Source: a virus. Taken from it: a stretch of 64,000 nucleotides of DNA. Each line of letters opens with the position of its first letter. Positions within the stretch are counted from its first letter, which is position 1. The notes beneath the pieces were generated by a model. It saw only the letters and a list, made by a program, of their open reading frames with translations, searched no databases and was not told the origin of the DNA. Both the position numbers and the translations under genes were made by a program. The stretch lies in IMG/VR virus record IMGVR_UViG_3300027749_000111, positions 2,373 through 66,372 of that record; one strand, 5' to 3'. Positions 1-64,000 of the stretch are shown piece after piece.

Positions 1-269
1 GCGCGGGCTCCGAGCTCAGCTCGAATAGCTTTGAGCTCAGCCCAAGCAGCATCGCACTCATCACAAGCAGCTTCGTACTTAGCCTTAGCAGCTAGGTACT
101 TATCCTCAGCAGCATCGACCTCAGCATAATCAGCATCGAACTTAGCCCAAGTAGCTGAGAACTTAGCATCAGCAGCTTTGTACTCAGCCCAAGCAGCTGA
201 GCACTTAGCATCAGCAGCTTTGAACTTAACCCAAGCAGCATCGAGCCTATCTTTATCTAGTGTATTCAT
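1..269 (-). CDS. Ala-rich heptad-repeat hypothetical protein, runs off the left edge
   Basis: Manual translation from ATG at 269: MNTLDKDRLDAAWVKFKAADAKCSAAWAEYKAADAKFSATWAKF..., open to position 1. Perfect SD AGGAGGTGAT at 280-271. Degenerate 21-nt repeats. Absent from the ORF track because its stop is outside the window. Confidence 0.8.
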   Translation of the reverse strand, partial: MNTLDKDRLDAAWVKFKAADAKCSAAWAEYKAADAKFSATWAKFDADYAEVDAAEDKYLAAKAKYEAACDECDAAWAELKAIRAELGAR

Positions 270-595
270 GATCACCTCCTCTCTCTTGCCCGCTGTCGAA
301 GCAACGGCACAAGGTTCTCTTGCATGTCAAGCACACATTCCCCTACAAGTTCATAATCTTTTTTGTAGTGAAGCGCTCGACCATACCTAAGGCTTAAAAC
401 CGCAAGACCCCCTCGAGCACTTCCAGAAACATTGATCTTTTAAGAGGGGGGGGGCAATCAGCAGAAACTCTATTTCTAGCAAGGAAGGTCGCTTTAAAAA
501 AAACGGCGGGGGCCCTGGGGCACTTTCCAGAACTACTGGGTTTTAACGGTGTATCTGGATTGCAGTAGTATATAGAACTTTATAAAAGGAATACA

Positions 596-1762
596 ATGAA
601 AAATTGGATCCCAGACATGTGGCAGCGTAAGGTTGCACACTCTGATGAATATAAAACATTCTCGGAATTTGCAAAGCACGTCAGAGATCACCATTCTGAA
701 TTCCTCAACGGTGATGCGAAACATGTCCTCAACGGTGCTGAGTACGATCCCGATTCATTTTTCCCAGAAGTCGCAGCTCACATAGACGAGATATACAGAC
801 CAGAGTACATTCAAAATATGATCCGTAGTTATACGAGGCAAATTCACCCGGAAGCTTATAGGGAAAGTCCCCAGGTCACAAACATATCAAATGAAATTTG
901 CGGATGTGGTAATCCTGCTTATGCAACTGGAGCAGATGGCCATCCCATTTGTAAGGAACATTTATTCAAAGAGCTGGGTGGCGCGGGACACTTGGGGGTT
1001 GGCGTCGAACCGTTTGACTCAGACTCAGCTCGTCAAGAGATAGATAGTATCCCATCATTTACAGATGAAGAATGGAAAGACATGAAAATTACGTTTAATG
1101 GCGAACCTCATACTGGCAGTAGAATAAACTGGCAACTTCCAGGAGCTGTTAAATACGCTCATGATGACCTACACCCATGGCCGATGACTGAGCAGGAAGC
1201 AGCGACTCACGTTTTAAGCAGCGGGCACCATGAAGAAATAATAAGAGAAATGATGTCCCAGTCCGGTTTGAGTCGTGAAGAATCAATTCAGGGTATATTA
1301 AAATATATCAAAAGCCCTTTGAGAACCCACACAATGCTTCATAAAAACCAGCCATTTGGCAAGTCTTCTCATGAGCACGATGAAGAACCATTAGAAGTAG
1401 ATGTTCCTGAAACTATTGAAACAATTATACCAACTACTATCGGTGTTGGTGCTAATGCACGTCGTGCTGATAAAACTGACAAACTAAATTCAGGAAAAGA
1501 TCACTGGCAACAAAGATATGCAATGGACGAAGGCGAATTTGGTGAAGCAACGAATCCCGAACAACACATAATGACCATTCCATGCAGAACGTGTAACGTA
1601 GACCAAAACATTTCCGTTAGCCCAGAACAACAACGACAATTACAATTGCCCAGAGCGCAACGCCCCCTCATTCAGGATATCCTTCCTCACCATCCTGTAG
1701 GTGTACGTGAGCTATTCATCTCAGGAACTTGTGATCCTTGTTGGAAAAAAATGTTCAGATAA
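596..1762 (+). CDS. Hypothetical modular protein, putative virion-internal; C-terminal CxxC...CxxC Zn ribbon
   Basis: 388 aa ORF with SD AAGGA. Motifs WQRKVA, AVKYA and WQQRYA. CRTC...CDPC at the C-terminus. Confidence 0.75.
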   Translation: MKNWIPDMWQRKVAHSDEYKTFSEFAKHVRDHHSEFLNGDAKHVLNGAEYDPDSFFPEVAAHIDEIYRPEYIQNMIRSYTRQIHPEAYRESPQVTNISNEICGCGNPAYATGADGHPICKEHLFKELGGAGHLGVGVEPFDSDSARQEIDSIPSFTDEEWKDMKITFNGEPHTGSRINWQLPGAVKYAHDDLHPWPMTEQEAATHVLSSGHHEEIIREMMSQSGLSREESIQGILKYIKSPLRTHTMLHKNQPFGKSSHEHDEEPLEVDVPETIETIIPTTIGVGANARRADKTDKLNSGKDHWQQRYAMDEGEFGEATNPEQHIMTIPCRTCNVDQNISVSPEQQRQLQLPRAQRPLIQDILPHHPVGVRELFISGTCDPCWKKMFR

Positions 1763-1772
1763 AAGGAATACA

Positions 1773-2153
1773 ATGAAAGATTGGAATCTACGTTATGCCA
1801 GTGAAATGGATGAACAAACACTAAATCGTCTTATCCCAACTACTAGCAGTGAAATTAGAATGAATCCATATAGTCGTAGTGTTCAAAAGCATGTACTGCA
1901 CAAACCAGTTGGTAATCTTGATCATATTATTACAGTTGTAGGTAAGTACCCAAAACTTATACACCACCGTGCCTACATGTATGAAAACGAATCCACAGAA
2001 CCAACTGGATGGGGCGAACACGCTACTGAAGCATTATACCAGCACTTTTTGGAAGAACCAATAGTTTTGCCCAATCAAGATGATAGGCACCATCCTGATA
2101 ATCACCAACACATACTTCATAGAGTTAAAAGTTGGATAGCCAAACAAGTATAA
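1773..2153 (+). CDS. Hypothetical protein with WNLRYA leader (paralog A)
   Basis: Start moved to ATG 1773 after AAGGAATACA. MKDWNLRYASEMDEQTLNR... is clearly paralogous to the next gene. Confidence 0.8.
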   Translation: MKDWNLRYASEMDEQTLNRLIPTTSSEIRMNPYSRSVQKHVLHKPVGNLDHIITVVGKYPKLIHHRAYMYENESTEPTGWGEHATEALYQHFLEEPIVLPNQDDRHHPDNHQHILHRVKSWIAKQV

Positions 2154-2202
2154 GCTAGTTTGAAGAAGACGGATCACTTCTACACATTTAAGGAATACAA
2201 TC

Positions 2203-2610
2203 ATGAAAAATTGGAATCTACGTTATGCTGCTGAAATGGACGAACAAACACTAAATCGTATTGTTCCCACTACTAGCAGTGAAATTAAAATGAATCCAGT
2301 TAGCATGTTTAATAATTATAGTGGTCAAAATAATTATAGTGCTCAAATGCATTTATTGAACAGGCCAATTGGTAATCTTGGTCAAATTATGACACTTATA
2401 GGTAATAATTCAAGATTTATACCCAACAATGCCTACATGTTTGAAAACGAATCCACAAGAACTGAATGGGAAAGCCAGGCTAATGAAGCATTACAACAGC
2501 ACTTTGAGGAAGAACCAATAGTTTTTCCCAATCAAGATGATTTGCACCATCCCGACAACCACCGATACGTACTTAATAGAGTTAAAAGTTATGTGGCCAA
2601 TCAAGTATAA
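2203..2610 (+). CDS. Hypothetical protein with WNLRYA leader (paralog B)
   Basis: MKNWNLRYAAEMDEQTLNR...; tandem duplicate. Both genes end in CAAGTATAAGCTAGTTTGA. Confidence 0.8.
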   Translation: MKNWNLRYAAEMDEQTLNRIVPTTSSEIKMNPVSMFNNYSGQNNYSAQMHLLNRPIGNLGQIMTLIGNNSRFIPNNAYMFENESTRTEWESQANEALQQHFEEEPIVFPNQDDLHHPDNHRYVLNRVKSYVANQV

Positions 2611-2720
2611 GCTAGTTTGACCTTGCAAAAAATTCGGGCCAAGTGTCTGGTCTGGCGCGGCACTGTAATTTACACTGTAAAGCACCATAGTATATACAAT
2701 CCAAAAGAAGGAACGCAGTT

Positions 2721-3161
2721 ATGAGCGACTATATCACTAGCAGGCGACAACTCAAAATAGCCAGTGAACTGTTGGAACAACAAATTCTAATGGAAATCAC
2801 AGAGCTAAAGGATATGGCCTCTCGACTGCTGGGCACCGGTGAAAGTCTACCAACCATCTTGCGCCATGACCGTGGCCACGATGATTGGCATCGCAGCATG
2901 GGCCAGGAGCCCTGCACCAGCGAAAGCGATTGCGCCAGCAAGGCACAGGTGCACAAGAGCATGGAACACCGTGCCAGTGCACCGCAGCCCAGCATTAACG
3001 ACACATTAGAAGCTCTTGAAAGAGTAGAATTCAACTATCGCACTCTGTCCAAACAGCTTGCAGCACAAGGCCTGCACACCGAGGCCGCAACGCATGCTGA
3101 GCATGCACAAAGTGCACGAATGGGCCTGGATGCCTTGAAAAGGCTAATAGAACAGCAATGA
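2721..3161 (+). CDS. Hypothetical protein
   Basis: 146 aa, SD AAGGA, N-terminal LKIAS motif, ATGA overlap with the next gene. Confidence 0.7.
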   Translation: MSDYITSRRQLKIASELLEQQILMEITELKDMASRLLGTGESLPTILRHDRGHDDWHRSMGQEPCTSESDCASKAQVHKSMEHRASAPQPSINDTLEALERVEFNYRTLSKQLAAQGLHTEAATHAEHAQSARMGLDALKRLIEQQ

Positions 3162-3532
3162 GTTGGAATGTGCACACTAACAGTTTGAGTGCTCGGTATT
3201 CCAATGGCAGGATCTATGACTTTAATTCGGGTCGCGATATAACACCACTGCCACCAGTGAGCAGAGCGCAAGAGCATCCCGATGAAATCTTTGAAGAGCT
3301 TCCTGATATCAATGCGCTTCTAGATCAGCACAGTGAACTCTTTGACATTCACAATGCTGAACTGCAAAGGCCAAAGCTTGACCAGCAGTTGCGTGATATG
3401 CACGCTATGGCCATGAAGTATCATGCGTATGCCTGGCATGCACTGCGCAACTACCCAGATCATCCAATTAGCATGATGCTCAGTGGAATGGCCAAGGGAC
3501 TGGGCTACAACACAATGATGAAAAATCAATAG
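3158..3532 (+). CDS. Hypothetical protein
   Basis: 124 aa, translationally coupled to the upstream ORF. Confidence 0.7.
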   Translation: MSWNVHTNSLSARYSNGRIYDFNSGRDITPLPPVSRAQEHPDEIFEELPDINALLDQHSELFDIHNAELQRPKLDQQLRDMHAMAMKYHAYAWHALRNYPDHPISMMLSGMAKGLGYNTMMKNQ

Positions 3533-3654
3533 CAAAGGCTTGCAATCATTGTAGATTGTAAAATTTTTTCAAGGCCTGGCTGCATGGGGGCGCGTGGCTC
3601 GCTAACTTATACGCAAATGGCAAGTAAACAAACGCTTTTATTGTAGGAGTATAT

Positions 3655-4014
3655 ATGGAATACTATAATTTTTTAAAGGTTGCTTACAGTGAAGGCAATC
3701 ACAATCACACTCCCGGTCAAAGCTGCATGCACTGCGATACAATCGGTCACTTGATCAGTGAACTCTACATGCGAATTCGTCATCCTGGTGCTGCCACTGG
3801 CAAGAATCCACTGGATAGATTGCGCAGAGCCATTCCAACCACTCGAGCTGACAACAATCTGACTTCAGATAGAAGCATAGGCAATGATTTTACCGGGCCA
3901 ATCAATCTTGATCTTGGTATTATAAGACAGCTGGATGAAAATCGTTTGAGTCTATTGCCTGATGAAACTCCAGAAGAGGAAACCACCTGGATGATTGATG
4001 AGCCCAAAGATTAG
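3655..4014 (+). CDS. Hypothetical protein
   Basis: 119 aa, SD AGGAG, N-terminal FLKVAYS, CxxC. Confidence 0.7.
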   Translation: MEYYNFLKVAYSEGNHNHTPGQSCMHCDTIGHLISELYMRIRHPGAATGKNPLDRLRRAIPTTRADNNLTSDRSIGNDFTGPINLDLGIIRQLDENRLSLLPDETPEEETTWMIDEPKD

Positions 4015-4023
4015 AATGCTATT

Positions 4024-5406
4024 ATGAATAAATTTAATAGCAAGACTCATAAACTATCAGCAGCGGATGACTCTACTGACCCTGTTCTTAAGAGTGTAAT
4101 AGGGCAACCTATTGATAGTATAAGAACTATACACAATGGCAGTAGTATGGGTATTGCTGGCTCAGCAATACATCCTGATACAGTTTCAGACAGAGTTGCT
4201 GGTCATATAGCTAGACTTTACCTTGGTGCAATTGACAATGATCCCAGCAAGGTTAGTCCTATTGCACAAGAGCTTGCTGGTATTAAAATTGAACCGATAA
4301 GAGAAGGCAACAGAGCAACAGAGGACAGCACTATAACAATAGATCCTAGGGCTAGTCGTCTTGTACGATCACGATCATTGCATGAATTTTCTCAAATACC
4401 ATTAGAATACACATCAGAGGAAGAATCTGGAATTGGCGAAGGCCTTTATACCGGCATTAATCTTACAATGGACCATTTTTTTAGAGATCCTGAACTGCCA
4501 ACTCATATTGAAAATGGAAAGACCTTTGCCGCTGGTCACATGGACTACCCAGGCTTTGGCGAAATGATTGTGTGGCCGCACACACAGCTTGGCCAGGTGC
4601 ATAGTTGGGTGCATGATCTATTGCATAGACACATAAGCAGTGGTCAATGCGATGAAGAACACATGCAAAGTTTGATAGCTGGACTTGGTGTTGTCAGCCA
4701 AGCAGCTGAACCCAAAGAAGAACTTGGCAAGGGCGGAAAGGCCCTTGGTTGGGAACCCTTTGATTTCGATTCACCAATACAACAATTAAAATACCCAGTG
4801 CCCCTTCATCATGCAGTTGAACAGGTGCTTGGCAATGTGCGTCGTTCACCTGGTATCAGATTGCGAAAAACTGGCAATCCCGATAGAGATGCGTACTACC
4901 AACATCTTTGGGATAGCATTCCAGATGTTCGCTTTGGCCTTGACCTTTCACCAATGACATTAAACGCTGCCAGCCAAACAAGTCGTAGTCTGTTGTTTGA
5001 CCAACAGCACAAGATGCGAGTGATGGATAGTAGACGTGATGATCACGATCCATTGCTTGCTAACATTGTTGGAGGTGTTTTGTTAAGAAAAAAGAGCATC
5101 ACTGGCCTTGATCTTAGTGCTCTTGCTCCACGAACCGGCATAGCCGCTGGGAATCTTGATTGGGACACAGGTGGAGCTCAGGCAACTATGAAAGCGCTTG
5201 GAATTGCGCAACAAAGAAGGACACAGGGTGCAACCTATCCAGATGCGTTGGCTATTAGTGGTATGGAAAAAGCCACACCTGAGTTTTTAGCTCAGGTCAA
5301 TCTGCTGAGTAATATTGGTCCTGGACAAGATATTTCTGGAATTCAATCGGATATAGATGAACTTAGAAAACGATACCGTGGTAATTATACACCAAAAGGT
5401 AAATAA
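4024..5406 (+). CDS. Hypothetical protein
   Basis: 460 aa ORF in operon; begins MNKFNSKTHKLSAA. Confidence 0.75.
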   Translation: MNKFNSKTHKLSAADDSTDPVLKSVIGQPIDSIRTIHNGSSMGIAGSAIHPDTVSDRVAGHIARLYLGAIDNDPSKVSPIAQELAGIKIEPIREGNRATEDSTITIDPRASRLVRSRSLHEFSQIPLEYTSEEESGIGEGLYTGINLTMDHFFRDPELPTHIENGKTFAAGHMDYPGFGEMIVWPHTQLGQVHSWVHDLLHRHISSGQCDEEHMQSLIAGLGVVSQAAEPKEELGKGGKALGWEPFDFDSPIQQLKYPVPLHHAVEQVLGNVRRSPGIRLRKTGNPDRDAYYQHLWDSIPDVRFGLDLSPMTLNAASQTSRSLLFDQQHKMRVMDSRRDDHDPLLANIVGGVLLRKKSITGLDLSALAPRTGIAAGNLDWDTGGAQATMKALGIAQQRRTQGATYPDALAISGMEKATPEFLAQVNLLSNIGPGQDISGIQSDIDELRKRYRGNYTPKGK

Positions 5407-5431
5407 TAATAAGAATGTAACATTAAAGCAC

Positions 5432-5460
5432 TTGACACAGAAAAAAATCTCCTATATATT
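5432..5460 (+). promoter_or_regulatory. Sigma70/SigA-like promoter
   Basis: TTGACA-N17-TATATT upstream of ORF 5479. Confidence 0.65.
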
Positions 5461-5478
5461 TAATATTTAAGGAATCCA

Positions 5479-5778
5479 ATGAAAAAAGGTTGTTCTTGTT
5501 TGGGTTGTATTGTTAAAAAACACTATCAATCAGTCAAAAAACAAGATTATTCTACACAACAAAATGCATTTAAGGCAAATACTGACCAAAATGCTCTTGT
5601 TTGTTCACTAATTATTAGTGATACCAGTAAAGATGCTGGCGATAATACTGTATTTTCTCAGCAAATTACAATTTTTGAGTGCCATGATCTTGTAAAATTG
5701 CTCCTTGGCTCCTCAGCAACACTAAGTTACAATGAAAATCACGATTTAACACTGAAAGTAAATAAAATACATGAATAA
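5479..5778 (+). CDS. Hypothetical protein
   Basis: 99 aa, SD AAGGA. Confidence 0.6.
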   Translation: MKKGCSCLGCIVKKHYQSVKKQDYSTQQNAFKANTDQNALVCSLIISDTSKDAGDNTVFSQQITIFECHDLVKLLLGSSATLSYNENHDLTLKVNKIHE

Positions 5779-5779
5779 T

Positions 5780-5920
5780 ATGCTTGATTTAACAAAAGCA
5801 CATCTAACAAAGCCAAAATTTCGTTTAAAAGCAAGAAAAAAACGCAATCATGGAGATGATTACCTAAATTTAGAGTATAGAAACACAATTCCACACCCGA
5901 GCAAGCGATCTGATCGTTAA
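5780..5920 (+). CDS. Small basic hypothetical protein (46 aa)
   Basis: Manual ORF MLDLTKAHLTKPKFRLKARKKR... fills the gap exactly between its neighbours. Confidence 0.5.
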   Translation: MLDLTKAHLTKPKFRLKARKKRNHGDDYLNLEYRNTIPHPSKRSDR

Positions 5921-5921
5921 T

Positions 5922-6143
5922 ATGTGGATTTGGAGCTGGGTTCTTGCATTTATAGGTGCTGGTGGAATCTATGTTGTAGGAAAAAAGAAAACATATGGCT
6001 GGTATGTGCTAATGATCAGCGAAATGTTGTGGACCATTTACGCAGTGACAACACATCAGTACGGATTCTTGCTTGCAGTCACACTTTACAGCGCAGCATA
6101 CATAAAATCTTACTTGCGATGGAAAGAAGATGACGATGACTGA
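5922..6143 (+). CDS. Small 3-TM membrane protein (PnuC-like half transporter type)
   Basis: Hydrophobic helices; GW...LW..YA....YGF...Y..W pattern. Confidence 0.6.
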   Translation: MWIWSWVLAFIGAGGIYVVGKKKTYGWYVLMISEMLWTIYAVTTHQYGFLLAVTLYSAAYIKSYLRWKEDDDD

Positions 6144-6864
6144 TCGCATTGTAGGTAAATTAGGTAAGCTAGCACCAAAGAGGCCAGAGGGCTTGCGCAT
6201 GCTTGCTTTCTATCAGAGCAACCCACTGCCAGTTGCTCCTGACAAAGTAAATGTACCAAGCGTTAGTGATTGGGGAATGTTAGCCAATGACAAATATGGT
6301 GATTGTACCTTTGCTGGTATTGTTCACGCTCGCATGGCCAATGCAGCTGCGCTTGAACTTACAGAGACCTTTCCCACTGATGAAGAAGTGGTTGCTGCCT
6401 ATTTGGCATATACCAATGGTCAAGATTGTGGAGCAGTAGAAGCCGAACTTTTAAAGTACTGGCAAAACAATGATCTCTTTGGCAGCAAGCTGGCAGCATT
6501 TGCTCCAACTGATCATGCTGATTTTGATGAATTAAAAAGTGTTATAGCAAGCTATGGATTGATCTATATTGGTGTAAGGCTTCCTGTAACCTTTCAACAA
6601 CAATTTGTTTCAGGTCAACCTTGGGATCTTACTGGGACCCCAGCCGATCAACAGATTGAAGGTGGTCACTGCGTGATACTCGTTGGATACGATGCAGATC
6701 ATGCATATTGCATTACATGGGGACGTGTTCAAGCTGTTACCTGGCAATGGTTGCGCAGTTATATGGAAGAAAGCTGGGCTCTTATAACCCCAGAGATTGT
6801 AACGCATGGTGAGTACGGGAAGATGCGTTTTGCTGAACTAATGACAGACTTGGAGAAATTATAA
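6130..6864 (+). CDS. Papain-like (C1-type) cysteine peptidase
   Basis: NDKYGDCTFAG (catalytic Cys) and GGHCVILVGYD...ITWG (catalytic His region). Confidence 0.8.
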   Translation: MTMTDRIVGKLGKLAPKRPEGLRMLAFYQSNPLPVAPDKVNVPSVSDWGMLANDKYGDCTFAGIVHARMANAAALELTETFPTDEEVVAAYLAYTNGQDCGAVEAELLKYWQNNDLFGSKLAAFAPTDHADFDELKSVIASYGLIYIGVRLPVTFQQQFVSGQPWDLTGTPADQQIEGGHCVILVGYDADHAYCITWGRVQAVTWQWLRSYMEESWALITPEIVTHGEYGKMRFAELMTDLEKL

Positions 6865-7772
6865 TGAGTTTACCAGATCGCAGTGAAGCATGGGAAGAAA
6901 GTTTAGATCCACGCTTGGGCAGTTGGTACAATCCAGCAAGCTGGGGAATTACAAAGGACATTGGCAAAGACTTTAAGGACGTAGCCACTGGAAACTTTGG
7001 CCAACTTGGCAAGGATGTTGGAAAAACTATTAGCGAAGGTGTTAAAGATATAAAAGGAATCAACAAGACTGTTGACAATGCTGCTAAATCAACATGGAAT
7101 TTTGCTAAAGATCACGCAGGAGAAATTGCTTTGGGCGTTGGTATGGGTGCGCTAGCATTGACTGGTGTTGGTTTGATTGCTGATGCTGGTATTGGTGCAG
7201 GGCTTGCCGCTGATGTTGCAGCTACAACAGTGGCCGAAACAGCAGGTGCAGGTGCAGCAGCAGCAGAAACAGCAGGCGCTGCAGCAGCAGCCGACACAGC
7301 AGGTGCAGCAGCAGCCGACACAGCAGCCACAGCAGCAGAAGATACAGCAGCCAGTTCTAGTGGTAGAATACAACTATTAAAAGATAAAATAACAAACAGC
7401 GCTCCTGCGCAAAAAGTTAAAGATATATATGATACCAAAGCTGTGCAAACAGTTAAAAACGTAGCAACAAACCCAGCAGTAGATATTGCTGCAAGCACAG
7501 CGTATACGCAAAATAATATGCCAACCATGCCAGAAATTCCAACTCCACCCGCTCCACCACCCGCTCCAACATCGTATGCAGCTGCCCCAGTTGATACGTC
7601 AAATAGTGCTACGGGACAAGCAGTAACTGGCCCGGCTTACACTGGTACTGGTGCTGCTCTTAACATTTCACAAGGTACAACTGGAGCAAAACAAGACAAG
7701 ATTTTGGATCTTGTAGAACAATTTGGTTTGCATCCAAATGATATTAAAGCTAGTTTAACCAGTTGGCAATAA
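6864..7772 (+). CDS. Ala/Thr/Pro-rich protein with hydrophobic Gly-rich helix
   Basis: 302 aa; IALGVGMGALALTGVGLI segment followed by AAAA(E/D)TAG repeats. Confidence 0.7.
   Translation: MSLPDRSEAWEESLDPRLGSWYNPASWGITKDIGKDFKDVATGNFGQLGKDVGKTISEGVKDIKGINKTVDNAAKSTWNFAKDHAGEIALGVGMGALALTGVGLIADAGIGAGLAADVAATTVAETAGAGAAAAETAGAAAAADTAGAAAADTAATAAEDTAASSSGRIQLLKDKITNSAPAQKVKDIYDTKAVQTVKNVATNPAVDIAASTAYTQNNMPTMPEIPTPPAPPPAPTSYAAAPVDTSNSATGQAVTGPAYTGTGAALNISQGTTGAKQDKILDLVEQFGLHPNDIKASLTSWQ
7230..7355 (+). repeat. Degenerate coding tandem repeat (AAAA[E/D]TAG)
   Basis: Repeated GCAGCAGCAG...ACAGCAGG units. Confidence 0.7.
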
Positions 7773-7801
7773 CTAAAAGTGTTCGTAGAACGCTCTAGTA
7801 A

Positions 7802-8710
7802 ATGATGAAACGCACAGCTGATACACCAAATGGAAATCATGGGATGGATGCCGACCTTGATACCATTGAAGAAGAAAACACGTTTGGCATACCAGGAACT
7901 AGTCGCATACCATCAAAACAATTGTTAGCTAGTATACGTAGACTTGCTGACATGGGCAATCAAGATGAAAACGCAACAGAAATAACAGCACCAACTGGAA
8001 CTGGTAAGATCGATTTAAAAAAAGAACCACCTGCTGTTAAAAATGAAGGGCTTGCTAGTGTTAGTCCAGGTTCATTATCAACACTGATTGGAGCAAGTAA
8101 AATGAGTTTACAACAAAGAATAGCATATATAATGGAAAATGGTCAACCATTTTGCAATCACTGCGAAAGCCACTACTTTCCTAAGTCTTTGGGCATTACT
8201 GCATGTACCGATTGTGGTTGCAAACGCCCTAATGTTGATCATGGCAGTCAAGATGGTAACTTTTCTCGTGTAGAAGGCGGAACAGTTGCTGATGAAGTTG
8301 GTGGAAAAGAAATTATCAAAGTGCAATCTGTTAGATTGGCAAGCACCGATGACTATGTTAAATTGTTTAACAGCAAGATCGCTACTGACAGCGATAACTA
8401 CAATCGTGGCTACAATGATGCTATGAATGGTCAGGAACTGGATGAGGACCTTGCTCTGCTCAGTGATGACTATTACAATGGCTATGAACAATATAAGTTT
8501 TTTAATAAAACGCCACAACAGAGTGTAAGACAAAATTTGTACGATATCAAGCCAAATAGCAATGGTATTCCACGCAGTTATGATCATCACCTAACTCCTG
8601 GTGAATTTGATCGTGGACCCATTCAATTGACAGATGGTCAAGGACGGGCTGCTGTAGCAAACAAATTGCCATTTCCAATTGACGTAATAGAAAAGTTCTT
8701 TGAGGTATAA
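7802..8710 (+). CDS. Hypothetical protein with Zn ribbon and YxxGY repeats
   Basis: CNHC...CTDC; YNRGY and YYNGY; several [K/R]xA motifs. Confidence 0.75.
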   Translation: MMKRTADTPNGNHGMDADLDTIEEENTFGIPGTSRIPSKQLLASIRRLADMGNQDENATEITAPTGTGKIDLKKEPPAVKNEGLASVSPGSLSTLIGASKMSLQQRIAYIMENGQPFCNHCESHYFPKSLGITACTDCGCKRPNVDHGSQDGNFSRVEGGTVADEVGGKEIIKVQSVRLASTDDYVKLFNSKIATDSDNYNRGYNDAMNGQELDEDLALLSDDYYNGYEQYKFFNKTPQQSVRQNLYDIKPNSNGIPRSYDHHLTPGEFDRGPIQLTDGQGRAAVANKLPFPIDVIEKFFEV

Positions 8711-8714
8711 TACA

Positions 8715-9383
8715 ATGAATAATTGCCCAGTTTGTGATAGCGGTCGTTTGCTTACTAAAATTGGTAGTGCTGGTGAAGAAACCTTTTGTTTAAACTGTCG
8801 ACGCATTGTTGTTAGTGCTTCACTGGGCTTTGTATTTACAGCTGCTGGCGATGATGGTGTCAAAGAGTGCAGTGGACCATCAGAAGACCCAAGGCCAGGA
8901 TTCAAGGGCCCAGGGCCAAAGTCCAAGTGCCATTTGTATGAACCAGGCAATGAAGAGACCAAAAAAAGAGCTTATGAAAAGGCTAAGAATGCTGCTTGGG
9001 TCTCACAACACAAGAAAAAAGCATCTACCATTGTAAATGCCACAATATTTAGCCTTGATCCTGCTGGTTCCAACCTTGTAGGGATTGATACTGCTACAGA
9101 AGCAAAGGCCGCTCCTGTCACATTGCGCAGCGTTGGAAGCAACCCAGTTGATACCGCTAGAAAGGGATTGCCACGTGCCGATAGCCCCGTTGCTGTAACA
9201 GCACCAAGTGGCATACAAAACTCAGGGCTTAGTGGCACAAGCCAGCTTGCTAGCAAAAGATTAGCAACATTAATACAAGAAGATATGACTAGAAACAATA
9301 AAGATATTTCACCAATTATGGGAAAACCAATGTGTACAAGTTGTGGAACAATACATGAAGGTGAATGTAAAACAGATCGTTAG
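8715..9383 (+). CDS. Hypothetical Cys-rich protein
   Basis: ATG 8715 in the frame of the track ORF; CPVC...CLNC and CTSC. Confidence 0.7.
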   Translation: MNNCPVCDSGRLLTKIGSAGEETFCLNCRRIVVSASLGFVFTAAGDDGVKECSGPSEDPRPGFKGPGPKSKCHLYEPGNEETKKRAYEKAKNAAWVSQHKKKASTIVNATIFSLDPAGSNLVGIDTATEAKAAPVTLRSVGSNPVDTARKGLPRADSPVAVTAPSGIQNSGLSGTSQLASKRLATLIQEDMTRNNKDISPIMGKPMCTSCGTIHEGECKTDR

Positions 9384-9418
9384 TTGTATTAGTAACTAGG
9401 AAATAGAAAGATTTCATT

Positions 9419-10129
9419 ATGTCATACGAAAACTTTGAAAACGAAATCAAGACTGCGGCAAATGACAGCACTTGGTTCAATGGTACGTCAGAAAGCATCC
9501 TTTTACGCCTTGACAGGCTTCAAGACCTTTTGGGCCGTGCACGGATGGCTGCTAGCACTCCTAACTTAAGCGATCGTGAACTAGAGCGCTACTCCAACAC
9601 AATCACTCAGCTGTCAACTGAAAAAGAACAATTGGAAAAGCTTGCAAGTGAATACGTTGACTTTGACGTTGAAGATTACCTTAATAGCCTTCCTGGCGGA
9701 ACAATTGCTAGAGAATACCGTGTTAGCAGCGCTGGAACCAGTGATTTGGGTGAAGATGATGGTAGTTTTCTGTATAGAACAGCTTCCAAGATTCAAGAAG
9801 AATACGAAGACAATGACTGGATTAGTTTTGTAACTGCTGGTGCTGAGGTTTGGGTTGAAGACCAAAACCATCATTTGCTCAAGAGTCAACTTAATACTCG
9901 TGAAGCTGCTGTCTACTACGTAGAACAAAAGACACTACCAATCCTTGATGTTATCAAGCGTGCTGCTATCATTGATAACTTTGTAGATAATGCAGAAATA
10001 TGCCGTCGTGCTAAAAACGATATTTCTAGCTTTCGCACTATGAAGAGTGCTAGTGCCAAGAAGCTGTCCAGCAACTTTGTTAAAGAAGCCCTGGACGACT
10101 CCTTTGGAGATAATATAAACTGGCTGTAA
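9419..10129 (+). CDS. Hypothetical coiled-coil protein, putative head-associated
   Basis: 236 aa; KTAA, RMAAS, KLAS, RTAS and KSAS motifs. Confidence 0.75.
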   Translation: MSYENFENEIKTAANDSTWFNGTSESILLRLDRLQDLLGRARMAASTPNLSDRELERYSNTITQLSTEKEQLEKLASEYVDFDVEDYLNSLPGGTIAREYRVSSAGTSDLGEDDGSFLYRTASKIQEEYEDNDWISFVTAGAEVWVEDQNHHLLKSQLNTREAAVYYVEQKTLPILDVIKRAAIIDNFVDNAEICRRAKNDISSFRTMKSASAKKLSSNFVKEALDDSFGDNINWL

Positions 10130-10130
10130 T

Positions 10131-10643
10131 ATGAAAGACAGTTTGTTTGGTTTCCGACTTGTTGGAGCCGTAGAAGATGACACCAAGCAAGAGGTATCTG
10201 CTGATACCAGTCTTGTTGGTGTACTCAAAAAAATGCTTGCTGAAGCATATGTTCTTTACCACACTATCCATGGATTTCATTGGAATGTAACTGGTAGCGA
10301 CTTCTATGAATATCACAAATTTTTTGATGAAATAGTAGATGATATTTATGAGCATATTGATCCTATTGCAGAAAATATACGCAAACTTGGTAGCAATACA
10401 CCATTTGTTATGAGCCAATTGGCTGATCTAAGTAGCATTGATGAAACTGATCTTGTCAGTAAGAACGCTTTAGAACTAACAAAAAAGTTTTATGATATGA
10501 ATGAACAATATATTGATCATATCAAGGATGCATTCAAAGTAGCTAACGATGCTAACGAACAAGGTGTTGCTAATTTTATTGCTGAGCGCATTGACATGCA
10601 CCAAAAATGGTCATGGTTCTTAAAAGCATCTCTGGAAAAGTAA
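10131..10643 (+). CDS. dps: Dps family ferritin-like DNA-protection protein
   Basis: HGFHWNVTG..FYEYHKFFDE...DPIAENIRKLG signature; C-terminal HQKWSWFL. Confidence 0.9.
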   Translation: MKDSLFGFRLVGAVEDDTKQEVSADTSLVGVLKKMLAEAYVLYHTIHGFHWNVTGSDFYEYHKFFDEIVDDIYEHIDPIAENIRKLGSNTPFVMSQLADLSSIDETDLVSKNALELTKKFYDMNEQYIDHIKDAFKVANDANEQGVANFIAERIDMHQKWSWFLKASLEK

Positions 10644-10885
10644 TGGACTCCACTTCAGATAACATTGCTAAAGTAGTAGCATTGCTTACCGCTATCACCA
10701 CTGAACAAGAAGATATTGCTTATCAAATGGTGTTAGAAATGGATCCTATTGAGTTGTTTAGTGCCCTTACTGGTGTACTATTGAGTGTTTTAAATAAATT
10801 ATCTGAAGCTAGTGGTCAAACAGTAGAATATTATTTGCAAGAATTAGGAAAACTCGCTGTACACATGAAACGCAATGACTACTAG
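10643..10885 (+). CDS. Hypothetical protein
   Basis: ATG overlaps the dps stop (TAATG). Confidence 0.65.
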   Translation: MDSTSDNIAKVVALLTAITTEQEDIAYQMVLEMDPIELFSALTGVLLSVLNKLSEASGQTVEYYLQELGKLAVHMKRNDY

Positions 10886-11186
10886 AATTAAAATAGATGA
10901 ATTGCCAGATGGTATTACTGTAAATGCTTATAGTAATAAAACAGTAAAGCTAGAATTCCAATCTGAGACTATAAACTCGAGTAAGTGCTCTAAATGTGAT
11001 ATAATATTTGAAAGCATTCTTGTCACTAATAATGGTAGGCATGATGGCATTATAACAACAGCAAATAATAATACAGCTGTTTGGAAAAATTCTATGCCAA
11101 AGGATCGCACTCGTTGCATAAAGATGTTAGATGAAATTTTAATGACAAAGCTTGACAAACACAATGAAAGGCATAATAATGATTAA
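10875..11186 (+). CDS. Hypothetical protein
   Basis: 103 aa, overlaps both neighbours, CxxC. Confidence 0.6.
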   Translation: MTTRIKIDELPDGITVNAYSNKTVKLEFQSETINSSKCSKCDIIFESILVTNNGRHDGIITTANNNTAVWKNSMPKDRTRCIKMLDEILMTKLDKHNERHNND

Positions 11187-11322
11187 GTATAGTACAACAC
11201 CAGGCAAAGATGCCAAGGCAATCACAAATAGCCCAACTGCCCCCATCAAAACAAAGGGTGGAGGAGCTGAAGCAGCAGATGCCTTGGACGTTGATTCAGA
11301 TGGTGAAAACGCAACAGATTAA
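11179..11322 (+). CDS. Small hypothetical protein (47 aa)
   Basis: Manual ORF MIKYSTTPGKDAK...DGENATD fills the gap. Confidence 0.5.
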   Translation: MIKYSTTPGKDAKAITNSPTAPIKTKGGGAEAADALDVDSDGENATD

Positions 11323-11330
11323 GGATAAAA

Positions 11331-12164
11331 GTGTCAGAAGACCAGCCAGTAGTACACATTGTAATTCCTGATACTCAGGCTAAAGATGGTGTGCCAACCG
11401 AGCACCTAACTTGGATCGGTCAATACATTGTTGATGAGTACCACAACAAGAACATCAAGATAATTCACCTTGGTGACCATGCAGACATGCCATCATTGTC
11501 AATGTATGACAAGGGCAAGAAAAGTATGGAAGGTCGTCGTGTTAAAGCAGACATTGAAGCTGCTAACGAGGCGTGGCGAATTCTTAACCAGCCTATATAT
11601 GATTACAATGACAATCGTCGTAAAACAAAGCACAGTATTTGGAATCCAGAACGTCATATTCTCATTGGCAATCATGAAGACCGTATCAACCGTGCTACAG
11701 AAAATGATGCGCAGATTGATGGTTTGTTCTCTATAGAAGATCTTGATTACGAACGTACTGGTTGGAAAGTATCTGATTTTAAGCAAGTTTTGTGGCTTGA
11801 TGGCGTGGCTTATAGTCATTACTTCTATAACCCAATGAGTGGCGTGCCATATGGTGGCAATGCCGATAATAGACTCAAGACCATCGGCCACTCTTTTACA
11901 ATGGGCCATCAACAAACATTGATGTATGGTCTGCGTTTTGTTGCTGGTAAAAGCCAACATGGTTTGATAGCTGGTGCATGCTATTTGCATGATGAAGAAT
12001 ACAAAGGCCCACAAGGCAATGCTCACTGGCGCGGCATCATTGTCAAGCATCAAGTGCATGATGGTAGTTATGATCCAATGTTTGTTAGTCTTGATTATTT
12101 GTGTCGACGCTATGAGAATATGAGTTTGGAGCGGTTTAAAAAGCTTAAGTATCCGCATATGTAG
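11331..12164 (+). CDS. Calcineurin-like metallophosphoesterase
   Basis: IPDTQ, HLGDHADM, GNHEDR, SHY and GHQQ motifs; GTG start with SD AAGGA. Confidence 0.85.
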   Translation: MSEDQPVVHIVIPDTQAKDGVPTEHLTWIGQYIVDEYHNKNIKIIHLGDHADMPSLSMYDKGKKSMEGRRVKADIEAANEAWRILNQPIYDYNDNRRKTKHSIWNPERHILIGNHEDRINRATENDAQIDGLFSIEDLDYERTGWKVSDFKQVLWLDGVAYSHYFYNPMSGVPYGGNADNRLKTIGHSFTMGHQQTLMYGLRFVAGKSQHGLIAGACYLHDEEYKGPQGNAHWRGIIVKHQVHDGSYDPMFVSLDYLCRRYENMSLERFKKLKYPHM

Positions 12165-12167
12165 TAT

Positions 12168-13169
12168 ATGGACGCTGCAAAAAACACTGGTCGCAAGAAC
12201 TTTAAATGTATCTTTAATGACTACATTACAAAGGACAACCGTGATGCTGTTATTCAGTCTATCATATCTCAATTTCAAGGGTACTTTGCCGATCCAGAAG
12301 TGACTGTTGTTGACAATGGGTTTATTCTGTCACTAACTACCACTGATGAGCTCAACCCAACATCCATACGTGACAAGATCCTTTGGAACCGTTTTATTGA
12401 ACGCGTAACCACTCAAGACAGCATCCGTAAGATTCAAATTCTTCGTTTACCACAGTCGTCCAATGGTTCAGTTGGTGGATTTGGTCCGCATGGAAGCGAT
12501 AGCGGTGTTGATGAAATTATGATTTTAGATGGCAAGCCAATTCCTCATATGGAATATAAAATAGACAATGCTGACCGTCCTGATGGACCCGCATTCATTG
12601 CCAGTGTAAAGTACGCTGACCCCACAAGCAATTTACTTCCTGTTATCTTTGGTCCTGGTGCAGAGTCTGGCAAGCCAGTTGACGAAGATCTTAAAAGTGA
12701 TATTACTGAAGTGGACAATGGTCCAAAGCGTGTTCTTGGCTTTCGAGTAATTGCTTTTGATAGTGATACTGGTGGATCTTTTACCATGACAAAAGGCAAT
12801 CAATATGGTGTTAGTATAGATGACACTCATGGATTAACAAGCACTAACGAAAGTCTTGCCATGTTGCCAAGGGGTACTTTTTTCAATACAGACATTGAAA
12901 ATGAACGGGGTTCTAGAACTGGTGTAGAAATAATGAAACGTAAAGATGAAACAACATCTGCACCATTGATTTTTGATGCTAGCAAAACTCTTACTAAAGA
13001 AGAAGAAGCTGAGACTGCTAGAAGTGCTGTTGAAATATCGCAATCAAAGGGTGGTGGCCAATCTGTGCCGGATGGTGGGCAAATAGAAGGTTGGTATGCT
13101 AGCAGTTTCTTTGGTCTGAATGAAACATACGATTATGTAGGGGATATAGACGATGATTACTTCATATAA
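12168..13169 (+). CDS. Hypothetical protein
   Basis: 333 aa; internal VKYAD and FRVIA motifs. Confidence 0.7.
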   Translation: MDAAKNTGRKNFKCIFNDYITKDNRDAVIQSIISQFQGYFADPEVTVVDNGFILSLTTTDELNPTSIRDKILWNRFIERVTTQDSIRKIQILRLPQSSNGSVGGFGPHGSDSGVDEIMILDGKPIPHMEYKIDNADRPDGPAFIASVKYADPTSNLLPVIFGPGAESGKPVDEDLKSDITEVDNGPKRVLGFRVIAFDSDTGGSFTMTKGNQYGVSIDDTHGLTSTNESLAMLPRGTFFNTDIENERGSRTGVEIMKRKDETTSAPLIFDASKTLTKEEEAETARSAVEISQSKGGGQSVPDGGQIEGWYASSFFGLNETYDYVGDIDDDYFI

Positions 13170-13701
13170 AGTATGCCCAGCTGGCAAAGAGGCTGATACC
13201 TACGCTCCTGGTGATTTTATTCTTGTATCAACAAAGGGTATTCTATCTAATATTATTAGGTTTGGTCAATTTATTAGATATCATGGTAAAATGAAAGCAT
13301 ACAGTCACTGGAACCATGCTGCAATGATTATTGATAAAGATGGTACAATTGTAGAAGCAGTTGGTCGTGGTGTTGTAACCAGTAATATCAATGAGTACAA
13401 GCACGTAGAATATTATTATGTCAGCAGCAAATTAAATGCTCAAAGTCGTAACCAAGCAGTTGCTGCCTGCAAGAGTTTTTTAAAAGATAAGTATGGATTT
13501 TTAACCATTGCCAGTATTACTTTAGAATTACTAACTGGTATTAAATTACAATTTACCAATAGCAATACCATGATTTGTAGTGCTGTAGTAGGGCAATCTC
13601 TTTGGGCAGGTGGTGTAATCTTTGATACTAACCCATACCAGATGATGCCAGCTGATCTTGCTGCTGCGTTCAAAATTGAATGTTTAGAAAGTATTGCATA
13701 A
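13153..13701 (+). CDS. Permuted papain-like NlpC/P60 enzyme (YiiX/YebB, C92-like)
   Basis: PGDFILV...WNHAAM...IVEA...ICSAVV, with His before Cys as in permuted NlpC/P60. Confidence 0.8.
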   Translation: MITSYKVCPAGKEADTYAPGDFILVSTKGILSNIIRFGQFIRYHGKMKAYSHWNHAAMIIDKDGTIVEAVGRGVVTSNINEYKHVEYYYVSSKLNAQSRNQAVAACKSFLKDKYGFLTIASITLELLTGIKLQFTNSNTMICSAVVGQSLWAGGVIFDTNPYQMMPADLAAAFKIECLESIA

Positions 13702-13714
13702 ATTCACTAAAGAC

Positions 13715-13743
13715 TTGACTTTCTGTTATATTACGTATAATGT
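13715..13743 (+). promoter_or_regulatory. SigA-like promoter, probably driving a leaderless mRNA
   Basis: TTGACT-N17-TAATGT (TATAAT overlaps). ATG lies 7 nt after the -10 element, with no SD. Confidence 0.55.
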
Positions 13744-13749
13744 AAGTTT

Positions 13750-13917
13750 ATGAAGAAAACAACCATTACCATCAGTTATGATGCCCGTGATATCCAGAGC
13801 GATGAGCTCGCAAGCAGTGAGATCAATGAAACAATTGCTGGTCTTTTAAATAGTTTGCGTACTCAAGTCAATGGTGTCCAGGTAACCGTAAAATTCCAGA
13901 ATACAAAGGATAATTAA
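13750..13917 (+). CDS. Small hypothetical protein (55 aa)
   Basis: Manual ORF MKKTTITISYDARDIQSDELAS...KDN. Confidence 0.6.
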   Translation: MKKTTITISYDARDIQSDELASSEINETIAGLLNSLRTQVNGVQVTVKFQNTKDN

Positions 13918-13919
13918 TC

Positions 13920-14321
13920 ATGTCATTAAACATTAACAAGCTATTTGAAACTACTGCTGTACGCAATGTAGTTCGTAGTGCCGTTGCTAGCGCTGTAGGA
14001 GCTGCTGTTGCATACGGTACTACCAAGTGGGCTAGTCTACAAACAAGCAACATTGCTTACTTGGCACCCACGTTTTCTACCGCATACTTTGCATTGGTTC
14101 ACTTGCTTGAGAAGAAGTACCCTAAGCTTGGTTGGCTACTTGTCCTTCTGCCAAAGTCAACACCAATCAACTTTGCTCCAAAGGTAGTTCCTGTTGCGCC
14201 AGTTGTACCTACACCAGCTCCTGCTGCTAAGCCCATTGTTAAAACTGATGCGCCCAAGGCTCCTGTTGCTAAGAAGGCTCCCGCTGCTAAGAAGGCTGCT
14301 CCAAAGAAGACTGGTAAGTAG
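13920..14321 (+). CDS. Holin-like membrane protein with Pro/Lys/Ala-rich tail
   Basis: Two hydrophobic helices, HLLEKKYPKLGWLL, then histone-like KKAPAAKK repeats. Confidence 0.6.
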   Translation: MSLNINKLFETTAVRNVVRSAVASAVGAAVAYGTTKWASLQTSNIAYLAPTFSTAYFALVHLLEKKYPKLGWLLVLLPKSTPINFAPKVVPVAPVVPTPAPAAKPIVKTDAPKAPVAKKAPAAKKAAPKKTGK

Positions 14322-14330
14322 CCAAGGTCT

Positions 14331-14402
14331 TGCTCGGTAACTCAGAGGCAGAGTACTCGCCTGTTAAGCGAAGTGTCGTAGGTTCGATCCCTACCCGAGC
14401 AG
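14331..14402 (+). tRNA. tRNA-Asn(GUU)
   Basis: Acceptor TGCTCGG/CCGAGCA; anticodon arm TCGC-CTGTTAA-GCGA; T arm GTAGG-TTCGATC-CCTAC; CCA not encoded. Confidence 0.9.
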
Positions 14403-14406
14403 CTAA

Positions 14407-14442
14407 TGGGAGATCGTCCAATGGCAGGACAACAGACTTTGA
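14407..14442 (+). pseudogene. 5' half (positions 1-37) of a disrupted tRNA-Gln(UUG)
   Basis: TGGGAGA-TC-GTCC-AATGGCA-GGAC-A-ACAGA-CT-TTG-A, then an abrupt break. Confidence 0.85.
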
Positions 14443-14515
14443 TGAGGGGTAGTTCAATTGGCAGAACGGCGGACTTTGAATCCGTAGGTTGAAGGTTCGA
14501 GTCCTTCCTCCTCAG
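14443..14515 (+). tRNA. tRNA-Gln(UUG), intact replacement copy
   Basis: Acceptor TGAGGGG/CTCCTCA; D arm GTTC/GAAC; anticodon GCGGA-CTTTGAA-TCCGT; T arm GAAGG-TTCGAGT-CCTTC. Confidence 0.92.
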
Positions 14516-14590
14516 CAAATTGTAAAAGATGTAAAATAGTCGTTGGAATAATATAGTCTTTGAATACAATAAAAAATTCAAAGGATCAAT

Positions 14591-14950
14591 ATGTCTAAAC
14601 AAGCATGGCGTGATAACAATAAAGATGCTGTTAATGAATACCAGCGTAAATTTTATGCTGAAAACAAAGAAAAACAACTTAAAAAAATATATGCGAATAG
14701 AGCTAAGCGTCGAGCAAGACTAAAAGAAACTATCAATAACATCAAGAATACACCATGTAAAGATTGTGGCAATATTTATCACCCTGAAGCAATGGATTTT
14801 GATCACCTTGGTAATAAAGAATTCAATATTGCAAATGCTATGAGAGATGTTAAGAATCTTGATAGAGTATTAAAAGAAGTAGAGAAATGTGATATTGTAT
14901 GTTCCAACTGTCATAGGGTTAGAACAGCAAAAAGAGCTGGTAGATCCTAG
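14591..14950 (+). CDS. HNH endonuclease
   Basis: CKDC...MDFDH...KCDIVCSNCHRVRT, preceded by a basic helical N-terminus; SD AAGGA. Confidence 0.9.
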   Translation: MSKQAWRDNNKDAVNEYQRKFYAENKEKQLKKIYANRAKRRARLKETINNIKNTPCKDCGNIYHPEAMDFDHLGNKEFNIANAMRDVKNLDRVLKEVEKCDIVCSNCHRVRTAKRAGRS

Positions 14951-14961
14951 TCTCCCAGCCA
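14944..14961 (+). pseudogene. 3' remnant of the disrupted tRNA-Gln (T-stem strand, acceptor strand, G, CCA)
   Basis: ATCCTAG-TCTCCCA-G-CCA; TCTCCCA is the perfect complement of TGGGAGA at 14407. Confidence 0.8.
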
Positions 14962-14962
14962 A

Positions 14963-15040
14963 CCGTCAGTAGCCAAGCTGGTGAAGGCCCTGAGCTTATA
15001 TCTCAGAGATACGTAGGTTCGAACCCTACCTGACGGACCA
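14963..15040 (+). tRNA. tRNA-Ile(UAU)
   Basis: Acceptor CCGTCAG/CTGACGG plus A-CCA; anticodon arm CTGAG-CTTATAT-CTCAG; T arm GTAGG-TTCGAAC-CCTAC. Confidence 0.88.
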
Positions 15041-15125
15041 TTTAAAATACACTGCAACTCACCTAGTAGATATAGGATCTTTCCTATATTGTCCAGCGCC
15101 CACAAGGCAGAATACGGAGAACACT

Positions 15126-15905
15126 ATGGCATCGATGTTTGACTACGATGATTCAGTTAACTTAGCTTACAATGCTAAGATTGCAGGCAAAAATTTGATT
15201 GCAGCAAAGCATGAGCTGCTTAATAAAACAGGTGAATTTTTGTTTCTTGCTCACAGTGACCGTGAGTTTGCTCTGCGCTGTCAAATGATTGAGCAGGACA
15301 TTGAGGGTGTGGCTTACCGCCGATTGGCCAGCCTCAGCGACAGCAAGGCCAAGTTGGTCCGTGCTGCCTTTGATGAGTGGCAGCTCCGTCACGCTTCTTG
15401 TGGTATGTGCAAGACAGCCAGCGACAGAATATCCCCTGAATGTAATGTCCCTGGTTGCAATAAATCTTCATTTGATGGCTATGTTTGCCCTACACATGGT
15501 GGTAAACCTCCAACTGATGAGCAACTCGCCGCTACAAGAAAAGTAATGCGAGACCGGGGCCTCCTTGGGGATAGCAAGACTACAATGGCTTCCAAGACAG
15601 CTGCTGGTCCTAAAGTGGTTGAAGTGCCTGCTCCTAATCGCCCAGTGGTTGAAGTGCCTGCTCCTAATCGCCCAGTGGTTGAAGTGCCTGCTCCTAATCG
15701 CCCAGTAGTTCAAGTACAACCTGTTAATCGCCAAGTGGTTGAAGTGCCTGGTCGCACACAAAAATTAGTTCCTGTTGTTCGGGGACAAAGCACACAAGTT
15801 CCTTCTCTAGACATGCACCATGATGCTTGTTCTCCTACCGGATGCCACCCTGAATGCCGCATAAAGCTCCCACCAACGGGTGTTCAAAGTCAGATTCATC
15901 TTTAA
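15126..15905 (+). CDS. Hypothetical protein, putative head-associated, with 10-aa repeats
   Basis: SD GGAG; KIAG, RLAS, KTAS and KTAA motifs; PVVEVPAPNR repeats. Confidence 0.8.
   Translation: MASMFDYDDSVNLAYNAKIAGKNLIAAKHELLNKTGEFLFLAHSDREFALRCQMIEQDIEGVAYRRLASLSDSKAKLVRAAFDEWQLRHASCGMCKTASDRISPECNVPGCNKSSFDGYVCPTHGGKPPTDEQLAATRKVMRDRGLLGDSKTTMASKTAAGPKVVEVPAPNRPVVEVPAPNRPVVEVPAPNRPVVQVQPVNRQVVEVPGRTQKLVPVVRGQSTQVPSLDMHHDACSPTGCHPECRIKLPPTGVQSQIHL
15615..15750 (+). repeat. 30-bp coding tandem repeat (3 exact, 1 degenerate, 1 partial)
   Basis: Unit GTGGTTGAAGTGCCTGCTCCTAATCGCCCA. Confidence 0.9.
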
Positions 15906-15932
15906 TAACCTAACCATAGTTAAAGAATAAAC

Positions 15933-17369
15933 ATGGCCAGGGTCTTTAATAGTAAAGGCATTGTCAAGAGTGCCACTTCGCATGAAGGCGAATCAGATCC
16001 AATCATCACGCCCCAAATGAATTCATTGTTTAGAAATGTTCATCCAGAGATACTAAAAGCTTCTATGCAACTTGTTATAGAAAACAGCCTTGAATCCAGC
16101 GAACAATCTCTAACAGAAGAACAAAAGAAATTGCTTGCAGAAGAACAAAAGAAATTGCTTGAAGGTTCTTCTAATATTGCTAATGAACGCAAGATTATTA
16201 AAGAACAAAAGAAAAGAAGAAAATTTTCTGCTGGCAAAATACAATATAATGCAGATGGTAGCTTCAACTTTGAGAATTCTTCGTACGATTCAGAAGATCC
16301 AGAAGAAGATATAGGAGATATAGAAAATCCTGGAAGCGACTTTGAAAGCCAAGGTCACACTATTTGGGATGATTGGGATGATAACCAAACAACCGATCTG
16401 CCTCCAACAAACACAATTTTTGTTGATCCAACATATGTACCTGATACTGTTTCAACCAACAAAGCATATCAAGTTAAAGAAGTTAAAGATTGTGATCAAT
16501 GCAGGGGTGTGATTGATTCAACGCTGAATAAAATACAAAAAGAAAAATATAAAAAATTATTTGGAATAACAGGCAAATGCAGGTGCAATGATACTGGAGA
16601 AGTTTGCAATCAATGTAGTAACAACCTTGTAATAGGCCAGGTATGTCCAAGCTGCCGCGTTGTTGGCACAGCACTACCCGGCACCGACACCCCGCTTGGT
16701 TTTATAGGAACACAACCACTTCCAAATGTATCTTGGAATACAACAGATTTTGCTTATACCGATGAAATGCTTACAAGGCAGGCCCCAACTTCAAATATCT
16801 CCGCAGCAGATACTAGAGTATCTGATAATAGTGCTAGAGCACAAGCAGCCTTTGGCAATCTTTTGTGGGATGACCCAACTTATGAACAAAACGAAACAGA
16901 ACAAGATTTTCCTAGTGAATCACCAGAAGAAAAACCAAATCCAAATGTAAAAGAACACGATAGCCCAATGGGTAGAGCTGATTTAGGTTGGACAGATACA
17001 GCTTCGCCAGGCAATCCTATGATGGAAAAAATACAAACTATTACACGACCAGCAAAAGAAAAGCATAAAGAAACATGTATTTGTGGTGGCACTGGTAGAA
17101 TCGATAGAGTTGATAGCAATCAAGCAAGAGCATTGATAAAAGATATAAAACTAAAAAATGCAAAGAAATTAGTTGAAATAAATTCTGAAGAAAATAGCAT
17201 CGAAAGATCCCGCAAATTAGAAGAACTATATGCTAATATATATGCATGCCCACACAACGAACCAAATAATTCTGTACAAAAAGATATAGTACCACCTAAA
17301 CTTGAATACACTCCCGACGACGATGACGACGACGATGAAGACGACGATGAAGACATGGATGAAGAATAA
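15933..17369 (+). CDS. Hypothetical acidic protein with CxxC/CxC Zn motifs
   Basis: 478 aa; CDQC, CNQC, CPSC, CICGGTG; poly-Asp tail. Confidence 0.75.
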   Translation: MARVFNSKGIVKSATSHEGESDPIITPQMNSLFRNVHPEILKASMQLVIENSLESSEQSLTEEQKKLLAEEQKKLLEGSSNIANERKIIKEQKKRRKFSAGKIQYNADGSFNFENSSYDSEDPEEDIGDIENPGSDFESQGHTIWDDWDDNQTTDLPPTNTIFVDPTYVPDTVSTNKAYQVKEVKDCDQCRGVIDSTLNKIQKEKYKKLFGITGKCRCNDTGEVCNQCSNNLVIGQVCPSCRVVGTALPGTDTPLGFIGTQPLPNVSWNTTDFAYTDEMLTRQAPTSNISAADTRVSDNSARAQAAFGNLLWDDPTYEQNETEQDFPSESPEEKPNPNVKEHDSPMGRADLGWTDTASPGNPMMEKIQTITRPAKEKHKETCICGGTGRIDRVDSNQARALIKDIKLKNAKKLVEINSEENSIERSRKLEELYANIYACPHNEPNNSVQKDIVPPKLEYTPDDDDDDDEDDDEDMDEE

Positions 17370-17371
17370 AC

Positions 17372-18055
17372 ATGAGTGGTTATAACGTAGATAGTAGGGA
17401 CCCTATAAATACAACTTGCTTTATGGGAGTTCTTAATGCTATAATTGCTAGCGGCAGTGTTGGTGGTGGATCTGATGCCGCATCACTAGCCTTTCATAAG
17501 AAACCTTTGAATCAAGTGGAACAATGCGGAAATGTATTTTCTGTAAATGATGATGATGATGATCCTGATCTCATGAAAGAGATTCTTGGTCAGTCTACTC
17601 TTACAAAGCAACAAGGTCAAAAACTTTTAGATAACCAAAGCAAAGAAAACATAGCAGCATACGGTGGTTTACCACGCCCTACCGATGGTGCATTGGATAT
17701 TGAAAATGAATATCGTAGGTTGACTGGCCGCACTCATCTCATTCAAATGTTTAACAATGTACCATTTATGTGTTGTAGAGCACATGCTATTCCATATATT
17801 GTTGCTTCAAGAACGCACCATGCTACAAGAAACGTTATTAATCCATGGCCTCCAAGTTCGCCAATACCTTACGATTATGTTATGAGCGATAAACGCAGAG
17901 AATTAGAAAAAATTCAACGAATAGAAAATAAAGCAAGATCGCGATGGATTTTAGATAAATTCAATGATGATGATAATGATGATCAAACAACAATAAAGAT
18001 TATTCAAGGAGACAAGCTTATTGTTCCTCCCACTATTGACACGTCAGGTTTATAA
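17372..18055 (+). CDS. Hypothetical protein
   Basis: 227 aa, tightly packed with neighbours. Confidence 0.7.
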   Translation: MSGYNVDSRDPINTTCFMGVLNAIIASGSVGGGSDAASLAFHKKPLNQVEQCGNVFSVNDDDDDPDLMKEILGQSTLTKQQGQKLLDNQSKENIAAYGGLPRPTDGALDIENEYRRLTGRTHLIQMFNNVPFMCCRAHAIPYIVASRTHHATRNVINPWPPSSPIPYDYVMSDKRRELEKIQRIENKARSRWILDKFNDDDNDDQTTIKIIQGDKLIVPPTIDTSGL

Positions 18056-18058
18056 GTT

Positions 18059-20563
18059 ATGCATAAATTTTCTTTTAAAAATAATAAAATAATTGTTGCT
18101 AATAGCCAGTTCGATCTTTCTTATGGTGAAGGAACTGCACGCGTTGACAATGCTATCATAACAAATTCTAATGAATCTACTCAACAACAACAAAGCGAAT
18201 ACTATAAGACAATAAGTCAACCATTTGCTTTATTCAATGGTGCAATTCGACCAGCTGATATCGGTCCCGGCAAAACAGTTGAAGGTAGTTATGATATCTG
18301 GCACAATGACATGGATGGAGATGGTGTAGAAGACAGAGATAAAAACAATAATTCTATAGCCAAGAATATGCACGACCGTTTACTCACACAAAGCTCTGAC
18401 ACATACACCCCGCGTACAACTGCTAAGTATATAAGAACAAGAATGAGTCTATCTTCGTTTCCTGCTGAGAGCAGAATACATAGGTTTATGAAAAATCTTA
18501 AAGATGGTGAAGCTCAAGATTTTATTTATGCATATACCCCTACTGAAGTTTACGAACAAATTCTTGCTAACAACCGAGGTGCTTTGCGTGATATAACCAC
18601 ACAAGATCGTGTTGCTGCTGTTGCCACTGCCCGCACACAAAACAATTTATCAACCGATATAACTGATATTGAAGATCCAGTTAGCTTGGTGCTGACGCAC
18701 CAGAATCCTTTTAAAGCACTGTATGAAGGTTTGATGTACCCGGACGCTGCACTTGGAATCTCTACTGAGCCTGAGCACATGCAAGGCCTTTGTGATTGTG
18801 GAAATAAAAAAGAAAATCACACAAAAGAAAATCATCCATTTTTTCCAAGAACAATAAGTGATAATGGTCAATTGGTTGATGGCAGAAACTATCGCAGTAT
18901 TAATTCTCCTACTAGAAGTGGTATTTTCAGTAGAATTGTAAATGGTGTACAAAGTCGTTGGTCAAAAGGCCAGCCGGATGATCTTGAACCACAACTTATA
19001 AGAGCACATGAACATTTAAAAGAACAAGGAATAGAAGTCAGTCCAGAAGATGCTCAGATGGTAGTGCGCATTGGCGTGGGTCCGGAAGTAGTTAGATCTA
19101 TTTATCATTTAAGTACGAGTGCTAGGGGTAGAAAACCACAAAGCGGTTCGCTACCAGCAAGAAAATCCATAATAAAACCATGTACAGCTTGCGGAAGTAC
19201 ACGTAAACAAAATAGACATCAGCGCGACGGCACGTACTGGGATCAAGATATTATAGACCCAGATGTTACAAATCTCAAAGTAACAATCAATGCTGAGACC
19301 GGCAACCTAATGCTTATACCTGATACTAGACCACCTGGTGCTTTAAATGGTGAAGCCAATCGTACTAAAGCTCTTTTTAGAACAACACCAGATAATGTTT
19401 GTAAAGTTTGTGACGGTACTGGCGAGATAGAGCAAGAAGGAAAACCAAGAAGAAGAAAGTCTGCATTTTCTATAAAACCAACAGTACTTGATAAAATTGG
19501 CAATATAATAACTGCAGCAAAAATGAAATCAAATGATAGCATTGGTTGGCTTCCGAATGCCAATATTAGTTGTGCTACTTGTGGTGGTGACAATGATTAT
19601 CGTGACAATGATATGCCATGCAGATCTTGTAGAATTGGCGACTTAAAGAGCGATGATACCGATAGTCCAGTGGCGCCAACTGGCAGCCGATACATAAACA
19701 AGAACGGTATCCTAATACCGATGACTCATCTTGTTAGCATTGCCAACAAAGTATATGGTCCTGATTCAAACCCGCACAGGATTATTAATGATAGCGATGG
19801 ATCGCTTGGAGAAAGAATCATGCCTGGCGATACAGAACATACTTTTACAATGAAAAAAGATAAAAGAACTGGTAAAACAATTTTTAGAGGACAAAGAGGC
19901 CACTGGTATCAAGTAATTGATCGTGCAGGCAGCCCTGTATTTAAAGATGAAGATAGTGCCCGAGCATGGGTAGGCAGATTTACTCCCGGTATAACCATTC
20001 CTCAATCTCACCTTGATGAATTAAATAAAATGGCTGCAAAAATTCGTAAGGGCCCTAATGCCAAACAAACAAGCGGCTCTGAAGAATTGGATCTGGTGTG
20101 TAAATACCTTAAGGAAAATTTGCTTTCGTTGCCAGAACAAAGTTTTACTGCGATGCGAACACCTGCAGCTAAAGTAAGGACCATTATTCCTGACAGCATA
20201 AAACCCGATGACATTGCATATCTTGGTCTTGAACAGCCTGGCAGAGACATCACCCATAAAAGTATTTGGCCTGGCATTGTAGAAATAAATAAAAAACGAT
20301 CTGAACTTTTAGATGGAGACGATTCTGAAATCGATAATAAAGTAAATGTTTTTTATGATGCCTTATCACAAGCTGCTGCATCACAAGAAATCTTTAGCGA
20401 TACACCAGAGCATATATCTAATAATTTGAATGCTTCTTACCAATCAATTGTTGATCATTTGCAAGAAAGATATCCAGAAACAACTAGAATCTCATTGCAA
20501 GATAGTTTTAGCAAAATGATTTTTCCTTTTATGAAGAAGCAATCAAAAGCTGGTGATATCTGA
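18059..20563 (+). CDS. Large hypothetical protein with DnaJ-like CxxCxGxG motifs
   Basis: 834 aa; CTACGS, CKVCDGTG, CATCGG, CRSC. Confidence 0.8.
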   Translation: MHKFSFKNNKIIVANSQFDLSYGEGTARVDNAIITNSNESTQQQQSEYYKTISQPFALFNGAIRPADIGPGKTVEGSYDIWHNDMDGDGVEDRDKNNNSIAKNMHDRLLTQSSDTYTPRTTAKYIRTRMSLSSFPAESRIHRFMKNLKDGEAQDFIYAYTPTEVYEQILANNRGALRDITTQDRVAAVATARTQNNLSTDITDIEDPVSLVLTHQNPFKALYEGLMYPDAALGISTEPEHMQGLCDCGNKKENHTKENHPFFPRTISDNGQLVDGRNYRSINSPTRSGIFSRIVNGVQSRWSKGQPDDLEPQLIRAHEHLKEQGIEVSPEDAQMVVRIGVGPEVVRSIYHLSTSARGRKPQSGSLPARKSIIKPCTACGSTRKQNRHQRDGTYWDQDIIDPDVTNLKVTINAETGNLMLIPDTRPPGALNGEANRTKALFRTTPDNVCKVCDGTGEIEQEGKPRRRKSAFSIKPTVLDKIGNIITAAKMKSNDSIGWLPNANISCATCGGDNDYRDNDMPCRSCRIGDLKSDDTDSPVAPTGSRYINKNGILIPMTHLVSIANKVYGPDSNPHRIINDSDGSLGERIMPGDTEHTFTMKKDKRTGKTIFRGQRGHWYQVIDRAGSPVFKDEDSARAWVGRFTPGITIPQSHLDELNKMAAKIRKGPNAKQTSGSEELDLVCKYLKENLLSLPEQSFTAMRTPAAKVRTIIPDSIKPDDIAYLGLEQPGRDITHKSIWPGIVEINKKRSELLDGDDSEIDNKVNVFYDALSQAAASQEIFSDTPEHISNNLNASYQSIVDHLQERYPETTRISLQDSFSKMIFPFMKKQSKAGDI

Positions 20564-22623
20564 TGTCAAATAAAAAAACATTTAATTCTAAGTATGCAAC
20601 TCCATCAGGCTGGGTATCTAGTCATGATGATGATAATGATGATAATAATGATATTCCTGGTGGTTATGATATTGATGATTATGGTAATGATAAAGACAAA
20701 TGGGACCCTAACCCCATCCTTGGCGTAACTCCCGTATCGACAAACAACCCTGATGATCTGAGACATAATACTTCTCCGTTTGTTTTGAAGAGTGACAGCG
20801 AAGTAGAATCACAGCAAAGGGGTGTTGGAAGAGGTTCTGTTAAAGATTCAATAATGCCATTTGTACTAATGACAGACAAACAAGCTGAAGAACGCGGCTT
20901 TAAAATTCTACCAAAACTAACAGAAGAAGAACGGGATGCAAAAAGACAAAGCACAATAGATCAAGGCATACCATTAACTCAAAAAGAAGCTTTACTTCAT
21001 GCTGGCCCGGTAGCAATGAATATCATTGCTTCGCAACACATTGACCATCAATGCTCAAAATGCGATGGCACTGGGCAACTTCTAGAAGTTCGTAGTGGCT
21101 TTGGAACAAGACCAGTTCCATGCAGCAAATGCCATGGCTACGGGCACACAGACTTTGAACCGAGTGCTCTTGGCGGAGTAATGGATGTTAAAACTTCAAT
21201 TGGCACAATTGAACAACACCGGCAAATGCACGATAAGTTTTGTCATCGTTTAAGTTGTTTGCCGCATTGTTGTTACAAACCGGTTATTGATCCTATTCGT
21301 GAAAGTATGCAAAAACGAGGGATGCTTATTCAGGATAAAGATGTTAAAGTTAGAACCGGTTCAACTCCAGAATTAAGACAGCTATTAGCTCAACCAGTGG
21401 TAAGTGATCAATGGCAGCGAACTGCAGCCGGACTAATTGTTTATGGTGGTAGAAATCGTTTAGCTGGGGCAAGCAGCGATGTTCTAAGCATAGGCCCCGG
21501 TTCCATCGTTGGAATTGCAAATCATTCATTAGAAAACCCATATGGTGTACCGAGACCATCGACTTCGCACCCTGTACCATTAGACAAAGCATTTGATGCT
21601 GATAGTCCAATAGAAATGTTTCCCAGCAGGGATCGTTCAATGATGGCATTGGTAGATAGTGTTGCTAAAGATGGTAGATCATGGGACGGATGGGTTGATG
21701 CTCGTTCAAGTGGAGCAATTGCGGCTCACAACAAAATGTGGAAAGAAATTCAAAAGGCTAGTGGCAGATATCCTTATGAACTAGACCAACAGCATACATT
21801 AAATATGTTTAATAGACACATTTTAGATAGCGATGCAAATCAAGTTTTCACTGATATTTATCTTAAGAGCTTGCAAGGCATTACAAGTGAATGGACACAA
21901 TTGTTTGGAAAGAAATCAACTGCACCTTACGCTGTAACTCTAAGTGCACAGCCAAGAGTTAGCGGTGGAGAATCAACTGGCAGTAATCTTGTTTACCGTA
22001 AGAACATCCCAATGAGATTCACATTTTTGCACGGTCCGCACAGCGCCATTGCCAGCCGTTCATATGGAACCAGAATTGGTAAAAGAATTCAAACTTTGTA
22101 TGGCGATGCTCAAGAAACACCTGATGTTGTTGCACAATACCTTAGAGGTCCCAACTCATTTTCACTTGCTTCACTGCTTCGTCACATACAATTTGGTGAT
22201 CCCGATGGTAGATTATTAAACGCACTTCAATCAATAGATATAAGTCGTGGTGGTACTCCAGGAGATGAAGATGACCCATTTAATCTTACTCCTAAAGCTG
22301 CTTTGCTAGGCAAGCGTGTTGAAATTGATCCTGAGACTATTACTAGCATGAATAGCGAAAGTTATGATGCACTGGGTAGTACATCTGGTCAATATGGAAC
22401 AACACCATTGCGCACACCAGATCTTGAAATTAATGATGATACGTACCATACACCTGCATTCAAAGATTTCTTAAAAACAGCTATAGAAGCAGACTTGCCA
22501 CATCTTTTGAAAGATGGTGTTTTAACTGATGAACAAATAGATACGGGTATTAAAGCTATGAAAAATAACCGCAGCATGGATATTGAGCATGCTAAAAGAG
22601 CTATATTCCCCGGACATTTATAA
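20563..22623 (+). CDS. Large hypothetical protein with DnaJ-like Zn finger
   Basis: 686 aa; CSKCDGTG...CSKCHGYG; N-terminal FNSKYA. Confidence 0.8.
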   Translation: MSNKKTFNSKYATPSGWVSSHDDDNDDNNDIPGGYDIDDYGNDKDKWDPNPILGVTPVSTNNPDDLRHNTSPFVLKSDSEVESQQRGVGRGSVKDSIMPFVLMTDKQAEERGFKILPKLTEEERDAKRQSTIDQGIPLTQKEALLHAGPVAMNIIASQHIDHQCSKCDGTGQLLEVRSGFGTRPVPCSKCHGYGHTDFEPSALGGVMDVKTSIGTIEQHRQMHDKFCHRLSCLPHCCYKPVIDPIRESMQKRGMLIQDKDVKVRTGSTPELRQLLAQPVVSDQWQRTAAGLIVYGGRNRLAGASSDVLSIGPGSIVGIANHSLENPYGVPRPSTSHPVPLDKAFDADSPIEMFPSRDRSMMALVDSVAKDGRSWDGWVDARSSGAIAAHNKMWKEIQKASGRYPYELDQQHTLNMFNRHILDSDANQVFTDIYLKSLQGITSEWTQLFGKKSTAPYAVTLSAQPRVSGGESTGSNLVYRKNIPMRFTFLHGPHSAIASRSYGTRIGKRIQTLYGDAQETPDVVAQYLRGPNSFSLASLLRHIQFGDPDGRLLNALQSIDISRGGTPGDEDDPFNLTPKAALLGKRVEIDPETITSMNSESYDALGSTSGQYGTTPLRTPDLEINDDTYHTPAFKDFLKTAIEADLPHLLKDGVLTDEQIDTGIKAMKNNRSMDIEHAKRAIFPGHL

Positions 22624-22635
22624 TAAAGAAGAAAC

Positions 22636-23118
22636 ATGCCAATACAACCAGAAGAATATCCAAATCCATCAGATGTTGCCAATGATGACCGTACTTGCTT
22701 GGTCTGTGAATTTGGCGACAACAATCCAGCTATGGGCAAACTTGAACCAATTGGAAAACGTCCTGACAACAACCACACGCTATGGTGTCATGATGGGCGT
22801 TGTATGAGTTGGCTTACTACAAAGTACGGCCCTAGTTTTGATAACTTATTTAGTGGCACACCAAAAAGCACCCTAACAATAGGAAACAGGCCACAGCTTG
22901 GACTTGCTGCCAGCAAAGAAACAATGGAAAACATCTGGGCCTTTGCTGGCAAATTCAAATACTTTACTGCTGCCAGTGGAACAGATTCTTTTCCAATTTC
23001 CAATGAAGGCGATGAAATGCACAGTGATGCTACAGCTCCTGTAGCTCCAGCAATGACCAGTGAAATAAAAGTAAAGACCAATAGCGATGGATCTTATAAA
23101 CCACCAAGCACTTTCTAA
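22636..23118 (+). CDS. Hypothetical protein
   Basis: 160 aa, CLVC...C motif. Confidence 0.65.
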   Translation: MPIQPEEYPNPSDVANDDRTCLVCEFGDNNPAMGKLEPIGKRPDNNHTLWCHDGRCMSWLTTKYGPSFDNLFSGTPKSTLTIGNRPQLGLAASKETMENIWAFAGKFKYFTAASGTDSFPISNEGDEMHSDATAPVAPAMTSEIKVKTNSDGSYKPPSTF

Positions 23119-23184
23119 AGTGCGTAACAATGTAATAACCCAATTTATGTACCATAGTGTATGTAACTTCTTATAGGAGAAATA

Positions 23185-23766
23185 ATGGAACCTCGTCTTA
23201 ATATCAAGATTGCTCAAATCTTTGAAGCTGCTGAAATGCCCGTTGACCCTAACTTTATTGGTCCAGATGACCAATGGGTTGGCGATTGGATTGACAGAAC
23301 TGAAGATTATCCAGAAAATATGCAAGCTTACATGGAACAACGTGAAGGCATTGGTGAACACCTTGACCGCAACGTTCAAAATGAAGGTTTTAGCGCCACA
23401 CCAAACCCTGCTCAAGACTATGCATTGATGGTTCTGGAGCCTGAAGTTGCTGGAACCCCAGACCTTGCAGAGATTCCTGGCGGAGCGGGCGCTTCTGGCA
23501 CAACATTGCCTCGTGCTGCTAGCAAGCTGCGCAAACAGGCCAATGGTTTTAACAACACACAATCTCGTGTTGACTTTACCATGGGTGTAGTTGCCAATGC
23601 TTCATCTGGTTCATTGACCAATGCTAGAGTTGTTGTTGAAACTCCCAGTACAAAGATTGCCGGTACAGTAATTGCTGTTGGCGAACAAGAATTTGCTGTT
23701 GTTTGGGATGACCGGACTGCAAGCGTTGAACGCAAGGGCGACTACGAGCTAGTATTCTCTGAATAA
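23185..23766 (+). CDS. Hypothetical protein, putative head-associated
   Basis: SD AGGAG; IKIAQ, RAAS and RKQA motifs; SH3-like C-terminus (AVVWDD). Confidence 0.75.
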   Translation: MEPRLNIKIAQIFEAAEMPVDPNFIGPDDQWVGDWIDRTEDYPENMQAYMEQREGIGEHLDRNVQNEGFSATPNPAQDYALMVLEPEVAGTPDLAEIPGGAGASGTTLPRAASKLRKQANGFNNTQSRVDFTMGVVANASSGSLTNARVVVETPSTKIAGTVIAVGEQEFAVVWDDRTASVERKGDYELVFSE

Positions 23767-23771
23767 TTAAT

Positions 23772-24362
23772 ATGTTTAAAACACGTAAAACTAAGATCGT
23801 TTCGGTTCCTGCTGAAGAGATCCTTGAAGTTGTAGCGCCAGATCTTGAATCCGTAGTAACCACAGTATACAACATAGAACAATTGACTATAAGCTATCAA
23901 GACGAGGTGGTAGCCACTGGTGAATTGATCGATAGTGCTGGCGGTATCTATGAATATAATTGGGACAAAAAGTTAAAGAGAATAAGCTCTTTGAGTGGCA
24001 AAAGCATCAATAGTCTTGTTTGGATGCTGTGCGACACCGTTTTGCAAAAGTATTATGTAAGGCCAGAATCAATAGCAGTTGAAACACCAGTCGAATTAAA
24101 GATTGCTGAAGCTTTAAAAGTTGCTATAACGCCCGTTTTAAATTCTATAAAAATGCTAGAAAACAAAGTTGTAACAGCCAGGCCAGCGCCTGCCCCAGTA
24201 CAACAAATAGCTCAAAGGCCACAGATGATTCAATCTGCACCATCAATGCCAACTGATACACCAGCTATCAATGTGGCTGATAGTGACATTAGTGCCAATG
24301 CTATGCGGTACTTACAACAATCCAGTGAACCAGATCTGGATATAGATTATATGAGTCTCTAG
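23772..24362 (+). CDS. Hypothetical protein
   Basis: 196 aa ORF in operon. Confidence 0.7.
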   Translation: MFKTRKTKIVSVPAEEILEVVAPDLESVVTTVYNIEQLTISYQDEVVATGELIDSAGGIYEYNWDKKLKRISSLSGKSINSLVWMLCDTVLQKYYVRPESIAVETPVELKIAEALKVAITPVLNSIKMLENKVVTARPAPAPVQQIAQRPQMIQSAPSMPTDTPAINVADSDISANAMRYLQQSSEPDLDIDYMSL

Positions 24363-24370
24363 GAGAGAAT

Positions 24371-25114
24371 ATGCAATCAGCAGAAGGCAAGGGCCCAAAG
24401 CAAGTAAAAAAACCATACGTGCTCGGTAATTTTGTTACTAACTATGGTAATGATGGTGCACCAACTGGTACTCCAAACCCACCCAGCTCTCCATACACTG
24501 CTGTTGTTGGCGCTACCACTATCAGTGGAACCACATGGGCAGGCGGAATTGTCGGCAGTGCTGTGCCAGGTCTTAATGTTAATATAAATGGCAATGGTGC
24601 CACTGATGTAAGTTATGTATGTGCAGCAGATCCATTGCTCACACTATCCGATATAGAAACTACTTATGTTGACCTATGGGTAAATGCAACATTCTCTGGT
24701 GCATGCACTCTTCGTTTGCAAGGTAGTAACAATAGGTTCCAAGGAAATACAGACTACAACTCCTCAGCCTGGACGACATTGCTTACAACAACAATTACTG
24801 GCAATGGTGTTACTGGTCAATCGATTACAATGAACAACACTGCATCCGGTGTAGAAAACCCCAAGATGGCATACCGCGTTACTGCTAGTGGTCCTACTGC
24901 CAGCGGTATTATTGACTGGGCAATTCCAGGTTTCTTTGTTGATTACAGTGCAATGGGCATTGGCAACAACGCTGGAGATGCCAATGGCAGCATTGGTCAG
25001 CTGAACATTCAAAGCCCTAGCTACCTTACAATTTCTGGTGGAAGCATTACAAATACAGTTAATGGCACACCTCCATACAGTGCAACTAGCAATAACATTG
25101 ACTACTACGGTTAA
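24371..25114 (+). CDS. Putative virion surface/decoration protein (beta-rich)
   Basis: SD AGGAG; G/T/N/S-rich; LRLQGS...WTTL motif; many xSG. Confidence 0.65.
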   Translation: MQSAEGKGPKQVKKPYVLGNFVTNYGNDGAPTGTPNPPSSPYTAVVGATTISGTTWAGGIVGSAVPGLNVNINGNGATDVSYVCAADPLLTLSDIETTYVDLWVNATFSGACTLRLQGSNNRFQGNTDYNSSAWTTLLTTTITGNGVTGQSITMNNTASGVENPKMAYRVTASGPTASGIIDWAIPGFFVDYSAMGIGNNAGDANGSIGQLNIQSPSYLTISGGSITNTVNGTPPYSATSNNIDYYG

Positions 25115-25125
25115 AGGATAATATA

Positions 25126-25314
25126 ATGGATCGTAAGCAAAACATTAGAACAGCTAGCATTCGTCGTGTTGGAGCTAACTTTGATTTTAATGGCAACCCT
25201 ATTGACCAAAATGATGGTGGCGGTGTTATCCATTTTAGTGGCTCCATGGCCTTTTATCCATGTGGTTGCCAAAAGGTTGGAAACATAGGCACTTGCAGTT
25301 GTTTGACCTTCTAA
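25126..25314 (+). CDS. Small hypothetical protein
   Basis: 62 aa, SD AAGGA, IRTAS motif, C-terminal Cys cluster. Confidence 0.65.
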   Translation: MDRKQNIRTASIRRVGANFDFNGNPIDQNDGGGVIHFSGSMAFYPCGCQKVGNIGTCSCLTF

Positions 25315-25324
25315 GGAATATTAC

Positions 25325-27697
25325 ATGTCATCTCAAGACTGGAGTGCATCTGCGGAATTAAACCGTATGCGCACAGCTGGTATTACCGGATCAAGTAACC
25401 CTATTCGCAATCGCATTGAAACTCGCGAACTGTTGAACAGAGTTAAAAATGGTTCGCTAGCAGATGACGTTATGCGAATGCCCACTGAAGGCAGGTCACG
25501 ACTCAACAATCTTGGCAACGGCGTTAACATGGAAGGCATGGCCAAGACCATTGGTCGTACTGCTGCTGCCACTGGTAGCGATGCACAATGGGCATGGCCA
25601 AAGTTGCATGACCCCTTTGAATACTGGCGTGAACGCACCTGGTGGTTCAACATGGAAGACCCTGATGAGCAGACACGTAAAATTCGTGACTGGGCTCGTT
25701 TACTCTACACAACTCACCACCTTGTCCCCGGCCTAATTGATATTTACACTCGTTTTCCCTTGTTGGACATTGAGTTTGTTCACCACGATAAAAGAATCAG
25801 TGATTTTTACAATGAATTGTTCTTTGATGGTTTGAACTATCAAGAATTCCTTTATGACCTTGGCCGTGAACACTGGACTGTTGGTGAAGTGTTTGCCATG
25901 GGCAGCTGGCACGATGGTATTGGTGCATGGGAAGATGATGAAATCATCAATCCTAACGACGTTATTGTTGCTAAGAATCGTGCTCTTCGCACCTATCAAT
26001 TCCACGTAAAAGTACCAGATGAAATTAAAAAGCTTATTGAACGACGTGACCCTTCTCAGGAATACCAGATGCTTATGCAGATGTATCCTGATGTTGTTGC
26101 CTGGGCTCGTCAAGACAAGGAAATTCCAGTTTCTGATGTGATCATGCAACAGATCAAATTCAAAACCAATCCTTGGTCTGAACATGGTACTCCAATCCTA
26201 CTTAGAGCATTCCGTATGCTTATGCTTGAAGAGAGTCTTAACGCAGCCCAGGATGCCATTGCTGACCGTTTGTACTCACCATTGATCCTAGCCACCCTAG
26301 GACTCCCTGACGTTGACCAAGATGGTCCATGGATTCCTGATGCTACTGAATTGCAATCATTGCGCAACGACCTCTCAATGGCCATTAACAGTGACTTCCG
26401 TTTGATGACATACCACCACGGTTTAACCATTCAGAATGCTTTTGGTCGTGAAAGCATGCCACGTTTGGATGCAGACTTTATGCGAGTACAGACCAACGTC
26501 ATGGGTGTATTTGGTATTGGTGCAGACTTGATCCAGGGCGGCCAAGGCGGTACTTATGCAAGCGGTGCGCTCAACCGTGAGCTAATCACCCAAATGCTTA
26601 GCACCTACCAGCACAAAATTGAAAAATTTATTCGTAAGCGTATGGAACCAGTGGCTGAACGTCAAGGACATTATGAAATGCGCAATATTGGCGGTCAAAT
26701 GATTCCAATCATGGAAACAGTATTGATGGTTGATGAAGAAACAGGTGCTGAATACATTGAAAAGCGTCCTAAATTAGCTATTCCTGAAGTGCGCTTTCGC
26801 AGCATGAACTTGCGTGATGAAACAGTTGAACGTGGTTTCTTACAAAACTTAATGGCTGCAGGCTTTCCAATTTCATTGGGCACACTGGCTGTTAATATTC
26901 CAATTGATTTTGATGACGAAATTGAAACTCGTCGCGAAGAAAAAGTCAAAACAGTAATTGCTGAACAAGAGTTCAAACGTGAATTGTTTCAACAGCTATT
27001 GGTGCAACAATTGCCAATCCCACCTGAATACATTCAAGAATACCAGGCCTACCTTGCAATGCTAGAAAACCCTGCACTGGCTGCACAGCTGGCTCCAGGG
27101 GCTATTTCTGGCCTTGTTACGCCGCCATCTGCTCCCAATATGACTGGAGTGCCCACACAACATAGTGATGCTGCTATTGGAGCGCAGATCTCACCACTTG
27201 TCAATCAAATGGCTGCACAACAACAAACACAACGTGGAACAGAAAGGCAACGTCCTTCTGAATCTTACGAACAAAAGAAAGATCAACCTAAGCCTAGCAA
27301 AAAAGGTCCAAAGAATGGTCCTCAAAAGAACAAGAAAAAGGCTAGTGCTGATGATGAAGACCTGACAACTAGTTTTGGTGAGGGTTTTAATCCATTGCAA
27401 GAACGTGTTGAATACGGTGGTCGTATGAAATTTGCTACACCAATGGAAAGTCGTAAGCGTCGTCGTATGAAATTGGCTACAGGCATGAAAGTAAATATAG
27501 ACAATGATTATGAAAAGTTTGACGAAGAAGAATTTAAATTACACCTTGCAGCGCTTATAGAAGCAAGTGATGAATCTTTTATTCCAACACCAACTAACTT
27601 AGACGAACATAGCAGCGGTGAAGGTGGAATGGATCAACCAGCACGCATACAAACTAACCCAGAAGAAAAGGGCGTAGGACATGAGCCAATTGTTTAA
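25325..27697 (+). CDS. Portal protein
   Basis: 790 aa; IDIYTRFP, GEVF, GTPILLRAF...PLILATLG motifs; lies upstream of protease, scaffold and capsid. Confidence 0.8.
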   Translation: MSSQDWSASAELNRMRTAGITGSSNPIRNRIETRELLNRVKNGSLADDVMRMPTEGRSRLNNLGNGVNMEGMAKTIGRTAAATGSDAQWAWPKLHDPFEYWRERTWWFNMEDPDEQTRKIRDWARLLYTTHHLVPGLIDIYTRFPLLDIEFVHHDKRISDFYNELFFDGLNYQEFLYDLGREHWTVGEVFAMGSWHDGIGAWEDDEIINPNDVIVAKNRALRTYQFHVKVPDEIKKLIERRDPSQEYQMLMQMYPDVVAWARQDKEIPVSDVIMQQIKFKTNPWSEHGTPILLRAFRMLMLEESLNAAQDAIADRLYSPLILATLGLPDVDQDGPWIPDATELQSLRNDLSMAINSDFRLMTYHHGLTIQNAFGRESMPRLDADFMRVQTNVMGVFGIGADLIQGGQGGTYASGALNRELITQMLSTYQHKIEKFIRKRMEPVAERQGHYEMRNIGGQMIPIMETVLMVDEETGAEYIEKRPKLAIPEVRFRSMNLRDETVERGFLQNLMAAGFPISLGTLAVNIPIDFDDEIETRREEKVKTVIAEQEFKRELFQQLLVQQLPIPPEYIQEYQAYLAMLENPALAAQLAPGAISGLVTPPSAPNMTGVPTQHSDAAIGAQISPLVNQMAAQQQTQRGTERQRPSESYEQKKDQPKPSKKGPKNGPQKNKKKASADDEDLTTSFGEGFNPLQERVEYGGRMKFATPMESRKRRRMKLATGMKVNIDNDYEKFDEEEFKLHLAALIEASDESFIPTPTNLDEHSSGEGGMDQPARIQTNPEEKGVGHEPIV

Positions 27698-27875
27698 TGA
27701 TAGCAACCCAAATATTTTACCCAAGGTGTCTTTTAATAAGCACAGCTTTTTAGACATTGTAAGCCCACTTGTTAAAATTGATATTATCAAGGAAGGCGAA
27801 GGTAAAATTGCTCGTAATGCTGGCAAACTAGACCTTAGCAATAGCATTTATGAAAAATTGGATGAGGATGACTAA
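27681..27875 (+). CDS. Small hypothetical protein
   Basis: 64 aa, overlaps both neighbours, SD AGGA. Confidence 0.55.
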   Translation: MSQLFNDSNPNILPKVSFNKHSFLDIVSPLVKIDIIKEGEGKIARNAGKLDLSNSIYEKLDEDD

Positions 27876-28231
27876 TGCTAGCTTCCACTTTCTTTGATTC
27901 TAGCAATGCATGGTTTGGATATGTAGCCAATTTTTTCTTTGCTGCCACTGCATTTGGTGCAATTGGTAGAATGCTTTACAAAATTATTACAAAGCACTAT
28001 GACAATAGGGTTAATGAAGTACGCGATGAAATGAATGTCCATTTCAAAGAAATCCTCGGTCAATACAAGCCCAATGGTGGTAGTAGCGGTAAAGACCAGT
28101 GGAATCGTATGGAATCCAAAGTGGATCACCTTATGGGACTTGAACATCAAGTCGATAAATTGAGTAAATCCATAGACCGTCATCTTGGTTATCACGAAGG
28201 ATTGCGTGCCGCACACGACGAAGAAGAATAA
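27875..28231 (+). CDS. Single-TM membrane protein with coiled coil (holin/lysis-associated type)
   Basis: N-terminal TM; KPNGGSSGKD motif typical of actinophage membrane proteins; C-terminal HLGYH. Confidence 0.65.
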   Translation: MLASTFFDSSNAWFGYVANFFFAATAFGAIGRMLYKIITKHYDNRVNEVRDEMNVHFKEILGQYKPNGGSSGKDQWNRMESKVDHLMGLEHQVDKLSKSIDRHLGYHEGLRAAHDEEE

Positions 28232-28234
28232 TAT

Positions 28235-28609
28235 ATGCGTACAATTAAAAAGGTAAGTCATTGGGATTTTCACCCACACGTACGCAGTGGTGATCAACGA
28301 ACACTTGGAGAAAAATGTGCTGACATTATGCGTCGTTCTATGGGTAGTTGGCCTTTTGTCTTTAGCTTCTGTGCCGTTATGGCGTGGTGGATGTGGTATA
28401 ACAATACAACGCATCGTTCTTTTGATGCTTATCCTTTCATCCTGCTCAATCTCTGTTTGTCTACTCTCGCTGGTCTTCAAGGCGCTATTCTGCTTATAGC
28501 TGCCAAACGAGCAGATCGTATTCAAGCAGAACTTGCTGCTTACCACTTAAAGGTAAGCGAAGATCACCAGATAATGTTAGAACAATTAAAAGAAATGTTG
28601 TCCAAATAA
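28235..28609 (+). CDS. DUF1003 family membrane protein
   Basis: MGSWPF...FDAYPFILLNLCLSTLAGLQGAILLIA matches the DUF1003 pattern. Confidence 0.8.
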   Translation: MRTIKKVSHWDFHPHVRSGDQRTLGEKCADIMRRSMGSWPFVFSFCAVMAWWMWYNNTTHRSFDAYPFILLNLCLSTLAGLQGAILLIAAKRADRIQAELAAYHLKVSEDHQIMLEQLKEMLSK

Positions 28610-28674
28610 AAATTCATTGTTAAGAAACATTACAACGATGTAAAACTTAATCTATTATAGCAAAGGTTACGAAT

Positions 28675-29346
28675 ATGATTAAATTTGGCGCTCCCACTGT
28701 AACTTTAATGGGTAGAAGCGCACTGTCTAATATTAATTCTAATGTACAACCTATTGAATTGCATCATGTTAAACTAGAAGATTTTTCTAATTTTAAACCT
28801 GAAAAGGGTTTTGTTTATGTTGCTAGCCGTGCAATCAGTTCTCGTGTAAATGCCAACTATGATGGATGGCCTGTAGACCAAATTAAAAAAAGTTACAAAT
28901 CATTTGTTGGTCGTCCAATCTATGTAGAACACAACAATAGCGATCCAGATCGTGCGCGTGGAGTTATCCTAGATGCCATCTACAAAGAATCAAAGTTATC
29001 CAGTGGTATTGTTGATGCCAGCGTTTATTGTTTGATGGAAGTCGATGCTCAAACCTTTCCCAAATTGGCCAGTGCCATTATGGAAGGCAAACTAAAGGCT
29101 GTGAGCATGGGTGCTGATGTAGAAGGCACTCAGTGCAGCGCTTGCGGCAAGTATGCAAGCAAACCAAGCGAATACTGTGTGCATATCCCCAGACTAAAGG
29201 GGCGTACAGTAACAGTATACAAAGAAGGCAGCCGTTCAGAAAGCTTGGTATTTGAAAGTTGCATCAAGCCTAACTTTTTTGAATTGAGCTTTGTATTTGA
29301 TCCAGCTGATGAAAGCGCCTGGGTTACAGACAAGAGGCGTTACTAA
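28675..29346 (+). CDS. Capsid maturation (prohead) protease
   Basis: NANYDGW, FVGRPIYVEH, RGVILD, VSMG, CSAC...CVH insert and FFELSFVFDPAD; lies between portal and scaffold. Confidence 0.8.
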   Translation: MIKFGAPTVTLMGRSALSNINSNVQPIELHHVKLEDFSNFKPEKGFVYVASRAISSRVNANYDGWPVDQIKKSYKSFVGRPIYVEHNNSDPDRARGVILDAIYKESKLSSGIVDASVYCLMEVDAQTFPKLASAIMEGKLKAVSMGADVEGTQCSACGKYASKPSEYCVHIPRLKGRTVTVYKEGSRSESLVFESCIKPNFFELSFVFDPADESAWVTDKRRY

Positions 29347-30140
29347 TGGAATTGGTAGTGCACGATAACTTAAAGATAGCATTAGAATTGTTGCGGTTGC
29401 CAAGCTTTTCACAACCAGTTGACAATTGCCCAAAGTGTGGTGTGTCTAGTTTTTCAATAAAAAATGATGGTATATGTCAGAACCGTACAACTTGTGGTTA
29501 TATTGATCCTCAAGTTGAAGCTGATATGGCTGCCTGGCAACAGGCTACAATGCTCCAACAACAAATTAACGAAGAAAAGAACCAAGACCTTGGCAAATCA
29601 AAACCAAAGGCAAAGAATAAAAAGAAGGCTATCAGAGAGGCTGCTCAACAGAGCCCATCTGTACCCATTAAAAATTATAATAATTCTTTAGAAATTTCTG
29701 AAGCAAAAAGATGTAAAATGTGTGGTGAAAAGAGTATAGTAGATGGTAACTGTACTACAAGAATGCCAGACGGTGGCCTTTGTGCAGGAACAAAAGCTAT
29801 ATTTGATATAGAATCAAAAGAGTTTACTGGTATTGATGAAAAAGCTTTAGACATTAGAGGCCCCAAAATCAGGCCAACTTTTACTGTTTGGAACAGTCCA
29901 GCAAAGAAAAAAATAAAAGCTTCAAAGAATATCTTAGATTTAAAAATCTCACTAACAATAGATCCCAGGGCTGTACCGCCAGGAACTATGTTAGACAACA
30001 GCATTGTTGTAGCAGATGAACCTGCTACAAGAGCGCAAGAAATGTTAGAGATCGATGCACAGATGCAAGCAAGGCAAAAGCTTGATGCATCAATGCAACA
30101 AGGTCAATCTGACACTGATACAGAAACAACCAATAGCTAG
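29346..30140 (+). CDS. Hypothetical head-module protein with Zn ribbons
   Basis: CPKC...C..C and CKMC; LKIAL and KIKAS motifs. Confidence 0.7.
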   Translation: MELVVHDNLKIALELLRLPSFSQPVDNCPKCGVSSFSIKNDGICQNRTTCGYIDPQVEADMAAWQQATMLQQQINEEKNQDLGKSKPKAKNKKKAIREAAQQSPSVPIKNYNNSLEISEAKRCKMCGEKSIVDGNCTTRMPDGGLCAGTKAIFDIESKEFTGIDEKALDIRGPKIRPTFTVWNSPAKKKIKASKNILDLKISLTIDPRAVPPGTMLDNSIVVADEPATRAQEMLEIDAQMQARQKLDASMQQGQSDTDTETTNS

Positions 30141-30148
30141 GAGCTACC

Positions 30149-31675
30149 ATGAGTCGTTTTGATGACGAATTAATCAAGCAAGCTGAAAACGCCTACGAAC
30201 TTCGTGTTGGTCCAGGTGCTGTTCAAACACCCCGCCAGATTCCCCACATTCAAAATATTCAACCCTATGCTGATGCTTTGGTCCCAGCAGAAACTGGCAT
30301 TAGCAACCAAATGAATTTGACCAGTGCTGATCGCCCTGTTACCAGAATGCTTGATGTTCGTGACCTTGACGCCGCTGACCCAGCTGGTGGAAAACCTGGT
30401 GAAATTGTTGGTATGCCTGGCATGAGCAATGTATACGCTTTGGGCGGACCAGACCCAGTTATCCAACCGGGCGCTCTTGTTCCCAGCACTGGCTTTGGTG
30501 GTGACATTGCTGGCCTGCCACAAGGCAGTCTTGGCGTTCTTCCAAAGGCTGCTAGCATAAACCCAATTGATGAAAGTTTGTATCAAGTTTACAAGGCTAG
30601 CCGCGAAGTGCGTGATGCAATTGCTAGTGAAATTGATTTTGATTTTGGTAATTTGATCACTGCTAGCAATGAAGCATCTACAGTAATGCGTTTTGCTAGT
30701 GCTGACAATGAAATCAATCAAATTATTGGCACCGTTGCCAACATTGTACTTGACATTGAAAATGACCTTATTGAAACTGGTGATTTTAAGCAGGCTAGTG
30801 CTGACCTTGAATCATTGGAAGGTTTATTGGATGATGTTAACAAGTACGCTAAAAAGAAGAACTGCACCAGTTGCAAGGGTGAAGGTTGCGATGAATGCAA
30901 AGACGAAGAGGGTACCACAGCTGCCAAGAAGAAAAAGAAGGGCATGCCACCTTGGCTAAAGAAAAAAGGTGACGACGACGAAGACGACGACGACGAAGAC
31001 GAAGATGATGAATGCAGCAATTGTCATGGTAAAGGTTGTGACAAGTGCAAGAAATCCAAGTCAAAGAAGAAAAAGAAGGCTTCTGCTTATTATGCCACCA
31101 ACGGTAACCAGGAGACTGGTGTCACCATTGACGTTCGTGATCTTGATGATCAAGCCGGGTTGTTTAGCCGTTTGAAAGTTATGACTCCTGACTTTACCAC
31201 CAATCCTCTTGACGCTGAAGAAATCAATGCTGAAGATGCTGGTTACGTTAAATTTTACAATGATGGTTCTTCGACCGGTATCATACCTGGACAAGAGCCT
31301 CACAAGACGGAGGTATTCCCAATGGATGGCACTAACCCTGCTTATGTTCCTTACCAGAATGCTCTCGGTGCCGTACAGGCTAGCCGTGAACGTATCTTTG
31401 ATTCTCTGCAAGTTGTAGAGCGTCTCGAGAAGCTTGGAATGGTCAGTAGTGATGACCGTGCCAAGCACCTCGCTAAATTTGAGCAGATGTCCGATTCTAA
31501 GCTTGCTGGTTTTAAAGCTAGTTTGGACATGCTTGAAGAGTCTGGGGCTCGTCAACCCCGGAGCCAGAAATTGGCAAGTGGTTCTAGCCGCCTGCCAGAA
31601 ATGGGTCGGTTGACAACGGCCTCAACAGTTAATCGTCAGCAGCTTTCCGCTGATGACTGGCTGATGACACTTTAA
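30149..31675 (+). CDS. Putative scaffold protein
   Basis: Upstream of decoration and capsid genes; KKKKGMPPWLKK plus acidic tract; repeated DVRDLD; many [K/R]xA motifs. Confidence 0.65.
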   Translation: MSRFDDELIKQAENAYELRVGPGAVQTPRQIPHIQNIQPYADALVPAETGISNQMNLTSADRPVTRMLDVRDLDAADPAGGKPGEIVGMPGMSNVYALGGPDPVIQPGALVPSTGFGGDIAGLPQGSLGVLPKAASINPIDESLYQVYKASREVRDAIASEIDFDFGNLITASNEASTVMRFASADNEINQIIGTVANIVLDIENDLIETGDFKQASADLESLEGLLDDVNKYAKKKNCTSCKGEGCDECKDEEGTTAAKKKKKGMPPWLKKKGDDDEDDDDEDEDDECSNCHGKGCDKCKKSKSKKKKKASAYYATNGNQETGVTIDVRDLDDQAGLFSRLKVMTPDFTTNPLDAEEINAEDAGYVKFYNDGSSTGIIPGQEPHKTEVFPMDGTNPAYVPYQNALGAVQASRERIFDSLQVVERLEKLGMVSSDDRAKHLAKFEQMSDSKLAGFKASLDMLEESGARQPRSQKLASGSSRLPEMGRLTTASTVNRQQLSADDWLMTL

Positions 31676-31698
31676 CCCCTACCTAAGGAGAAAGAAAC

Positions 31699-32220
31699 AT
31701 GCTGCAACTTAATAGCGTAGCCAACGTTGGGGTACACCGTACGTGCACCCCATTGTACGAAAAGTACGAGGCTACACCATACAACACATTCCTGGACCCC
31801 AGTGACACGACCAATATCTATTCAGGTATGGTCATGTACCGCACTGGTCCTGACACTGTTGCCAATGCTGGTACAGCTGCGTCTGGAGTCGGTGCAAAGC
31901 CTTTTGGCCTCAGCTGCTTGGACCGCAATCCCAACATTGACGATGTAACCCAGGTTGGTATCAACTCTTGGGCTGTTTGGCTTGGAGGAAGCAACGCTTT
32001 CTTTACACTGACTGCTCCTGCCTTTGACACCACTCAGGCTTACAACGTTTTGACTACTGGTGCTCGTACGCTTCTGTACACCGCTTCCGGTACTGGTCAG
32101 GTAACTGCGGTTTCTGGTGCTGCCACCACACTTGCTTCAGTTCCTGTCGCTGAGCTGATCGATGTTATCAGCCCAACACAAATTGTTGTCCGCCTTGTTC
32201 CATTCGGCGCTACAGCCTAA
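31699..32220 (+). CDS. Capsid decoration/minor head protein
   Basis: 173 aa, strong SD AAGGAG, immediately before the capsid gene, high-expression codon bias. Confidence 0.7.
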   Translation: MLQLNSVANVGVHRTCTPLYEKYEATPYNTFLDPSDTTNIYSGMVMYRTGPDTVANAGTAASGVGAKPFGLSCLDRNPNIDDVTQVGINSWAVWLGGSNAFFTLTAPAFDTTQAYNVLTTGARTLLYTASGTGQVTAVSGAATTLASVPVAELIDVISPTQIVVRLVPFGATA

Positions 32221-32239
32221 CCCTGAAAGGTAAATAAAC

Positions 32240-33253
32240 ATGAGTAACATTTTCCCTAATGGCGCTGTAGCCGATCACCTGGCTCCACGCGTTGCAAAGA
32301 AGTCTGATGACTACGTTGCTGGAATCGTAGAGGCTCAAGAGCGTCTCGCTTCGGCTACTGGTCGTAAGACTGCTTCCCGTGATGAGAAGCAACGCCGCCT
32401 CGCCGGTATCCTTGCTGACAAGGACAACTACATGGTCCGTTTGGGCCAGGGTATGATTGGTCCAATCCAGTTGAAGCTTCGTTACCAGGGTATGACCCGT
32501 AACGTGCTGCTGGAAGACCCATTGACTCCTGGTGTACCAGTCATGTACGACGTACTTGACGAATACGGTCAGGCCTATATTCTTTCTGGTAACGAAGGTG
32601 AAGTCCGTGTGACACCCTTCGAAGGCAAGAAGGTTCCAGTACGTTTGTTCCGTATTGCTACCTTCCCCCAGATCAAGAAGGAAGACCTCTGGTACCTGCG
32701 TGTTAACATCGTTGAGTATGCTCAGGACATGAGCAAGCAAGCTATCATGATGCAGGAAGACGCTCGTCTTATCACTGTGCTTGAGGCTGCTATCAACAAC
32801 TACGCTGTTGACCCCAACCACGTTGTTAGCCCCAACCACATCGTCAACGAACTGTCGGGTTACATTACCCCAGACTCGATGTACGACCTGGTTGCCCTGA
32901 TTGAAGTCCACCAGTTGGAGGCCAGTCGTCTTTTGTTCAACCCAATCGACTACCGTGACCTCTACAAGTGGGACATCAACCAGACCGGTTGGGCCTTCAA
33001 GGACCGCGTTGTTGCCGGTGAGCGTATCGTTCAATTTGGTGGCTTCCAAGTTCAGCGTTCGATTGAAGTACCTCAGGGTACTGTTTACATGACCCCAAGC
33101 CCCGAGTTCCTCGGTGTCTTCCCAGTCATGTACTCGCTCGACGTCGAAGAGAACCACACCCCTGAGAAGTTCCACAAGGGTTGGGTCATGGACGAGCTCG
33201 TTAGTGAGATTGTTCTTAACCCCCGTGGTTTGGGCAAGATCGTTAAGGCCTAG
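32240..33253 (+). CDS. Major capsid protein (HK97 fold)
   Basis: 337 aa; MIGPIQLKLRYQG, FRIATFPQI, QEDARL and LNPRG motifs; strongest C-ending codon bias; followed by a hairpin. Confidence 0.9.
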   Translation: MSNIFPNGAVADHLAPRVAKKSDDYVAGIVEAQERLASATGRKTASRDEKQRRLAGILADKDNYMVRLGQGMIGPIQLKLRYQGMTRNVLLEDPLTPGVPVMYDVLDEYGQAYILSGNEGEVRVTPFEGKKVPVRLFRIATFPQIKKEDLWYLRVNIVEYAQDMSKQAIMMQEDARLITVLEAAINNYAVDPNHVVSPNHIVNELSGYITPDSMYDLVALIEVHQLEASRLLFNPIDYRDLYKWDINQTGWAFKDRVVAGERIVQFGGFQVQRSIEVPQGTVYMTPSPEFLGVFPVMYSLDVEENHTPEKFHKGWVMDELVSEIVLNPRGLGKIVKA

Positions 33254-33268
33254 TCTTAACCCTCGCAA

Positions 33269-33304
33269 TGGGTGGGGTCTAGGTGCTTTCCTAGGCCCCA
33301 CCCA
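33269..33304 (+). terminator. Strong hairpin after the capsid gene
   Basis: TGGGTGGGGTCTAGG-TGCTTT-CCTAGGCCCCACCCA. Confidence 0.75.
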
Positions 33305-33386
33305 GCTGTAAAAAATGTATTAAAAGCAATTCTAGAATTCCTAGATTTGTTAGGGCAAATAGCCCCTTGAAACAAGGAGAATTAAA

Positions 33387-33950
33387 ATGGCAAGAACAGT
33401 ATCTCGTAGTGGTGATAACGGAGAATCAACTCCAGTCCCAGTGGTTGCTCTAGATGGTTTCATCGAAGAGCACAAGGCTGACCCTGCAGACCTGAGTGCA
33501 GCAAGGATCCCAACGGCTCCAGCAGCATTCACAGGAATGAAGGAAGTTCAGACTGCTGACTGGATTGAGAATCTTATGACCAGTGCAACAGTATTCTCAA
33601 GCCCCAAAGGTAGCTTCAAGCTAGCTTCCGCAGGTATCCACGGTAGCATCCAGCCAATTGCGGCTGAGATCCGACAGGATCCATATGTACTAAGAGCAGT
33701 ACAACGTGGTCGAATTGCCTTCATCACTGAAGAAAAGGCCATGGAAAAGATCGCTACTCTTGCAGATGAAAGCAGTACAAGTGAAACCCACATGGATCGC
33801 CTTCGTGAGAGTCTTAATGCTGGTGCCAGCGAAAACAATGGGATGTACAAAATTCCATTGCCAGATGAAGCAGAGCCAAAGGGCAAGTCACAAAGCTTTG
33901 AAGAGGTCTGGGCAACAAGCACTAGCATGCCAACAAATTTAAATAAATAA
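33387..33950 (+). CDS. Hypothetical protein, head-associated region
   Basis: SD AAGGAG, 187 aa. Confidence 0.75.
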   Translation: MARTVSRSGDNGESTPVPVVALDGFIEEHKADPADLSAARIPTAPAAFTGMKEVQTADWIENLMTSATVFSSPKGSFKLASAGIHGSIQPIAAEIRQDPYVLRAVQRGRIAFITEEKAMEKIATLADESSTSETHMDRLRESLNAGASENNGMYKIPLPDEAEPKGKSQSFEEVWATSTSMPTNLNK

Positions 33951-33990
33951 CCCGGTGGGGCTAGCGTTCCACCTTGTATAAGGAGCTTAA

Positions 33991-34281
33991 ATGAGCGACA
34001 CTAGCAATAAAACAGCTGCTGAAGAAGCAATTGCTTTTACAGTGGTAAACGCCGAAAGTGCTGGACCGCTGGGTGCTGTTATTCCTAGCGGTACTGTTTT
34101 GAGTGGAACAACTGTTTTTAACCAACCATGGTTTACCCCCTGGGTTCCACAAACATTTCCTGGGACTGTAAGTGGTGGTTATGCACAGCCCATGCTGAGT
34201 GGTACAGGATACGCCGGTCAGAACCTTGCTGGCTTTGTTTTTCAAAATGACCAGTACAACACAACCGTGAGAGGATTCTAA
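33991..34281 (+). CDS. Small putative virion protein
   Basis: SD AAGGAG; NKTAA; several xSG. Confidence 0.7.
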   Translation: MSDTSNKTAAEEAIAFTVVNAESAGPLGAVIPSGTVLSGTTVFNQPWFTPWVPQTFPGTVSGGYAQPMLSGTGYAGQNLAGFVFQNDQYNTTVRGF

Positions 34282-34283
34282 TT

Positions 34284-35030
34284 ATGGCTATTACACCTAA
34301 TGTACCAGCAGAGCAGGGCAACAAGACTGTTCTTCGTGCTAACACTCGTGGTGGTAACAATGTTATTACCGTGTTTGACCCAGTTGATCCAGCATTAATG
34401 GTCAATGCTTTCACACAGGCTAGTGGTGTTCTTCGCTTGACTGGTGTTAGCAGTGCCGTTACATTTTCAATCAGCGGTAGTGCTGGTGGTAACAGCGCCA
34501 CAATCACCGGTTCAACCGGTAAGGTAAGCGACCTTGTAACAGCGCTTGGCAATGGCCCACTGGCTAGCATTCAATTCTTTGTTAACGCTGGACCCTCTCA
34601 GTTCCTCAAGGGCAACACTGGGACCAACACAAGCACCGGTGGTGCTGTTGTTGACATCATTGTTCCCAGCGGTGTTGTTCTAACAGTTATCAGTGGAACT
34701 GGTGGCGTACCACCCACCATTACAGCTGTTACTCTTACAGGCACACTTGGATCAACTTACCCTAGCTACGCTGGTATTCCCAATGCAACACCAACATGGA
34801 TTGATGACGTTACTGTACACAGCTACAGCGTTGGTTATGCTGGTATCATTAACAATGCGATTACCCTCAGTGGCCAGACTGGTGTTAACACTGCCAACAC
34901 TGTTCAAAGCCAAGTTCGTCAGATCAGCACTGGTGTTAGCGAAACTCAAGAGTACGATGGTTACTTTGCCACCTACAGTGGGAACCTTTTCCAGACTGCC
35001 CAGAAGCGGACATACCGTCAGCAGAGCTAA
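34284..35030 (+). CDS. Putative virion structural protein
   Basis: 248 aa, G/T/S/V-rich. Confidence 0.7.
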   Translation: MAITPNVPAEQGNKTVLRANTRGGNNVITVFDPVDPALMVNAFTQASGVLRLTGVSSAVTFSISGSAGGNSATITGSTGKVSDLVTALGNGPLASIQFFVNAGPSQFLKGNTGTNTSTGGAVVDIIVPSGVVLTVISGTGGVPPTITAVTLTGTLGSTYPSYAGIPNATPTWIDDVTVHSYSVGYAGIINNAITLSGQTGVNTANTVQSQVRQISTGVSETQEYDGYFATYSGNLFQTAQKRTYRQQS

Positions 35031-35076
35031 TGAAAAGCATTGCGAACACAACGCAATTATCAATAGAAATAATACG

Positions 35077-35115
35077 AAACGACGGTACTCGGGAAATCCT
35101 GGGTACCGTTGTTTT
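35077..35115 (+). terminator. Intrinsic terminator
   Basis: AAACGACGGTACTCGG-GAAAT-CCTGGGTACCGTTGTTTT hairpin with a T tail. Confidence 0.7.
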
Positions 35116-35129
35116 ATCAAAGGCTGACA

Positions 35130-35753
35130 ATGACAACGACAGTATTGACCAGTTCAGTAAGGAATAATTTAGTATCTACTGTGTTGGGTAGTGGATACAA
35201 TTCTGCTTACCCAAATTACATACAGTGGGGAACTGGTAGTTCATCTGCTCTTGCTACCGATCAAACCGTTAGCAATCCTTTGGATAGTAGGATAGCGCTG
35301 TCAAAGACAGTTACTACAACTACTACCAGCGGAGATACTCTATTGCTTACTGCTAAGCTTACTAGCAGTGGTACTAATAATATTACTAACCTTGGTGTTT
35401 TTACAGTTCAGTCTAGCACAGCTGATGGTACACTTGCAACTCAGCTCAATCCTGTGGTAACAACGGTAAATGTCAGTGGTTACAATAATTTTCCAAGCAT
35501 TTTTCCATTTGATGTACAAGTGCTCAATGAAGTAATGACTGTTGTCACTGGAAATGGATCTTCTCAATGGACAGTTATTCGTGCAACCAATGGCAGCCCC
35601 ATCAGTAGCAGTGTAATACCCTCTACAACTCGCATAGTAGGTGGGAATAATACTGCAAATGGTACCATGTTTTTAAAGTCTAGTTTTGACGGTGGTGTCT
35701 TATTAAATGCTGGTGATGCTTTACAATTCAAAATTAGCCTACAGTTTATATAG
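35130..35753 (+). CDS. Putative minor tail/fibre-associated protein
   Basis: ATG 35130; YIQWGTG...ITNLGVF...LNAGDALQF pattern of phage fibre-base proteins. Confidence 0.65.
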   Translation: MTTTVLTSSVRNNLVSTVLGSGYNSAYPNYIQWGTGSSSALATDQTVSNPLDSRIALSKTVTTTTTSGDTLLLTAKLTSSGTNNITNLGVFTVQSSTADGTLATQLNPVVTTVNVSGYNNFPSIFPFDVQVLNEVMTVVTGNGSSQWTVIRATNGSPISSSVIPSTTRIVGGNNTANGTMFLKSSFDGGVLLNAGDALQFKISLQFI

Positions 35754-35761
35754 GAGCAATA

Positions 35762-36304
35762 ATGGCAGCTTTCAACTCTAACTATCTTTTCCCCAATGAA
35801 GGTCTAGACTACATTCTTAATATTTTCCCACGTGGCACCAACCCGTTGCCCAGTGGTACATACATGGGATTGTTCTCTACTCCATGGAGCACTATTCAAG
35901 CTAGTGGTACTCCCAACGTAACACTCAATGGTGTTGCCAATAGCAGTGCGTATTTCATCCAAGAAGCTAACTTTACTGGGTATTCACGTCAATTCATCCC
36001 ATCTGGTGCAACCTATTGGACAGCGCCAATCGGTGCTAGCTTTACTGTAAGTGGTACTGTAAGCGGTCAAACTACCACTACCAATAGTGGTTATACCTTT
36101 AGCGCAACAGCTACTGGTACAGCATATGGTATCTTTATATCCAACAGCGGTACTGCAGCTGTGACATCCAGTGGTACAGGAAATAGTACTAACCCAACTG
36201 TAATTTGGTACGCTCCATTTAGCGATCTTAATGCTGTAACGGTTGCTAGCGGTGACAGTATCACTGTAACTCCAACTTGGCAATTTGCTCCTAACGCAGG
36301 ATAA
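35762..36304 (+). CDS. Putative minor tail/fibre protein
   Basis: PNEGLD...YMGLF...GYSRQ...VTVASGDSITVT pattern; SD AGGAG. Confidence 0.7.
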   Translation: MAAFNSNYLFPNEGLDYILNIFPRGTNPLPSGTYMGLFSTPWSTIQASGTPNVTLNGVANSSAYFIQEANFTGYSRQFIPSGATYWTAPIGASFTVSGTVSGQTTTTNSGYTFSATATGTAYGIFISNSGTAAVTSSGTGNSTNPTVIWYAPFSDLNAVTVASGDSITVTPTWQFAPNAG

Positions 36305-36316
36305 TAGGTACGCCAT

Positions 36317-38932
36317 ATGGCGATAACCATAATACAATCTGCATCATTTACTGGTACCGCACGTGCGTATGCATCATCTTATAATACTCAATGGGTAGAA
36401 ACATTTACTTTTACTTCTGCTCCTGCAGCAAATAGCTATTTAGCATTTGCTTTTAATTCAAATTGGGGAGGAGTGTTTGCCAACTCAGTAACTCTTGGAA
36501 CCACTCAAACTACCACTGCAACAAGTGGTACAAGTGGTAGTTCGCTATTAAAAATAGGAACTGGTCTAACCGTTCCAAGTGGAACTTGGATTGGTGGACC
36601 AAGTATTAAAAGTGGTGCTGTAGTCAATGCATACAATAGTGGAACTGGAGTTGCTACTCTTTCTTTAAGTTTAGGTGCTAACTTTTCAGCCACTGCCAAT
36701 GCCTATACTCTAGTAAATAACACTGGAACACCGATACCTTTATATTTACTAGATGATGGTAATACTGGTGCCGGTACTAATACACTACCTATTTATGCTA
36801 GTTATATATCATCAAATTCAAGCAATTTAAACAAATTAATTTTTGTATGGGGAAATGGAAGTGGTTTTACTTCATCCATTTTAGCAACTGCAATGGAAAT
36901 AAAAGGTACTGCTGCGCCAAGCACAGCCGCCAATTCAGTTAAATCACGCTATACAACCGCTGGTGGTATTATTGATTCCACATCAGCTGGCTGGGTTGGC
37001 CAATGGACTGGTGCTTACCAAAATGCAACCTGGTCGGGGAATGGTACAACACTAACGCTTGGCGGCAATGCATTTTCTGCAAACATTGTACAACCAGGAA
37101 CATATGTTGTAGCATCGCTCTCCTCAATAATTCCTAACAATGTTCCAATGTTTGCTTATAGCCCCACTACATTTGCTAGTACGTTTAGTGGTACTGGTTC
37201 GGATGGTACTCTTGTATTAGAAGGTCAAGTTATTGAACAGAGTGCATCTTCCTACGGTGGCGCACAACAAGCCGGTGCCCTTGGATTAAACAACTGGGCA
37301 GCTTGTCCAATAATGACATCTTATCCAGCATCTCAACAACCATGGATTGGTGTATTCCAAGCTGCAAGCGGTCAAGGAGGGTCTTTTACGCAAGTAGCAG
37401 CCACTGGTGTAAATATACCAACAAGTAATACTAATACGTTTGTAATACCCACAACTTCAACAGTTACAGGAGCCTTAGCTTCTGGATATGCAGTTGTTTA
37501 TACTCAAAGTGGTGGGATCGCTTTTAACTATACCAGCAGAGGGTCAACGGGATTTTCTGGATGCACCCTAGCAAATTATCCATCTACTAGTTTTGCTGTT
37601 AATGGATACAGTTTTATTAATTATTCTCCAAATACTTTGACATCTGGAATAACGGGTTTATTCCCATCGGGTAGTCCCACCAGTAGCAACTTTGGCGGTT
37701 TAACACTGGGTGACTCAACTCCATCAGGAACTAGCGTTTCTCCCATAACAGTTGTATCAGGGGGATTTGGTGGATCAATGTATATGATGATGGCCGGTTA
37801 CGCTACTAGCGGTTCCTATACACCTATTAATTTATATGGTACTATAAATAACTCTAGTGGCGGTTCACCAAATGGTGGTATATGGACTTTGGTACCATCT
37901 AATCGCAATGTACCAAAAATTTCTACTACTACTGCTGAAAACCTTTCAAAAGATACTAAAACTGTACAAAGAAATCGAATAGCTCAATTTATTCAAACAT
38001 CTGTTGCTATTGCTATTAAAGTCGTGGCGTGGGTTCGATTTGCTCAGGCTGTCCAGGTGCTCGCTTCAAGTGCTCTCAAAACGGTGGCTTGCTCGAGGTT
38101 CGCTTCGGCGGTTCAAGTTCTGACTTCAAGCGCTCTCAAAACGGTGGGTCACTCCAGGGTCGCTCAGGCTGTCCAAATTGGCGCTTTGAGGGCTGTCAGA
38201 ATCGCCAGTCATTCCAGATTTGCTCAGGTTGTCCAAATTGGCGCTTCAAGGGCTGTCAGAATCGTCAGACGTTCAAGGGCCGCTAAAGCCGTATCGACGG
38301 GAAGGTCGCTGGGTCGGCGCGGGGGAAGTCAAATACTTTTGCTGGCTAAAATCGTCCAAATAGGGGGCTCTCGGGTCACTCGGGCGGTATCCCGTAAAAG
38401 ATCAGCACAATCTATTCAAAACACAAATGTATTTATTAATCGTGTTAAAACTATAATAAAATTAGCCAGGACTTTATTGGTAGAATCATTATCTATAAAC
38501 CGTAGGGTAAACCGTGGTCGTAAAGCAATCGTAACACAACCGGTTCAAGCAGTTGTAACCCGTAAAGTTAATCGTGGTCGACGCGGTATTGTAACTGTAA
38601 ACTATAGTATATCTACTAGCAGGCGTAGAACGTCATTCAGACGTGCCATAGCTACCATGGTTGCAGTAGGAAAAAACATAGCTACTAGACCATTTTATAT
38701 CCTTACTACTGAAAGAGCCACAGAAACCCATACACTGGTTAGCGTCAGTGAAACAATCACAAACAACGTTGATATTACGGGTGAGTTTACTAATGAAAAT
38801 GATCTACCACCAAGTGACTATAACGAACCTGGCATAACTACCCCTAATGATTTTAATGAACCTAGCATTACAACCCCAGTCGACTTTACCGAGCCAGACT
38901 GGCCAACGGGCGAAGATGTAGTACCCACTTGA
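36317..38932 (+). CDS. Large fibre-like virion protein with C-terminal 20-aa Arg-rich repeats and acidic tail
   Basis: 871 aa; S/G/T-rich N-terminal part, RFAQAVQ...ALKTV repeats, DxNEPxITTP repeats. Confidence 0.75.
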   Translation: MAITIIQSASFTGTARAYASSYNTQWVETFTFTSAPAANSYLAFAFNSNWGGVFANSVTLGTTQTTTATSGTSGSSLLKIGTGLTVPSGTWIGGPSIKSGAVVNAYNSGTGVATLSLSLGANFSATANAYTLVNNTGTPIPLYLLDDGNTGAGTNTLPIYASYISSNSSNLNKLIFVWGNGSGFTSSILATAMEIKGTAAPSTAANSVKSRYTTAGGIIDSTSAGWVGQWTGAYQNATWSGNGTTLTLGGNAFSANIVQPGTYVVASLSSIIPNNVPMFAYSPTTFASTFSGTGSDGTLVLEGQVIEQSASSYGGAQQAGALGLNNWAACPIMTSYPASQQPWIGVFQAASGQGGSFTQVAATGVNIPTSNTNTFVIPTTSTVTGALASGYAVVYTQSGGIAFNYTSRGSTGFSGCTLANYPSTSFAVNGYSFINYSPNTLTSGITGLFPSGSPTSSNFGGLTLGDSTPSGTSVSPITVVSGGFGGSMYMMMAGYATSGSYTPINLYGTINNSSGGSPNGGIWTLVPSNRNVPKISTTTAENLSKDTKTVQRNRIAQFIQTSVAIAIKVVAWVRFAQAVQVLASSALKTVACSRFASAVQVLTSSALKTVGHSRVAQAVQIGALRAVRIASHSRFAQVVQIGASRAVRIVRRSRAAKAVSTGRSLGRRGGSQILLLAKIVQIGGSRVTRAVSRKRSAQSIQNTNVFINRVKTIIKLARTLLVESLSINRRVNRGRKAIVTQPVQAVVTRKVNRGRRGIVTVNYSISTSRRRTSFRRAIATMVAVGKNIATRPFYILTTERATETHTLVSVSETITNNVDITGEFTNENDLPPSDYNEPGITTPNDFNEPSITTPVDFTEPDWPTGEDVVPT
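38021..38290 (+). repeat. Degenerate 60-bp coding tandem repeat
   Basis: GCTCAGG(C/T)TGTCCA, CTTCAAG and GCTCTCAAAACGGTGG recur at 60-nt spacing. Confidence 0.75.
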
Positions 38933-38961
38933 TTTTACCCTAGTTAATAAGGAGATTTATT

Positions 38962-39648
38962 ATGTCACAAGATGCACGCGCCGCCATTGTTGCCTGGGCC
39001 AAATGGGGAGTAGCCAATAAGCCACAGATCCATTACAAGGAAGTTCGCCCTTTTCCATTGACTAGTGTTTTGCCATTTACCACAGATTGTTCGGGGTTTG
39101 CCACTCTTTGCTATTTTTTGGCTGGAGCACCTGACCCAAATTCGAGCAACTATAACCACTACGGCTACACTGGCACTCTGCTAGCTCACGGTACAAAGAT
39201 CACCCTAGCAGAAGCCCAGCCAGGAGACCTAATTGTTTATGGTCCTGGAACTGGTGAGCATGTTGCTATCATTGTGGAGAATGACGGTAAAGATCCACTT
39301 ACCGTAAGTCATGGCCAAGAAAGTGATCCCAGCTACGTTCGTGTAAGCCAAGATGGTCGCAAGCCACAAACTTATCTGCGTTTTAACACAGCCACAAATA
39401 ATCCAAAGCTTCCCGGTGCAGTGCCTAACAACAGTGTTCCTAAGCCAAGTGTTGTTGTCGCTCACACCACTATCCAACAGGGTTCAACCGGTAGTGCTGT
39501 AGTTCTATTGCAACAAACCCTAAAAATCTACGTTGACGGAATCTTTGGACCAGCTACCGATGCTGCAGTTCGCAACTTTCAAAAGCAAGCAAAAATTACT
39601 GTTGACGGAATCGTTGGACCAGAAACATGGAAGGCTCTAGGAGTCTAA
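38962..39648 (+). CDS. Endolysin: NlpC/P60 peptidase plus peptidoglycan-binding domain
   Basis: TDCSGF...PGDLIVYG...EHVA; C-terminal QGSTG..V..LQ..L..VDGIFGPAT..AV..FQ...VDGIVGPETW. Confidence 0.88.
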   Translation: MSQDARAAIVAWAKWGVANKPQIHYKEVRPFPLTSVLPFTTDCSGFATLCYFLAGAPDPNSSNYNHYGYTGTLLAHGTKITLAEAQPGDLIVYGPGTGEHVAIIVENDGKDPLTVSHGQESDPSYVRVSQDGRKPQTYLRFNTATNNPKLPGAVPNNSVPKPSVVVAHTTIQQGSTGSAVVLLQQTLKIYVDGIFGPATDAAVRNFQKQAKITVDGIVGPETWKALGV

Positions 39649-40427
39649 TGTCAACTCGCACCAGATATAATTTTACTTACGGCACGCTTAGTGGCTACAA
39701 CAACTCTCAGACCACATTTACTGGCATTGGGTTTCCAAACAATATTCCTAACGGTACATATTGGCCAATTGTATTGAATCCGGGATACAACGGAGCTACT
39801 GCTAGCGGTGAAATTGTTTATGTGACTGGTATTACTGCTGGTGTTATAACGGTTAGTGGTCGTGGCAGCGAAGGAACAGTGGCCAGCAGTGGTGCTCCAA
39901 ATACTCCATGGGTAGCTGGTCCATTGATCAGTGACTTTGGTCTTTCTAACATGATTACCAATGGAGACTTTTCAGTGCCAGCATCCGGTGGTCAATTGTT
40001 TGTAAGTACCAGTACTACTAGTGGACAATTTACAAGTACTTTTCCCACTGGTGTTAACATTAGCGGTTCACAAGTTGTAGGTAGTGGATCAATACCTGCA
40101 AGCATTGTAGCCTATCCGCCAATCAACGTTATTACTGCTTCTAGTTATACAACAGTTGCTGCTGATGCAAACCAAATTGTTACCATATCGGGTACCGGCA
40201 CTACAACATTAACTATTGCAAAAGATCTTTATTCAGTTGGTACTCAAATTACCTTTTTAGAAATTGTTGTGCCAGCATCAACTTGTGTTATTAGTGGCGC
40301 TGCCGGTGTAACAATAGTATCTAAAGGCAGTACGGCTGCTGTTCCAATATTGAATGGACAATATTCTGTAGCTACAGCCATTCAAACAAGTCTTAATAAT
40401 TGGGTGGTCTTTGGAGACATTTACTAA
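39648..40427 (+). CDS. Putative tail fibre/virion protein
   Basis: ATG overlaps the endolysin stop; C-terminal YTTVAAD...VGTQI...GQYSVAT...WVVFGD domain typical of fibres. Confidence 0.7.
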   Translation: MSTRTRYNFTYGTLSGYNNSQTTFTGIGFPNNIPNGTYWPIVLNPGYNGATASGEIVYVTGITAGVITVSGRGSEGTVASSGAPNTPWVAGPLISDFGLSNMITNGDFSVPASGGQLFVSTSTTSGQFTSTFPTGVNISGSQVVGSGSIPASIVAYPPINVITASSYTTVAADANQIVTISGTGTTTLTIAKDLYSVGTQITFLEIVVPASTCVISGAAGVTIVSKGSTAAVPILNGQYSVATAIQTSLNNWVVFGDIY

Positions 40428-41359
40428 TGGCAATTGCTGGTGTTGTTGCTAAAACCATTAGGCCAGTGGTAAGTGGCGCTGTTACAACTATTACTAGTGA
40501 CAGTACATACTATTATCGTGCTTATACAGCTGTACAAACCAATCAATTTGCTCTAAACATTACTGGCGGTGAACTTATCGCTGATATTTTATTGGTAGCA
40601 GGTGGTGGTGGTGGCGGTGGTTCTAACGCTCACACAGGTTTTGGAGGTGGTGGAGGCGGTGCTGGTCAAGTTTCTTTTCAAAGCTCTGTAATACTATCCC
40701 CTGGCAACTATAAAGTATCAGTTGGCGCTGGAGGAACAGCAAACACTACAACAACAAATTCTGGTAATCCCAGTCAATTTTTTCAAGATCCATTTTCCGG
40801 TGTTATTGTTTCATATCTTGCAGCCGGTGGTGGCCATGGTGGAAATGATGGTACTAATAGTTTAGGGCCTGCTGGTGGAAGTGGTGGCAATGGTGGCGGA
40901 GGTGCATCGTACACCACTAATGGTGCTGGCGGCACTGGCAGTGCAGGTTACAACGGTGGTGCTGGAATTAAAACAACTAACAACACTGGTGGAGGTGGTG
41001 GAGGCGCTGGAGCGGTAGGGTCAAACGGTGGTGGTACTAATGGTGGTAACGGTGGTGCTGGCACTAGTGCTTATGCAGCATGGCTTAAATCTACTGGCAC
41101 AGCAATAGGTAATATTGGTGGAGGTGGTGGAGGCGGATCCAACAATGGCACTGGCGGCACTGGCGGGACTGGCGGTGGAGGTAGCGGAAACCCAGGTGCT
41201 GGAACTGGCAACGCAACAAGTGGAACAGCAAATACAGGTGGTGGAGGTGGAGGTTCTACTGGTTGGTCAACGCCTTCAACAACTCTTCCCGGCAATGGTG
41301 GTAGTGGCATTGTAATCATTCGTTATTTAAAAAATCAAAGACCTAGGAATGTAAATTAA
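40427..41359 (+). CDS. Glycine-rich virion protein
   Basis: LLVAGGGGGG...ANTGGGGGG...GGSGIVIIRY, the common phage Gly-rich domain. Confidence 0.8.
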   Translation: MAIAGVVAKTIRPVVSGAVTTITSDSTYYYRAYTAVQTNQFALNITGGELIADILLVAGGGGGGGSNAHTGFGGGGGGAGQVSFQSSVILSPGNYKVSVGAGGTANTTTTNSGNPSQFFQDPFSGVIVSYLAAGGGHGGNDGTNSLGPAGGSGGNGGGGASYTTNGAGGTGSAGYNGGAGIKTTNNTGGGGGGAGAVGSNGGGTNGGNGGAGTSAYAAWLKSTGTAIGNIGGGGGGGSNNGTGGTGGTGGGGSGNPGAGTGNATSGTANTGGGGGGSTGWSTPSTTLPGNGGSGIVIIRYLKNQRPRNVN

Positions 41360-41364
41360 ATTAT

Positions 41365-42255
41365 ATGAGAGTGCGTCCTTTCCCACAATATGCTGTAGAA
41401 CCCATTGGTATCATGACATATTCATTGGGTTCACTTGCCAACCCTGATTATATAATGGTTAGTGGTTCTAGCATTCCAAACGTAACTCTTTCAGTTGTTA
41501 ATACAGATAACAATACTATTATTTTACCAAGCGGAACTTATGCAACTCCTGAAGGTACCGGAACCTTTCAATACACATTTAACTCAAGTCAAACTGCTGT
41601 AACAGGCAACTACTCAGCCACTTGGAATTACACAATCAGCGGAAGCCCACGAATCTATACTGATAGTTTTGTTGTAACTGACCAGATGCCATATTGGAGT
41701 GCATTAAGTTATGAAGAGCGTCAACTTGTAACAGGAATTGTTCACCGTATTGACAAAAGTTTTGATAGTACAGCTGGAGGCCCGTACCTCCAGGAACTCA
41801 ATCAAAGTGGTTTTATTTTGTACGAAGAAGTTGCTATGATCATGAGCACAGAAGCCATTGATTATATTAATTATGAATTTCAACCGGTATTCAATCCAGC
41901 TTATGAAGTTGGAGTCAATGCCACCGTTCAATTTCCTACCAATTGGACGGGAATTTTAGTTAGCCAAACTTACGCTAATTTTCTCAAGCACATAGCGCGT
42001 AACTACATTGAACAACCAATGCCTCAGGGTATGAATGCTGCTTGGATGGACCGTCGCGATTATTATAATCGTTGGTGGAATCTATATTTGTTTGAAAAGG
42101 AAATAGCTGACAAACAACTGCGTCAAATGAAACGTTGGTTTATGGTTGGATCCAAACGAAGCATGTTGGTTGCTGGTGGCCTTATCCCACGTATGTTCGT
42201 TAACCCTGCTCGACCGCACTTTCAATATGCAGCAGTCAATATGGGAGGCGCATAG
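41365..42255 (+). CDS. Putative head-tail adaptor (neck) protein with N-terminal Ig-like domain
   Basis: Position before closure, terminator and sheath genes; GTFQYTF...GNYSATWNY then a helical region. Confidence 0.6.
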   Translation: MRVRPFPQYAVEPIGIMTYSLGSLANPDYIMVSGSSIPNVTLSVVNTDNNTIILPSGTYATPEGTGTFQYTFNSSQTAVTGNYSATWNYTISGSPRIYTDSFVVTDQMPYWSALSYEERQLVTGIVHRIDKSFDSTAGGPYLQELNQSGFILYEEVAMIMSTEAIDYINYEFQPVFNPAYEVGVNATVQFPTNWTGILVSQTYANFLKHIARNYIEQPMPQGMNAAWMDRRDYYNRWWNLYLFEKEIADKQLRQMKRWFMVGSKRSMLVAGGLIPRMFVNPARPHFQYAAVNMGGA

Positions 42256-42256
42256 T

Positions 42257-42613
42257 GTGGATTGGAAATTACGCTATGCAATGGGCCGCCCTCAAAAACC
42301 TCGTAGTAACCCAACGGTAATTCGTCTTCAGTGCAATACTAAAAATGGTTACGACATTCATCTAAAAAATGGTGAGGCCGCTTGCGCTTTATGTCTAGAT
42401 GCCGTTAATACGTATCAGACTCAAAGAAATAGATCTCGAGGAGTACAGCCATTTCAACAAGCAGCTCACGGTACCAATGCTGGTTATCAAAGGCATTTAA
42501 AGAATAATGAATCTGCTTGTAACGATTGTTTAGCAGCACACAGAGCACATGTTGTTTTTTACAATCTTAATGCTGCAGAAAGAGCTAGACTCCAAGGTGA
42601 AGGTGAAGAATGA
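42257..42613 (+). CDS. Small Zn-binding repeat protein with WKLRYA leader
   Basis: GTG start at 42257 after SD GGAGG; two repeats of [C/H]xTxxGYxxHLKNxExACxxC. Confidence 0.7.
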   Translation: MDWKLRYAMGRPQKPRSNPTVIRLQCNTKNGYDIHLKNGEAACALCLDAVNTYQTQRNRSRGVQPFQQAAHGTNAGYQRHLKNNESACNDCLAAHRAHVVFYNLNAAERARLQGEGEE

Positions 42614-43293
42614 GCGGAATCAACCCAAACCCAGAAACACCAGTATCAGAAGGAGATCTTTCTTATCAAAATAGCAGTCCATTGCTTGTAGTAAAACAAC
42701 GTGAAATCTGGGCTGAAATTGATCAACAACGTTTTCATAGTGAAGCATTGCAATGGTTTGGTGAAGAAGTTATTGTACGACAGATCTGGCGTGCAGAAGA
42801 TGCAGCACTTGGGCTAGTAACTTATTGTCAACAATGCCAGGACAGTCCTAACCCAAAAAGCCCAGATAGCAACATTCAAAATCGTGTTAGCAAGGTATAC
42901 CGACAATCGGGTAACAGTTTTTGCACCAACTGCTATGGTACAACTTTTACTGGTGGTTTTAAACCAACTTGTTACCACTTGTACATGTTAGCTGCTGACA
43001 CGCCGCAAGTTCGTTCGAACCTTAGCACCGGTCAGTTTTGGCGTGACAATCCAACAGTACAATTTATGTGGTATCCAGAAATTCGTGTTAATGACCTGGT
43101 TGTAAGAGTTAATTCATGGAGTGGTGACAACCCAATTGCTACCGGCGATCGCTTTGAAGTGTCCACTGTTAATGTAAGTACGATTAGAACTGGCCCTGGC
43201 ATCAGTTATAACACTACAAAGATCATTAATCAATATACAACAATTGAAAATTTACCAACTAGTCACCCCTATTATAATGTGCCGATAATATGA
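42610..43293 (+). CDS. Putative head closure/neck protein
   Basis: GEEV, CQQC...CTNCYGTTFTGGF, PEIRVNDLVV; neck position. Confidence 0.65.
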   Translation: MSGINPNPETPVSEGDLSYQNSSPLLVVKQREIWAEIDQQRFHSEALQWFGEEVIVRQIWRAEDAALGLVTYCQQCQDSPNPKSPDSNIQNRVSKVYRQSGNSFCTNCYGTTFTGGFKPTCYHLYMLAADTPQVRSNLSTGQFWRDNPTVQFMWYPEIRVNDLVVRVNSWSGDNPIATGDRFEVSTVNVSTIRTGPGISYNTTKIINQYTTIENLPTSHPYYNVPII

Positions 43294-43811
43294 TTCCAAT
43301 GCCAGCTATAGTAACACAACAGATTTCACGCCGTGCTGTTGAAATGATTAAATTAACAGCACCAAAGAGAACGGGCAAAGCAGTAAACTCTATAATCCCA
43401 GCAGGACAAACGGGGATGATTGCAGTTGAAATACCAGATAATGTAGCATACTTGATAAATCTTGATGAGGGCAGCGGCGCCAAACCAATGATTAACTTGA
43501 CTGGCAAAGTCATTCCAATTCGCGAACCGGATGGGACCATTGCCTTTAGAAAGGTTGCAACAAATTCAATTGGAAAAATTCCTATTGTTTCAAGAGCATC
43601 TGATAACGGTCAAATTTATGATGGTAAACCCATGTGGGTTAAAGCAGCTATACCTGCACAATCATTTATTTATAGTTCAATTGATCGTAGCATTAGTGAA
43701 TGGGAAAAAACATTAAAACCCGACGATTTAATAAAGATCCTACAGCAGACTAGTTTAAAGGATAGTATAAATATTATTCTTGCAGGGAACACAGGCGGAT
43801 TGATTAACTAA
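43290..43811 (+). CDS. Putative neck/tail completion protein
   Basis: APKRTG...YLINLDEG pattern reminiscent of HK97 gp10-like proteins. Confidence 0.55.
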   Translation: MIPMPAIVTQQISRRAVEMIKLTAPKRTGKAVNSIIPAGQTGMIAVEIPDNVAYLINLDEGSGAKPMINLTGKVIPIREPDGTIAFRKVATNSIGKIPIVSRASDNGQIYDGKPMWVKAAIPAQSFIYSSIDRSISEWEKTLKPDDLIKILQQTSLKDSINIILAGNTGGLIN

Positions 43812-44458
43812 TGTTTATTACCGCTGTAAAGACTGCCATTGTAGAAGCGCTGGATGCTGGGTTTGCACAACTATCATCTTATCCGTCTGATAGCAGCCTG
43901 GACCTTACTCCAAATAGTATTACTATTGAATACCCACTAGAATTAATCCAATGGCCAGTTATATTAGTACAATTTAGACCCAGCAAGGTACAATGGAGTG
44001 GCCTGCAACCAGATAATTTCACTTCATACTCTGGTGGCATTACAATTAGTGGTGTAAACTATCCTGCGCATACAAGCGATCGGACAGGCTACTTTGAAGG
44101 AAGCATTGACCTCCAGATCATGGCCATGCACAGTGAAGAACGTGATCGTCTTTGGGATAGTTTAACTAACTTACTGCTTATGGGTGCTGGCAGCCCAGCT
44201 AGCGCTGCATTTTATAACAGCATTCTTAATAACAGCCTGGTAGGGTTGACTATCTTACCAGATACATATATTACATTGGGAGACAGCATCACTTCAGGTA
44301 CTCCTTGGAGTCCTGATGATATTACTTATGAAGCTAGTGTTCGTATCAATTGTATTGGTGATTTTTACACTACAAAATACGATTACCAAGTGCCAAATAT
44401 TACTACTATTACTACCAGCGGTACTACTTATATTCCGGCCAAGATCCCGGCGCAATAA
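43811..44458 (+). CDS. Putative tail terminator
   Basis: Directly before the sheath gene; EYP..WP.I.V, IDLQIMA...ERDRL. Confidence 0.6.
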   Translation: MFITAVKTAIVEALDAGFAQLSSYPSDSSLDLTPNSITIEYPLELIQWPVILVQFRPSKVQWSGLQPDNFTSYSGGITISGVNYPAHTSDRTGYFEGSIDLQIMAMHSEERDRLWDSLTNLLLMGAGSPASAAFYNSILNNSLVGLTILPDTYITLGDSITSGTPWSPDDITYEASVRINCIGDFYTTKYDYQVPNITTITTSGTTYIPAKIPAQ

Positions 44459-44531
44459 GGTTAATCAAATATCTATCAAAAGAACACTGTAAAACACACG
44501 CTTTGTTGTACAAAGCAGTGAAGGAGAACAT

Positions 44532-46073
44532 ATGGCTACTTCTAATTATCAAGTGCCGGGCGTATACGTAACTCAGAGCACATCGGCTCTGACCACTGTA
44601 AGCCCGACAGATCTAAGAATTGCAATCGTGGCTGACCAGCCAACGCTTGGCATACAAACAGACACCTTTACAGTGCCAGTTGCTACCAGTGGTATTACTT
44701 TGGGTCAATTGACCGTTCCAATGGTTAACCTTAGCAGCACAGGTGCTTACACTTCCTACAGTGGTTTTTCTGTAACTTGGGTTAGTGGGACAACCTCAGT
44801 AACTGGTACTTATGGTGTTAACTTTAACATCAGCACTGCTAGCGGTATAAGCTATCTTACTACCAGCGGCGTTAGTGCCAGTGTATCTGCATTGCCAAGT
44901 GGTAACGTCAACATCCAATATGGTCACTATTGGGGCGCTTATGGCACCTACTACAATCAAAATTCAGTTGTTAGTGCTATTGGTACTGCTGTAAGTGGCA
45001 CTTCTATTCTTAATCCTGCTGTGCTTGCTTCACAACTTGCATTCCAAAATGGTGCTAGTACAGTTACAATCGTTCCTGTTGCTAGATTGGCAACTTCAAA
45101 CTCTGGAGTTGCCACAACATCTGACTGGGTCAATACTTTTAATGTTTCTACTAGTGGTAGCAGCCAAATCTTTTTGTCAAATACTTCAACGAATGTTGTT
45201 GTTCCATTGAATGGTTTGAACAACTCAGCAACTGGACAGCTTACAACAGCATCTGCTAGTGGTACTGTTGCTAGCGGTATTGCCAACTACTTTACAGTTC
45301 AACAGAATGCTGGCAATTACCAACGTGGTTTCCTTGGCGTTGATGGTACAAGTACATTCATCACTGTTACTGGCATTCAAACATTGGCCAGCGGATTTAA
45401 TAGCTCACGCATTAGCCTTGCATTCCCAGCAGTTCTTAATTACAACCCAGGTTTGAATACTTCTACTGGTTTGAGCAATGTTACATTTAATATTCCTGGC
45501 TATTACCTTGCTGCTGCTGTTGCTGGAACTTTTGTTGGTCAACAACCTGATGTAAGCACCCCGATTACCAACAAGCAAGTTTACGGTTTCAATGATATTC
45601 CCAATCAAATCAGTCTCAATGATGCTGCAACAAGCTATTTGCCATATGGCATTATGGTTGTACGTAAAAAATCTGATGGTTATTTCTGGGTACTACAAGG
45701 TCTTACCACCAACACAAGTACTTGGCTAACTCAAGAGATTTCAATCAATGCAATTGGTGACCGACTTGCTCAGTTGGTTCGTAGTGATCTTGTTAACAGT
45801 TACCTTGTTGGTGGACCTTTGACAAAGAATACATCTGCTGCTGTAATCGCAACAGTTCAAGCTACTCTTACCAACGCATTGAGCAAGGGTCTAATCCAGA
45901 GTTACCAAAATCTGAATCTTACACTCAACCCAGCTACGCCAACAACCGTTAGCATCACATTCCAATATGCACCGACTTACCCGATTAACTACATCCAGGC
46001 TTCTCTGAGTCTTAACACCCAGACTGGTCAAGTCGTTTACGGTAATGCTCAGAGCAACTTTGTAGTCTACTAG
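44532..46073 (+). CDS. Contractile tail sheath protein
   Basis: YQVPGVYV at the N-terminus; YLAAAVAG, PITNK, QGLTT, EIS and YAPTYPINYI at the C-terminus. Confidence 0.88.
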   Translation: MATSNYQVPGVYVTQSTSALTTVSPTDLRIAIVADQPTLGIQTDTFTVPVATSGITLGQLTVPMVNLSSTGAYTSYSGFSVTWVSGTTSVTGTYGVNFNISTASGISYLTTSGVSASVSALPSGNVNIQYGHYWGAYGTYYNQNSVVSAIGTAVSGTSILNPAVLASQLAFQNGASTVTIVPVARLATSNSGVATTSDWVNTFNVSTSGSSQIFLSNTSTNVVVPLNGLNNSATGQLTTASASGTVASGIANYFTVQQNAGNYQRGFLGVDGTSTFITVTGIQTLASGFNSSRISLAFPAVLNYNPGLNTSTGLSNVTFNIPGYYLAAAVAGTFVGQQPDVSTPITNKQVYGFNDIPNQISLNDAATSYLPYGIMVVRKKSDGYFWVLQGLTTNTSTWLTQEISINAIGDRLAQLVRSDLVNSYLVGGPLTKNTSAAVIATVQATLTNALSKGLIQSYQNLNLTLNPATPTTVSITFQYAPTYPINYIQASLSLNTQTGQVVYGNAQSNFVVY

Positions 46074-46081
46074 GAGAACAA

Positions 46082-46555
46082 ATGGCAACCTCAACTTTTC
46101 GTGTAGGTGGTGGGTACACCGCATTTATTTACAATGGTCAACCTTTAATTTATGCTCAGATCATTACTGAACGCGCTCCTTCACCAGTTGCTAACCCTAC
46201 ACCAATTCAACCTCTAGATGCACCATATCCTATTGAGATTGCTTTGCCAATCGCTTTGAGCAATGGTTACCTAGAAATTCAGTTCTTGGAACAATGGGAT
46301 GCAGAAGTCTGGGCTCAATTGGGTGGAAACTTTGCTACTGCCAGTGACTTGCTTGATGTTTTTAAAGCACAGCTGGCACAAGGTGAAGTTACTTGTGTAA
46401 AGGTCATCAATAAACCAGATGGTACACAGCGTAAGATTGTTTACCAGGGCTGTGTAGTAACCAATGTAACTATTGATGAAAGCATTCAAATCAATACAAT
46501 GACAATTCCCAAAGCGGTCACACTAATGTACCGCTCTAGAAAAGAACTCCTCTAA
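46082..46555 (+). CDS. Tail tube protein
   Basis: 157 aa directly after the sheath; IQPLD..YPIEI, VYQGCV. Confidence 0.75.
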   Translation: MATSTFRVGGGYTAFIYNGQPLIYAQIITERAPSPVANPTPIQPLDAPYPIEIALPIALSNGYLEIQFLEQWDAEVWAQLGGNFATASDLLDVFKAQLAQGEVTCVKVINKPDGTQRKIVYQGCVVTNVTIDESIQINTMTIPKAVTLMYRSRKELL

Positions 46556-46571
46556 GGAAAGGTATAAAAAA

Positions 46572-47588
46572 ATGGCTGCTCGCTCATTTATCATTCAGCT
46601 TCAACCCGGAGTTGGTCAGGCTATTCTTCCTGATCACCGCAAGATGCTCCCTGGCCTTCAATACGTTGTTGATGCCGAAACATTTGGAAAGATCTCGCTA
46701 GGCGCCCGCCAAAACATCGTTAAAGTTGTTAGCGTTAACCTGGACAACACTGGCAATGCTTCATTGACTACCAGCAGTGGTACCTTTGTTCCTGCACAGG
46801 TTTCTAGTGGTCTTAACACACAAGCTGTTGCCAGTGGAGTCAGCTGGTTTAATTTGCTCACCACAGTTGGAACTAGCCTGTCATCCTTTAGCCTTGCTGG
46901 ATTTGGTGCACAAGGTTACGATGCCGGTGGTACCCAAGGTACCGGTACCGGCATTGGTACACCCAATTCTACTTTGAGTGGAACTGCTAGCAATCAAACA
47001 TTGGTTGGCCCAGAGGGTAACCGCTACTCACTGGTCTACAACGGAACCAACGTAGCTATTTCCGGTGGTTGGTCAACAGTATGGCTTGATGAAAACAATC
47101 GTTACGTTACCCCAAGCGGTGCCACATCATATCAAGTTAACGCAGATGGCCTTGGAACTTCATATGCAATTAGTTCTAACACCAGCTTGCCCAGCACACT
47201 TGGCACCAACGTAACAACGGTTGGAACCAAGCAGGGTGCCTTTGCCGGTATTTCGCTTGTAAACATTCCAGCTGGTAACTTTGGTTGGGTTATGATTGAA
47301 GGCACTCACCCTAACGTTGCCGTTCCTAGCGGTACTGCTGTTGGATCTACCGTAGCAGTTGGTAGTGGTACTGGTGCCAACCTTGGCGTTGCCCGTACAG
47401 TCAACCCAACAGCTACAAGCGTCAGTGCTGCTGGCGTTGTAACTGGTAGCGCTCTTGCTAACAACGTATTTGGTACTGTATTGACAGCTGCTGCTAGTGG
47501 AACAAGCACCAACCAGTGGTTTGCTGCTGTTGAAGTGCGCAGCCGTCGTGTCAAGAAGCCATACGTCAGAGTTTTGAACAAGAACTAG
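46572..47588 (+). CDS. Putative virion structural protein
   Basis: 338 aa, xSG-rich, IPAGNFGWVMIEG motif reminiscent of decoration proteins. Confidence 0.7.
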   Translation: MAARSFIIQLQPGVGQAILPDHRKMLPGLQYVVDAETFGKISLGARQNIVKVVSVNLDNTGNASLTTSSGTFVPAQVSSGLNTQAVASGVSWFNLLTTVGTSLSSFSLAGFGAQGYDAGGTQGTGTGIGTPNSTLSGTASNQTLVGPEGNRYSLVYNGTNVAISGGWSTVWLDENNRYVTPSGATSYQVNADGLGTSYAISSNTSLPSTLGTNVTTVGTKQGAFAGISLVNIPAGNFGWVMIEGTHPNVAVPSGTAVGSTVAVGSGTGANLGVARTVNPTATSVSAAGVVTGSALANNVFGTVLTAAASGTSTNQWFAAVEVRSRRVKKPYVRVLNKN

Positions 47589-47601
47589 CATCAAAGAGGT
47601 A

Positions 47602-47628
47602 GGTGCTGTATAATGGGTATACAGCACC
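47602..47628 (+). terminator. Inverted repeat/hairpin between transcription units
   Basis: GGTGCTGTATA-ATGGG-TATACAGCACC, a perfect 11-bp stem. Confidence 0.6.
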
Positions 47629-47644
47629 CTAGACCAGAGGTAAT

Positions 47645-48151
47645 ATGAGCAAGAAAATTATAAACTTTGAACCTGAAGAGGTTACCCAGAACGTTGACAC
47701 CTTTCCAGAAGAGTGGAAAGATGAGTTCGAAGGTCTATTGTTTCTAGGTTATCTTCAAAGAGAAGTAACTCAGATTCCATTTCACAAGTTTGTAATCAGG
47801 ACCTTGACCATCAATGAAAAGATTGATGTTAGTCTTATTACCAAGCCATATGTTGATAGCGTAGGCTTCAACCGTGCTTGGAAGTCAGCCGTCGTTGCAG
47901 CCGGTCTAGTCAGTGTTGATGGTAGAGAATTGGTATCATCCAACAAGAGTATCAATTCATTGCAGCAAAAGTATGATTATGTTACCAGCAACTGGTATGA
48001 CATCGTCGTAGAACTGCTGTATGAAGAAATTCAAAAGCTTGAAGATACAGTTGTCATCGTGCTTGGAGAATTGGGGATTATACCAAGAGTAGCCCCAACT
48101 AGTGTGTTTGAAGACGAGCAGGAATCCGATATCCCAAAAGATGGGAAGTAG
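47645..48151 (+). CDS. Tail assembly chaperone (short form)
   Basis: Upstream of the tape measure gene; ends ATC CCA AAA GAT GGG AAG TAG. Confidence 0.75.
   Translation: MSKKIINFEPEEVTQNVDTFPEEWKDEFEGLLFLGYLQREVTQIPFHKFVIRTLTINEKIDVSLITKPYVDSVGFNRAWKSAVVAAGLVSVDGRELVSSNKSINSLQQKYDYVTSNWYDIVVELLYEEIQKLEDTVVIVLGELGIIPRVAPTSVFEDEQESDIPKDGK
48133..48139 (+). promoter_or_regulatory. Programmed -1 frameshift slippery site C CCA AAA
   Basis: In-frame X XXY YYZ heptamer; the -1 frame is open to 48564. Confidence 0.8.
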
Positions 48152-48564
48152 ATCCCTACATAGTTGGCAAAACTGAAATTGCGTTTGCACGCGGAATATT
48201 AAGCCAACTTGATCTTAATTCAGTACAAGAACAAATGCTTCTTGCAGTTATGTATCGCAAACAAAAGAAAGAAATTGAAGCTGAAGAATCTGCTTTTGAA
48301 CGCGATCTTTTTATTAACAATCCTTCTATGTATCAAGAATACTTAAAACAAAAAGAAGAAGATGTCTCCAGTGGCAACAATGGCATAACGTGGGTTGCTC
48401 CTGAAAGCGTTGAAGAAGCTCGTGAGCTTATGAACATCTTTGCTGATGTTGAAAAACAATTAAACCAAGAGAAGAACGGTTATCAAAATGAAGAAAGCTC
48501 AGAACAATCAATGAGTTTTATAAATTTGTTTAACGGTATCAATATCGATGAGATTGGTGAATAA
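48139..48564 (+). CDS. Tail assembly chaperone frameshift extension
   Basis: -1 frame reads RWEVDPYIVGKTEIAFARG...QEQMLLAV... and is continuous with track ORF 48235-48564. Confidence 0.75.
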   Translation, partial: RWEVDPYIVGKTEIAFARGILSQLDLNSVQEQMLLAVMYRKQKKEIEAEESAFERDLFINNPSMYQEYLKQKEEDVSSGNNGITWVAPESVEEARELMNIFADVEKQLNQEKNGYQNEESSEQSMSFINLFNGINIDEIGE

Positions 48565-48566
48565 CA

Positions 48567-51131
48567 ATGGCAGAGGTACCATTTAATATTACAGGTGATA
48601 ATAGCAACTTTGAAAGTTCACTTAACAATAGTGCACGCATTGTAAAAGAAATGGTTCAAGACTTTCAAACTCTTAATGATGCTATGGATAGCACCGTTAC
48701 TAGAGCAAGCAAAATAAAAACATTCTTTGAAGACAATGTTGAGCTTGTTGGAGACATGAAAAAAATGCTTGAACTCATTGCAAGTATCAATGAAAGCAAC
48801 CAAGCTGCTCTAACAAACAACCTGCAAGCCATTCGTGAAATGCTTACCAGCGTTAGCAGGATGGGTGGAAACATTCAAGATGCTGCAAGATTAATTAATA
48901 CAGCAAGCATTGCTGGTGGAGGCGGCTTTGGCGGTGGCGGTGGAAATGCTGCAGATCAAATTCAACAATATCAACAGCAGCTAGCTGCCAACCAACCAAA
49001 ACAATCTGCTCAACAAGAAGAAAAAGATTTTATTATTGGTGCAACTGACCGAATTGCTGCCAAAGCAGTTGCTGAAGGTGAAACTGCAAATAGGTTTAAA
49101 TCAATTTTTGGTGGTAAAAAAGAAATAGAAGACAAAGAAGAAAAAGAAAAGAGTAAGCTAGAAAAACTAGCACAAGAAGTGACTGAAAATAATATCCGTG
49201 CGTTTGGAGGCGCCCCAGGCGCCCCAGGCGGCAGGCGTAGAACGTCAGACGAAGACGACGAAGAACCAAGCTTACCGCCTGTAATTAGAGCGAGTAAACC
49301 CCCAGAAAAAACAGAAGAAAAAGCTAAACCCGCCCCAGTTGATGCATATTATGAAGCAATAATTAAAAAATTCCCAAATTTAGATGGCAAACTTGAACGA
49401 GAGACACCAACTGAAAATCCACGAATAGCAGCAAATTTTGCTAAAGACTCAATAAGTAGGTGGGGAAACGCAACACTCCTCAAGCCATTTGCTAGCTTTT
49501 TAAATAGAAAGATTCCAAGGCTATCAAGCGTTGCTACCGCTATTGACACAATGAAAGCTAAAGTAGCAGAAAACGAGTACATGGCAGACATGGGAGAAGG
49601 TGCTCCTATAGCTACAGAAGAAATCTGGAAAAAGCATCTAGAAGATCCAAATAATGACCTTACCAAGGCATACAGCGCAATGAATCGAGCTTTATCGAAA
49701 CCCTTTCAAAGACTTGCTAATTTTCGTAATACCCCTGCTGCTCAAGCATTTGCTGGCTATCAAGGAGCCACTCAATTGGCAGCTCTTGCCAGACAATACA
49801 CTGGCATTGGCCAACAGTATGGTGGCGCAATGGGCACTGTTGACTATGGACAATCTGCAGGCTTGGCCTTGCAAGCCAACACAAAGTCATTATTTGGTCT
49901 TAACCCATTTTATAGTACACAGAATGCTATGCAAGCCCAGATGCAAGGCATTGGAATTGGTTATCGCGGCGCTGGATTAAATCAATATCAAAGTATTGCC
50001 CAGAACATGCAAACCACTCTTGGCCTTAGTCAAGGGCAAATTGGTAGCATAATTGGTGCCACAACAGGTGCTGGTGTTTCGCAACAGGCCGCTGCAAATA
50101 CCATTTCCGCAGTTAGACAAGCTGGCAATGGATCTAGCTTTTACAATGCTAGCTATGCTACTCAAGTGGCTACCAGCAACATGGTAACTGGCGGTAGCAT
50201 TGGTCTGAGCAGCAGTGCTGCTGCATATCTCGGCACAACAGCCAGCGGTTTAGCCAAGGATGCAATTGCTGGTCGCGAGCAATTTACTGGCATTGAAGCT
50301 ATGAACAGCCCATTTGGCCTTAGCATTGTTGCTACTGCGCTTGGTGTTCAAATGACTGATTTGTATAGCATCACAGGCAAAATGGGTGGCAAGCAATACC
50401 TTAACCTGTACACTGGCCTTTTACTTGACAGGATTTCACAGACTGTAGGCATTGATTTTCGTACTATAAAAAGTATAGATCAACTTAAACAAAAGGCCTA
50501 TATCTTGATGCAAGTTCTACCAGGCTTTGGCATTACTCAAGTAACTGATCAACAGGGTGCTGTTGACTATGTATGGCTTTTGATTCAACAGTATAAAAAT
50601 AGTGGTGGCGATAGTAAACGCGCAGACACAATTAGAATCTTTCATGCAGGCGGCCCACAACACAATCCTACCCATAGCGGTAGTGGCGGACACAGTAGTG
50701 GCGGCCTCGTCCCCACTGGTCGGGCCGCAGTAATGAACAACTTTAGCGAAAGTGGTAGTGGCGGTAGCGGTAGTGGCGGACACAGTAGTGGCGGACACAA
50801 TGGTGGTAGCGGTAGTCCTGTTAGCGCTGGTGCCACTGGTCGGGCCGCAGTAATGAACAACTTTAGCGAAAGTGGTAGTGGCGGTAGCGGTAGTACTGTT
50901 AGCGCTGCAATACAAAATTTAAATTCTAGAATCTATAATGGTACTGGCCACACTGGCAGTGGAGGGTCTAGTAATAGCGGTGGTGGTGGTAACAATAGTA
51001 CAACCACTACAATAAGTTTTGCAAACGTCAACTCACACAGATTAGCACAGTTAGTCGGTCTGGCACTCACAACCAATACCAATGGGCAAACTCCGGTCAC
51101 TCATAACATTCCTAGAGGTGTTACTCCATGA
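48567..51131 (+). CDS. Tape measure protein
   Basis: 854 aa, helical and A/G/Q-rich, after the chaperone; Gly/Ser-rich C-terminal linker. Confidence 0.75.
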   Translation: MAEVPFNITGDNSNFESSLNNSARIVKEMVQDFQTLNDAMDSTVTRASKIKTFFEDNVELVGDMKKMLELIASINESNQAALTNNLQAIREMLTSVSRMGGNIQDAARLINTASIAGGGGFGGGGGNAADQIQQYQQQLAANQPKQSAQQEEKDFIIGATDRIAAKAVAEGETANRFKSIFGGKKEIEDKEEKEKSKLEKLAQEVTENNIRAFGGAPGAPGGRRRTSDEDDEEPSLPPVIRASKPPEKTEEKAKPAPVDAYYEAIIKKFPNLDGKLERETPTENPRIAANFAKDSISRWGNATLLKPFASFLNRKIPRLSSVATAIDTMKAKVAENEYMADMGEGAPIATEEIWKKHLEDPNNDLTKAYSAMNRALSKPFQRLANFRNTPAAQAFAGYQGATQLAALARQYTGIGQQYGGAMGTVDYGQSAGLALQANTKSLFGLNPFYSTQNAMQAQMQGIGIGYRGAGLNQYQSIAQNMQTTLGLSQGQIGSIIGATTGAGVSQQAAANTISAVRQAGNGSSFYNASYATQVATSNMVTGGSIGLSSSAAAYLGTTASGLAKDAIAGREQFTGIEAMNSPFGLSIVATALGVQMTDLYSITGKMGGKQYLNLYTGLLLDRISQTVGIDFRTIKSIDQLKQKAYILMQVLPGFGITQVTDQQGAVDYVWLLIQQYKNSGGDSKRADTIRIFHAGGPQHNPTHSGSGGHSSGGLVPTGRAAVMNNFSESGSGGSGSGGHSSGGHNGGSGSPVSAGATGRAAVMNNFSESGSGGSGSTVSAAIQNLNSRIYNGTGHTGSGGSSNSGGGGNNSTTTTISFANVNSHRLAQLVGLALTTNTNGQTPVTHNIPRGVTP
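50713..50894 (+). repeat. Exact 62-bp direct repeat, period 120 bp
   Basis: CCACTGGTCGGGCCGCAGTAATGAACAACTTTAGCGAAAGTGGTAGTGGCGGTAGCGGTAGT at 50713 and 50833. Confidence 0.9.
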
Positions 51132-51712
51132 CCAATCAAATGAATAAACCATTAACAACAGTTGCTTCGTTTATTGATAAAACTTCCAGCCCAGAAAAAG
51201 TTTATAATTTTCCATTTAATATTGATAGTTTGAATTGGTCCTATCAAGTTAACACGCAAAGCTATGACACTATTGGTGGTCGTGTCACTCAAATGTTGTC
51301 TGCTCGAGCCACCATGATGTCATTGCAAGGCCAAGCTGGCAACCGTGAAAACGTTGTTAATTTGTATGAAACTTTTAAAAAGCTACAAGACACTCAGAAT
51401 ACAACCAAATCCAGCATGACACTAAGCGTTCCCAGCCAAAATTTATTGTTTAATGTTTGGCTAGAACAGATGCAAATTGGTTGGGACATCACAACAATTA
51501 CATATCCTTATTCAATGTCATTTGAATTGGATCAGGACCTTTCAAATGCATCGGTAAGCGCATTAACATCAGCCGCTATGAGCACAGCACTAAATAAAAT
51601 TGCAGGTGGCATTGGTTTTAATCCAGTTTGGCTTGGATTGTCTACCCTTGATCTTAACTTACAATTTAGTGATATTAAAACTTTTATAAATCAATTTCAA
51701 ACACAACAATAA
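51128..51712 (+). CDS. Putative baseplate/tube initiator protein
   Basis: Follows the tape measure gene; FPFN...SYQ...TIGGRV pattern. Confidence 0.6.
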   Translation: MTNQMNKPLTTVASFIDKTSSPEKVYNFPFNIDSLNWSYQVNTQSYDTIGGRVTQMLSARATMMSLQGQAGNRENVVNLYETFKKLQDTQNTTKSSMTLSVPSQNLLFNVWLEQMQIGWDITTITYPYSMSFELDQDLSNASVSALTSAAMSTALNKIAGGIGFNPVWLGLSTLDLNLQFSDIKTFINQFQTQQ

Positions 51713-51727
51713 TAAGGGTAGATAGAT

Positions 51728-51907
51728 ATGGATAACAAACAACAACTATACACTGCTAATTGCAAAGTGTCTGGCCCCATTCTTTACGCTGGCAAACAAG
51801 ATGTTGTATTTAATGGCTTTGCATTCAGTGGAAGTATGGGAATGATTCATCAAATAAATACGGATAACAATCCAGATTGGCAATCATGGCTGGGAACGCA
51901 GCAATAA
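51728..51907 (+). CDS. Small hypothetical protein (59 aa)
   Basis: Manual ORF MDNKQQLYTANCKVSGPIL... fills the gap. Confidence 0.5.
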   Translation: MDNKQQLYTANCKVSGPILYAGKQDVVFNGFAFSGSMGMIHQINTDNNPDWQSWLGTQQ

Positions 51908-52560
51908 CTCTTTACAATGGCAGCAAGCCTGTTACTTATGATCTGTGGATACAGAGCATTCGCACAGCTTCTAACAATCAATTTAGTGCACAGCAAACGC
52001 ATGCTGGTATGAATTGGATACCAATTCGTCGTGCTGAAATGTTTATAGACTTTGTAGCACTATGGCCAATTGTGGGCACTGGGGATTATGATAATTCGAA
52101 TACATTAAAACAAGGGTATGAAGACCTTGATCCAAGCGACGGCTTTGGTAAAATGAATAGATTGCAAGATGCTATCAAGAATCACCACCATTCTACTATT
52201 AATTCTGCTGGCATACCAACTCCAATGCAATTAATTTATTATAACAATGATAGCAACTCTCCCATATACAATCCAATGATTAGTCCGTTAAACAGTAGCA
52301 AGAATACTCTATCAACACTACAATATAGTGGATGGATACAGAGCGCAGAAAAACAATATGTTAAATTTAAAAACGTTTTTTATACCAATTACCATATGAA
52401 CATCTTGACAAAGAACAATAGCAACACTCCATCAACTGTTATGCAACAAAATTATACCTATGCACCAACTGCAGCCACTCAACAAGCATATGGTGACAGT
52501 TGGATCAGGCTCGGCCCATTGGTTGCAAGCATTCCTCAAATTAACGGTATTACACGATGA
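51886..52560 (+). CDS. Putative baseplate protein
   Basis: ATG 51886 in the track frame; baseplate module position. Confidence 0.6.
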   Translation: MAGNAAITLYNGSKPVTYDLWIQSIRTASNNQFSAQQTHAGMNWIPIRRAEMFIDFVALWPIVGTGDYDNSNTLKQGYEDLDPSDGFGKMNRLQDAIKNHHHSTINSAGIPTPMQLIYYNNDSNSPIYNPMISPLNSSKNTLSTLQYSGWIQSAEKQYVKFKNVFYTNYHMNILTKNNSNTPSTVMQQNYTYAPTAATQQAYGDSWIRLGPLVASIPQINGITR

Positions 52561-55325
52561 GTTTTAATCAATCAGGAACCTTTGCATATTCACCCGATGT
52601 TGCTTGCAGCATCTATACTAGAAATGGCATAGTTGATGTATCTCAAGATATCATTGATTTTACCATTACAAGGCAGATGAATGCTGTTAGCCAAATGAAC
52701 ATGGTGTTGGCCAATCCTGGTCGTAAATACAATCGTAAAATTAATACTATGGATCGCGTTACGGTCTTTTTAAAAAGAACAAGTTGGATTCAAGTGTTTA
52801 CTGGATATATTACCTTTGCTCCTATTGAAACGCTTGTACCAACGCCTATTAATATTGCTGCTGACTGTACACTGCGCATATTGCAAACTACCTATTGGGA
52901 TGACCAGTTGAGTGCATTTCAACAGCTGTTGATGAACAACTCAGACACTGTTGCTCAGAGCTCTGATGCCACTCTTAACGATGGTGGTGTTGCTCAGATG
53001 ATAATAAATTTGTTAGTTGATGTTTGTGGATGGAATCAAAACAATATTCACATCCAATCGATACCTTTTAAATTTATAGAGTATGCAAGTCAAGCTTATA
53101 CATCACAAATATCAGCATCAACAGGTAGATTAGATCAAAATGTTATTAACAACCTTATATCAGCCATTGGTGCCAACTCATACATCAATGGCAAAAGCAA
53201 CGTAACAGGTGGTCTTAACTCTACCAATACACACAGCGTAACTCAAAGTGGCGCTCCAGCCGGTACAAAGTTTACAGTATTAAATGCTCAAGCGTTTTAT
53301 ACAACACCGTTGACTAAACACACATACTCATATGCAGATTACAATCGAACAAATTCCGCTAGTAATGGCATAAGTTTTAACACTTGGCAGGCCAATCAAA
53401 ACCAAAGAGATTTTAATACACCTGGGGATAACCCAATGAATCCTATTAATGGCGATGCTGTTACCAAGGATATTTATTGGTGCAATTTGCCATTTGTATA
53501 TTCTACATATACTGATCAAAAAAAAATTGATTATGCTAAAAATTGGATTAAACATAATTATGTAAACAATGATAATACTGGTCGTTTTTTAACACTAACA
53601 AATTACAGTACAAATAAAAGCATTGCTCTTAGAGCAACTGGTGTACTACAAAAACCCAATGTAACTGTTAAAAATAAAGCTGTAATCATTACAGACATTG
53701 CCAATGCTAATTATATTCAAGTGCATCCTGCCGTGGTAGCCTATTTAAATGGCAAAGCAACTGATGATGATCCAACAAAAGTTGTTGTTGGTAATGCGCC
53801 ATCATTTATTCCAACTGCTCCAATCTTTATAAGTTGGTCTAGCACCGAGGTAAAAAATGCTGGTCCAATAAACATTACATCCAATCAAACTACAGATCAA
53901 ATTAAAAGCGCTCTTGGTGTAACAACTACTAATAATAATGCTATATTAACCAGCGCAAAAGATAGATTGCTTACTGCAGCACAAGCTCAAGTCGGTGCTA
54001 TATACAGCCAAGACAGCAGTGGCCCCCACTATCGTGAAACACCAGGTAACGGTAGCAAAAAAGGTTCATTTGACTGTAGTGGCTTTACACAATGGTGTTA
54101 TAAACAAATTGGTATTAGTATTGGTGGTGTTACCACCACTCAGTGGGGTGCAGGAAAGTCTAGTGACAATGCTACGCACGGAGCATTCTTAGGCAACAAC
54201 ACACCTCCACAAGCTGGTGATTTGATCTTTTGGAATACTTATAATAATTCAGAAAAGCAACCAGGGCACGTTTCAATGTGCCTTGAAAGTTTTGATGCTA
54301 AAACGGGTAAAGGTGCAATCATATCAGCCAATGGTACAGGCATGCCTCTTAGCATTGATCGTTCAATTAATTGGAAGACTCTCAAAGGTGGTGGTATACT
54401 TAATAACAACACTAAATATAAAATGCAATACATGGGTGCACGCCGCCCACTAACACTACATCCTGGTTGGGGTGTATCGTCTTCAAACAACTCTAGCAGC
54501 GTTGATCCAAACAACCCTAGCAGTGCTCTTTTAAATATTAATAGTAGTTTTAACAACTTGTTGGGCCCTCCTGTAATAAATCCAATAGCAAGCGCTCTTG
54601 TAGGAACTCCAAGAGCCTTTTTGCTTGACAACAACGTCATGGCTGATTTCCAGCAGATTATGGGTGCTGGTCTAAGAAATTATATGAGTGCTCCCAATGG
54701 TGATTTTGTAGGTTGGTTCTCTGATTTTTATGGAATATTTGGCACTGATCCATGTCTTGAAATTAGCCCAGTAGAAATTGTTGACTTTCAAATTTACCAT
54801 GATGACAATCAATTGGTTACTCACTATGGCGTTGTTGGAGATACTAGTTTGAATAATTCTACTGGCGCCATATCAAACTATTTGACAAGCAACGGCATTA
54901 TCAGTATAGAAGACGGCTCTACTATGAACATAATGTTTGGCGGATTGAGCAATTCAACCAATACTACAGTTAATGCTTTAAGTTTTCTTCAAAGGTATGG
55001 TTTGCGTCCAATGGTGCAATCACAAAATATGATTAAAAGCCATAGCATGGAATATATGTATGGTTTGTATGGTTTTATGAATCAATGGGCCAATCAATTT
55101 GCCAGCACTATTAACCTTACATTTATGCCAGAATTATATCCAGGAATGAGGGTATCAATGCATATTGACAATGAAGCAGGCAGCACAGATCATTATCAAT
55201 TCTACTGCACAGCAGTAACGCACCAGGGCAGTCGTTCAGGCGGTTTTACCACGCAAGCAGTATTTACTGCACCAAAAAAGAATGGTAATATTTTAGATTA
55301 TGGATACGATTACGTATGGCGTTAA
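52557..55325 (+). CDS. Baseplate hub protein with inserted NlpC/P60 cell-wall hydrolase
   Basis: DVSQDI...LANPG at the N-terminus; internal FDCSGF...AGDLIF...GHV; C-terminal FMPELYPGMRV...VTH. Confidence 0.8.
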   Translation: MSFNQSGTFAYSPDVACSIYTRNGIVDVSQDIIDFTITRQMNAVSQMNMVLANPGRKYNRKINTMDRVTVFLKRTSWIQVFTGYITFAPIETLVPTPINIAADCTLRILQTTYWDDQLSAFQQLLMNNSDTVAQSSDATLNDGGVAQMIINLLVDVCGWNQNNIHIQSIPFKFIEYASQAYTSQISASTGRLDQNVINNLISAIGANSYINGKSNVTGGLNSTNTHSVTQSGAPAGTKFTVLNAQAFYTTPLTKHTYSYADYNRTNSASNGISFNTWQANQNQRDFNTPGDNPMNPINGDAVTKDIYWCNLPFVYSTYTDQKKIDYAKNWIKHNYVNNDNTGRFLTLTNYSTNKSIALRATGVLQKPNVTVKNKAVIITDIANANYIQVHPAVVAYLNGKATDDDPTKVVVGNAPSFIPTAPIFISWSSTEVKNAGPINITSNQTTDQIKSALGVTTTNNNAILTSAKDRLLTAAQAQVGAIYSQDSSGPHYRETPGNGSKKGSFDCSGFTQWCYKQIGISIGGVTTTQWGAGKSSDNATHGAFLGNNTPPQAGDLIFWNTYNNSEKQPGHVSMCLESFDAKTGKGAIISANGTGMPLSIDRSINWKTLKGGGILNNNTKYKMQYMGARRPLTLHPGWGVSSSNNSSSVDPNNPSSALLNINSSFNNLLGPPVINPIASALVGTPRAFLLDNNVMADFQQIMGAGLRNYMSAPNGDFVGWFSDFYGIFGTDPCLEISPVEIVDFQIYHDDNQLVTHYGVVGDTSLNNSTGAISNYLTSNGIISIEDGSTMNIMFGGLSNSTNTTVNALSFLQRYGLRPMVQSQNMIKSHSMEYMYGLYGFMNQWANQFASTINLTFMPELYPGMRVSMHIDNEAGSTDHYQFYCTAVTHQGSRSGGFTTQAVFTAPKKNGNILDYGYDYVWR

Positions 55326-56113
55326 ACAACAGTTCATTCAATCCCAATGATGGGGTGCGCAGAGTAATTATTATTACTGAACCTGTTCTTTATCCACAGA
55401 GCGCAGCTGCTAATGCCAGTAAAGATTATTTTTGCAAGGCTATAGACATGAAAGGCTTTCAAATTGAAATTGATTTGCAAGCTTTACCACCCGGCGTAGC
55501 ATACAATCAAATAAAAATCAATCAAGTTTGGTGGGTAGAAAAACGCACCACAAGATATAGGTTATATTTATATGGTGGTACTTACGATCCAGAATACCAA
55601 ACTATTGATAGTACAGGCTTAATCCAACCCAATTGGGGTAGTTGGTATGATACAACTAATCAAATTGCTGTTGCATCTGGAACACCATACGTTGTAACAT
55701 TCAATACAACTGTAGGAGAAAATAATTTTACATTAGTTTCAGGATCGCAAATTACTGCCGCAGCACAGGGTATATATAACTTTCAGTTTACTGCTCAGCT
55801 TGCAATTATTAATATAGGTGGTACTGCAACCTATAATGCCAACATTTGGGTAAGACAAAATGGTATTGATGTGCCATATACTGGTGGAGAAATAAGCATT
55901 TATGCTAAATCACCATATTCACTGCCCAGCTGGAACTTTGTTCAACAAATGAATGCAGGGGATTACATACAATTAATGTGGGCCGTGGATACTCCAAACA
56001 ACATTTACGTAGCCGCACAACCTGCGGCAGCCAATGGTTACGCGCCAGCCTCTTCTATGCCACCATATGGTCCAGAAATTCCATCTTGGACTATGACTGT
56101 AGCCCAGGTATAG
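55316..56113 (+). CDS. Putative baseplate spike-region protein with C1q/TNF-like C-terminal domain
   Basis: GIYNFQFTAQL...IWVRQNG.DV...AGDYIQLMW pattern. Confidence 0.6.
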   Translation: MALNNSSFNPNDGVRRVIIITEPVLYPQSAAANASKDYFCKAIDMKGFQIEIDLQALPPGVAYNQIKINQVWWVEKRTTRYRLYLYGGTYDPEYQTIDSTGLIQPNWGSWYDTTNQIAVASGTPYVVTFNTTVGENNFTLVSGSQITAAAQGIYNFQFTAQLAIINIGGTATYNANIWVRQNGIDVPYTGGEISIYAKSPYSLPSWNFVQQMNAGDYIQLMWAVDTPNNIYVAAQPAAANGYAPASSMPPYGPEIPSWTMTVAQV

Positions 56114-56145
56114 TGTACTATGGCCTTTATTTTGCCTAAGATACT

Positions 56146-56598
56146 ATGAAGACTATATCAGTAAGCAATAGAGATATACAGCTGAATGGCGGTAAAATTC
56201 AATTTGCTACGGGGAATGCCAAGCTTGTACAAGACCTTCAGAGGTGGCTAGAAGAGCCTATAGGGACCGGTTGGACCAGCCCTGGGTTCGGTAGTCTTTT
56301 AAACAGCTATATAGGCCAGACACAAAATGTTGTTGGCACTGGAACGGTAGAAAATGAAGTGTTTAGAGTGCTTCAATTGTACCAGGGGCAACAGATCTTA
56401 TCCTTGAAAAATGCCCAAACTTCTGCTACACTAGGCAACTGGAACAAGAGTGAACTTATACAAAGCATTATATCAATTAAAACTGATGTACAAGCTACAT
56501 CTATAATTTGTAATATTGCATTGACTACTCTTGACAATAGCACTATCAATTTAACATTATCTATTAATAATAACGGAGTTAGCGTACAACATGGCTGA
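56146..56598 (+). CDS. Baseplate wedge protein (gp25-like)
   Basis: LVQDL...P.FGSLL..YIG motif, upstream of baseplate J. Confidence 0.7.
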   Translation: MKTISVSNRDIQLNGGKIQFATGNAKLVQDLQRWLEEPIGTGWTSPGFGSLLNSYIGQTQNVVGTGTVENEVFRVLQLYQGQQILSLKNAQTSATLGNWNKSELIQSIISIKTDVQATSIICNIALTTLDNSTINLTLSINNNGVSVQHG

Positions 56599-59086
56599 TA
56601 CATCAGGAGTACTAGCTAGGCTGCAAGCAGCACTGTCAGTTTACGATCCAACTTGGGACGTAACAGTTGGCAGTGCTACTTATAAAATCCTAGAATCAGT
56701 AGCAACAGAGATTGCTAACGCAAGCAATAATACCGTTTTGCAAACATACAGCTATGATGTTAATACACAGTATGGTCAAGACCTAGATACTTTTTGTAAT
56801 TTATTTGGTGTTTATCGACAGCTTGGTAAAAGAGCTTCTGGCACCGTTACCTTTTATACAAGTGGTTCTTCTTCTGTTATTTCTTTGATACCGATTGGTA
56901 CTCAAGTTGCTGTACCAATCAATACAAGTAACAACATCACCACTGCTGTTTACTTTTCTACGCTTGAAGCAGCAATCATTCAACCTGGTGGTTTATCTGT
57001 TGATGTGCCAGTGGTTGCCACACTACCAGGAACTGTTGGTAACGTTGCTGCAGGCGCAATTACTACCATGGTAAATTCAATTGTTGGTGTTAATAGAGTA
57101 ATTAATGCCGCTGCCTTTACTGGTGGTGCAGATCCAGAAAGCGATGCTGCTTTTAGAAACCGTTGGACCAACACAGCATTTAACAATACTACTGGTACAT
57201 TTGGCAAGTATGTTGTTACTGCATTGCAAGATAATAATGTTGGCAGAGCAAATGCCATTGGTCAACAAAATTATTGGGATGAACAATCACAAGTGCAAGC
57301 AACGATTAGTGGTGGAAGCGGTAACTTTTATTTTAATCTTGTTGCATACAGTGGTATGACCAACTTAATAACAAATAGTGGTTACACAACTTCAACAGTT
57401 GTTGCTAGCAGTGGGTTCTCATATACATCAACTGGCAGTGCTGTAACCAGTGGCCTCAATACATTGATCTCCGGTCAAGCCCCAGGATATAATATTGTTG
57501 TTAGCTCTATAACAACTACAGGAACAGTATCTGCTGGATTTAATATTAGTTTTAGTAACCCAAGTCCATACCGTTTGATGATTGGTAGCGGCACAACATT
57601 TAGTTCTATTCCAACAGTTACTGTTACTGGCCAAACTGTTAGTGGCGTTAACTACTATGAATGGGTCCAAAGCAACAACCCAGATCTTGGTATTAGTGGG
57701 ACCCTGTCTTATATTAATAACAATGTACAAACCAGTGGTTTTTTATTTCCACAAGGCAATGAACTAATAGGATCTAATCTTAATACCAGCAGCCAAATTA
57801 CCTATTCAAATAATATTGATTATTATTACCCAAGCAATTTAACACCGCAATTAAAATTAAATATAGCAAATGGAACAAATAATCCTAGTTTGTTCATCGG
57901 TAATAACATCGAAATGATCTCAGAATATTGCCCAGCTGCTAGTAGGTCTACAACTATTGCAAGCGGTAATTACGTTGATGTATTTATTGATGGAACCTCA
58001 TCAGTAATTGTGCAAGAACAAAGTGTATACAACCCATTATTTACATTGAGCGGCGGAGCAAACGCTCCCTCCTATCTTAATTTGTCTAATTATATTGTTG
58101 CCAGTGGTGTTAGCGCAGCATTGATAACATCTATTTCCGGCGATGTTTATATACCATTTGATCAACAACCACTTAATAATTTTCCTTCTCAACTTAATGC
58201 ATCAAACAGTGGTGTAGCTGATACAATTTACGTTTATAACAATACCACTGGTAGCGGTTACTATTATCCTATTGCCCTCAATCCATATTTGAGTCCAAGC
58301 GGCACTGCATATACTACATTTACCGGTGCAATTGTTTCAGGTATGACAAACGTTTCTACCACTTTTATTCCAGTTATTGGTGCCAGTGGGCTTTTATATC
58401 CAGGAATGGCGTTAGCAAATAGTGTTGCTACAAGCGGTTCGCCGTTTTATATTAAATCAGTATCATCTAGTGGCATCACTCTTAATAACAACGTTACTGG
58501 AACTTATACTGCTGCAACTGGGGTTGTAATCAGTGGTAAAACATTGGCATATCCTTTGTATGATGTTACTGACTCTAGTAATAGCATTCTTTCAATGAAC
58601 GGCATTGCATTCGATAATGCCGCAACTCCATCGGGCTGGCCTGCATTCCCAACTGCTTTGTCATGGGTAACATACAATCATGGTTATAACAGCGATGTTG
58701 TTCAAGTCGATAGTTTAACACAACAGAGCAGGCCAATCGGTGTTAACGCCCTTGTACACCAAGCTACATTTGTTCCAATGATAATTAACTTAACACTTGT
58801 TCTTTCACAAGGCACAAGCATAGCCACTGCTCAATCTGATATTAGCAACCAAATAACTCAATACTTTTCAAATGTTGGGTACAATTCAATGATTTCATTT
58901 TCTAATGTTGCAACGCAAGTTCTTTCAGCAGGTGGTGTTTCAAATGTAAGAGTAAATAGCATTAATACAACTGCTATTGATGGAACCATTCTTACAACAC
59001 AAACAAAAGATTTTAATCTTGCAAGCAATCAATTGCCTGTATTGTATAATATTGTTTACACTTACAAGGGATCTAGTAACTTCTAA
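56591..59086 (+). CDS. Baseplate J-like protein
   Basis: GQDLD...RASGTVTF...IPIGT...GTVGNVAAG.I...GGADPESDAAFR motifs. Confidence 0.88.
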   Translation: MADTSGVLARLQAALSVYDPTWDVTVGSATYKILESVATEIANASNNTVLQTYSYDVNTQYGQDLDTFCNLFGVYRQLGKRASGTVTFYTSGSSSVISLIPIGTQVAVPINTSNNITTAVYFSTLEAAIIQPGGLSVDVPVVATLPGTVGNVAAGAITTMVNSIVGVNRVINAAAFTGGADPESDAAFRNRWTNTAFNNTTGTFGKYVVTALQDNNVGRANAIGQQNYWDEQSQVQATISGGSGNFYFNLVAYSGMTNLITNSGYTTSTVVASSGFSYTSTGSAVTSGLNTLISGQAPGYNIVVSSITTTGTVSAGFNISFSNPSPYRLMIGSGTTFSSIPTVTVTGQTVSGVNYYEWVQSNNPDLGISGTLSYINNNVQTSGFLFPQGNELIGSNLNTSSQITYSNNIDYYYPSNLTPQLKLNIANGTNNPSLFIGNNIEMISEYCPAASRSTTIASGNYVDVFIDGTSSVIVQEQSVYNPLFTLSGGANAPSYLNLSNYIVASGVSAALITSISGDVYIPFDQQPLNNFPSQLNASNSGVADTIYVYNNTTGSGYYYPIALNPYLSPSGTAYTTFTGAIVSGMTNVSTTFIPVIGASGLLYPGMALANSVATSGSPFYIKSVSSSGITLNNNVTGTYTAATGVVISGKTLAYPLYDVTDSSNSILSMNGIAFDNAATPSGWPAFPTALSWVTYNHGYNSDVVQVDSLTQQSRPIGVNALVHQATFVPMIINLTLVLSQGTSIATAQSDISNQITQYFSNVGYNSMISFSNVATQVLSAGGVSNVRVNSINTTAIDGTILTTQTKDFNLASNQLPVLYNIVYTYKGSSNF

Positions 59087-60036
59087 TGGCTGGAAATATT
59101 GCTCCCATTAATTTGCACTCTACTTTTGCTCAAAAAGTAAGCAACTTTCCTGATAATGTCTATGAGTTTAATGAAAATACCAACATTAATACTTTAATGA
59201 AAATCCTGTTAGGAAATAGTGGAACTGGACAATTGTATAATATACAAACAGCCGCACGGCTAGGCCAAGAACGTATAGAGTACAGCAACCTAGATAACAT
59301 ACTTGGTATGATTCTTAATATTAAAAGAACATCTCCTGAAATTTATAGTTTTTCTACTAACCCATTTATTGATCAATTGAGTATGACTCAATGGGAAGAA
59401 ATAATTCATAAAGATTCTACCTATCGCGAACGTTTGTTGAGTGCAGCTGAGTCATTTCAAAATGGTGCAAACTTATGGTCAATAACCATGTTGTGCCAGG
59501 CAATGACACAAATAAAATTTTATGTAACAGAAAGTTGGAGAACACCCAACCTGGGTCGTGCAACGGTGCCTTCAGACTTAGAAGTGGTTCTCATACCTAT
59601 TTTAGACAACCCTTCATCTGCTTTTTTCAAATGGGATCAAAGTAAAGCTATGAATATTCTTTCTTCAATAAACAAAATGGTACCAGAGCACATGATCATT
59701 AGCTTTGGAAAACCTGTGTATAATCTTACAAATGTCCCAGTAACATATGCTGTATCATCGGGAGTTTCACAATATTTTTATATGCAACCAACAGTTACGC
59801 CAACACAAATTAGCTCACCAACAATAGTACAACCAGGTTCAAGCACACGATATTGGCTGCAAAGCAATCAAAAGAACGTTGCTCCTTATTTTTCTCACTT
59901 GCAAACACAAGAAATATCTATTGATGTTACTGGCAACATTATCAATGTTAATAGCTCTGATAACACTGGTGTACCGTATAATAGCATTGCTAACCCATCT
60001 ATTCAAGTAACTTCTACATTGTATGGTGCACAATAA
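59086..60036 (+). CDS. Baseplate wedge (protein I-like)
   Basis: Follows J; LDNILG, DSTYRERL, INKMVP motifs. Confidence 0.65.
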   Translation: MAGNIAPINLHSTFAQKVSNFPDNVYEFNENTNINTLMKILLGNSGTGQLYNIQTAARLGQERIEYSNLDNILGMILNIKRTSPEIYSFSTNPFIDQLSMTQWEEIIHKDSTYRERLLSAAESFQNGANLWSITMLCQAMTQIKFYVTESWRTPNLGRATVPSDLEVVLIPILDNPSSAFFKWDQSKAMNILSSINKMVPEHMIISFGKPVYNLTNVPVTYAVSSGVSQYFYMQPTVTPTQISSPTIVQPGSSTRYWLQSNQKNVAPYFSHLQTQEISIDVTGNIINVNSSDNTGVPYNSIANPSIQVTSTLYGAQ

Positions 60037-63000
60037 TGTCTATTCTTCCAAGGAATACTGATCCATCTAAAGACTACGTAACACAAGGGTATAATCCACC
60101 ATTGACACAAAATGGATTGGTATACAATCAAATTTATGCTCACACAGGTGTAGTAGACACTCTTAATAATATCAATCAAAATGCTTATGCTGATCCAAAT
60201 TTATCTATTATTAATAATTCTAATAATACATTATCACTTACACAACAGCAACAAACACAATGGATTTCCTCTGCTGATTATGGCAATAATGTTAATGGTT
60301 CATCTGTTACATTAAAGTATTATGTTGCAAATACAACGTACTTTAATACAATTAATTTTAACATTTTAAATGTACCTTGTTATGTTCAATTGTTAGATTA
60401 TGATGGCAACATATTAGATCCAAATGCAACATTTAGCATTGCTGGTGGAAATGATATTTATACTACAACTGACTGGGTTAATATCAAATATGTTTCTGAT
60501 CAAACATTAACCATTCAATCAGATACTGAAAAAAACTTTATACAAGTTGTTATTAGTAGAAATAAATTAGTACAGCAACCAAGTTCATTAAGCAACACCT
60601 TACAGAGCATTCCTTACAGCGTTGGCATTAGAAATCTTAGTTTAAAACTAAATATACAATCATCAAATGATGTGCCAATTAGTGGTACTGCAACACCATT
60701 TATTGTGCAAAACAAATTTGGTTTTATTGAACAATACAATCAAGTTGTTTTTTCCGGAACCAATGCATTTACAACCAGTGGTAATAACTACTGGAAGTCT
60801 GCACCACAACCAGTTGGTGATGCCGTTGTAAGCTTTTATATTCAAACAGGTGTATCAGGTTCTAACACTATGAATGCATCTGTTATTAATAAACTTTATT
60901 TAGATCCTATTTATAGTGGATGCAAATTCAATATGTATTACACTACTTATACTGGTTTTGCCAATAATAATGACCCATCTGGTTATACTTGGACTCCAAT
61001 ACAACGTGATTTCACTATGCACAAGGGCCTATACACTTTACCAAATATAACATCTACTTATATCAAGCTTGAATTTACTCAACTTGCTTCTGAACCATAT
61101 GATATGCAATATGATTACATCAATAGAGATATTAATGTATTTCCATACTATGTAGAACAATACTATGCTGATCTTGAAAATAATATTATTGATGGCGCTA
61201 GCGATAATTATTATTATTTAACATCTAATAACAATCAAGCACCTAATTACCAAACCAGTGCATCAACGTTATTTGGTGTTGCAAGCAACAGCAGCAATTT
61301 AAATTCATCATGGCCATCTATTGGCACCAGCACAACATCATCACCATCAGTATCTAGTGCCTCATACATTATTGATCCAAGCATGAGCTATAAATTAATT
61401 GATAGTAACGGTCAATATAACGGTCAAAGTTACACGCAATTTTTGCAACGACGTTTCCCCAATGTTGGTACTCACAATTATTCTCAGATTACTGTAAAGC
61501 ACAATTGGCATCAAGCTTACTATGCTGGTTTATACAATGTTTCTGCTTTTTATGAAAAAAATACATACGATGATTTAAAACCAATCATTAGCAATTTAAT
61601 TTCTAGCAATAATAACAACCAATTCTCTGCAGGTGGAGACGGTTACAATTATATTCTTTTAAATCCAGATGAAACTGCTACTACTCCATGGTTTTCGACC
61701 ATTGATACATTCAAAAGTTTTAACATTGGGGCGCTTACAACAGACTGGCAAAGTTTTTTAACAGATAGCCAAGTGCTGATGAATGACACCACAAATCTTG
61801 TAACTAAAAATGTTACAGTTACAGGATCAATTGGGTCCCCAACATCACTACCGACCATTTCTAAGCTTGGAAGTAGCACAGTATCTTCGGTAATTCCTGG
61901 TTCTGGCACATCATACATTCAAACAGGTAAGTATGCAGCTAGCAATAATGTAATCAACTATCTTGATGCCAACTATTTGAATGGCACAACAACCTGGTCC
62001 GGTCTTGGGGGCACAACTCTATCAGGAACTTTAGTAAATTGGACTGCTAGTGGTAATAGCGGTATGGCCAGTGGCATAAATGTTAGTGGTGGCAGCATAT
62101 CCGCCGCTTATAATTTTACTATCCCTGGAATTTATAGCGCTAGCGGTACTCAAAATTGGACGGTACAATTTGGTAGTGCTCCATATGGTGTGGTTGGGTT
62201 TGCAAATTATAATGCAGTTAAACAAAGCGTTAGTTATTATTTTCTTACTAATGCACAAGTATCTGGCAACTCATCTGGCATATCAACTGTTAGCGGTAGT
62301 GTTACTTTGTACACACAGTTTGTCAACCCAATTACTGGAGTTGCTATTCCAAACACTGTTGTCAGTGGAAACACCACTGTGTTTAACAACTCTGGATCAA
62401 GTTCAAACATCACCACTCTTAGTGGAACTAATTATACAGCCAGTGGAATACCAACAAATACAATTCAATTAGTTATTAGCGGTACAACACCATTTAATTT
62501 ATATCAATTGGGCGCATTTAATTCGCCAACGTCAACATGGACTAGCCCATCAGATCGTAGTAACATGCGAATCAGTGCAGTATCCAGAGTGTTGTTTCCC
62601 AATACCAGTAATGGAACCTATCGGTTTAGTTTGCTGGGTACAGATGCCAATGGCACCACTACGGAGCTAGCAAACAAACAGTTCAATGGTGGAACTTTAC
62701 CTATTAACACATGGATTAACGTAGAAGTTCCTGGATTTTCTAATGGCAATTATGTTAATTTTTCTGCTAAAATTGCTCAAACAAACTCAAATATCAGTGG
62801 CGAAAATTATTATGTAAGCATGTTGTCTCCATTCTATCACCCAATACGTTACGAATTTACCAACGTAAGTGGTACCAGCATCACTGATACCAGTGGTTGG
62901 TACCCTATTACCACTGGCATTAACGATCCAAATGGTTTGATTAGTACGGTTCCAGCATCAGGTTTATCAGCTAGTGGAATACAAGTGCGCATGACTTCTC

Positions 63001-63233
63001 TTGATCCAAATGTATTTGTTTGTGGTTTAAGCATTGTTCCTCATTACAAACAGAATGCTTATTATGCAAATCTTGATATTAATTATATTGGCAATAGCAA
63101 AACCAATGAATCTTCTGCACGCACTCCTATCGAGCGCAAACCAATGTTTATGCTAAACCATGAATTGTATCCAGCAAGATTCAGTGTTTATCAAGTAGCA
63201 TCAGGTATACCAGTTTCTTACATAACAATTTGA
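60036..63233 (+). CDS. Large baseplate/tail fibre-associated protein
   Basis: 1065 aa, beta-rich; YWKSAPQP, LYLDP, WTPI motifs. Confidence 0.7.
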   Translation: MSILPRNTDPSKDYVTQGYNPPLTQNGLVYNQIYAHTGVVDTLNNINQNAYADPNLSIINNSNNTLSLTQQQQTQWISSADYGNNVNGSSVTLKYYVANTTYFNTINFNILNVPCYVQLLDYDGNILDPNATFSIAGGNDIYTTTDWVNIKYVSDQTLTIQSDTEKNFIQVVISRNKLVQQPSSLSNTLQSIPYSVGIRNLSLKLNIQSSNDVPISGTATPFIVQNKFGFIEQYNQVVFSGTNAFTTSGNNYWKSAPQPVGDAVVSFYIQTGVSGSNTMNASVINKLYLDPIYSGCKFNMYYTTYTGFANNNDPSGYTWTPIQRDFTMHKGLYTLPNITSTYIKLEFTQLASEPYDMQYDYINRDINVFPYYVEQYYADLENNIIDGASDNYYYLTSNNNQAPNYQTSASTLFGVASNSSNLNSSWPSIGTSTTSSPSVSSASYIIDPSMSYKLIDSNGQYNGQSYTQFLQRRFPNVGTHNYSQITVKHNWHQAYYAGLYNVSAFYEKNTYDDLKPIISNLISSNNNNQFSAGGDGYNYILLNPDETATTPWFSTIDTFKSFNIGALTTDWQSFLTDSQVLMNDTTNLVTKNVTVTGSIGSPTSLPTISKLGSSTVSSVIPGSGTSYIQTGKYAASNNVINYLDANYLNGTTTWSGLGGTTLSGTLVNWTASGNSGMASGINVSGGSISAAYNFTIPGIYSASGTQNWTVQFGSAPYGVVGFANYNAVKQSVSYYFLTNAQVSGNSSGISTVSGSVTLYTQFVNPITGVAIPNTVVSGNTTVFNNSGSSSNITTLSGTNYTASGIPTNTIQLVISGTTPFNLYQLGAFNSPTSTWTSPSDRSNMRISAVSRVLFPNTSNGTYRFSLLGTDANGTTTELANKQFNGGTLPINTWINVEVPGFSNGNYVNFSAKIAQTNSNISGENYYVSMLSPFYHPIRYEFTNVSGTSITDTSGWYPITTGINDPNGLISTVPASGLSASGIQVRMTSLDPNVFVCGLSIVPHYKQNAYYANLDINYIGNSKTNESSARTPIERKPMFMLNHELYPARFSVYQVASGIPVSYITI

Positions 63234-63265
63234 TTTCTTTGTAAACACCTGCTAGGCTTAGTGCC

Positions 63266-64000
63266 ATGAGTAAGAATATGGTGTTTGTTCAAAGGAGCGT
63301 GCAACTCAATGGAGTGCTACGCTACAGCACTCTCAACAATGACATCAAAAAACTATTTGATTGGGACCCGCTGGGCACTTTACGCAATCGTGACTACATT
63401 GCAAAATTCGATGCAACCATTAAAGAACACGGCATAAGCCTTGAGTTTGAAGACGATGAAACACAAAATCGCTACAACGCATTGCTGGCTTGTGCTAATA
63501 ATCCTTATGAAGTAAGAAGCCCATTCTTAAAAGATAATCAGCTGTTTCCCTTCCAACATGTTGGGTTAAATTACGTATGGGAACAGATGCATTCTGTTAG
63601 TCCAAGAGTATTGGTTCAATGGGATACCGGAGCTGGTAAAACGTTGCTTAGTTGTTTAACTAGCCAAAAATTATTTGATGCCGGTGATATTGATCTTGTA
63701 CTGGTGTTCTGTAAAAAAATAAAACAGCATGACTGGGAACAAGAATTCCGCAGGATGACATATCTGTCAGTAACTAGGGTTACTGACAAATTAACAAGAC
63801 GTAATCGTCATATACTTTATGAGCAAGATGACAGCCAAGTAATGGTATTGAACTATGAAAAAATTCGTGAAGGAAACTACACCAAAGTAAAAGGTCAGCG
63901 CAAAAAAGTATTGTCTTATGATAGAACAGATCTTTTACAAATCTTAGAAAAAATTAAAGACAAACGCGTGTTGATTATTATTGATGAAGCACAAAGAGTA
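63266..64000 (+). CDS. SNF2-like superfamily 2 helicase (5' part, truncated by the window)
   Basis: Manual translation: LFPFQ (Q motif), WDTGAGKT (Walker A), LNYE, IIIDEAQ (Walker B). Confidence 0.85.
   Translation, partial: MSKNMVFVQRSVQLNGVLRYSTLNNDIKKLFDWDPLGTLRNRDYIAKFDATIKEHGISLEFEDDETQNRYNALLACANNPYEVRSPFLKDNQLFPFQHVGLNYVWEQMHSVSPRVLVQWDTGAGKTLLSCLTSQKLFDAGDIDLVLVFCKKIKQHDWEQEFRRMTYLSVTRVTDKLTRRNRHILYEQDDSQVMVLNYEKIREGNYTKVKGQRKKVLSYDRTDLLQILEKIKDKRVLIIIDEAQRV

Follow-up and report, generated by a model that had tools for sequence, protein, structure and literature searches.

The window analyzed here, a stretch of 64,000 nucleotides of phage DNA, contains a tRNA-Gln(UUG) gene that is split in two, with a 503-bp cassette nested between the pieces. 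The cassette carries a second, complete tRNA-Gln(UUG) gene and a gene for an HNH endonuclease. This observation, first made in a preliminary description of the DNA, is confirmed. The features of the locus, with the basis of each assignment in parentheses, are as follows.

14331..14403, + strand: tRNA-Asn(GUU), the upstream neighbor (ARAGORN; Infernal, 59.9 bits)
14407..14442, + strand: old, disrupted tRNA-Gln(UUG), 5' piece, 36 nt (sequence; relatives; X10 contig)
14443..14945, + strand: inserted cassette, 503 bp, absent from the empty allele (contig comparison of X10, X1, and X2)
14443..14516 (ARAGORN) or 14443-14515 (Infernal), + strand: new, complete tRNA-Gln(UUG) (called tRNA-Gln(ttg) by ARAGORN; Infernal)
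14543..14570, + strand: promoter-like site upstream of the HNH gene, TTGGAA, 16 nt, TACAAT (9/12 in a consensus scan; weak evidence)
14557..14584, + strand: 9-bp hairpin with its 3' arm over the AAGGA ribosome-binding site of the HNH gene (folding; not significant alone)
14591..14950, + strand: HNH endonuclease gene, 119 aa (PHROGs; motif residues; PDB 4h9d)
14946..14961, + strand: old tRNA-Gln, 3' piece (sequence; 17-mer matches; X10 joint)
14963..15040, + strand: tRNA-Ile(UAU), the downstream neighbor, common to filled and empty alleles (ARAGORN; Infernal, 60.5 bits)

Organization of the split tRNA-Gln locus

The 5' piece of the old gene, running from TGGGAGA to CTTTGA, extends from the acceptor strand through the D arm and the 5' anticodon strand into the loop, where it breaks off after position 37, as the preliminary description had it. 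Over 30 nt, this piece shared 97% identity with an intact tRNA-Gln in a relative, L065 (blastn-short E value of 2e-9). Its 25-mer GATCGTCC...ACAGA was found exactly in four viral stretches, three of which (L068, L069, and L071) have a tRNA-Gln called by ARAGORN at the site; an exact 24-mer from the old 5' end, searched in viral contigs, was found in 0 stretches. The same three relatives also preserve the spacing of the neighborhood, with tRNA-Asn followed by 3 nt and an intact tRNA-Gln, as tRNA-Asn(GUU) is followed by a 3-nt spacer and the old 5' piece in the window. The 3' piece consists of CCTAG from the 3' strand of the T stem, the acceptor strand TCTCCCA, a discriminator G, and CCA. The earlier claim that TCTCCCA pairs with the old 5' end (14407-14413) holds at all 7 of 7 positions. 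Pairing of 7/7 between the two short flanks was reached in 7 of 200 shuffles, and the assignment is backed by whole genes elsewhere: the 17-mer at the old 3' end occurs in 29 viral stretches, 26 of which, by eye, have a whole TGGGAGA...TCTCCCAGCCA tRNA-Gln. Searches of GenBank phages with the DNA returned short tRNA-level matches only and no close relative.

The new tRNA-Gln begins directly after the old 5' piece, with no spacer. It matched RF00005 with 70 bits (gathering threshold, 29; E value of 7.9e-15) over the full model, 1-71, and has the cloverleaf, with the acceptor stem TGAGGGG/CCTCCTCA and a discriminator G; CCA is not encoded. ARAGORN and Infernal agree with the first reading of this gene as complete and carrying the same UUG anticodon. 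Its 3' half resembles the tRNA-Gln of the relative L055, and it departs from the old gene in the variable loop and T stem. Since 11 nt around the anticodon (GACTTTGAATC) are common to the old and new genes, any immunity of the new gene to cleavage would have to rest on flanking bases.

The gene behind the new tRNA is, as anticipated, an intact HNH open reading frame (ORF) of 119 aa, the sole ORF of at least 60 aa on the + strand within the 503 bp. Its product matched phrog_3106 (“HNH endonuclease”; E value of 4.5e-27) and phrog_2255 (E value of 3.7e-23), and it has a basic N-terminal part and the motif CxxC...DH...N...CxxCH. Residues C56, C59, H72, C100, C104, and H108 are invariant in alignment A1, the profile of which matched the “HNH endonuclease” PDB 4h9d with an E value of 1.6e-5. 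The assignment of the protein to a known homing-endonuclease family of nucleases is based on PHROGs, the motif residues, and 4h9d; Pfam gave no family at an E value of ≤0.01 (the best was DUF5816, at 16.3 bits against a cutoff of 26.9), and NCBIfam gave nothing meaningful. The TAG stop had been placed in the T-stem remnant of the old tRNA. It does lie at 14948-14950, within CCTAG, but comparison with relatives suggests that it is probably native to the cassette and not part of the old T stem: the HNH protein of locus L181, 70% identical, ends in the same ...RAGR-I-stop before a different old remnant, and an X6 contig differs at 14945-14947 and retains the TAG.

Promoter-like sites numbered 7 in the region, compared with 3.2 ± 2.0 in shuffles. 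The whole 94-nt stretch that contains the hairpin folded at −11.1 kcal/mol (z of −0.86), a value equaled in 38 of 200 shuffles and not significant. A similar TTTGA...TCAAAGGA arrangement was seen by eye in L181. No terminator-like site was found in 13700-15300.

Empty and filled alleles

The preliminary description had proposed a search for relatives with an uninterrupted gene, and one was found in a contig from another freshwater metagenome (X10). Position 14442 is there joined to 14946; the 503 bp are skipped, and in their stead stand 22 letters (ATCTGTGAATCTAGGTTCGACC) that complete a canonical tRNA-Gln and are the same 22 found at that place in the intact relatives L068, L069, and L071. 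The X10 flanks have 4 other letters over 14379-14442 and 1 over 14946-15145, and the upstream part of the contig is unlike the window over 14321-14378. This empty allele is represented by one low-depth contig (depth, 4.5). It also refines the earlier estimate that about 20 nt of the old gene are missing; the loss was borne out, but its real size is 22 nt, T loop included.

The filled allele was recovered with 0 differences from the window in an X1 contig covering 14413-14975, with both junctions, and in an X2 contig covering 14512-14975, with the right junction; X1 or X2 may be the window's own sample. Further contigs running from 14442 into ATCTGTGAATCTAGGTTCGA... were present in X1, X2, and X6. 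The X10 contig on one side and those of X1 and X2 on the other thus present a presence/absence polymorphism with sharp boundaries between otherwise homologous genomes. At base resolution, an insertion is polymorphic, its HNH gene and its new tRNA are intact, and the old tRNA is dead. Both allele types co-occur in runs X1 and X2. The X1 contig reaches exactly 30 nt beyond each junction, left and right, which is one letter below the bridging threshold; we read its ends as those of a k=31 bubble between two co-occurring alleles. Such co-occurrence is only a precondition for one-way conversion of one allele into the other.

Many alleles co-occur in the population whose metagenome assembly yielded the window, a setting in which the tRNA clusters of two strains might be joined into a chimera. 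Such an assembly artefact is very improbable, given the separately assembled contigs of X1 (both junctions) and X2 (right junction), which show 0 differences even if one of them is the window's own sample, and given analogous layouts in contigs of many other records.

We also considered that the interrupted tRNA might still be functional, either because a group I intron with an endonuclease ORF is spliced out of it or because the insert arose by an integrase-type duplication of an attachment site. The insert does lie right behind the anticodon loop, the classic site of tRNA introns, and the acceptor halves of the old gene still pair 7/7. However, the 22 nt absent from the filled allele include the T loop, so splicing could not restore the old tRNA-Gln, and a scan of 13800-15400 against Rfam at an E value of ≤10, in which the 36-nt half itself went undetected, returned three tRNAs and chance-level matches only, with no intron or ribozyme family. 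An integrase-mediated element is likewise rejected, since the only + strand ORF of 60 aa or more in the 503-bp insert is the HNH gene and the old pieces are neither repeats nor copies of the new tRNA. We regard a still-functional tRNA of either kind as having a negligible chance of being correct.

Recurrence in other phages and tRNA isotypes

The layout of an old 5' piece, an HNH gene with a same-anticodon tRNA, and an old 3' piece was found in at least five further loci.

L181: old 5' piece of an L044-type tRNA-Gln, new tRNA-Gln, HNH gene (70% identical), old 3' piece; the same locus in a related phage
L114: old 5' piece of tRNA-Gln(CUG), HNH gene (37% identical; E value of 2e-25), new tRNA-Gln(CUG), old 3' piece, its acceptor strand complementary to the 5' piece
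L158: same layout with tRNA-Trp; HNH 30% identical
L027: same layout with tRNA-Asn; HNH 29% identical
L042/L037: tRNA-Gln; an unrelated HNH family, phrog_10822

The nested and the broken tRNA are of the same isotype in every one of these cases. HNH homologues associated with same-anticodon split tRNAs, a second check proposed at the outset, thus exist in L181, L114, L158, and L027, and the association extends to the unrelated family of L042/L037. In the old tRNA-Gln and tRNA-Trp genes the break points, placed by eye, lie within the anticodon loop or beside it: the gene in the window is interrupted after about position 37, that of L181 after about 35, that of L158 after about 38, and that of L114 after about 42. 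This clustering may be an indirect hint that the HNH enzyme cuts near the insertion site.

Uninterrupted counterparts are carried by L055 and L022. Over positions 1-25 and 45-72, the L034 pieces and the intact L055 tRNA-Gln are 100% identical, and L055 is a counterpart of the L034 and L042 pieces over those positions only. For L042 it is an imperfect empty allele, in that the 5' piece of L042 has other letters in the anticodon stem; the 8 letters that follow its D arm (GTCTCACT) agree with a different tRNA-Gln type, the one nested in L181, and we read them as part of the cassette. Other loci retain a nested tRNA and no endonuclease. L034, L035, and L036 have lost all of the HNH ORF but its final 33 nt, and in L037 there is a nested tRNA-Asn without an ORF. 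We read these as stages of decay; they could also mean that no nuclease is needed in cis. By sequence comparison, then, the layout recurs in other phages and with other tRNA isotypes, including decayed stages that lack the HNH gene.

Two screens were aimed at further nested cases. A blastn-short comparison of all called tRNAs with the HNH loci flagged L114 only, and an nhmmer search with home-made profiles of 5' and 3' halves recovered the known cases and added L158; with E values as weak as those of the half profiles (0.02 to 3.6), a failure to detect the layout in other loci says little. Looking for acceptor strands complementary over 7 bp on the two sides of a cassette was too noisy to be useful, with 42 to 186 of 200 shuffles matching in most loci. 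An apparent half in L123 was rejected as a fragment; the tRNA-like gene there is whole, with an unusual T arm. In L025 a short ORF before the tRNA-Ile has, by eye, an endonuclease-VII-like motif; it had no PHROG match, and so we score this tRNA-Ile case as no more than a tRNA with an old 3' piece behind it.

The wider HNH family keeps company with tRNA genes in part of its range. A tRNA lay in the flanks of 23 of 80 viral HNH relatives and none was nearby in the other 57, and in 22 of 100 relatives a same-strand tRNA started no more than 60 nt from where the HNH match ended. The first three homologues found (L002-L004) had no tRNA within 3 kb. Homologues of the window HNH occur in Myrna, in Streptomyces phages, and in Myxococcus phage Mx1. 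In the cultured phage Mx1 the gene sits between intact tRNA-Gln and tRNA-Lys genes, and in the cultured phage TunaTartare between two tRNA-Arg genes; no flanking tRNA pieces were seen by eye in Mx1 or in the annotation table of TunaTartare, nor for most tRNA-adjacent HNH relatives in the screens used.

The junctions in the window have no homology (0 letters are common to both sides), so the original insertion has to have been illegitimate. The split gene might be nothing but a recombination scar in a hot spot, left by illegitimate or homeologous recombination between diverged tRNA clusters in co-infected cells; the HNH gene would then be a passenger, or would promote breaks in general without driving this cassette site-specifically. 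The relatives often have mosaic tRNAs, and orphan pieces with no nuclease gene close by, among them the chimeric T arm of L019/L041, the nested tRNA-Asn of L037, and the tRNA-Ile followed by the 3' piece of another tRNA-Ile in L024, L025, L053, and L065. A scar would nevertheless be hard to reconcile with six loci, in unrelated phages and with two HNH families, that pair an HNH gene with a nested tRNA of the same isotype, with the 33 nt of a lost HNH ORF still present in L034, or with the exact boundaries common to filled and empty alleles. We therefore consider this explanation improbable.

A putative homing cassette that replaces the tRNA it destroys

We favor the interpretation, which we hold to be likely, that the insert is a free-standing HNH homing-endonuclease cassette in a freshwater myovirus-like phage. 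The resident tRNA-Gln(UUG) gene would have given up its central 22 bp to the cassette, which brought along a tRNA-Gln(UUG) of its own. The comparative evidence largely supports this interpretation. The preliminary description had proposed a selfish element that destroys its target tRNA and carries the replacement, and the empty allele and the recurring same-anticodon split tRNAs speak for that proposal. In a cell co-infected with a phage that lacks the cassette, the HNH enzyme would nick or cut that phage's unbroken tRNA-Gln gene at some point from the anticodon loop to the T arm. The break would then be repaired from the cassette-bearing genome, with the tRNA halves and their flanks serving as homology arms, so that the cassette would be copied in. 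The resulting filled allele, minus the 22 bp, would no longer be cuttable; the absence of these 22 bp from the filled allele is consistent with immunity. The phage would suffer no loss, because the cassette supplies a diverged tRNA-Gln with the same anticodon. That the HNH enzyme makes the break, where it cuts, that it leaves the new tRNA gene uncut, and that the cassette spreads via homologous repair is what we infer from these arrangements.

The cassette might instead owe its success to its cargo. The new tRNA allele would be selected, for instance because it escapes a tRNA-cleaving host defense or fits codon usage better, the HNH gene would be its vehicle, and the element would be mutualistic. 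The tRNA-Gln alleles of this phage group are extremely diverse, with 14 distinct sequences among the compared loci and differences in the anticodon stem and loop, and further accessory genes (methyltransferase and kinase) are found in the tRNA island, which is hypervariable. In addition, tRNA genes linked to SegB act against tRNA-targeting defenses, according to the cited part of a 2026 paper (PMC13096335). However, no functional difference between the old and new tRNA-Gln is evident here, and the HNH gene decays after insertion (L034 and L037), as that of a selfish element would. Cargo selection accounts for the carriage of a tRNA but not for its landing in a gene of the same anticodon. We judge a cargo-driven replacement to be unlikely, and it is compatible with, and does not exclude, a homing cassette.

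Two main ways are known in which homing endonuclease genes that land in useful genes avoid harm, namely, splicing (introns and inteins) and settling between genes. If the homing reading is true, bringing along a substitute for the gene that is destroyed would add another way, following the same logic as engineered rescue drives. In these “home-and-rescue” or “cleave-and-rescue” drives, a nuclease hits a needed gene and a recoded, uncuttable rescue copy is carried along. The parallel is conceptual only, since the engineered drives are synthetic, Cas9 based, and built in animals, whereas the cassettes would be natural, HNH based, and found in phages. Integrase-type elements also enter tRNA genes, using a tyrosine integrase and duplicating the att site, and restore the 3' end so that the same tRNA is rebuilt. 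Like the cassette, they are mobile elements in a tRNA gene that bring sequence preserving a working tRNA; unlike them, the window cassette has no integrase, leaves the old gene dead, and supplies another tRNA gene, separate and whole.

Among natural endonuclease systems, genes split by a free-standing endonuclease have been described, in the cited portion of one report, as “fractured genes” with split inteins (PMC2677866). These, like intron- and intein-borne endonucleases, resemble the cassette in combining a nuclease in a useful gene with a device that cancels the damage. There, RNA or protein splicing restores the same product, whereas in the cassette the damage is left unrepaired and a second gene copy compensates. 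A precedent is T4 SegB, a free-standing GIY-YIG homing endonuclease encoded in a tRNA gene cluster, which cuts inside tRNA genes of related phages without SegB, prefers a site in the tRNA-Asn of T2L, recognizes a sequence that includes a T-loop motif, and, in mixed infections, causes the tRNA region that encodes it to be inherited preferentially (PMC2330249). Like the window HNH, SegB is a free-standing endonuclease whose gene lies in a phage tRNA cluster; it differs in being a GIY-YIG enzyme located between tRNA genes, and the cited sections of that report mention neither halves of a destroyed tRNA nor a nested replacement with the same anticodon. No coding genes are more widespread than HNH genes in the tRNA arrays of mycobacteriophages and mycobacterial plasmids (PMC5966550 and PMC6409571, both citing Pope et al. 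2014). The placement of HNH genes in tRNA arrays is thus shared, and what the cited sections of these accounts describe is adjacency only, with no cassette nested in a broken same-anticodon tRNA and no empty and filled alleles. The preliminary description knew of no account of the arrangement, and our literature search likewise found no description of an endonuclease and a same-anticodon tRNA nested in a broken tRNA; supplementary files and Pope et al. 2014 were outside its scope, and an earlier description there is possible.

More generally, we would give an even chance to the broader proposition that phages harbor widespread, so far unnamed natural “home-and-rescue” gene drives, in which HNH enzymes home into tRNA genes, destroy them, and carry an uncuttable, diverged tRNA with the same anticodon. 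If the homing reading is true, it would offer a mechanism for the tRNA pseudogene pieces in phage tRNA arrays, for the known but unexplained link between HNH genes and these arrays, and for the rapid exchange of tRNA alleles between co-infecting phages. Small HNH enzymes may, moreover, recognize specific tRNA genes. Should natural home-and-rescue drives exist, recurring cycles in which a cassette invades, becomes fixed, and decays would account for orphan tRNA halves and for the quick replacement of alleles in tRNA islands, and phages would gain new tRNA variants that may escape the tRNA-cleaving defenses of their hosts.

Anatomy of the split tRNA-Gln gene

The source of the window is a 66-kb viral record, and its phage encodes a portal and a tail sheath and is therefore myovirus-like.

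Features of the locus (window positions)
14331-14403: tRNA-Asn (ARAGORN and Infernal)
14407-14442: old tRNA-Gln, 5′ piece of 36 nt, between tRNA-Asn and the called tRNA-Gln
14443-14516: new, complete tRNA-Gln(UUG) (ARAGORN and Infernal; 70 bits against a gathering score of 29)
14591-14950: HNH ORF, 119 aa, 3′ of the new tRNA-Gln
14946-14961: old tRNA-Gln, 3′ piece (CCTAG at the ORF end, then TCTCCCA, G, and CCA)
14963-15040: tRNA-Ile(UAU) (ARAGORN and Infernal)

As the preliminary description had read from the sequence, the first half of an old tRNA-Gln occupies 14407-14442, comprising the TGGGAGA acceptor strand, the D arm, the 5′ anticodon strand, and a CTTTGA loop, in which it breaks. ARAGORN and Infernal both call the complete tRNA-Gln(UUG) that follows from 14443 without a spacer, and the HNH gene comes after it; the 119-aa ORF matched the PHROG HNH endonuclease families phrog_3106 (E = 4.5e-27) and phrog_2255 (E = 3.7e-23) and had no match in a Pfam search. 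The pairing claimed for the old acceptor ends is indeed perfect, with TCTCCCA in the 3′ piece complementary to TGGGAGA in the 5′ piece at 7 of 7 positions.

Judged by matching sequences on other viral or phage contigs (loci denoted by L numbers), these pieces are the two ends of a genuine tRNA-Gln. Over 30 nt, the 5′ piece shares 97% identity with the intact tRNA-Gln of a relative, L065, and the central 25-mer of the piece has exact matches in four viral stretches, in three of which (L068, L069, and L071) ARAGORN called a tRNA-Gln there, 3 nt past tRNA-Asn, as in the window. The final 17 nt of the 3′ piece are present in 29 viral stretches, 26 of which, inspected by eye, carry the whole TGGGAGA...TCTCCCAGCCA tRNA-Gln. 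Separately, in L080 and L092 (one contig) and in L087, a TGGGAGA-type tRNA-Gln(CUG) is represented by its 3′ part but not its 5′ part, a whole copy lying elsewhere on the contig; this resembles the attachment-site duplication that integrase-type elements ordinarily leave at a host tRNA-Gln, and it suggests that the TGGGAGA type is also bacterial.

Empty and filled alleles

Parts of window 14250-15150 were present in 24 freshwater or lake metagenome runs, and contigs from four of these (X1, X2, X6, and X10) were aligned to window 13900-15400. The empty allele that the preliminary description had proposed to look for was found in X10, where a 636-nt contig (depth, 4.5) without the cassette covers 14379-14442 with 4 other letters, continues with the 22 letters ATCTGTGAATCTAGGTTCGACC, and resumes at 14946-15145 with 1 other letter, 503 positions being skipped. 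L068, L069, and L071 carry the same 22 letters between the same two blocks, and these letters provide position 38, the 3′ strand of the anticodon stem, the variable loop, and the 5′ strand and loop of the T arm. The joint of 14442 to 14946 through these letters thus delimits the cassette as 14443-14945, which replaced 22 bp. The earlier estimate of about 20 missing nucleotides was close, but the span then listed was too short, the T loop being gone as well.

The filled form was recovered from X1 (14413-14975) and X2 (14512-14975), in both cases with 0 differences from the window. The X1 contig ends 30 nt to the left of the left junction and 30 nt to the right of the right junction, one letter short of the alignment tool's bridging rule; we infer these to be the ends expected of a k=31 graph in which two alleles share flanks. 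Further contigs in X1, X2, and X6 pass from 14442 into intact-type sequence. The region upstream of the left junction is mosaic: X6 and X10 contigs have 99 other letters in place of 14321-14378 (58 nt), a stretch made up of the last part of ORF 13920-14321 and 48 nt at the start of tRNA-Asn, and the occurrence of this swap in two runs indicates that the 5′ part of tRNA-Asn is likewise polymorphic in the population.

The HNH stop codon was correctly placed within CCTAG of the T-stem remnant. TAG is kept in L181 and in the X6 variant despite different surrounding letters, so the stop is probably native to the cassette rather than to the old gene; CCTAG, the 5 nt over which the ORF end and the old T stem coincide, may represent microhomology. 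The HNH C terminus, ...RTAxRxGR, is common to the window, L181, and L114.

Recurrence in tRNA islands and across the HNH family

Related loci were gathered through the peptidase-like gene at 13153-13701 (19 loci) and the gene at 15126-15905 (44 loci), and the tRNA island between these border genes is hypervariable among relatives.

Nested layouts, in order along the DNA
L042/L037 (= L009): tRNA-Gln 5′ piece, 225-aa HNH (phrog_10822, E = 2.3e-55), different tRNA-Gln, 3′ piece
L034, L035, L036: L042-like, with only the last 33 nt of the HNH ORF left; pieces matching the uninterrupted L055 tRNA-Gln at 100% identity (positions 1-25 and 45-72)
L027 (= L023): tRNA-Asn 5′ piece, 146-aa HNH (phrog_2255, E = 5e-20; 29% identical to the window HNH, E = 1e-7), new tRNA-Asn, old 3′ piece (100% identical to L022, positions 27-74)
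L037: the new tRNA-Asn of L027, nested, with a spacer of just 26 nt
L181: old tRNA-Gln 5′ piece, 7 nt, new tRNA-Gln, HNH, TAG, old 3′ end
L114: old tRNA-Gln(CUG) 5′ piece, HNH, new tRNA-Gln(CUG), old 3′ piece
L158: nested layout for tRNA-Trp; HNH 30% identical to the window's

L181 is the same locus in a related phage, with the element order of the window and an HNH 70% identical to the window's; its old 5′ piece is an L044-type tRNA-Gln broken in the anticodon loop, its new tRNA-Gln differs from that of the window, and its old 3′ end comprises the T-loop end, the T strand, and an acceptor strand, TCCCAGA, complementary to TCTGGGA. L114 is from a high-G+C phage (HNH 37% identical to the window's, E = 2e-25), and the acceptor strand of its old 3′ piece is complementary to the 5′ piece. 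The expected HNH homologues with a tRNA nested in a split tRNA of the same anticodon were thus found at L181, L114, L158, and L027, and all six HNH-bearing cases follow the same-anticodon rule.

Orphan pieces were sought by comparing all called tRNAs with the islands (blastn-short), hits inside called tRNAs being discarded. Each piece adjoins a tRNA of the same isotype, as at L024, L025, L053, and L065, where the 3′ piece of a second tRNA-Ile comes after tRNA-Ile(UAU), with two exceptions: a 15-nt tRNA-Ile match in L065 and, in L034 to L036, a tRNA-"Met"(CAU)-like piece next to tRNA-Ile(UAU). The latter (L034 3863-3896, after the tRNA-Ile) shares 88% identity with positions 29-62 of the "tRNA-Met(CAU)" of L050, which sits in the same slot; if the CAU tRNA is a lysidine-type tRNA-Ile, L034 to L036 would represent a replacement between two AUA-reading tRNAs.

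More generally, this island is a hot spot for insertions. In relatives, accessory blocks lie between its tRNA genes (L029 1088-3772, L039 945-3515, L043 1731-3630, L049 1061-3774, and L038 521-3502), with methyltransferase, endonuclease V-like, kinase, nucleotide-sugar epimerase-like, and heptose kinase/adenylyltransferase-like genes. Between tRNA-Asn and tRNA-Ile, L022 (7207-7302) and L023 (about 7775-7865) share a conserved element of ~90 nt, TTTAGGAAGGATGCCC...CTCCTTCC, with a long stem (-30 kcal/mol; z, -1.85; equal folding in 8 of 200 shuffles) and no Rfam family at E ≤ 1. Directly downstream of the island, gene 15126-15905 contains three to four tandem VEVPAPNRPV-like decapeptide copies; its N terminus (MASMFDYDD...), conserved in 44 viral loci, marks the right border.

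Profile A1, built from five HNH homologues, retrieved 259 relatives from viral contigs, and a tRNA lay within the 1.5-kb flanks of 23 of the best 80. With 20 additional loci from a metagenome scan, 22 of 100 had a same-strand tRNA starting ≤60 nt from the HNH match end; flanking pieces were not found at most tRNA-adjacent relatives by these insensitive screens. At L093/L098, two intact tRNA-Gln(UUG) genes, of which the first is of the TGGGAGA type, flank an HNH (29% identical). In the same unrelated phage, L093 2862-3020 carries an ARAGORN tRNA with anticodon CUA ("Pyl") beside one with the four-base anticodon CUAG, and both may be suppressor tRNAs. In the cultured Myxococcus phage Mx1 (L201 901-1224; record 48294-48617), an unannotated, 45%-identical homologue lies between tRNA-Gln and tRNA-Lys, its end overlapping the annotated tRNA-Lys, making Mx1 a possible laboratory system for this family.

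Known systems and a proposed life cycle

T4 SegB is described as a free-standing endonuclease able to target tRNA genes and drive its own tRNA region (PMC2330249). Related accounts note HNH genes as frequent in tRNA arrays and "implicated in tRNA repertoire diversity" (PMC5966550, PMC6409571) and tRNAs colocalized with segB homologues (PMC13096335). The literature searched contained no description of nested same-anticodon replacement with empty and filled alleles, and an earlier one may exist.

The anatomy and polymorphism of the cassette have good support, and the enzymology proposed for its HNH is a prediction. A homing endonuclease life cycle fits these data, as represented by uninterrupted targets (X10 and L055; L022 and L019 for tRNA-Asn), alleles invaded by a cassette whose nuclease gene is intact (window, L181, L114, L158, L027, and L042), and decayed alleles that kept the cargo tRNA and lost the nuclease (L034 to L036; L037 for Asn). 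Because the window cassette has junctions without homology, we infer that the first insertion would have been illegitimate capture at a break; later spread would proceed by ordinary homologous repair, in which the tRNA halves and flanks would act as homology arms. Selection is the best explanation for the same-anticodon rule: a cassette that destroys a tRNA needed by the phage would persist only when it supplies a substitute.
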